A DNA stretch of 32,000 nucleotides from Methanothermobacter marburgensis str. Marburg. Lineage in GTDB: Archaea > Methanobacteriota > Methanobacteria > Methanobacteriales > Methanothermobacteraceae. Position 1 is the stretch's first letter. Each line of letters opens with the position of its first letter. Positions 1-32,000 of the stretch are shown here, piece after piece. The DNA is taken from contig NC_014408.1 in assembly GCF_000145295.1 (NCBI RefSeq), forward strand, positions 1,320,001 through 1,352,000, written 5' to 3'. A model generated the notes under the pieces. The model saw only the letters and a list, made by a program, of their open reading frames with translations. It had not been told where the DNA came from and did not search any database. The position numbers and the translations under genes were made by a program.

Positions 1-1524
1 ATAGAGTATCTGGATGCAGAGGAAGAGGAAAACGCCTACATAGCAATGAGTCCAGAGGACCTCACAGATGAACACACCCACCTTGAGATAGACCCCTCCA
101 CCATGCTGGGGATATGTGCAGGTATCATTCCATTCGCAAACCACAACTCATCACCAAGGAACACCATGGAGGCAGGGATGACAAAGCAGGCCCTTGGTCT
201 CTATGCATCCAACTATGACCTCAGGACAGATACGCGTGCACACCTCCTCCACCACCCCCAGGTCCCCATAGTGAAGACAAGGATAATAGATGTGACCGGC
301 TACGATGAGAGGCCATCAGGCCAGAACTTCGTTGTGGCCGTAATGTCCTATGAGGGCTACAACATGGAGGACGCGCTGATACTCAACAAGGCATCCCTTG
401 AGAGGGGACTTGCAAGGTCATCATTCTTCAGATCCTACGAAGCCGCAGAGCGAAGATACCCCGGTGGTCAGGAGGACCGCTTCGAGATACCTGAGAAGGG
501 GGTCAGGGGCTACAGGTCAGAGAGCGACTACAGGCACCTTGACGAGGACGGTATAATAAACCCTGAGGCAGTTGTATCATCAGGTGACGTCCTCATAGGT
601 AAAACATCACCACCAAGGTTCCTGGAGGAAATCGATGAATTTGGAACAGTGGCGGAGCGTAGAAGAGAAACCTCAGTAACAGTGCGGCACGGGGAGAAGG
701 GTATAGTTGACGCTGTTCTCCTAACAGAAACCGTTGAGGGCAGCAGACTCGCCAAGATAAGGGTGCGGGAACAGAGACAGCCAGAGCTCGGTGACAAATT
801 CGCATCAAGGCACGGTCAGAAGGGTGTTGTGGGCCTCATAGTATCACAGGAGGACATGCCCTTCACAGAGGACGGTGTTGTGCCCGACCTCATAGTAAAC
901 CCCCACGCCATACCATCAAGGATGTCGGTTGGGCAGGTCCTTGAGATGCTTGCAGGTAAGGCCGCATGCATGGAGGGCCGCCGGGTGGACGGAACACCAT
1001 TCACCGGAGAGGACGAGAGGGACATAAAGAAGGCCCTCAGGGCCAATGGATTTGAAAGTGCGGGTGTGGAATCACTCTACAACGGAATAACCGGTGAAAG
1101 GATAGAAGCTGAGATATTCATAGGAGTGGCCTATTACCAGAAACTCCACCACATGACAACAGACAAGGTATACGCAAGATCAAGGGGTCCTGTGCAGGTC
1201 CTCACAAGACAGCCAACCGAGGGAAGGGCCAGGGAAGGAGGTCTCAGATTCGGTGAAATGGAAAGAGACTGTCTGATTGCCCATGGAGCAGCGCTCGCAC
1301 TGAAGGAAAGGCTTCTTGATGAATCAGATAAATACGAGGCACTGGTATGTACCGAGTGCGGTATGATAGCAATATACGACAAGATAAGGGATAAGAAGTA
1401 CTGTCCAATATGTGAGGACTCAGAGTCATTCCCTGTGGAGATATCATACGCCTTCAAATTACTCCTTGATGAACTTAAGAGTCTATGCATCTTCCCGAAA
1501 CTCATACTGGAAGATAAGGCATGA
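1..1524 (+). CDS. rpoB1: DNA-directed RNA polymerase subunit B' (C-terminal half of the split B subunit), 5' end outside window
   Basis: Frame 1 is open from base 1 ([15 protein letters not shown] precedes the first in-window Met at 46). Conserved beta-type motifs [17 protein letters not shown] and GEMERDC are present, plus a C-terminal Cys4 ribbon CTECG...CPIC. It sits directly upstream of rpoA'. Confidence 0.95.
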
Positions 1525-1562
1525 TTACGGATTTGAGGGAATAAATCAAAGGAGAGAATACC

Positions 1563-4500
1563 TTGAGAGGAATTTTAAAGAAAATTTCCCGGATAAATTT
1601 TGGTCTCATGTCCCCTGAGGATATAAGGAAGATGTCCGTTACCCAGGTGGTGACACCGGACACCTATGATGAGGACGGGTACCCCATCGAGAACGGGCTC
1701 ATGGACCCGAGGCTTGGTGTCATAGACCCGAGCCTCAGGTGCAGGACATGCGGGGCCAAGGGCGGTGAGTGCCCCGGACACTTTGGAAGCATAAACCTTG
1801 CAAGACCCGTTATACACGTGGGATTCGCGGATACAATACACAAGATCCTCAGGTCAATCTGCTGGAAATGCGGCAGGGTCCTGCTCACAGAGGTGGAGAT
1901 TGAAGAGTACAGACAGCGGATACTCGAGGCGATGGAGAAGGAGGAGAGCCTCACACCCATAATAAAGGAGATATACGCAGAGGCCAGACGTGAGGAGTGC
2001 CCCCATTGTGAAGAGGAACAAGGCGATATAAAACTCGATAAACCAGTCTCCATTGTTGAAAATGACTATAAACTTAAAAGCGGAGACATAAAAAAACTGC
2101 TAGAAGAAATAAACAAAAAGCAAATCGGCAAAGCAAAAGAACTCCTAGAAAAAGAAGAATATAACCTAACAAAACAAGAAATCGAAAAAATACTAAAAAA
2201 AATAGAAGAATCAGCAAAATGCTACTGTATAAAACTAGACCAAGAATATTATTGCCTAACAAAACAAGAAATCGAAAAAATACTAGAACTAGACCAAGAT
2301 TCTATCAATAACATCATAAACATCCTCAACAAATTATCCGCCAAAAAAACCAAAGAACTCCTAGAAAAAATAAACAAAACAGATACCCTCAAAGTAAAAG
2401 AAATAATGGAAAAATATAACCTAACAAAACAAGAAATCGAAAAAATACTAGAACTAGACCAAGATTCTATCAATAACATCATAAACATCCTCAACAAATT
2501 CGGCGAAAAAACCAAAGAACTCCTAGAAAAAATAAAAGAAATAATGGAAAAATATAACCTAACAAAAGCAGAAATCGAAAAAATACTAAAAAAAATAGAA
2601 GAATTAGCAAAATGCTACTGTATAAAATTCCCTGACAAAAACGACAAAAATTTAATTGATAATATCAGGAATCTCCTTAATAAAAAAGAGAAATTGTCCA
2701 TCGAAAAAACCAAAGACCTCGTGGGAAAAATAGAGAATATTTTGCGGAGTGTAATGGTTCCAGAAGTAAGGGAACTAGTTGAAAACAAATGTGACCTAAC
2801 TCAAAAAGAAATCGACAAAATACTGGAAAAAATAGAAGAGTACACCAAAACCTCCGACAAATTCTGCCGTATTAATATAAGAGATGTTAGAAGGGTTCTT
2901 GACAGAATAGATTACAAGCTAACACCCAGCGAGGTGAGGGACAGGCTTGAGAGGATAACCGACGACGACGCCCTCATCCTTGGAGTCAACCCTGAGGTTG
3001 CAAGGCCCGAATGGATGGTCCTCACAGTCCTGCCTGTTCCCCCGGTAACTGTACGGCCATCGATAACACTTGAAACCGGTGAAAGATCAGAGGACGACCT
3101 GACCCACAAACTCGTGGACATCCTCAGGATAAACCAGCGCCTCAAGGAGAACATGGAGGCAGGGGCCCCCCAGCTAATCGTAGAGGACCTCTGGGAACTC
3201 CTCCAGTACCACGTGACAACCTACTTCGACAACGAGGCCTCAGGTGTCCCACCTGCAAGACACCGCTCCGGTAGACCCCTTAAGACACTTGCCCAGAGGC
3301 TCAAGGGTAAGGAGGGGCGGTTCAGGAGCAACCTCTCAGGTAAGAGGGTTAACTTCTCTGCCCGTACCGTCATCTCACCGGACCCCAACATAAGCATAAA
3401 CGAGGTGGGAGTCCCTGAGATCATAGCCAGGGAGGTCACAGTACCAGTCTACGTTGCAGAATGGAACATAGACCGCATGAGGGAGTACATAGAAAATGGG
3501 CCCGACGTACACCCAGGAGCCAACTACGTCATAAGGCCAGACGGCCGCAAGATAAGGATCTACAATGAGACCAAGGATGTTGTCCTTGAGAACCTGAAAC
3601 CAGGCTACATCGTTGAAAGGCACCTCAAGGATGGTGACATAGTCCTGTTCAACCGTCAGCCATCACTCCACAGGATGTCCATGATGGCCCATGAGGTCCG
3701 CGTCCTCCCCTACAAGACCTTCCGTCTGAACCTCTGCGTCTGCCCCCCATACAACGCGGACTTCGACGGGGACGAGATGAACATGCACGTATTCCAGACC
3801 GAGGAGTCAAGGGCGGAGGCCAAGACACTCATGCGTGTGCAGGAACACATACTCTCCCCAAGGTTCGGGGGTCCCATCATCGGCGGGATACACGACCACA
3901 TATCAGGTGCCTATCTCCTTACAAGGAAGAGGGCTGTGTTCAGTGAGGATAAGGTGTTCCAGATCCTCAAGAAGGCGGGGCTGCCTCTACCTGACAGGAG
4001 GGGTCGTGACTGGACAGGTAAGGAGATATTCAGCATGGTCCTCCCTGATGACCTCAACATGGTATACCGGGCCGAGATATGCAGGAAATGTGAGGAATGC
4101 CTTGAGATGGACTGTGAAAACGATGCCTATGTGGTCATAGAGAACGGGGAGCTCATATCAGGCGTTATTGATGAGAAGGCCTACGGTGCATTCGCCGGTA
4201 AGATACTTGACCACATCGTCAAGGAATACGGTACCGATGCTGCCAGAAAATTCCTTGACTCCGCAACAAAACTTGCCATTGCAGGTATAATGCATGCGGG
4301 TTTCACCACAAGTACCAACGATGAGGAAATCCCTGAGGAGGCCCGTGAAAGGATAGAGGCCCACCTGCGGAACGCTGAGGCCCGGGTTGACCAGCTGATT
4401 GAGGCCTACGAGAACGGAGAACTCGAACCACTCCCTGGTAGAAGCCTTGAGGAGACCCTCGAGATGAAGATAATGCAGGTTCTGGGTGAGGCCAGGGACA

Positions 4501-5021
4501 AATCAGGGGAGATAGCAGAGAGTTACTTTGACATGGATGAAAACCACGCAGTAATAATGGCACTCACAGGTGCAAGGGGGTCAATGCTCAACCTCACACA
4601 GATAACAGCCTGTGTGGGGCAGCAGTCAGTCAGGGGTGGACGAATAAGCAGGGGATACGATAACAGGACACTTCCCCACTTCAAGAGGGGTGAACTCGGT
4701 GCCAAGTCCCGCGGATTCGTACACTCAAGTTACAAGGAGGGCCTCGACCCCATAGAATTCTTCTTCCACGCCATGGGGGGAAGAGAGGGGCTTGTGGATA
4801 CAGCTATACGTACAGCCCAGAGCGGTTACATGCAGAGGCGTCTTGTCAACGCCCTCCAGGACCTCACAGTCAACGAGGACGGAAAGGTCGTTGACAACAG
4901 GGGAGTTATAATACAGACAAGATTCGGTGAGGACGGCGTTGACCCTGCCAAGAGCGACTACGGAAAGATCGTGGACCTCGATAAACTCGTAGAGGAAATA
5001 AGGCTCAAATCAAAGGGGTAA
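1563..5021 (+). CDS. rpoA1: DNA-directed RNA polymerase subunit A' (Rpo1N), 1152 aa, carrying a 282-codon insertion
   Basis: TTG start preceded by AAAGGAGAG. Zinc site CRTCGAKGGECPGHFG, second Cys pair set CWKCG...CPHCEEE, catalytic NADFDGDEMN, and RPEWMVLTVLPVPP are all present. Gene order is rpoB'-rpoA'-rpoA''. Confidence 0.95.
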   Translation: MRGILKKISRINFGLMSPEDIRKMSVTQVVTPDTYDEDGYPIENGLMDPRLGVIDPSLRCRTCGAKGGECPGHFGSINLARPVIHVGFADTIHKILRSICWKCGRVLLTEVEIEEYRQRILEAMEKEESLTPIIKEIYAEARREECPHCEEEQGDIKLDKPVSIVENDYKLKSGDIKKLLEEINKKQIGKAKELLEKEEYNLTKQEIEKILKKIEESAKCYCIKLDQEYYCLTKQEIEKILELDQDSINNIINILNKLSAKKTKELLEKINKTDTLKVKEIMEKYNLTKQEIEKILELDQDSINNIINILNKFGEKTKELLEKIKEIMEKYNLTKAEIEKILKKIEELAKCYCIKFPDKNDKNLIDNIRNLLNKKEKLSIEKTKDLVGKIENILRSVMVPEVRELVENKCDLTQKEIDKILEKIEEYTKTSDKFCRINIRDVRRVLDRIDYKLTPSEVRDRLERITDDDALILGVNPEVARPEWMVLTVLPVPPVTVRPSITLETGERSEDDLTHKLVDILRINQRLKENMEAGAPQLIVEDLWELLQYHVTTYFDNEASGVPPARHRSGRPLKTLAQRLKGKEGRFRSNLSGKRVNFSARTVISPDPNISINEVGVPEIIAREVTVPVYVAEWNIDRMREYIENGPDVHPGANYVIRPDGRKIRIYNETKDVVLENLKPGYIVERHLKDGDIVLFNRQPSLHRMSMMAHEVRVLPYKTFRLNLCVCPPYNADFDGDEMNMHVFQTEESRAEAKTLMRVQEHILSPRFGGPIIGGIHDHISGAYLLTRKRAVFSEDKVFQILKKAGLPLPDRRGRDWTGKEIFSMVLPDDLNMVYRAEICRKCEECLEMDCENDAYVVIENGELISGVIDEKAYGAFAGKILDHIVKEYGTDAARKFLDSATKLAIAGIMHAGFTTSTNDEEIPEEARERIEAHLRNAEARVDQLIEAYENGELEPLPGRSLEETLEMKIMQVLGEARDKSGEIAESYFDMDENHAVIMALTGARGSMLNLTQITACVGQQSVRGGRISRGYDNRTLPHFKRGELGAKSRGFVHSSYKEGLDPIEFFFHAMGGREGLVDTAIRTAQSGYMQRRLVNALQDLTVNEDGKVVDNRGVIIQTRFGEDGVDPAKSDYGKIVDLDKLVEEIRLKSKG
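2163..2234 (+). repeat. Intragenic direct repeat X, copy 1 (NLTKQEIEKILKKIEESAKCYCIK)
   Basis: Matches 2556-2627 at 69 of 72 nt by eye. The offset is 393 nt (131 codons). Confidence 0.9.
2255..2335 (+). repeat. Intragenic direct repeat Y, copy 1 (LTKQEIEKILELDQDSINNIINILNK)
   Basis: 81 nt identical base for base to 2420-2500. The offset is 165 nt (55 codons). Confidence 0.95.
2420..2500 (+). repeat. Intragenic direct repeat Y, copy 2
   Basis: Perfect copy of 2255-2335. Similarity continues with a one-codon indel to 2536 (ACCAAAGAACTCCTAGAAAAAATAAA at 2349-2374 and 2511-2536). Confidence 0.95.
2556..2627 (+). repeat. Intragenic direct repeat X, copy 2 (NLTKAEIEKILKKIEELAKCYCIK)
   Basis: 69/72 nt match to 2163-2234. 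Confidence 0.9.
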
Positions 5022-6386
<1,365 letters not shown>

Positions 6387-6396
6387 GAGGCAGTAG

Positions 6397-6693
6397 ATGG
6401 ACATAGATAGAGGAATACGAGTCGCTGTAGATACTGGTAATGTTATCCTTGGATCAAAGAGGACAATTCAGGGCCTCAAACTGGGTAAGGGTAAGCTGGT
6501 GGTAATGGCCAGTAACATTCCAGAGGACCTCAGAGAGGACATAGAATACTATGCAGAGCTATCAGATATTCCGGTTTACACCCATGAGGGCACCAGCGTT
6601 GAACTGGGATCTGTCTGCGGTAAACCCTTCACAGTGGGGGCGCTCTTAATCCAGGATCCGGGTGATTCAACAATACTGGAAATGGTGGGGTAG
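6397..6693 (+). CDS. rpl30e: 50S ribosomal protein L30e
   Basis: 98 aa with a TAGGAGG Shine-Dalgarno. Sequence is typical of L30e ([22 protein letters not shown]...) and it occupies the conserved position after rpoA''. Confidence 0.9.
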
Positions 6694-6699
6694 GTTGCT

Positions 6700-7131
6700 G
6701 TGACCATCAAATTTACCACAAACGAGATAAGATACATTGCACTCTTTGAGAGCATGACCGGTGCAATGGTGAAGGACTGCATTGTGGATGACGAAAACGG
6801 CAAGGTAACATTCCTTGTGAAAAAGGGTGATATGGGCCTTGCCATCGGTAAAAAGGGAAGTACAGTGGCCAAGGTTCAGAAGGCGCTCGACAAGGGTGTT
6901 GAGGTAATCGAACACTCCAGTGACCCCGTGGAGTTCATAAAGAACCTCATGGCGCCCGCCAAGATAAGGAGCATCAGGATACTCCAGAAGGAAAACGGTG
7001 AAAAGATAGCCACAGTGGAAACCGATCCAAAGAATAAGAGAATCGCCATTGGACGCGGCGGACAGAACATTGAGAGGGCCAGGTTACTGGCCAGAAGACA
7101 GCACAACATAAGCAATATTATAATAAAATAA
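6700..7131 (+). CDS. nusA: Archaeal NusA-like transcription termination/antitermination protein (two KH domains)
   Basis: GTG start. Two GxxG KH motifs are present (AIGKKGSTVAKV, AIGRGGQNIERA). It lies in the conserved position between L30e and S12. Confidence 0.9.
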   Translation: MTIKFTTNEIRYIALFESMTGAMVKDCIVDDENGKVTFLVKKGDMGLAIGKKGSTVAKVQKALDKGVEVIEHSSDPVEFIKNLMAPAKIRSIRILQKENGEKIATVETDPKNKRIAIGRGGQNIERARLLARRQHNISNIIIK

Positions 7132-7152
7132 ATCTTATAGGAGGAATCTTAT

Positions 7153-7578
7153 TTGCCAGGATTATTCGCAGCAAAAAAACTCAAAAGCAAGAGGCAGAAA
7201 TTCAGATGGAAGGACACCCACTACAAGAGGAGATCACTCCGCCTTGATGTTAAGGCCGACCCACTTGAAGGCGCACCCCAGGCAAGGGGTATAGTGATTG
7301 AGAAGGTGGGTATAGAGGCAAAACAGCCAAACTCAGCAATAAGAAAATGTGTGAGGGTCCAGTTAATCAAAAACGGTAAACAGATCACAGCCTTCGCACC
7401 TGGAGACGGCGCTATTGGTTTTATTGATGAACACGATGAGGTCGTTGTTGAGGGTATTGGTGGACCATCAGGAAGGTCCATGGGTGATATTCCCGGTGTC
7501 AGGTGGAAGGTTACAAAGGTCAACAATGTTTCCCTGCAGGAAATGGTTAAAGGGAAAATAGAAAAACCTGTGAGGTAA
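7153..7578 (+). CDS. rps12: 30S ribosomal protein S12
   Basis: TTG start after TAGGAGGAATC. The [15 protein letters not shown] motif is present. Confidence 0.93.
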
Positions 7579-7583
7579 TCCTT

Positions 7584-8144
7584 ATGAGTTTAGTTTTTGA
7601 TAAATGGGAACTTGAGGAAGTCAAGGTTGAGGATATGGGCCTTGCAAAGTACATATGCCTTGACAGTATCCTGGTTCCCCATACAATGGGAAGACACGTT
7701 AAGAGGCAGTTTGCAAAATCAAAGGTTTCAATAGTTGAGAGACTGATAAACAAGGTTATGAGGACCGAGAGGAACTCAGGTAAAAAGAACAAGGCCTACA
7801 AGATAGTGAAGGAGGCCTTTGAAATCATAAACCGGAGGACCAAGGAGAACCCGGTCCAGATCCTTGTAAAGGCCGTTGAAAACACCTCCCCACGGGAGGA
7901 GACCACAAGGATCAAGTACGGTGGTATAGGTTACCAGGTTGCGGTTGACATATCCCCACAGAGAAGGGTGGACCTGTCCCTCGGATTCATAACCAAGGGT
8001 GCAATGCAGGCGGCATTCAAGAACAAGAAATCCATAGAGGAGTGCCTGGCAAACGAGATAATGCTGGCTGCAGAGTACGACACCAGAAGCTTCGCAATCC
8101 AGAAGAAGGAAGAGAAAGAAAGGATAGCCAGATCCGCACATTAA
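7584..8144 (+). CDS. rps7: 30S ribosomal protein S7
   Basis: 186 aa with an ATG after GTGAGGTAATCC. It follows S12 as in all str operons and has S7-type sequence ([18 protein letters not shown]). Confidence 0.92.
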
Positions 8145-8161
8145 ACTTACAGGTGGTTTTA

Positions 8162-10354
8162 GTGAGCAGACGTGCAAAAATGATTAGCAAGATTAAGGAG
8201 CTCATGTACCAGCCGGAATACATCCGTAACATCGGTATAGTGGCGCACATAGACCATGGTAAAACAACCCTCTCAGACAACCTCCTGGCTGGTGCAGGGA
8301 TGATCTCCGCCGAACTGGCAGGGGATCAGCGTTTCCTTGACTTCGACGAACAGGAACAGGCAAGGGGGATAACCATTGACGCTGCAAACGTTTCAATGGT
8401 CCACTCCTATGACGGAGAAGAATACCTCATCAACCTCATAGACACCCCGGGTCACGTGGACTTCGGGGGTGACGTTACAAGGGCCATGAGGGCTGTGGAC
8501 GGTGCCGTTGTTGTCGTATGCGCAGTTGAGGGTATAATGCCCCAGACAGAAACCGTGCTCAGACAGGCCCTCAAGGAAAACGTTAGACCCGTCCTCTTCA
8601 TCAACAAGGTTGACAGGCTCATAAATGAACTCAAACTGGACGCCAGTGAGCTCCAGGAGAGGTTCATAAAGATCATTGCCAACGCAAACAAACTCATCAA
8701 GAACATGGCCCCTGAGGAATTCAGGGAAAAATGGCAGGTCCGTGTGGAGGATGGAAGCGTTGCCTTCGGTTCAGCATACCACAACTGGGCCATAAACGTC
8801 CCTATAATGCAGGAGACAGGTATAAACTTCAACGACATCTACCAGTACTGTACGGATGACAACCAGAAGGAACTCGCCCAGAAGGTACCCCTCCACCAGG
8901 TGCTCCTGGGAATGGTGGTTGAGCACCTCCCAAGCCCTGCCAAGTCCCAGGCATACAGGGTGCCCATCATATGGTCAGGGGACCTTGAAAGCGAGGAAGG
9001 ACAGGCCATGCTCAAAACAGACCCTGACGGTCCCCTTGCGGTTATGGTTACAGATGTCAGTATAGACAAACATGCAGGGGAAGTTGCAACCGGACGTGTC
9101 TACGGTGGTACAATAGAGAAGGGAAGCGAGGTCTTCCTTGTTGGTTCACACAGCAAGGCACGTGTCCAGCAGGTCGGTGTCTACATGGGACCCGAGAGGG
9201 TCAACACCGACAAGGTTCCTGCAGGTAACATAGTCGCAATAACCGGTGCCAAAAATGCTGTTGCAGGTGAAACCATCTGTGACACAGGAAGGAAGATAAA
9301 GGCCTTCGAGGGCCTCGAGCACATATCAGAACCTGTGGTTACAGTTGCGGTTGAGGCCAAGAATACAAAGGACCTTCCAAAACTCATAGAGGTCCTCAGA
9401 CAGGTTGGTAAGGAGGACCCAACGGTAAGGGTTGAGATCAACGAGGAGACCGGTGAGCACCTCATATCAGGTATGGGTGAACTTCACCTTGAGATCATAG
9501 CCTACAGGATAAACGAGAAGGGTGTTGAGATAGAGACCTCAGAGCCCATAGTGGTGTACAGGGAAACGGTTTCAGGAACCGCAGGCCCGGTTGAGGGTAA
9601 ATCGCCCAACAAGCACAACAGATTCTACATAGAAATTGAACCCGTCGAAGAATCAGTGATGCAGGCGATACAGGAAGGTAAGATAAAAGAGGGCCGCGTC
9701 AAGGGTAAAGAAGCCTCTAAAGACTTCATAGAGGCAGGTATGGACAAAGAAGAGGCCAGAAGGGTCTGGGACGTCTATGAGAAGAACCTCTTCATCAACA
9801 TGACCCGTGGTATCCAGTACCTCGACGAGATAAAGGAACTCCTCCTTGATGGTTTCGAAAGTGCAATGGACAACGGCCCCATCGCCAAGGAAAAGGTTAT
9901 GGGTGTTAAGATAAAGCTCATGGACGCCAAGATCCACGAGGACGCAGTCCACAGGGGTCCGGCCCAGGTTTTACCCGCCATAAGGAAGGGTATATTCGGT
10001 GCCATGATGTCTGCCGAGCCCACAGTGCTTGAACCCATACAGAAGGTGTTCATCAACGTGCCCCAGGACTACATGGGAAGCGCAACCCGTGAAATACAGA
10101 ACAGGCGCGGGCAGATCGTCAACATGACCCAGGAGGGTGACATGGTAACCGTTGAATCCGTGGTGCCTGTGGCAGAGATGTTCGGATTCGCAGGTGATAT
10201 CAGGTCAGCCACCGAGGGAAGATGTCTCTGGTCAACAGAGAACGCTGGATTCGAGAAGCTGCCAAATGAACTGCAGCACGCGATAATAAGGGAAGTGAGG
10301 ACCAGGAAGGGTCTAAGTCCTGAGCCATACAGGGCAGACCACTACCTGGGTTAA
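8162..10354 (+). CDS. fusA: Translation elongation factor 2 (aEF-2)
   Basis: GTG at 8162 after AGGTGG gives a 730-aa protein starting (M)[16 protein letters not shown]-domain motifs [14 protein letters not shown] and NKVDR are present, and the diphthamide-site context is HEDAVHRG. The ORF-track start at 8042 overlaps S7 and was not used. Confidence 0.93.
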
Positions 10355-10361
10355 CCCCATT

Positions 10362-10374
10362 AAACTTATATAAT
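10362..10374 (+). promoter_or_regulatory. Putative archaeal TATA box (AAACTTATATAAT) for tuf-rps10
   Basis: Core TTATATAA at 10366-10373 lies in the 110-nt EF-2/EF-1alpha spacer. It resembles the methanogen box A consensus TTTATATA. Position only; no transcript data. Confidence 0.5.
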
Positions 10375-10464
10375 TAAAAGGAATATAGGAAATTACCTTA
10401 GACAAACAACACGTGTAGGTGTTGAATCTAGATCAGGCTAAATCATCACATATGGAGGTATAAT

Positions 10465-11706
10465 ATGGCTAAAGAAAAAGAACACATGAACCTGGCGTTT
10501 ATTGGACACGTAGACCACGGAAAATCCACACTAGTGGGACACCTGCTCCTCCAGGCAGGGGCAATCGCCGAGCAGCAGCTGGCTGACGGTGAGGACAAGT
10601 TCAGGTTCGTCATGGACAGGCTCTCCGAAGAAAGGGAAAGGGGAGTTACAATCGACCTTGCACACGCAAAATTCGAAACAGACAAGTATGAGTTCACCAT
10701 CGTGGACTGCCCTGGACACCGTGACTTCGTTAAGAACATGATTACAGGTGCATCCCAGGCAGACGCCGCAGTCCTTGTGGTGGCAGTTGACGACGGTGTA
10801 ATGCCCCAGACCAAGGAGCACGTCTTCCTATCAAGGACACTGGGTATAAACCAGCTCATAGTGGCCATCAACAAGATGGACCTCGTTAACTACGACGAAG
10901 AAAAATTCAACGCCCTCAAGGATGAGGTTGCAGCCCTCATCAAAACAGTTGGTTACAAGCCAAGCGACGTTGAATTCATACCACTCTCAGCCTTCGAGGG
11001 TGACAACATAACAACCAAGAGCGACAACACAGCATGGTACAAGGGTAAAACACTCGTTGAAGCACTAGACGAACTTGAAGCACCTGAAAAACCTGTGGAC
11101 CTTCCACTGAGGATACCCATACAGGACGTCTACTCCATCACAGGTGTGGGTACAGTTCCTGTTGGACGTGTGGAGACAGGTACACTCAAGAAGGGTGAAA
11201 ACGTCATATTTGAACCAGCAGGTGTCAGTGGAGAGGTCAAGTCCATCGAGATGCACCACGAGATGATCGACCAGGCAGAGCCCGGTGACAACATAGGTTT
11301 CAACGTAAGGGGTGTCGGTAAAAACGACATCAGAAGGGGAGACGTTGCAGGACACCTGGACAACCCACCAAAGGTTGCCAAGGAGTTCACAGCACAGATC
11401 GTCGTTCTTCAGCACCCTGGTGTCATAACAGTCGGTTACACACCTGTATTCCACTGCCACACAGCACAGGTTGCCTGCACATTCCTTGAACTTGTGCAGA
11501 AAATGAACCCTGCAACAGGTCAGGTTGAAGAGGAAAACCCTGACTTCCTCAAAACAGGTAACGCTGCTGTCGTGAAGGTCAAACCAACCAAGCCACTGGT
11601 CATTGAAAAGATAAAGGACATCCCACACATGGGAAGGTTCGCCATAAGGGACATGGGACAGACAGTGGCTGCTGGAATGTGTATAGACCTTGTACCAGCA
11701 AAATAA
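10465..11706 (+). CDS. tuf: Translation elongation factor 1-alpha (aEF-1A)
   Basis: 413 aa. GGAGGT Shine-Dalgarno. Motifs [17 protein letters not shown] and NKMD are present. Confidence 0.95.
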
Positions 11707-11741
11707 ACCCCATCCCTTCCCTTTTTTAAAGGAGGATTCAG

Positions 11742-12050
11742 ATGCACAAAGCAAGGATTAAACTCACAGGGACAGACCCTGAAAAACTGGCATACGTCTG
11801 TGACCAGCTGAAGAAGATCGCTGAGAGGACAGGCGTGGACATGTCAGGCCCAATACCCCTCCCAACCAAGAGGCTTGTTGTCCCAACAAGGAAATCACCT
11901 GATGGTGAGGGAACCGCAACCTGGGAGAAATGGGAGATGAGGATCCACAAGAGACTTGTGGGTATAGAGGCCGATGAAAGGGCAATGCGTCAGGTCATGA
12001 AGGTCAATGTACCTGACAACGTCAGCATAGAAATAGAACTCAAGAGTTAA
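11742..12050 (+). CDS. rps10: 30S ribosomal protein S10
   Basis: 102 aa with an AAAGGAGGA Shine-Dalgarno. Sequence is S10-type and it occupies the conserved position after tuf. Confidence 0.92.
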
Positions 12051-12090
12051 CTGGGGTGCAAACCCCTATAACCAAATTCATGGACCAAAA

Positions 12091-12101
12091 ACTATATAAA
12101 T
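12091..12101 (+). promoter_or_regulatory. Putative TATA box (ACTATATAAAT) for the tRNA-Ser cluster
   Basis: Lies about 35 nt upstream of the first tRNA 5' end (12133), a spacing appropriate for an archaeal TATA-to-start distance. Confidence 0.5.
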
Positions 12102-12132
12102 AAGAGTTTATCAATCTCTTTTATCTGATGCT

Positions 12133-12224
<92 letters not shown>

Positions 12225-12253
12225 ACCTTTTTCTAAAACTAATAACTTATTCT

Positions 12254-12345
<92 letters not shown>

Positions 12346-12374
12346 ACCTTTTTCTAAAACTAATAACTTATTCT

Positions 12375-12460
<86 letters not shown>

Positions 12461-12489
12461 AGAATAAGAATTTAAAATATAGGAGGAAG

Positions 12490-12528
12490 AGACCGCCATT
12501 AGAGTGGCGGTCTGGACCCTTAAAAAAA
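12490..12528. terminator. Stem-loop plus A7/T7 run between convergent tRNA cluster and mtrA-like gene
   Basis: AGACCGCCA-ttagag-TGGCGGTCT (9-bp stem, 12490-12513), followed by A7 at 12522-12528 (T7 on the minus strand, just after the minus-strand stop at 12533). Confidence 0.4.
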
Positions 12529-12532
12529 GTAA

Positions 12533-13090
12533 TCAGGTGTTTTCATCGGGTTTATTTTTATTCAGATCCTCAGAAGGCCTTAAAATGAGGGGCTCCTCAT
12601 CAATTGCCCCTGAGTCATGCACCACACACTCCCCTATTCTTTCTCTTATTGCAGCGGGATCCTCAACATCTACCATGTCAACAAGTTCCACCTGCCTTCG
12701 GAACCTCTCTATGGCCTCATCAGGCATGTTCTCTATGTAGGGGATGGCACCGGTGGCCCCGATTATCCTCCCGGTTTCTCCATCAACCCCATTGCTGTGG
12801 AGGGCCTTCATGGTCTGACCAGTGATGTGACCCATGACCTCCGCACCGCATACAAGAAGGAATCTGAGGTTGGGGTTTGCAATTACATTACCAACGACCT
12901 TCTCTATTCCAAGGTTCTCTGTGTGCAGTGGACCTGAAATCGCTGCGCCTGCCCTTACAGGCTCATCTTCCATGTGGGACCCGAGGGTGACAACCGCAAC
13001 CGGACTTTCGGCATCACCAACCACATAGTCCCCAACTATGTGGGGCCAGTCCTCGGGTACCGGTTTCTTGTCAACCTTCTTGTCAACCAT
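12533..13090 (-). CDS. MtrA-like protein (paralogue of tetrahydromethanopterin S-methyltransferase subunit A) lacking the C-terminal membrane helix
   Basis: Matches MtrA throughout ([41 protein letters not shown]). It ends in a hydrophilic tail ([13 protein letters not shown]). I chose the ATG at 13090 because AGAGGTG lies 7 nt upstream; the longer ORF start at 13111 has no SD. Confidence 0.85.
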
Positions 13091-13112
13091 TACAAACACC
13101 TCTTTAACCATC

Positions 13113-13154
13113 AGTTAATTTTTAACTTCTGGTTAAAGTTTAACTTGTAGTTAA
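13113..13154. promoter_or_regulatory. Operator-like array: five hexamer half-sites in alternating orientation at exact 9-bp spacing
   Basis: AGTTAA(13113) ttt TTAACT(13122) tct GGTTAA(13131) agt TTAACT(13140) tgt AGTTAA(13149). The array lies between the divergent mtrA-like and tetR genes, next to the shared TATA element. Confidence 0.6.
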
Positions 13155-13166
13155 AAATATATAAAT
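13154..13166. promoter_or_regulatory. Palindromic TATA element (AAAATATATAAAT) usable on both strands
   Basis: Reads TATATAAA on the + strand (tetR ATG at 13233) and TTTATATA on the - strand (mtrA-like ATG at 13090). Confidence 0.5.
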
Positions 13167-13232
13167 CTTCCGGTAAAAGTCTTTTAAACCCGCAGAACAG
13201 ATATCCTACAGATACAGAAAAGGTGAATCAAG

Positions 13233-13886
13233 ATGGCCCCGACTTCCAGGAGAGAACGTGAAAGGCAGAAAAGACAGATGCAGATAATAAGGGCTGCTGA
13301 GAAGGCATTCTTCGAGAGGGGCTACGACAATGTGACCATGGATGAAATAGCAGAAAGGGCGGAGGTAAACAAGGCACTCCTCTACTATTACTTCAAAAAT
13401 AAGGAGGCCCTTTTCTTCGCCGTTAACCTCTACGGTGTAAGAATACTCCACAAGATGTACTCAGAATGTTCAGAACTTGAAACAGACGGTTACGGCAAGG
13501 TTAAGGCCATGGTGGACGCCCTTTACAGATTCTCAAAGGAACACCCTGACTACTTCAGGATATACTGCTACAGTGGCACAGAAAGATTTGAGATGAGCGA
13601 AACTGAGGATGCAAGGGAGATAGTGGATCTCCGTACAGGGATGTGGAGACTCATGGTTGAGGCAATCATAGAGGGTATGAAGGACGGCAGCATTCGCAGT
13701 GACCTCGACCCAGTTGAGCTATCCATATACATACATACACTGGCCATAAATTCCCTCAACCTCGACCTCACATCAAGGATGGTTCTTGAGGCTCGAAAAA
13801 TCGGTAGGGACAGATTCTGGAGGGACCTTGAGATATTCCTTGAATCGGCCCTGAAAAATCAGAAGCCAGAAAGCGGAGACTCATGA
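13233..13886 (+). CDS. TetR/AcrR family transcriptional regulator
   Basis: N-terminal [30 protein letters not shown]. 217 aa. AAGGTGA Shine-Dalgarno. Confidence 0.88.
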
Positions 13887-13954
13887 ATAGCAGCCACAAC
13901 ATAAATAACTATATAAGGTTTTAGATACAATCTGTATTTAAAGTAACGATATGC

Positions 13955-14440
13955 GTGAGGAAAAGAATGAATATGGATGATGAAGCTAACTTCGTGATAA
14001 TAGACAACAGCCAGGAAGATAAAAAGAATCTTGGACTCCTTGTGGATGGTCCAAACATGCTCAGAAAGGAATTCTGCTCAGACCTTGACTTTGTTAAGAA
14101 CCTTCTGGTTGACAGGGGAAACCTCAGGGTGGGTAAGGTCCTCCTCAATCAGTACGCCTCAGATAAACTCATCGAGGCAGTTGTAAACCAGGGCTTTTCT
14201 CCCATGATAGTCGCAGGGGACGTGGATGTCCAGCTTGCAGTGGAGGCCTTTGAACTCATACATAACCCCCACATTGATGTGGTTGCACTGATGACCCGTA
14301 ATGCAGATTTCCTCCCCCTAATAAACATAGCAAAGGAGAACGGGAAGGAAACCCTTGTTATAGGTGCAGAGCCCGGGTTCAGCATAGCACTCCAGAACTC
14401 GGCAGATGACTCCATAAAACTCATAGGTGAAGGTGTCTGA
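13955..14440 (+). CDS. NYN/LabA-like domain protein (archaeal TIGR00288-type family)
   Basis: Motifs [18 protein letters not shown] and [10 protein letters not shown] fit the NYN fold family. The start is uncertain (GTG 13955, ATG 13967 or ATG 13973). Confidence 0.7.
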
Positions 14441-14886
14441 TGGTGTACCGGAGAATACTGATACCCACAGATGGCTCAGATGACGCCAGGAAGGCAACAG
14501 AACACGCATTCAGAATTGCAGAGATGAGCGGTGCAGATATCCTCGGGATAAGTGTAGTTGACACATCCTACAGGAAGGTCTGGGATGAGGATATCAGCAG
14601 GCGCATTGAAAGGATACTCAGAAAACAGTCAGAGAAGGCAATATCCATCCTCAAGGACGAATTTTCATCAATGCAGGAAAATGGTAGGATGAAGGAGTGC
14701 AAACTAGATACCCAGATACTTGAGGGCAACCCTGCAGAGGTTATCCTCGAGACAATGGAGGATGAGGATGTGGACCTGGTCGTCATGGGCAGTTCAGGTA
14801 AACACGGCCTCGACCGCATAATATCAGGAAGCATAACGCGTAAGGTTCTTAAATCTGCAGAAACCCCCATACTGGTGGTTGGGTAA
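14440..14886 (+). CDS. Universal stress protein (UspA family)
   Basis: ILIPTDGS N-terminus and ATP-binding C-terminal motif VVMGSSGKHGLDRIISGSITRKVL. The ATG shares base 14440 with the preceding TGA. Confidence 0.88.
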   Translation: MVYRRILIPTDGSDDARKATEHAFRIAEMSGADILGISVVDTSYRKVWDEDISRRIERILRKQSEKAISILKDEFSSMQENGRMKECKLDTQILEGNPAEVILETMEDEDVDLVVMGSSGKHGLDRIISGSITRKVLKSAETPILVVG

Positions 14887-14904
14887 ATAAGTGAAGGTGA
14901 TTCA

Positions 14905-15312
14905 ATGATAGGAAAAAAGACATTAAGTGATGAGAAACTGGCGCTTATAACCTTCAGCGGACCCTTAAGCAAAACCGGTGAAATCATTGAAGATGTGATG
15001 GAATTCATCTCATCAGAGGACCTTGAAATAGCAGGTGACCCGGTGGTGATATTCTACACAAGCCCCCTCAAGGATGATGGCCGGTATGATGCCGGAATAC
15101 CCATAAAGGGCGAATCAGAGGGTGCCGGTGACATTAAAATTGTTACGATCCCCGAACACACCGTCATATTTAAAGAATACACTGAAAACCGGAATGAAGC
15201 CTATGAGGAGCTCATAGCTTACACAGAGGAGAACGGAATTGACATAATAGGGGCGCCACGGGAGATATACCATGAAAAGGTAAGGGAAATACAGTTCCCT
15301 GTTATACTATAG
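14905..15312 (+). CDS. GyrI-like small-molecule-binding domain protein
   Basis: 135 aa with a GAAGGTGAT Shine-Dalgarno. The pattern (IPEHTVIFKEYT...AYEELIAYTEENGIDIIGAPREIYH) is typical of the GyrI-like/AraC effector-binding fold. Assignment is by recall of the family. Confidence 0.6.
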   Translation: MIGKKTLSDEKLALITFSGPLSKTGEIIEDVMEFISSEDLEIAGDPVVIFYTSPLKDDGRYDAGIPIKGESEGAGDIKIVTIPEHTVIFKEYTENRNEAYEELIAYTEENGIDIIGAPREIYHEKVREIQFPVIL

Positions 15313-15389
15313 GTAAATTCCCTGTTTTATTGATTCAATTCCTGTTCTTCTTAAGTTCATGATTTAACCCCATTTCCCATGACAAAAAT

Positions 15390-16526
15390 TTAATTCCTGT
15401 TTTTTTCGATGATCTCCCTGAAGGAGTCAATGACATACTGAACCTGCCCATCTGTCATCCCATAGACACTGCACTTGAACCACTTGGTCTGACCCCTTCT
15501 TATACCCACAATCCTCCTCTTCTTAAGTTCCTCGTAGAGGAAGAACCCCTTCCTGGGATGTGAAGATGCGATATCGTGGAATACGGGGGTTTCAAACCTC
15601 ACAAGGTCGTGTTCCTTGGGCCTCTTACCAATCTGCCTTATACCCCCCATTTCCTCGAGTTCAGAGACAAGTTTCCGGGTTTTTTTAATCTCATCGTCCC
15701 ACCTGGAAACCCTCTCCACAACGTGTGGAAGGGAAGCCATGAGGGTGGCAAGTGGTGCTCCACGTGATGTGCAGCCCAGCATCTCAATCTCCTTCTTCTC
15801 ATGCCTCCCTGACCTTCTGAGAAGGGTGTCCTCCCATTCAGACCTCATCCCAAGAACACCTATCGGTCCAGAGGCCGCCATGCTCTTGTGCCCGCTTCCA
15901 ACAACAAAGTCCGCTCCGATTTCTCTGAGTTTAACAGGGAGGCGCCCCATGGAATAGGCGCAGTTCAGGAGAAGTGGGACACCCATCTTTCTGCATATCC
16001 TGGCTACCTCCTCTGCATCGGTGAGGTTACCGTAATTACCATCCACATGTGTTAGAACTGCAAGTTTAACATCAACCCTGTCAGCGACATCCTCAAGGAC
16101 CTCCCTGTAGGCCTCAGGTTTTATCTCATAGTCAGGGTATCCTGTTGATGGGACCTCAACAATCTCAAGGTTGTTTCTCTCTGCAGCGAGGTGTGTTGTG
16201 TAGTGTGCGTTTCCATCTGCAACGATGGTGTCACCAGCCTCGCAGAGGGCGTGCATCACCGCAAATTTACCCTCCCTTGCCCCGTGAACAGTCCTGACAG
16301 CATCGGCGTCTATGAAATCTGCAAGGTCATCAAGGAAACTGTTCACAGCCGGCCTTGTAACCTGGTCCAGTCTTCCAGCGCAGTAATCACAGACACTGTA
16401 GCCATCCCCAAATTCATAGAGGGCCTTCCTGGCGGCTGCAGGTAAAACACCGCCCCTCTGGAGGGGGTTGAGGTTGAGGTTGTCCCTCTCAAGTGCCCTT
16501 GTAATACCATAATCAGCGCATTCCAT
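15390..16526 (-). CDS. pscS: O-phospho-L-seryl-tRNA:Cys-tRNA synthase (SepCysS)
   Basis: PLP-lysine motif [14 protein letters not shown], overall SepCysS-like sequence, about 378 aa. I preferred the ATG at 16526 (GGGTGAT upstream) over the TTG at 16532. Confidence 0.85.
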
Positions 16527-16528
16527 AA

Positions 16529-17038
16529 TCAATCACCCAGTAAATCAATGATCCTCCGATAAACATGATCACGGCTCTCAGGAGCCACAACAAATACTCT
16601 TATGTCACCCCTCTTTCTTATACTTTGAACAAGTTTTCTGTGGACCGCTGCAACCACAGGAACTTCTGAATCCAGCGCCTCCTCCACAGCCCTCCTGAAC
16701 CCCTCACTCTTAAGTTCCATTGGGGCTATCTCATCTATCAGGACACAGTCGTCCTCTTTCAGCGCCCTCATTATCGCTGGAACAGCGATTTCATCAATAA
16801 CCTCAACGTTCACACCGTACCTTCCAACCCGCGGCCCCCTGCTATCCACCGAGGCAAGAAGACCCCTTCTACCTGATTTTATATCCACAACCTCAAAGCC
16901 AACCCTTGATGAACCCTCCCTCACCTCCGGGGTGAATATGCCCCCAGTAGAAAGACCCGAAAGTTCCAGGTAATCCTTTATTCTCTCAATAAGGGTGCTC
17001 TTCCCGCTTCCAGGCCTTCCTGTTATTAAAATCTTCAC
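16529..17038 (-). CDS. Nucleoside-triphosphatase THEP1 family (P-loop NTPase)
   Basis: Walker [10 protein letters not shown] and Walker [12 protein letters not shown] chose the GTG at 17038 (giving (M)KILITG...) because GAGGTGA lies 5 nt upstream; the ORF-track start at 17047 lies inside that SD. Confidence 0.8.
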
Positions 17039-17058
17039 ATGGCTCACCTCAACTATCC

Positions 17059-18051
17059 TCAGATAAGATTTTCAATACCCTCCCTCAGAGCCCATCGCCT
17101 CGCCTCTTCAAGTTCCTCACGGGATGGATAACGGTTCAGTTCAGGGTACCATGATGCCCTGTAGAGGGGCCTGTACTGGCCCATGATGTTCATTACGGTA
17201 TCCTTCCCAAGGTTATCTGCGACCCATGATATGATGGGTTTTGTGCAGCACTCAATGTGCCCTGGAATCACCAGGTGCCTTATTATCATATCTTCTCCCC
17301 TTATTCTGAGGTGATTCTCTGATACGACCTCAAAGTAGTTCCCTACGCCGGCAAGTTTCAATGCACAGTCACTGTTGCCAAATTTGAAGTCGGTGAGGTA
17401 GAGGTCCACGATACCGCTCAGGAGCCTCATGGATTCCTGTGAGAGGTACATGTTGCTGTTCCATACCACCGGTACGCTGATGGATATTCGCCGGAGGACA
17501 CATAGAATGTAGGGTAGTGCAGGGGTTGGGTCTCCCCCAACGAAGTTGACGTTGGCTGAACCCCTCCGCCTCCGCTCCTCTATGAGGGCCGCGAGTCGGT
17601 CCTCAGGGATGCTGACACCCACAGATGGGTTCTGTGATATGTCCCAGTTCTGGCAGAAGACACAGTTCATTGTGCAGCCCGAGAAGAAGATCGTGTGACT
17701 GGGCACCAGCGGCGCCTCTTCGCCGTAGTGCAGGAACTCCGATGCAACCCTGGGTGATGTGACACCGCATCTTCCAGGGTTCAGGTTACGATCAACACCG
17801 CATCTCCAGTGGCACAGTGAACATTTCCTGAGCATCCTCTCTGCAATTTCAATTTTAAGATCAAGGAATGATCTTCTGCACTCCCCCGAACACTCAAAGC
17901 CCTGCTCTATTCTTTCATGTTCCCGCCAGAGTTCACTGGTATCTGACTCCCTGTTGAATGATGCTGGAGTGGCCTTTGCCTCAAGAAATCTTGCATCCTT
18001 CCTTCCGTCCCTCACCTCAAGGTAGTGGCCAAGAGCATCTTTAAGTGACAT
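17059..18051 (-). CDS. Radical SAM protein, PflX-like (COG1313-type homologue of pyruvate formate-lyase activase), substrate unknown
   Basis: CX3CX2C cluster motif CTMNCVFCQNW, plus an N-terminal extra Cys cluster CSLCHWRCGVDRNLNPGRCGV. Confidence 0.8.
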   Translation of the reverse strand: MSLKDALGHYLEVRDGRKDARFLEAKATPASFNRESDTSELWREHERIEQGFECSGECRRSFLDLKIEIAERMLRKCSLCHWRCGVDRNLNPGRCGVTSPRVASEFLHYGEEAPLVPSHTIFFSGCTMNCVFCQNWDISQNPSVGVSIPEDRLAALIEERRRRGSANVNFVGGDPTPALPYILCVLRRISISVPVVWNSNMYLSQESMRLLSGIVDLYLTDFKFGNSDCALKLAGVGNYFEVVSENHLRIRGEDMIIRHLVIPGHIECCTKPIISWVADNLGKDTVMNIMGQYRPLYRASWYPELNRYPSREELEEARRWALREGIENLI

Positions 18052-18052
18052 T

Positions 18053-19345
18053 TTAACCTGTTACATGGATTCCCTCAACAATGAGGGGTGCTGTTACAAA
18101 GTCTCCAATCTGCCTTCTCTCAAGGTCTGTGGATGAGACGTTCTTCATAAGGTCGAATATGTTACCAGAGAGCATTGCCTTCTTCACCGGCGTGAATTCG
18201 CCACCCTCCATAAGGAAGGCGTTGTTGGCCTCAACCGAGAAGTCACCTGAGATAGGGTTTGCTGTGTGGGCACCCAGCACATCAGTCACGTATATCCCGC
18301 TGAAATCATCAACTGGAACCTCATCCCCAAATTCAAGGACGAAATTTGTGGTTGAAACCATGGGTATGTCAGAGTAGCTTCGAAGCCCGTTACCTGTGCT
18401 CTCACATGAACCCTTAGATGCAGTGTAGATGCTGTGTATGTAGCCCTCAAGGACTCCATCGGCAACAAGGAGTGTTCTCTGGGATAGTGTACCCTCCCCA
18501 TCAAAGGGTGATGAGCCAAGACCACCCCTCAGCGTACCATCATCATATATGCTCAGTTCAGGGGATGTTATTTCAGTGCCGATTCTATCAGCCAGGAGGG
18601 ATCTACCCCTCTGAACATTATCTGCACTGAATGCCGCGGCAAATGTGCCGAGCAACCCTGCGGCTGCATGGTAATCCAGTACAGCTGACATCCTTCCACT
18701 CTCAACATTTTCACCGCCAAGGGAATCCCTGGCTATTCTGCAGGCTCTTCCGGCTATCCATTCAGGGTCTATGTCCATGCTGCATGATGAATCAGACTCA
18801 TATGCCGTTGTCCTGGACCCATTTTTCTCGGCATTCACTGATATATATGCTGAGAATCCCGTTGACCTTGATGAAGCCTCAACACCCTCCGAGTTCAGGA
18901 TGAATGTTTCAACCATGGATGCTGAAAACCCGCCGCTTGTTGGTCTGCAGCCCTCATCAAGTGTTTTATCAACCATGAGCTCTGCGATACTGGCAGCTTC
19001 CCCAACGTCCAGTTCCAGGAATGATGTGTCAAAGATCTCCTTCACGGTGGGGTAGCTGGCCGGCTCTGAAAACCCAAAATTTTCATCTGGATCGGCAAGC
19101 CTGAGATTCTCTGTGGCCATTTTAACGGCTTGCTGGAGATTGGATGGATCTGAGGTGTATGCAAAGCCCATCCTGCCCCCATTAAGTACTCTTATACCGA
19201 TACCTGTCATGGATTCTATCTTACCAAAGTCTATGAGGTCCCTCTGGACCTCCACATCAACCGTCTGTTCCCTTTCAATGTAGACCTCAGCCATCTCAGC
19301 GTTCCTTAAGGCCAGCTTGAGGGCCTTTTCGGCAAAATCAAACAT
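18053..19345 (-). CDS. TldD/PmbA family metallopeptidase-like protein
   Basis: 430 aa. N-terminal GIGIRVLNGGRMGFAYTSD and overall PmbA/TldD-type pattern. Family-level call only. Confidence 0.8.
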   Translation of the reverse strand: MFDFAEKALKLALRNAEMAEVYIEREQTVDVEVQRDLIDFGKIESMTGIGIRVLNGGRMGFAYTSDPSNLQQAVKMATENLRLADPDENFGFSEPASYPTVKEIFDTSFLELDVGEAASIAELMVDKTLDEGCRPTSGGFSASMVETFILNSEGVEASSRSTGFSAYISVNAEKNGSRTTAYESDSSCSMDIDPEWIAGRACRIARDSLGGENVESGRMSAVLDYHAAAGLLGTFAAAFSADNVQRGRSLLADRIGTEITSPELSIYDDGTLRGGLGSSPFDGEGTLSQRTLLVADGVLEGYIHSIYTASKGSCESTGNGLRSYSDIPMVSTTNFVLEFGDEVPVDDFSGIYVTDVLGAHTANPISGDFSVEANNAFLMEGGEFTPVKKAMLSGNIFDLMKNVSSTDLERRQIGDFVTAPLIVEGIHVTG

Positions 19346-20016
19346 CAGATATCCACCCCGGCAAATTTATGGATAGCCTCTCTAACTCCATCACCATATT
19401 CCCTTGCAGTCACATAATCTGCCATTTCCCTGAGCTCAGGGTCTGCATTGGCAACGGCCACGCTGAAGCCCGCCCTTTCAAGGAACTCAATATCGTTCTC
19501 ACTGTCCCCTATTGCCATGACATCAGACATTTCAATCCCCATTGACTCCGCCACAAGTTTAAGAGAAGAGCCCTTATTCACTTCAGGGTCTGTAAGGTGT
19601 ACTGCAAATCCCGTGTCATAGACCTCAACATCAAATCCCTCAAGGGCCTCCCTGATGGCCTGAACAGGGATTTCCCTGGTGATTGCAACCTCAGATAACC
19701 TGAGATCAGAGAACTGGACCTTCCTGACAGGGTGAATCTCCCTAAGGTGATTGTAGGCTGTTTCTGCCTTTTCAATATCACCCAGGACCCTTATACCCCC
19801 ATCAGAGTATATCACACCACCATTTTCAGCCACAACATCACCACTTGTCCCTATAAGGACTGATGCTGCCATTGCAAAGCACAGGACATTCCCTGTCACG
19901 ATTATGACAGGGATTCCTTTTCTTTCAGCACCCCTGAGGGCCCTGAGAGCGCTGATGCACAGTTTTCTGGAGCTGTCTGTTATTGTGCCATCTATGTCAA
20001 CCGCAATGGCCCTCAT
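19345..20016 (-). CDS. HAD-IIB phosphatase, archaeal phosphoglycolate phosphatase type
   Basis: HAD motif I AVDIDGT and motif IV GDSENDIEF. I used the ATG at 20016 (MRAIAVDIDGT), which shares one base with the hypD stop; the longer ORF start at 20109 lies inside hypD. Confidence 0.8.
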   Translation of the reverse strand: MRAIAVDIDGTITDSSRKLCISALRALRGAERKGIPVIIVTGNVLCFAMAASVLIGTSGDVVAENGGVIYSDGGIRVLGDIEKAETAYNHLREIHPVRKVQFSDLRLSEVAITREIPVQAIREALEGFDVEVYDTGFAVHLTDPEVNKGSSLKLVAESMGIEMSDVMAIGDSENDIEFLERAGFSVAVANADPELREMADYVTAREYGDGVREAIHKFAGVDI

Positions 20017-21071
20017 CACTGCACCCTGAATGAACTGTAGCGGTAGGCTATGTTGCAGGTTCCCTCCCTTGAAACCATACAGGCCCCCACAGGCTTCGTG
20101 GGCGTGCACTGGGTCTTAAAGAGTGAGCATTCCTCTGGCCTTGCAACTCCCCTCAGTATTGCGCCGCATATGCAGCCAGTTGGCACCTCAACGGCGTCAG
20201 CAACATCAATATCGAATTTTTCCCTTGCATTGAAATCCGAAAATTCATCCCTGATTTCATATACAGATTCAGGTATGACAGGGAATCCCCTCCACTCCCT
20301 CTCGGTTATGCGGAAAACCTCATCCATCGCCTGCTGGGCCTTTATGTTACCCTCAGGTTTCACGGCCCTCCTATATTCATTCTCAACCTTTGCCTCGCCC
20401 CTTTCGATCTGCCTGAGTATCATGTACACTGCCATTAGTATGTCAAGGGGGTTAAAGCCTGCTATGACCTGCGGTATTCCATAGTCCCTTGAGAATGGCT
20501 CATAGGGTTTCATGCCGATTATGGTTGATACATGGCCCGGCTCTATGAGGGCATTGAGGTTAACTTCACCTGATTCTATGAGGAATTTGAGTGCTGGAGG
20601 TATCAGCCTGTGGCAGGATAGGACTGAAAAGTTCTCTGGGGGGCCTGACAGTATCTCCGATGCTGTTGTTGGTGCGGTGGTCTCGAAGCCGGCCGCCATG
20701 AAGACCACCTCCCTGTCAAGTTTCCGGGCTATATCCACAGCATTTCCCACCCCGTAGACTATCCTGACATCGGCGCCCTCGGCCCTGGCATCAGCAAGTG
20801 ACCCCTCCGAACCAGGGACGCGGAGCATGTCACCGAATGTTGTGATTGTAACGCCCTGCCTTGCAAGTTCGATGCACTCGTCTATCTCCCGGGCAGGTAC
20901 GCAGCAGACAGGGCACCCCGGCCCGGCCACAACCTCAACCTCGTCCGGGAGTAGTGATCTTACTCCATGCTGCATTATAGTGTGTTCATGTGAACCGCAG
21001 ACGTGCATTATCTTAACAGGACGTGATATCTCATGTATCCTTGAAACCAGTTCCCTTGAAAGATTCTTCAT
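20016..21071 (-). CDS. hypD: Hydrogenase maturation protein HypD
   Basis: CGSHEHT, GPGCPVCCVP and the C-terminal Cys motifs (PTGCICG, CTPTKPVGACMVSREGTC) are present. Confidence 0.92.
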   Translation of the reverse strand: MKNLSRELVSRIHEISRPVKIMHVCGSHEHTIMQHGVRSLLPDEVEVVAGPGCPVCCVPAREIDECIELARQGVTITTFGDMLRVPGSEGSLADARAEGADVRIVYGVGNAVDIARKLDREVVFMAAGFETTAPTTASEILSGPPENFSVLSCHRLIPPALKFLIESGEVNLNALIEPGHVSTIIGMKPYEPFSRDYGIPQVIAGFNPLDILMAVYMILRQIERGEAKVENEYRRAVKPEGNIKAQQAMDEVFRITEREWRGFPVIPESVYEIRDEFSDFNAREKFDIDVADAVEVPTGCICGAILRGVARPEECSLFKTQCTPTKPVGACMVSREGTCNIAYRYSSFRVQ

Positions 21072-21161
21072 AGGCTACCACCAAATTACAGTTAAGGTCT
21101 ATTTATCATGATCCATATATATAACTGGCAGTGGATTTATTAAGCACGGGGATTATCAATC

Positions 21162-22097
21162 ATGACACCCATCATCCTAATACTAATCTTCTGCGCCTCA
21201 CTGCTCGGTGTTATAAGATCACCGGACATCTTTGTGGACAAGATCGTTGATATTGGAAGGGCGCTTGGAATATCCAGATAATACTGGGAGTTACGGGTAG
21301 CTACAGGGACATCTCTACCGGAATTCGGGTCCGCCATGATCTCTGTCCTTACAGTTAGCCTGAACTCGGTGTGGGTGTGGTGATAGTTTCAAACATATGG
21401 AACATTGCAGGTATCATAGGAATATCTGCCACTCTCTCCTGTGCTGTTACAACAAACAGGGATGACCCGGAGGGATGGACTATTCGGGCTTCTCAGCATC
21501 CTGATACTTTCATCTTTCATGCCCATGGGACCCATAGGCCCGCTTACAGGTGCCGTTCTCCTCAGCATCTATTGTGTTTACCTTTTAATTCTTATAAAGA
21601 AGCAGAGGAAATATTACACGAGCCACCTCATAGAGGGTGGTGATGCTGGCTGGAAGACCATTGTAACTGCAGTTTTAAGTTTCGCCGGGCTTGTGGTGTT
21701 CTGCAGGGTACTGGTTTACAGCGCAGTTGAAATTGCCGTGGTTCTCCATATTCCTGAGATGATAGTCGGCCTGTTTGCCCTTGCCATCGGGACAAGCCTT
21801 GCTGAACTTGTTGTCGCCGTTAACTCCGCAAGGAAGCATATGTGCAGCCTCTCACTGGGCACTGTACTTGGGAGTAACATATTCAATATCCTCATAGGCA
21901 TAGGGATTCCATCATTATTCGTGAAAATTCCTGTTGAGCCCCTCTCAGTTGTGCTTGATGCCCCCATTTTGATAGTTGTGACAGTTATTGTAATGTACTT
22001 CATGTGGACGGATATGGAGCTTAGAAGAGTGGAAGGAGTCGTGCTTCTCATTATATACATAATCTATGCTGCCTTAAGAATAGCAATCACAAGGTGA
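21162..22097 (+). pseudogene. Disrupted CaCA family (Na+/Ca2+ exchanger, YrbG-like) membrane transporter gene
   Basis: The alpha-repeat signatures ATGTSLPEFGSAMIS, VIVSNIWNIAGIIG, GTSLAELVVAV and GSNIFNILIGIG are spread over frames 0, 2 and 0. There is an in-frame TAA at 21279-21281, a frame change near 21357-21361, and another between about 21430 and 21470. Confidence 0.75.
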
Positions 22098-22123
22098 ATT
22101 CTAAAAAAATAAAAGGAAAGGGT

Positions 22124-25100
22124 TTATTTTCTCCTGGATATCGCTGAACCTGCTGCCACAAGAAGCATTCCTGCAACAAGTGCAGTTAAAGGTGCTCCTG
22201 TTGGCTTCATTGGTACAGGTCTAGGTCCCGGTGATGGTCCCGGTGATGGTCCTGGACCTGGTGATGGCTCAACATCGATCTCAACGTCCGTGGTGTTGTT
22301 ACCCCCACTTGAACCTGAGCTCACGGTTGCAACGTTGACGAATGTGCCGCGCCTTATGAGCTGAACCACGATGTCGAGGACTGCACTTGAACCTGCTGGG
22401 AGGTCTCCCACCATCCAGACACCAGTTGCAGGGTTGTATGACCCCATGGTGGCGTTGGAGGATATGTACCTCATGGCATCTGGCAGCCTGTCGGTAACCA
22501 TTGTGTTGAGTGCTGTGTCGGGTCCATTGTTGGTTACCGTTATGGTGAACCTTACGTTCTGACCCACACGCACAGCCCTTCTATCCACTGTCTTGTTAAT
22601 GGTGAGCTCTGCCCTTGGGTTAACTGTTACAGTGGCATTGGCGCTTGTATCCGGATTCGGGTTGTAGGTATCCGCCGTCACATCCGCAATGTTAACCAGA
22701 GTAGTGTTACTAACAGCAACCCTCGCAACAATCTCAAGCGTTGCAACAGCATCCTTAACCACTGAACCCACCATCCAGGCACCAGTCACACTGTCATAAG
22801 TACCCTGACTAGCAACATGGCTCAGATACACAAGACCAGCCGGAAGCAGATCCGTGACAACAACACCAGCCGCAGTATCAGGACCATCATTCCTCACTGA
22901 AACCGTAAACCTCACAGTATCAGTGAAGTTAGCAACAGTCGCATTGACCACCTTATCAATCACCAGATAAGCAGCCGCAGGTACCCTAACCGTAACCTCA
23001 GCAGTATTGTTCTCAGGGTAAGGATCAAACTCTTCACCCACAGCAAGAACCCTGTTTACAACATCACCAGTCCTATTCACAAGAACAGTGAAGTTCAGAG
23101 TCGCTGATGAACCAGGAGCAAGATCCCCAACTATCCATATGCATGCAAGTGGATAGCATACTCCCTGTGATATCGCATGAGACACATAGACAAGTCCTGC
23201 AGGCAGGCTCTCTGTTAAAGTGATTCCTGTTGCATTATCAGGTCCATTGTTCATAACAGTCACATAGAAGGTTATCAGATCACCGAAGTTCGGTGTACTG
23301 TTACTAACCGTCTTAGTGACTGCAACATCCGCAGCCGGGTCAACGGTGAGTACCGCTGTTGCATTGTTGTTTGAAATATCTGGATCGTACTGGTCGTCTG
23401 CTGATGCATTCACATAGTTGGTGAAGATACCAGCAGCATTTGCAAGTACCTCAAGTACTAGGGTTGCTGATGACCCATTGGCGAGGTTGCCCACTGTCCA
23501 TACACCGCCAGCGAAGGTTCCCTGTGATGCTTCTGAACTCACAATTGTGAGTGCTGCCGGTAATATATCGGTTACTGTAACACCTGTTGCATCGTTTGGT
23601 CCGTTATTTGTAACGGTAACAGTGAAGTTGGTGCTCTGTCCATTTTTGATGGGTGTTAAAAGGACCGTCTTCTGAACCGCGATGTCTGCAAGTGGACGTC
23701 CGTTAATTACAGCTGCTGCGTAGTTGTTGGTCATGTCAGGGTCATATTCGGTTGCTGTTACTGAGACGGTGTTTATGAGTTCACCTGTTGCGTCAACAAG
23801 GGCCGTCAGGTTGAGTGTCTCTGAGGCACCAGGTGCAAGTGAATCAACAGTCCATACATAGAACTCTGGGAAGTAGACCCCCGCAGATGCCACATGGGAC
23901 TGGTAGATAAGGCCTGCTGGCAGTCCGTCAACTGTCCTCACAACTGTGGCAGTGTCAGGTCCAAGGTTCGTTACCGTGATGTAGAACACGACGGTTTCAC
24001 CGAAGTCCGGTGCGGTGTTGCTCACGGTCTTGGTGATCTTAACATCTGCTGATGGTCTCACATCGACTGTAACGGCATCAACGTTGTCCTGTGGCATTGG
24101 GTCGGGCAGTTCTGATGATACATTGACTATGTTTGTCTGGAATCCTGCCTGGGTTGCCCTCACAAAGAGTGTGAGTGTTGCCTGGAATAGGGCTGGAAGT
24201 GATCCCACATTCCATGTGCGGGTTGCCTCACTGAAGGTTCCCTGGGTAACCGTGTATGATATGATGGATAAACCTGCCGGGAGAAGATCCGTTACAACCA
24301 CATTTGATGGCGTATCAGGTCCGGCGTTCCTCACGGTTACTGTGAAGGTTGCTGTTTCCCCGTTGTTTATAACGGGTCTGTCAACGGTCTTCTGGATGCT
24401 GAGATCGGCTGATACCGCATTAAGGACTGATATGGCATCATTGTTGGTCCTGTCCGGGTCGTATTCATTACCGGTCACTAATACCGTGTTATTTGAATCT
24501 CCCGTGGTGTTAACAAGGACCGTGAGGTTCATCAGAGCTGATGCGGCATAGTTCAGTGTTCCTATGGTCCATACCCCTGTTAATGGGTCGTATGAACCCT
24601 GTGTAACCGTGTGGGTGAGGTAGACGAGTCCCGGTGACAGTATATCAGTCACATTGACTCCCGTAGCCGTGCTTGGACCCAGATTTGTAACTGCAACTGT
24701 GAAAGTCACATTGGATCCGAAGTTGGGCCTCGGGTTATTCACGTTCTTTATGATGCGGAGATCCGCCACAGGAATTCCGCAGACATCCCGTGTTACGTTG
24801 TTGTTATCAAGGTTCGGGTCAAAGTTCGGTGATGTTACATTTGCAAAGTTTGTTAAGATGCCAGTAGCGTTGACCTTCGCGAGTATGGTGAGTGTTGCCA
24901 CCTCAAGGTAGTTGAGTGTCCCCACGTACCATGTTCCCATGGTATAGATGCCCTTGGATGGTGTTGCACTGACCAGTATGAGACCAGCAGGTAGAATATC
25001 CTCCACCACAACTCCCGGTGCATTATCAGGACCCCTGTTGCTCACTGTGATCGTGTACTGGATTGTCTCACCCACGTAGGGTTCAGGATTGCTCACGGAC

Positions 25101-26566
25101 TTGTCTATGGTGAGGTCTGATGCTGGTGGAGAATTCAGTGTTACTGATGCATAGTTGTTTGCCATGTTGGGATCAAACACATCACCTGTCACATTGGCAT
25201 TGTTAACTATGATTCCCGTTGCTTCAACCATGGCTGTGATGTTAAGTGTCACCGTTTCAAAGTAGTTGAGGTTTCCTATGGTCCATATGCCCGTGTTATT
25301 ATTGTAGGTACCCTTGGATGCAGTCGCTGATACAAACTGGAGCCCTGCTGGAAGTTTGTCAATCACATAAACCCCTGTACCGTTGTTGGGTCCATAATTT
25401 ACAACCGTCAAGGTGAAAGTAACCGTGTCCCCAATATTGGGTGTTGCATTGTCAACAGTCTTTGCTATGGCAAGGTCTGCCTTCTCAACAGCCTTTATGG
25501 TTATGTTCTCACCAAAGTCTGAGTTGTAGTGGTAACTTGAACCGCTCCTGTCTGTTATAAGACCAAAGAGGCTTGTTACGCCAGCACCGGTCACGTTGAA
25601 GAGCCAGACTGATACAAAGTTCGTCTGCCCTGGTGAGTCAAGGCGTACATTGTTGCTGGTGTTGGACCCATATGTTACTGTTACATTCAGCGGCTGAAGA
25701 ATAGCCGGGTTGTAGTTTGTAAGTGGAAGGTTAACAACATCATAGGTGGCTGAAGCCGTCGTTGATACAACGGTGACAGCAATCACATCCCCTATGGCTG
25801 GTGTGGGATTGCTCACGGTTATAGAGACCACATCGTTACGGTTCTGTGATACAAGTTTCTCCACGTATAGTGTACCATTTATGGTATCTGCTGATCCAGT
25901 GTTGGTGCCACCAACCATTACTGTGTAGTTTCTTGATGTTAGATACGCAAGGGTATTTCTTGAAACCTCCACAAGATAGAAGACGTCCACAGTGACCCCT
26001 GGAGGTATGTCCCCAAGATATTTGTTTGGGGTTTCATTTGCAGCCAGATAAATGTATGGATTTATTGAAGTGAAGGTTAAATTTGCTGTTACATTGTTTG
26101 CAGTTGTTAGGGCATTGTTCTTAACCCTGATCTGGATCAGGTACTGGTTTGGCCCAACATTCACATTGTTATTGTCAAGTCCAAGGGTATCCCATGAACC
26201 CTTGGTCAGCTGCAGTGTACCGAGTTTGAAGTCAGCTGTGGCCCTACCTGATTCATCAAGGGTCACGGTCTTTGATGGTATCACATGCCCGGGAGCAACC
26301 GCTGATACCACAAATGTCCTATCAGGTGACTGAAGACTGACAGAGTATCTTCCATCAGGACCTGTTACACCTGAAGCAAGATTGGAACCGTTCATGGACG
26401 CCACATTTATAACTGCGCCCTCAAATGGTTCTGTACTGTTACAGTATGTTACCGTACCAGTGATAACTGAATCCGAGTCGGTCTGGTTGTCAGTGTCTGC
26501 AGCGCTTGCAGTTCCAACTGCAACCATTAGAAGAAGAAGCGCTAGTGTCAGTGTAAATTTTCTCAT
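22124..26566 (-). CDS. Large secreted surface (adhesin-like) protein: signal peptide, CarboxypepD_reg-like domain, nine DUF11 repeats, Pro-rich linker, C-terminal TM anchor
   Basis: N-terminus MRKFTLTLALLLLMVAVGTASA. GTVTYCNSTEPFEGAVINV...GPDGRYSV resembles the carboxypeptidase-regulatory fold. Nine repeats of about 119 aa follow the pattern ADLxIxKTVxNxxPNxGDxVTFTxTVxNxGPxxATGVxVTDxLPAGLxxVS. The protein ends PSPGPGPSPGPSPGPRPVPMKPTGAPLTALVAGMLLVAAGSAISRRK. Confidence 0.85.
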   Translation of the reverse strand: MRKFTLTLALLLLMVAVGTASAADTDNQTDSDSVITGTVTYCNSTEPFEGAVINVASMNGSNLASGVTGPDGRYSVSLQSPDRTFVVSAVAPGHVIPSKTVTLDESGRATADFKLGTLQLTKGSWDTLGLDNNNVNVGPNQYLIQIRVKNNALTTANNVTANLTFTSINPYIYLAANETPNKYLGDIPPGVTVDVFYLVEVSRNTLAYLTSRNYTVMVGGTNTGSADTINGTLYVEKLVSQNRNDVVSITVSNPTPAIGDVIAVTVVSTTASATYDVVNLPLTNYNPAILQPLNVTVTYGSNTSNNVRLDSPGQTNFVSVWLFNVTGAGVTSLFGLITDRSGSSYHYNSDFGENITIKAVEKADLAIAKTVDNATPNIGDTVTFTLTVVNYGPNNGTGVYVIDKLPAGLQFVSATASKGTYNNNTGIWTIGNLNYFETVTLNITAMVEATGIIVNNANVTGDVFDPNMANNYASVTLNSPPASDLTIDKSVSNPEPYVGETIQYTITVSNRGPDNAPGVVVEDILPAGLILVSATPSKGIYTMGTWYVGTLNYLEVATLTILAKVNATGILTNFANVTSPNFDPNLDNNNVTRDVCGIPVADLRIIKNVNNPRPNFGSNVTFTVAVTNLGPSTATGVNVTDILSPGLVYLTHTVTQGSYDPLTGVWTIGTLNYAASALMNLTVLVNTTGDSNNTVLVTGNEYDPDRTNNDAISVLNAVSADLSIQKTVDRPVINNGETATFTVTVRNAGPDTPSNVVVTDLLPAGLSIISYTVTQGTFSEATRTWNVGSLPALFQATLTLFVRATQAGFQTNIVNVSSELPDPMPQDNVDAVTVDVRPSADVKITKTVSNTAPDFGETVVFYITVTNLGPDTATVVRTVDGLPAGLIYQSHVASAGVYFPEFYVWTVDSLAPGASETLNLTALVDATGELINTVSVTATEYDPDMTNNYAAAVINGRPLADIAVQKTVLLTPIKNGQSTNFTVTVTNNGPNDATGVTVTDILPAALTIVSSEASQGTFAGGVWTVGNLANGSSATLVLEVLANAAGIFTNYVNASADDQYDPDISNNNATAVLTVDPAADVAVTKTVSNSTPNFGDLITFYVTVMNNGPDNATGITLTESLPAGLVYVSHAISQGVCYPLACIWIVGDLAPGSSATLNFTVLVNRTGDVVNRVLAVGEEFDPYPENNTAEVTVRVPAAAYLVIDKVVNATVANFTDTVRFTVSVRNDGPDTAAGVVVTDLLPAGLVYLSHVASQGTYDSVTGAWMVGSVVKDAVATLEIVARVAVSNTTLVNIADVTADTYNPNPDTSANATVTVNPRAELTINKTVDRRAVRVGQNVRFTITVTNNGPDTALNTMVTDRLPDAMRYISSNATMGSYNPATGVWMVGDLPAGSSAVLDIVVQLIRRGTFVNVATVSSGSSGGNNTTDVEIDVEPSPGPGPSPGPSPGPRPVPMKPTGAPLTALVAGMLLVAAGSAISRRK
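22268..25480 (-). repeat. Nine tandem DUF11-type coding repeats (about 357 nt each, diverged)
   Basis: Protein-level periodicity counted by eye (residues about 363-1433). The copies are not identical at the nucleotide level. Confidence 0.8.
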
Positions 26567-26769
26567 TTTTCACCCCCCCCTTTAGTTTTTTTACACAAAC
26601 ATTTTTTATGTAAGCCATTGTATTTATAATGTTCTAAATGACTCCAGTATTACATGAAAATCATTAAAGTATAGCATCCAGCCGTAACTGAAGAAAAATT
26701 GGCAGAAAGCCCATATTTTGATGTCATGATATATATGGCCACCTCAAAATCCGACGATTTTGAATGAAT

Positions 26770-26795
26770 ACTTATATAATAAACTTATATAATAA
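26770..26795 (+). promoter_or_regulatory. Tandemly duplicated TATA element, 2 x ACTTATATAATAA
   Basis: 13-nt unit at 26770-26782 and again at 26783-26795, each containing TTATATAA. The ATG at 26812 lies about 20-27 nt downstream of the second box, consistent with a leaderless or short-leader mRNA. Confidence 0.5.
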
Positions 26796-26811
26796 AAGTA
26801 AACACATATTT

Positions 26812-27471
26812 ATGAAATCAGTACTTCTCCTTGGAAGGGGGCTCTCAGAGTACACCGACATGTTCAACCTTAAAGATGATGAACTTGCAGGAAAGAGGAT
26901 ACTTGATTGCGCTGCAGGTGTAAGTTCCTTCAGGAGTGAAATGAAGGGAAGGGGTTTTGATGTAACTGCAGTTGACCCCATCTACACTAGAAAACCAGAT
27001 GAACTCGAAGCCCTGGCAGAAGAGAGTTTCAAGAGGCACATAAAATTTCATGGTGATTTCCTCAGTGGAATTAAGGTTAAGGGCGTGCCACTTGAAGATT
27101 ACAGGAGGGCCGTGTTCAGGGAGTTCCTGAGTGACTACAGGAAAGACCCTGCAGGTTACATTGCCGGGGAGCTGCCAAATCTACCATTCAGTGCCCTGCA
27201 GTTTGATCTTGTCCTATCTGCAAATCTCCTCTTCCTCTATGAGGAGAAACTGAGTTACAGGTTCCATGCTGAGGCTGTGCGTGAGATGCTGAGGGTGGGA
27301 AGAGAGGTGAGGATATTTCCAGTTACCAACATTCACAGAAGAAGGAGGTCCATATACCTTCAGGAGATAATGGAGGAATTTGCTGATCATGAAATACTTA
27401 TCCAGCGCGTCCCATACCATGAGGAGACCGGCTGTAATGAAATGTTGATTATAAAATCAATTGATAATTGA
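26812..27471 (+). CDS. Class I SAM-dependent methyltransferase
   Basis: Motif I ILDCAAGVSSF. I chose the start at 26812 because the first 16 codons of the longer ORF (26764) translate the TATA duplication (NTYIINLYNKSK). The start remains uncertain. Confidence 0.7.
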   Translation: MKSVLLLGRGLSEYTDMFNLKDDELAGKRILDCAAGVSSFRSEMKGRGFDVTAVDPIYTRKPDELEALAEESFKRHIKFHGDFLSGIKVKGVPLEDYRRAVFREFLSDYRKDPAGYIAGELPNLPFSALQFDLVLSANLLFLYEEKLSYRFHAEAVREMLRVGREVRIFPVTNIHRRRRSIYLQEIMEEFADHEILIQRVPYHEETGCNEMLIIKSIDN

Positions 27472-27491
27472 TGATTATGGGAGGTGTTTCT

Positions 27492-27845
27492 GTGAAAAGA
27501 GTTACCATCGCTGCTTTAATTGTAGCGATTGTTTTTGTCGGGTCTATGGCCTTCAGTGAATCTTCCTATGGCCTTATATCCTCCTCAAAGGCCATTAAGG
27601 TTGTTAAAAAATCCGTTCCAGGGGATTACAGTAAGTTAAAGTTGAAGGCGAAACTTATAAAGAAGCCCCCAAAGTACATCTCAGGTTTTAATACGAGGGG
27701 GAAGATTGTCCGCCTTAGAATTAAGAGGCCCGTCTACCATGTCCTGGTGTATGACTGGAATCCCTCCAGTCCCTCCTACAAAATGGTGATTGGTGAGGCA
27801 TGGGTTGACGCTGTAAGTGGAAGGTTTCTCTGTGGGGCCGGATGA
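27492..27845 (+). CDS. Small secreted/membrane-anchored protein of unknown function (possibly PepSY-like)
   Basis: GTG at 27492 lies 5 nt after a perfect GGAGGTG. Signal-like N-terminus (M)KRVTIAALIVAIVFVGSMAFS. A T-run follows the stop. Confidence 0.6.
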   Translation: MKRVTIAALIVAIVFVGSMAFSESSYGLISSSKAIKVVKKSVPGDYSKLKLKAKLIKKPPKYISGFNTRGKIVRLRIKRPVYHVLVYDWNPSSPSYKMVIGEAWVDAVSGRFLCGAG

Positions 27846-28094
27846 GCCCTCATTTTTTATTCGTTATAGCTATATATTACGAATTTAAATATGTTATAAT
27901 CCTAAGGACCGAAGCATTGGAACATTCCCCCCTACAATTACTATATTGTTGACTCCAGATCAGAAGAAATCTAGTAAATTTTCGAAAAATGCCACTGATG
28001 GGTGATCGGTAATGATCAAAGAAAGTTTCAATCCATTCACCGCGTTCTATAAGGTTAAAAAATATGAAAAAATATGTAATCGGGTGAGTACAGG

Positions 28095-28967
28095 TCAAAC
28101 AACAGCTATGGGGATAATTTGTATAGCTGGTGGTTCAACCTTTGTAAAGATTGGAGGTATCTTAAATTCTTTCTTCATATCCTTTAAAGGATCTTCTAAG
28201 GAAGTAATCATTTCTTCACTCAACCCCACCGCTGTACCTTCTAATAAATCTATATATTCATCATCTTCTAGTTTTCTAACCACTTTTCCTAAAATTTTAA
28301 ATTCTCCATAAGCTAGCTCAACACCAGCGAGATCTCTTATAAACTCATGAAAAAGATAGGTAACGATTTTATGATCTTTTAAGTCCCTTAACTCAATTAC
28401 ATACTTCTGAAAATTATCTTCAGATAAACCCTTTAATGCCATCTAATATTTCTTTTAGATATTAATTTCTTCCTCATCATTGTTATTGTTGGGGTGTGGC
28501 ATTAAACCTTTTTCAGTGAAACAAATTAACAAGTCAAAAAGATTATCAAGTCTTACTAAGGAGTTCACAATAGGGTTAGGGACGAAGTTTCCCCGCGATT
28601 CTATAAAATCAGACACAGTAATATCATTCCAAGAATCCTCATCTTCGACTTTTTTAATTAAACCTTTTTCATTAAGATTTTTATTAAACGGTTCATTAAA
28701 GAACCATAAGTATGAAATCTTTCTTCTTCCCTCTCTTCTGCAGAATCTGCACTTGATTCTTTTTATCCAGAGCCTTTAAAGCCTATTTAACAAACTATAA
28801 ACGTTTATTCCAAAGCTAGTATCTCCTGAAATCTTATTAGCATTCGATTGATTTTCTTTTGTTGTTATTTTACTTGCGGTGCTAAACCCGTCTTCCATTG
28901 AAGCAAGCAGATCTAATAATGCATTTGTATCTAAATAGATAGGTATTCCTAAATGAGCGTCGCCCAT
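28095..28967 (-). pseudogene. 291-codon reading frame of unknown function interrupted by three in-frame stops (track ORFs 28776..28967 and 28095..28442 plus the unlisted middle segment 28458..28775)
   Basis: 28967-28442 = 525 nt, so both listed ORFs share one frame. My hand translation of the 111 codons between them gives only TAA (28776-28778), TAA (28455-28457) and TAG (28443-28445) as stops, with no frameshift. The middle segment RLWIKRIKCRFCRREG...NEPFNKNLNEKGLIKKVEDEDSWNDITVSDFIESRGNFVPNPIVNSLVRLDNLFDLL... has no start codon of its own near its 5' end. Confidence 0.55.
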
Positions 28968-29185
28968 AATCCCTCATTTAATTGATTCTGCCTCCCGATT
29001 GGGCCTTGTCATTATAGAATTGTAATACTTACTATAAAACTATTGATGCATTTATAAAAGGCACTGGTGACCTTAAATGACTAAGAAATTAATTAACCAT
29101 GAAGCCTTCAAATAAGAGCTATCATTATCTAACATGTGACACCGCATAACATTACTAGACAACATGTCTTCCGCAGTCAGAGCCA

Positions 29186-32000
29186 TCACGGTTTTCCTTT
29201 GATTTCCCTGTAAACACTTTCAAAAAGAGCTTCCTCAAGCGATTCCCTAATTTTCTCGTCGTCCATAACTTTCTTGAACAAGTCAGTATTTTTTTCTAGC
29301 ATCTCAAGCATTGCATCCTTAAAGTGATCTCCAAAGATTGCCTTCACATTTTCAGGAGGATTTTTTTCAATCTTTTCAACAAGTTCATCATTGGATTTGA
29401 GCTTGTTTTTAACTTGTGAAATATATACCATCTCATCCTCACTAAAATTAGTGCCATATGTCTCGTTAATTTCGGCTATGATCTGTGACAACCGCTCCTT
29501 GACATCTTCAGTAAAATTGCCTGCACTCTCTGAAATTGGGGGGATTAGACCTCCCCCTTTGAGTCTTATATCAACCACACCCTTTTCCTCTATTTTATAG
29601 GACTCTATATCCACATCTTCAAGTATGCTAAAGGGTAGTGGGTTGTTGATAGTTGGTAATTTTTTGTTAAGGAACTTGTTGAATATATAAAGCTTCTCAA
29701 GGTCAACATCACTGAAGGGTATGAGTTGTGACAGGTATGAATAAATATTCTGGTACCTTCGGAGGGCCTTTTTGAATTTAACCTGCTCTTCAACTGAAAG
29801 TTTAGTGAATAGGTTCCTGATAGGATATAATATGCTGTGAAGAACCGGTTGTGGATCTCCATTCTTATAGGCCATCACAAATTTATCAACAACAAACCTA
29901 TCAAATATGCCAAAGTCAAAAAGAACATCCGCAAGTTCGTAGAGTTTATGAGGGTCTGTACCCTCCTCAAGACATGTGGTCTCATAGTAGGGTTCAAAAG
30001 CTTTCTGTATTGTTTCCGGTTTGTTTGCAAAATCAAGTATGAATGTATCGTTTTTGTTTTTCATGATCCGGTTGACCCTGTTAAGTGTCTGAACTGCTGC
30101 GATACCATTAAGCGGCTTATCAACATACATGGTATGTAATAATGGCTGATCAAATCCAGTTTGGTACTTATTTGCAACAATCAATATTCTGTATGGATCC
30201 TCCTCAAAAGCATTCTCTATTGATTTAGATGGAGGGATATCGTTCATTGACGTCTCAGTATACTCCTCACCATCATGCTTGACCGTGCCTGTAAAAGCAA
30301 CAAGCGTTTTTATAGGGTAATTCATCTCCCTGATGTATTTATCAAATGTTTTCTTGTACTGCACTGCGTGTAGGCGGGATCTTGTTACAACCATTGCCCT
30401 TGCTCTGCCACCAATCTTGTGGATAGTAGAGTTCATGAAATGATCCGCCATTATCTCCGTTTTTTTCCTTATTGAATGGGGGTGTTCCTCAACGAACTTA
30501 CGTAATACTCTTTTAGCCTTCTTTTCTTCAAATTCTGGATCTTCTTCCACCGTCTTAATCAAATTGAAATATGTCTTATATGAAATGTAATTTCTGAGAA
30601 CATCAAGAATGAAACCTTCTTTGATAGCTTGTTTCATTGAGTAAACATGAAATGGACGGTATTCCCCATACTCATTTCTTGTCCCAAACATTTCAAGTGT
30701 TTTGTTTTTTGGTGTGGCTGTAAATGCAAAGAAGCTCACATTTTTAAGATCTCTAAAAGATTCTATTTCATGGAGTAGTTCCATTTGAACGTCATTACTT
30801 ACATCGTCAATTAAAGCCGCTTCTTCAAGGCTTTTAACACTTAATACCTGCTTCATCTTCCTGGCAAGAGAACCCGACTGGCTTGAATGTGCCTCATCTA
30901 TTATAACTGCATACTTTCTCTTTGGGAGATCTCTTACTTCCTCCATTACAAAGGGAAACTTCTGTAGAGTCGTCACTACAATGTTACTTCCCGTTTTGAG
31001 GGCCTCGGCAAGCTGATGGGAATCCCTATCAATTTTTTCAACTATCCCAATCCGCCTCTCAATTGCCTTTATCTGGTCTTGTAACTGGCGATCTATAACC
31101 CTCCTGTCTGAAACAACAATTACCATGTCATATATTCTCTTGTCAAATGAGTCAAACTTGTTTAGTAATCCATGTGCCAACCATGATATTGTCTTGGTTT
31201 TGCCACTTCCAGGACTGTGCTGTATAAGGTAATTTTGACCCGGCACTGATTCGTCAAGTAATCTGTCAACACATTCCAACTGGTGATACCTTGGAAATAT
31301 TACTGTCTCATTACCCGTCCTCACATTTTTTTCCACGAAGATGAAATTGTTAATAAGTCTTGAGAGCTTGTTGACCTGTAAGATGTCATTATAAAGGTAA
31401 CTCGTTTTGTAATCATTTTTCAGGGGCGGGTTTTCGAGACCCTTGTTAAAGGGCAGGAAGCGGGTATGCTCTCCTTCAAGTTTTGTTGTCATATATATTT
31501 TCTCATCACTCATGGCAAAGTGCACAAGGCATCGCTGGAATAATTTTTCATTTGGGTCCCTATCTTTCCTGTACTGATCCATCGCTTTTTCAACACCTTG
31601 AGTGAACGTATTTTTAAGTTCTATGGTGAGTATAGGTAGCCCGTTGATAAAAATTACAATGTCAAGGCGATCTTTTTTTCTCTCATGATATTGAAGTTCG
31701 TCAATAACTGAAAATATATTACTCTCAAATTTCATGAAAAGGTCGGGGTTACGGTTATTATTGGGCTTGGGGTAGAATAGTTTAAAATGGGCACCCGCCT
31801 CGTGAAATCCATTTCTGAGGAGATAGATAGTTCCTTTTCTTTCGAGTTCGGAAATGAGCCTATGGAAGAATTTCTTTGTTGCGTCTTCCCCATAAACTCT
31901 TTGCAATTGCTCCCACTGTTCCAATTGGGTCTCCATTATGAATTGTAGGGTAATTTCAGGGTCAATACAAGCTGTTTTATCATAGTTATGACTTTTTCTG
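29186..32000 (-). CDS. hsdR: Type I restriction endonuclease subunit R (HsdR), N-terminus outside window
   Basis: PD-(D/E)xK nuclease motif DIVIFINGLPILTIELK. Helicase motifs QHSPGSGKTKT (I), VIIDEAHSSQ (II, DEAH), FTATP (III) and QTGFDQPLL (VI). The frame stays open upstream of the first in-window ATG (31936) to base 32000 (...RKSHNYDKTACIDPEITLQFI-METQ). Confidence 0.9.
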   Translation of the reverse strand, partial: RKSHNYDKTACIDPEITLQFIMETQLEQWEQLQRVYGEDATKKFFHRLISELERKGTIYLLRNGFHEAGAHFKLFYPKPNNNRNPDLFMKFESNIFSVIDELQYHERKKDRLDIVIFINGLPILTIELKNTFTQGVEKAMDQYRKDRDPNEKLFQRCLVHFAMSDEKIYMTTKLEGEHTRFLPFNKGLENPPLKNDYKTSYLYNDILQVNKLSRLINNFIFVEKNVRTGNETVIFPRYHQLECVDRLLDESVPGQNYLIQHSPGSGKTKTISWLAHGLLNKFDSFDKRIYDMVIVVSDRRVIDRQLQDQIKAIERRIGIVEKIDRDSHQLAEALKTGSNIVVTTLQKFPFVMEEVRDLPKRKYAVIIDEAHSSQSGSLARKMKQVLSVKSLEEAALIDDVSNDVQMELLHEIESFRDLKNVSFFAFTATPKNKTLEMFGTRNEYGEYRPFHVYSMKQAIKEGFILDVLRNYISYKTYFNLIKTVEEDPEFEEKKAKRVLRKFVEEHPHSIRKKTEIMADHFMNSTIHKIGGRARAMVVTRSRLHAVQYKKTFDKYIREMNYPIKTLVAFTGTVKHDGEEYTETSMNDIPPSKSIENAFEEDPYRILIVANKYQTGFDQPLLHTMYVDKPLNGIAAVQTLNRVNRIMKNKNDTFILDFANKPETIQKAFEPYYETTCLEEGTDPHKLYELADVLFDFGIFDRFVVDKFVMAYKNGDPQPVLHSILYPIRNLFTKLSVEEQVKFKKALRRYQNIYSYLSQLIPFSDVDLEKLYIFNKFLNKKLPTINNPLPFSILEDVDIESYKIEEKGVVDIRLKGGGLIPPISESAGNFTEDVKERLSQIIAEINETYGTNFSEDEMVYISQVKNKLKSNDELVEKIEKNPPENVKAIFGDHFKDAMLEMLEKNTDLFKKVMDDEKIRESLEEALFESVYREIKGKP

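Follow-up and report, generated by a model that had tools for sequence, protein, structure and literature searches.

Why is RNA polymerase subunit A' so much larger in Methanothermobacter marburgensis str. Marburg, one of the two standard organisms for the biochemistry of methanogenesis, than in its close relatives, and where did the additional sequence come from? The gene, rpoA' (rpo1N), lies at 1563..5021 on the + strand of the window (the whole 32,000-nt stretch of DNA analyzed), within an operon of the order rpoB-rpoA'-rpoA''-L30e-nusA-S12-S7, and encodes a protein of 1152 aa from a TTG start. It was identified from its ORF, its Pfam and TIGR02390 matches, and an exact match to ADL59020.1/WP_013296232.1 of this strain, and its operon neighbors were identified as A'', L30e, NusA, and S7. 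The protein scored 1488.7 bits against the archaeal A'/Rpo1N model TIGR02390 rpoA1 (cut-off 1042.55), Pfam Rpb1 domains 1-5 were all above their cut-offs, and the catalytic motif NADFDGDEMN was intact (sequence ...PPYNADFDGDEMNMH); the operon position and the motif are both those of an archaeal A'. The TIGR02390 model skipped residues ~168-337 or further.

The original prediction was that this region holds an in-frame, stop-free insertion of 282 codons (2064..2909, + strand; residues 168-449), located in the clamp head after the second Cys4 zinc site, whose deletion would leave an A' of ~870 aa. Alignment with orthologues bore out each of these points. A single gap of exactly 282 residues was found relative to the 870-aa A' proteins of M. 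thermautotrophicus DeltaH and M. wolfeii, bordered by ...KPVSIVE(N/G) on the left and DYKLTPSEV on the right; removal of the segment restored 870 aa, and the site fell in a clamp-head loop 18 residues past the CPHC zinc site. The region that includes the insert measures 321 residues in the window protein and 39-44 residues in 78 of 80 other archaeal A' loci. The inserted sequence is A-rich, encodes mainly K, E, I, L, and N, and is predicted to form alpha-helices for the most part. Mononucleotide shuffling of the 846 nt did not once leave the frame open in 20,000 trials, the remaining five frames contained 5-37 stops, and all indels that distinguish the insert between strains were multiples of 3, so that the segment is constrained to be translated. 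DYKL is encoded at both ends of the insert by different codons. Those on the right (GAT TAC AAG CTA ACA) are the native codons of insert-free genes and begin the native clamp-head helix (DYKLTPSEV; 2910..2957, + strand), which has host-type codons and appears to be the template for the insert units.

The insert was predicted to be low in G+C and A-rich in comparison to its flanks, and this held: it contains 52% A, 16% C, 13% G, and 18% T (29% G+C), and the G+C content dropped from ~0.55 to 0.25-0.33 across 2001-2900. The bias reaches synonymous sites, as the ratios of Lys AAA:AAG, Glu GAA:GAG, and Gln CAA:CAG codons were 53:1, 37:3, and 8:0 in the insert versus 12:33, 23:62, and 1:19 in the remainder of rpoA', respectively, and GC3 was 0.31 versus 0.64. 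For M. tenebrarum, the corresponding GC3 values for the insert and remaining gene were 0.41 and 0.42. Third positions of the Marburg insert (A.56, C.25, G.06, T.13) were close to those of the insert in an uncultured relative with a 943-aa A' (A.55, C.24, G.12, T.09), and the fit of the insert codon choice was -1.27 bits per codon for the 943-aa lineage, -1.37 for tenebrarum, and, much the poorest, -1.85 for Marburg's own genes. Unrelated clamp-head inserts share the composition of their hosts in nearly all other lineages examined, so the compositional discordance is not a general property of inserts at this site. Of the two origins that had been put forward, import from a lower-GC donor or expansion under a different mutational regime, the codon fit, the GC3 values, and the host-like composition of other inserts make import the better option. 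The shift to A-ending codons was also seen in the non-repeated final part of the insert (part B, below) and in the last 15 core codons before it (QGDIKLDKPVSIVEN; 2019..2063, + strand), which use A/T-ending codons, encode the Gly-Asp typical of the tenebrarum clade, and had a GC3 of 0.27 versus 0.53-0.87 further upstream in a codon-by-codon comparison. The foreign-composition tract therefore seems to start ~45 nt upstream, near nt 2019 (CAA GGC GAT ... GAA AAT), rather than exactly at 2064, with 2019..2063 as its probable left end, although such a codon comparison is suggestive only. The other low-GC island of the window, at 28-32 kb (a type I restriction gene), was considered as material from the same donor and rejected, as its codon signature differs.

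The initial account of the insert had overlooked its internal direct repeats, which show it to be built of units apparently derived from the neighboring native helix. The first unit (DYKLKSGDIKKLLEEI; 2064..2111, + strand) is a diverged copy of the DYKLTPSEV helix, with a local alignment score of 37 that was reached by 13 of 2000 shuffles; for the equivalent unit of the 943-aa relative, the score was reached by none of 2000. Part A (insert aa 1-208; 2064..2687, + strand; G+C 0.25-0.30) comprises a recent repeat expansion with four copies of a repeat unit on the + strand: copy 1 (EEYNLTKQEIEKILKKIEESAKCYCIK; 2154..2234) belongs to family D1, copy 2 (YYCLTKQEIEKILELDQDSINNIINILNKL...; 2244..2346) and copy 3 (2409..2511) belong to families D1 and D4 and share 91% identity over 103 nt, and copy 4 (2547..2627), also of family D1, is 95% identical to copy 1 and contains the second KCYCIK motif. 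Part B (KLSIEKTKDLVG...VRRVLDRI; 2688..2909, + strand) is the putative ancestral module of ~74 aa, with full-length homology to the 75-aa insert of the 943-aa relative, and includes a degenerate fifth copy (2784-2864, + strand). The repeat motif is absent elsewhere in the 32-kb window. The most A-rich section of the insert is the most recently duplicated one.

Related inserts, also missing from the initial account, are present in other Methanothermobacter lineages. In the M. tenebrarum clade, homologous inserts of 75-182 aa occupy this site (+75 aa in P0062/P0063, the 943-aa relative, and +182 aa in P0066/P0067/P0069/P0070); there they consist of tandem copies of the adjoining native helix and have a host-like composition. 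In P0062/P0063, the 75-aa insert has the sequence DYKLAIDEIEEMLERI / YKLTSPEVKELMER / YRLTTTETNKIIEKL and runs into the native DYKLTPSEV; its alignment score to the native helix was reached by none of 2000 shuffles, and the same was true of its score of 105 to part B (the last 74 aa of the Marburg insert) and of the score between the tenebrarum insert and the N-terminal part of the Marburg insert. An HMM built narrowly on the native helix recovered the copies of the 943-aa lineage (0 of 1000 shuffles) and those of M. tenebrarum (5 of 1000) but gave no direct match to the Marburg repeats (171 of 1000), so the link between the Marburg insert and the native helix rests on the intermediate sequences. 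The tenebrarum-clade and Marburg inserts thus have in common the insertion point, homologous first and last segments, and an origin from the DYKLTPSEV helix, whereas those of the tenebrarum clade are smaller, have neither the YNLTKQEIEKIL repeat array nor the Cys motifs, resemble their hosts in composition, and are under purifying selection. Unrelated inserts occupy the same hotspot in other Methanobacteriales. A 100-aa Methanobrevibacter insert (L053/57/58) at the same site looks similar by eye (YELTNTQLNNIFKSI), but the similarity is not significant (464 of 2000 shuffles), and we treated it as independent. The Marburg insert alone found no match in a word-indexed search of 5.8 billion proteins or in an exhaustive phmmer search of 1.84 billion representatives; insert-bearing proteins sit in a 90% cluster with an insert-free representative, which makes such representative-only searches weak negatives. 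Exact and back-translated pattern scans of JGI metagenomes and IMG/VR did not contain the repeat, and among the cluster representatives searched there was no donor with a closely similar insert.

The insert is polymorphic among strains and is found in either of two A' genes. A second intact A' gene occurs in the related strains THM-2, DP, KEPCO-1, and K4, and in the three strains for which both A' genes were read (THM-2, DP, and KEPCO-1) one gene has the insert and the other does not. The operon rpoA' of THM-2 is identical to that of Marburg at 3459 of 3459 nt. In KEPCO-1, which belongs to the same species group, the operon gene is insert-free and the insert is present in the stand-alone paralogue, with no differences from Marburg over its 846 nt, and therefore must have been transferred by homologous recombination. 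The recombination tract shows no differences over 930 nt of the insert region, compared with ~6% in the flanks, and Marburg-type SNPs extend to ~nt 2985 in the paralogue. The exchange was reciprocal, because paralogue-specific SNPs are present in the KEPCO-1 operon gene. The two KEPCO-1 loci lie near 1.187 Mb and 1.72 Mb of CP042937.1. The K4 paralogue has the upstream QGD signature without the insert, so linkage between the two is imperfect. The middle third of the paralogue is only ~65% identical to any known A' and about equally distant from all A' proteins, which leaves a role of the paralogue as carrier of the insert into the lineage speculative; the paralogue is selectively maintained in several strains. 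The original prediction had allowed that a second intact rpoA' might exist elsewhere and leave this copy silent. Such genes do exist in the four related strains, but none was seen for the type strain, whose ADL accession is in 0 of 8 members of the paralogue cluster, and nothing points to a silent insert-bearing copy. It is conceivable, if doubtful, that strains in the M. marburgensis complex keep two versions of A', with and without the appendage, from the operon gene and the conserved stand-alone paralogue; they would then have two RNA polymerases that differ in factor, promoter, or anti-viral properties, and the insert would be a selected determinant that can be swapped, passing between genes (as in KEPCO-1) and between strains. 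If the paralogue is assembled into the enzyme, an archaeon would here have alternative catalytic subunits, a rare situation.

Substitution patterns separate the two parts of the insert. Between Marburg and DP, dN and dS were 0.063 and 0.058 for the insert versus 0.006 and 0.226 for the core (dN/dS 0.027), so that dS of the insert was ~four-fold lower than that of the flanks. Part A had a dN of 0.082 and a dS of 0.053 (omega ~1.5), with parallel substitutions across the repeats, and part B had a dN of 0.012 and a dS of 0.070 (omega ~0.17). The ratio of nonsynonymous to synonymous changes, 39:6, is not significantly above the neutral expectation of ~36.5:8.5, and the excess is inflated by parallel changes copied between repeats. 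The tenebrarum-clade inserts had omega values of 0.19 and 0.26, and dS was near that of the core in the tenebrarum pair. The insert region is younger than its flanks, on the basis of both the KEPCO-1-Marburg differences and the Marburg-DP dS values, which could mean that it was favored by selection and not merely tolerated. As judged from these sequence comparisons, most of the Marburg insert is without sign of selection, its 208-aa part evolving at an omega of at least 1, and the retention of the module in several tenebrarum-clade species at omega ~0.2 argues that the ancestral module does something or must fold. The claim that the insert is a selected extra module thus stands only for the C-terminal 74-aa module and the tenebrarum-clade inserts; the 208-aa repeat part does not support it, and the insert as a whole is dispensable, being missing from the sister species and from the KEPCO-1 operon gene.

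Evidence at the protein level predates the sequence. In PMC3087415, Brandis, Thauer & Stetter (1981) are cited for an RNA polymerase subunit of 120 kDa in Marburg versus 96 kDa in DeltaH; the calculated masses of the A' proteins are 131.7 and 98.1 kDa, respectively. The larger subunit in Marburg shows that the insert is retained in the mature enzyme, and the statement that nothing had been described at this site needs amendment to that extent. The insert provides a sequence-level explanation for the oversized subunit known since 1981, and we found no paper in the literature that ties the two together. The structure predictions were of low confidence. AlphaFold2 applied to residues 1-620 with a 30-sequence alignment gave a pLDDT of 41.7, and the insert as a single sequence was modeled as almost entirely helical with a pLDDT of 54.9; no fold is claimed. 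A Foldseek search with the single-sequence model returned nothing below E = 1 (best PDB match, E = 1.4). Surface exposure is likely from homology to solved polymerases, not from a model. The equivalent loop has ~13 residues in Thermococcus kodakarensis versus ~5 in Methanobacteriales. Among helix-turn-helix DNA-binding domains of the Mor, MarR, Xre, ParB-HTH, and sigma region 4 types, the best matches were obtained for LTKQEIEKILELDQDSINNIINIL, namely Pfam Mor (22.6 bits, cut-off 24.9) and MarR_2 (19.8 bits, cut-off 27), both below cut-off, and PHROG 1373 "transcriptional regulator" (E = 3.4e-5), which is weak. AlphaFold2 predicted helices of 8 and then 13 residues there, joined by a 3-residue turn (pLDDT 73-85), within a model of low overall confidence.

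The reading that we favor, with a probability of about 0.62, is that the insert is a genuine translated lineage-specific expansion segment, i.e., a helix-derived module that was imported into M. marburgensis, expanded by repetition, and carried as a dispensable helical appendage. The insert has the attributes of this class in being in-frame, in a surface loop, missing from close relatives, internally repetitive, and fast-evolving. An ancestral module of ~75 aa would have been born in the lower-GC M. tenebrarum lineage as tandem copies of the neighboring clamp-head helix; in that lineage it is native in composition, inherited vertically, and under moderate constraint. A module-bearing allele may have entered the M. 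marburgensis lineage via homologous recombination through the conserved rpoA' flanks, and the tenebrarum-type codon usage of the insert would be due to this proposed import. Growth to 282 aa in marburgensis would have occurred by recent internal duplication of a helix-turn-helix-like unit of 45-55 aa, and gene conversion may still be carrying the insert from one A' gene, and from one strain, to another. In the mature enzyme it would persist as a helical appendage exposed to solvent and dispensable for core polymerase function; its frame would stay open because the 700 essential residues encoded downstream would be lost to any frameshift or stop. We regard as established the presence of the insert, its constraint to be translated, its repeat anatomy, its homology to the tenebrarum-clade inserts, its discordant composition, its polymorphism among strains, and the KEPCO-1 recombination tract; we infer the direction and donor of the import, the surface exposure, and the lack of an essential function; the insert looks like a tolerated add-on, different between strains, rather than an essential new part.

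The same substitution data could be taken to indicate an adaptive surface module under positive or diversifying selection, one that docks a host factor, binds DNA via HTH-like units, or protects the clamp against inhibitors encoded by a virus or the host, and that spreads through the M. marburgensis complex as advantageous. We consider this rather unlikely. Such a role would fit the youth of the insert relative to its flanks in two comparisons, the omega of the repeat part with its many K/E charge swaps, the constraint on the ancestral module and tenebrarum-clade inserts, the occurrence of one A' with and one without the insert in THM-2, DP, and KEPCO-1 even after the KEPCO-1 swap, the weak HTH-like matches (Mor and PHROG 1373), the reported placement of the TFE-alpha wing between the clamp coiled-coil and clamp head (PMC7704642), and the reported contact of a viral inhibitor with the clamp head (PMC8448823). 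However, the nonsynonymous excess is not significant, every family match is under its curated cut-off, Foldseek gave no match below E = 1, no partner protein or phenotype is known, and the sister species and the KEPCO-1 operon gene manage without the insert.

Import would be unnecessary if the insert had a purely in-place origin, either ancestral to Methanothermobacter or born in the marburgensis lineage, with loss from M. thermautotrophicus and M. wolfeii through recombination between the flanking DYKL repeats, its A-richness reflecting relaxed constraint to a local mutational equilibrium together with amplification of an A-rich unit. The site and homologous ends shared with the tenebrarum-clade inserts, the ease of precise loss via flanking direct repeats, the coincidence of the most recently duplicated part with the highest A content and an omega of ~1, and the presence on the sense strand of 22 A-runs of at least 5 versus no T-run of at least 5, an asymmetry of A over T consistent with selection against archaeal oligo-T terminators, are all compatible with this history. 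It is nevertheless improbable, as part B and the 15 upstream core codons are shifted to A-ending codons as well, nearly all hotspot inserts of other lineages are host-like in composition, the ~four-fold lower synonymous divergence is not predicted by vertical neutral evolution, and KEPCO-1 shows the segment moving by recombination. There is hardly any likelihood that the segment, as an intein or archaeal intron, is excised before the enzyme forms, or that it represents a transposable element or assembly chimera; all that speaks for these readings is the compositional break and the short direct repeat, DYKL, at the two ends. The first residue of the insert is Asp and its last two are Arg-Ile, followed by Asp, whereas inteins need a Cys/Ser/Thr start and a His-Asn end followed by Cys/Ser/Thr, and no Hint, LAGLIDADG, intein, or homing-endonuclease Pfam match was found at E up to 1. 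No Rfam match to an archaeal (BHB) intron or structured RNA was found at E up to 1, and if the segment were excised there would be no need for its 282 A-rich codons to stay open or for its indels to be confined to multiples of 3. Removal from the mRNA or protein, which the original prediction had recognized as fatal to it, is also opposed by the larger mature Marburg subunit reported in PMC3087415. A transposable element or MITE is not indicated, as 1900-3100 contains no inverted repeat pairs, there is no transposase, the DYKL repeat is at the protein level with differing codons and is not a target-site duplication, and the repeat motif has no match elsewhere in the window or in viral and metagenome collections. 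The same insert in four independent assemblies, two of them (KEPCO-1 and DP) confirmed as PacBio, excludes an assembly artifact.

The favored expansion segment can be compared with known systems. AT-rich genomes such as that of Plasmodium have low-complexity, AT-codon-rich insertions in conserved proteins, including RNA polymerase subunits; these are in-frame, Lys/Asn/Glu/Ile-rich surface-loop segments of essential enzymes that change rapidly through slippage and duplication, owe their open frame solely to the essential nature of the host protein, and share the bias of their own genome. Unlike these, the Marburg insert is discordant with its host of 49-54% G+C, and its ancestral module is under constraint. 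We take the equivalent site of yeast Pol II Rpb1 to be the clamp-head loop that joins the strand ...LKLVGSW to the helix ...LSTEEILNIFKHI. The eukaryotic loop there is longer, variable, and largely disordered, at about a dozen residues, compared with 282 residues of repeats in Marburg. The insertions in bacterial beta/beta' subunits (SI1-SI3; BEAN/HABAS/SBHM; PMC11515920) resemble that of Marburg as large in-frame surface insertions that the core tolerates and that are present in some lineages and missing in close relatives, but they are ancient, clade-defining, beta-rich globular domains tracking the tree of life. The Marburg insert is archaeal, predicted to be all-alpha, made of native-helix copies, polymorphic within the species, and exchanged by recombination. 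It contains no Pfam/NCBIfam domain above cut-off and is predicted, in low-confidence models, to be helical, which sets it apart from the bacterial-type insertional domains (BEAN/HABAS/SBHM), and the terms Methanobacteriales and clamp each have zero occurrences in PMC11515920. With its helix duplication, repeat expansion, and recombinational movement, it is an unusually young and dynamic insertion in an archaeal RNA polymerase clamp, and a natural experiment in how much extra mass is tolerated by the clamp head beside the region that binds TFE and Spt4/5. The 33.5-kDa difference between strains at this site is relevant to modeling, purifying, and engineering Methanothermobacter RNA polymerase.

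At nt 2064-2909, rpoA' of strain Marburg carries a genuine insert of 282 codons, an expansion segment of the clamp head that is translated and, within the species, polymorphic. The product of the rpoA' reading frame (nt 1563-5021, plus strand, 1152 aa) has the exact sequence of subunit A' of Methanothermobacter marburgensis str. Marburg (ADL59020.1) and matches all five Rpb1 Pfam domains as well as the curated rpoA1 equivalog model. Over nt 2000-2900 the G+C content falls from ∼0.55 to 0.25-0.33, and adenine makes up 52% of the 846 nt of the insert. Its frame is free of stops, stayed open in none of 20,000 shuffles, and is accompanied by 5-37 stops in the other five frames. The composition bias extends to synonymous sites, with AAA:AAG, GAA:GAG, and CAA:CAG ratios of 53:1, 37:3, and 8:0 in the insert versus 12:33, 23:62, and 1:19, respectively, in the rest of the gene. 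Alignment with the 870-aa A' subunits of M. thermautotrophicus DeltaH and M. wolfeii gave one 282-residue gap between KPVSIVE(N/G) and DYKLTPSEV, and the interval around this site was 39-44 residues in 78 of 80 further archaeal A' loci versus 321 in Marburg. The original prediction of an in-frame, stop-free, A-rich insertion of 282 codons, for which an orthologue alignment had been proposed, is thus confirmed by the reading frame, the composition, the shuffles, and the single gap. The nearest solved structure, T. kodakarensis Rpo1N (4QIW), aligned up to residue ∼164 and restarted at 178, and no PDB chain covered the insert. The second Cys4 zinc site comprises C100, C103, C146, and C149, and the insertion site lies 18 residues past its CPHC half, a position that by homology to Rpb1 is the clamp head.

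An RNA polymerase subunit of 120 kDa in Marburg versus 96 kDa in DeltaH is listed as a phenotypic difference by Kaster et al. 2011 (PMC3087415), with reference to Brandis, Thauer & Stetter 1981, and the calculated A' masses are 131.7 and 98.1 kDa, respectively. The insert is therefore retained in the subunit of the purified enzyme. Our literature search found no paper tying the 120 and 96 kDa subunits to sequence, and a 2024 survey of polymerase insertional domains (PMC11515920) mentions neither the Methanobacteriales nor the clamp. Four other identities were rejected: an intein, by the wrong terminal residues and absence of a Hint domain; an intron or structured RNA, by the lack of an Rfam match and the open frame; a transposon, by the absence of inverted repeats and of further copies in the window or in viral or metagenome collections; and an assembly artefact, by the presence of the insert in four independent assemblies (two confirmed as PacBio) together with the 1981 protein size.

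The insert derives from duplication of the native helix (DYKLTPSEV..., nt 2910-2957), underwent recent amplification, and is being shuffled by gene conversion. Strains THM-2 and DP, in the same 90% protein cluster as Marburg A', also have the insert (annotated 1137 aa and 1153 aa, respectively), and in more distant Methanothermobacter lineages inserts of +182 aa (M. tenebrarum, strain MT-2, and relatives) and +75 aa (P0062 and P0063, two uncultured Methanothermobacter lineages with a 943-aa A') lie at exactly the Marburg insertion point. In the 75-aa insert the native helix is plainly repeated three times in tandem as diverged copies (DYKLAIDEIEEMLERI, YKLTSPEVKELMER, and YRLTTTETNKIIEKL); then come a closing helix (...EIRKLLDKI) and the native helix itself. 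Local alignment scores were compared with composition-preserving shuffles (2000 each), and the observed score was reached in 0/2000 shuffles for the native helix versus the 75-aa insert, for the full-length 75-aa insert versus the last 74 aa of the Marburg insert, and for the tenebrarum insert versus the N-terminal part of the Marburg insert; for the native helix versus the first 16 aa of the Marburg insert it was reached in 13/2000. On the basis of these matches the Marburg insert is composite, with part B (nt 2688-2909) representing the ancestral module and part A (nt 2064-2687), which itself opens with a DYKL unit, a later expansion.

The insert holds five copies of an 81-nt unit encoding (Y/C)xLT(K/Q)(Q/A/K)EI(E/D)KIL..., three of which have an exact 30-mer in common; one pair shows 91% identity over 103 nt. 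The insert matched no Pfam, NCBIfam, PHROG, or PADLOC family above threshold, the sole recurring weak signal being a subthreshold helix-turn-helix-like match on LTKQEIEKILELDQDSINNIINIL. AlphaFold2 predicted a mostly helical structure in which only the repeat array reached moderate confidence (pLDDT 73-85 locally, 54.9 overall); a larger N-terminal model reached 41.7, and Foldseek with the insert model of pLDDT 54.9 returned no significant match. The charge is nearly balanced (62 K+R versus 57 D+E, calculated pI 8.6). Two KCYCIK motifs (nt 2220-2228 and 2613-2621; insert residues 53/55 and 184/186) are preserved in strain DP but occur in none of the tenebrarum-clade inserts; that the four cysteines of the two repeats could make a metal site is pure speculation. 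The sense strand of nt 2064-2909 contains 22 A-runs of 5-8 nt and zero T-runs of at least 5 nt, an asymmetry that would avoid archaeal oligo-T terminators within an essential operon. The A8 runs at 2195 and 2588 are frameshift-prone homopolymers within an essential gene.

The clamp-head tip is an insertion hotspot in Methanobacteriales, since in other members this loop, or the zinc ribbon next to it, holds unrelated inserts (several Methanobrevibacter lineages and the loci L001 and L012/13/17). Several independent insertions of 21-260 aa occur before, inside, and after the ribbon in Methanobrevibacter MAGs (loci L002, L044, L045, L053, L057, L058, L047, and L051). The different 239-aa insertion in L001 (2001-5324; Methanobacteriota MAG USDE_maxbin.135) lies inside the ribbon directly after CPHC and, like Marburg's, departs in composition from its host (third-position A.45 versus.20); the related +96-109 aa inserts of L012, L013, and L017 fit host composition.

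Clamp-head inserts are compositionally native in nearly all other lineages examined, and A-richness is therefore not intrinsic to them. GC3 is 0.41 in the M. tenebrarum insert versus 0.42 in its host gene, and 0.31 in the Marburg insert versus 0.64. Third-position frequencies of A, C, G, and T are.56,.25,.06, and.13 in the Marburg insert and nearly the same,.55,.24,.12, and.09, in that of a 943-aa lineage; codons of the tenebrarum clade in general favour A rather than G, yet C rather than T. The synonymous choices of the Marburg insert were best explained by the usage of the 943-aa lineage (-1.27 bits per codon), followed by tenebrarum (-1.37), and worst by Marburg's own (-1.85), a gap whose size is overstated, given the non-independence of the repeat copies. 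Tenebrarum-like states (CAA, Gly-Asp, CCA, and GAA) also mark the last 15 core codons before the insert, and downstream of nt 2912 the sequence is host-type. We infer from these signatures that the insert was probably imported from a lower-GC congener, as an insert-bearing allele that entered by homologous recombination and later expanded. No donor was found by searching protein databases with the insert sequence or by repeat-pattern scans of viral and metagenome collections.

Whether the insert is a selected module, as the original prediction held, was weighed from substitution rates. Between two M. tenebrarum genomes the insert gave dN 0.169, dS 0.889, and omega 0.19, and the core of A' gave 0.021, 0.946, and 0.023, the two dS values being close; the inserts of the two 943-aa lineages gave 0.057, 0.221, and 0.26. 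The module is thus constrained and vertically inherited in its home, tenebrarum, clade. Between Marburg and DP the core yielded dN 0.006, dS 0.226, and omega 0.027, and the whole insert 0.063, 0.058, and 1.1. Constraint was indicated for part B (dN 0.012, dS 0.070, omega about 0.17, from 5 changes only), but part A (0.082, 0.053, and about 1.5), with 39 non-synonymous and 6 synonymous changes, was not significantly above the neutral expectation. The selected-module inference is only weakly supported. An adaptive role may still be argued from the insert being younger than its flanks and from the presence of one A' with and one without the insert in the three strains for which both A' genes were read (THM-2, DP, and KEPCO-1). 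The four-fold lower dS in the insert than in its flanks is unexpected for a vertically co-inherited neutral segment. Several substitutions are found in parallel in more than one repeat copy (three Q to A changes, along with the reverse in the fourth copy, two D to N, and two E to K), which indicates gene conversion among the repeats. All insert indels are multiples of three. The array thus varies freely in sequence but not in frame, which is the prediction for an insertion upstream of 700 essential residues.

The THM-2 operon gene equals Marburg's at 3459/3459 nt. KEPCO-1 (PacBio assembly, CP042937.1; ANI 96.98% to Marburg) has an operon A' of 870 aa without the insert, in a gene ∼6% diverged from Marburg's; the enzyme made from the operon can thus do without the insert. 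In KEPCO-1 the insert sits in a second, stand-alone A' gene, with 0 differences from Marburg in 846 nt, a sharp left boundary at nt 2060-2063, and Marburg-type SNPs running on to ∼nt 2985. At window positions 1863, 1970, 2045, 2953, and 2981, the KEPCO-1 operon gene in turn has SNPs that are elsewhere particular to the THM-2 paralogue. Because each locus has the other's SNPs or insert, the operon gene (L087 2379-4991) and the paralogue (L086 4001-7459) must have swapped this region reciprocally, in a patchy exchange over window-equivalent nt ∼1863-2985 that moved the 846-nt insert. This is direct evidence that homologous recombination via conserved flanks transfers the insert.

A stand-alone A', 1152 aa long in KEPCO-1 and 868-873 aa elsewhere, occurs in THM-2, DP, KEPCO-1, K4, and one draft 'M. 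marburgensis' genome. The original prediction had set against itself a second intact rpoA' elsewhere with the insert-bearing copy silent, of which the second gene was found, in the four named strains. It lies outside the polymerase operon (L081 8001-10613 in THM-2; L091 3001-5607 in DP) and, in the loci read (THM-2, DP, and KEPCO-1), is flanked by a DUF169 gene on one side and the gene for a giant surface protein (∼2500-2950 aa) on the other. The first 1.1-1.3 kb share 89-97% DNA identity with the operon gene, and this 5' third has been homogenised with it; residues 381-800 share only ∼65% identity with any A' and have a GC3 of 0.46. The catalytic motif NADFDGDEMN is kept, and the gene is under purifying selection between THM-2 and DP (omega 0.13-0.15). 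No type-strain accession was present among the members of its protein cluster, and no description was found in the searchable literature. In GenBank the KEPCO-1 paralogue (P0180, QEF95440.1) begins at a Met within the insert (873 aa, starting MEKYNLTKQEIEKIL...), and RefSeq has the full 1152 aa; the THM-2 RefSeq operon protein likewise begins 15 residues late (1137 aa).

Elsewhere in the window, nt 28000-32000 form a low-GC (0.33-0.40) region with a codon signature unlike that of the polymerase insert. It encodes, on the minus strand, a type I restriction enzyme R subunit (29189-31936) and a DUF6414 protein (28098-28442) and is probably a horizontally acquired defence island. A 1480-aa protein with nine DUF11 repeats (22127-26566, minus strand) is presumably a surface protein.
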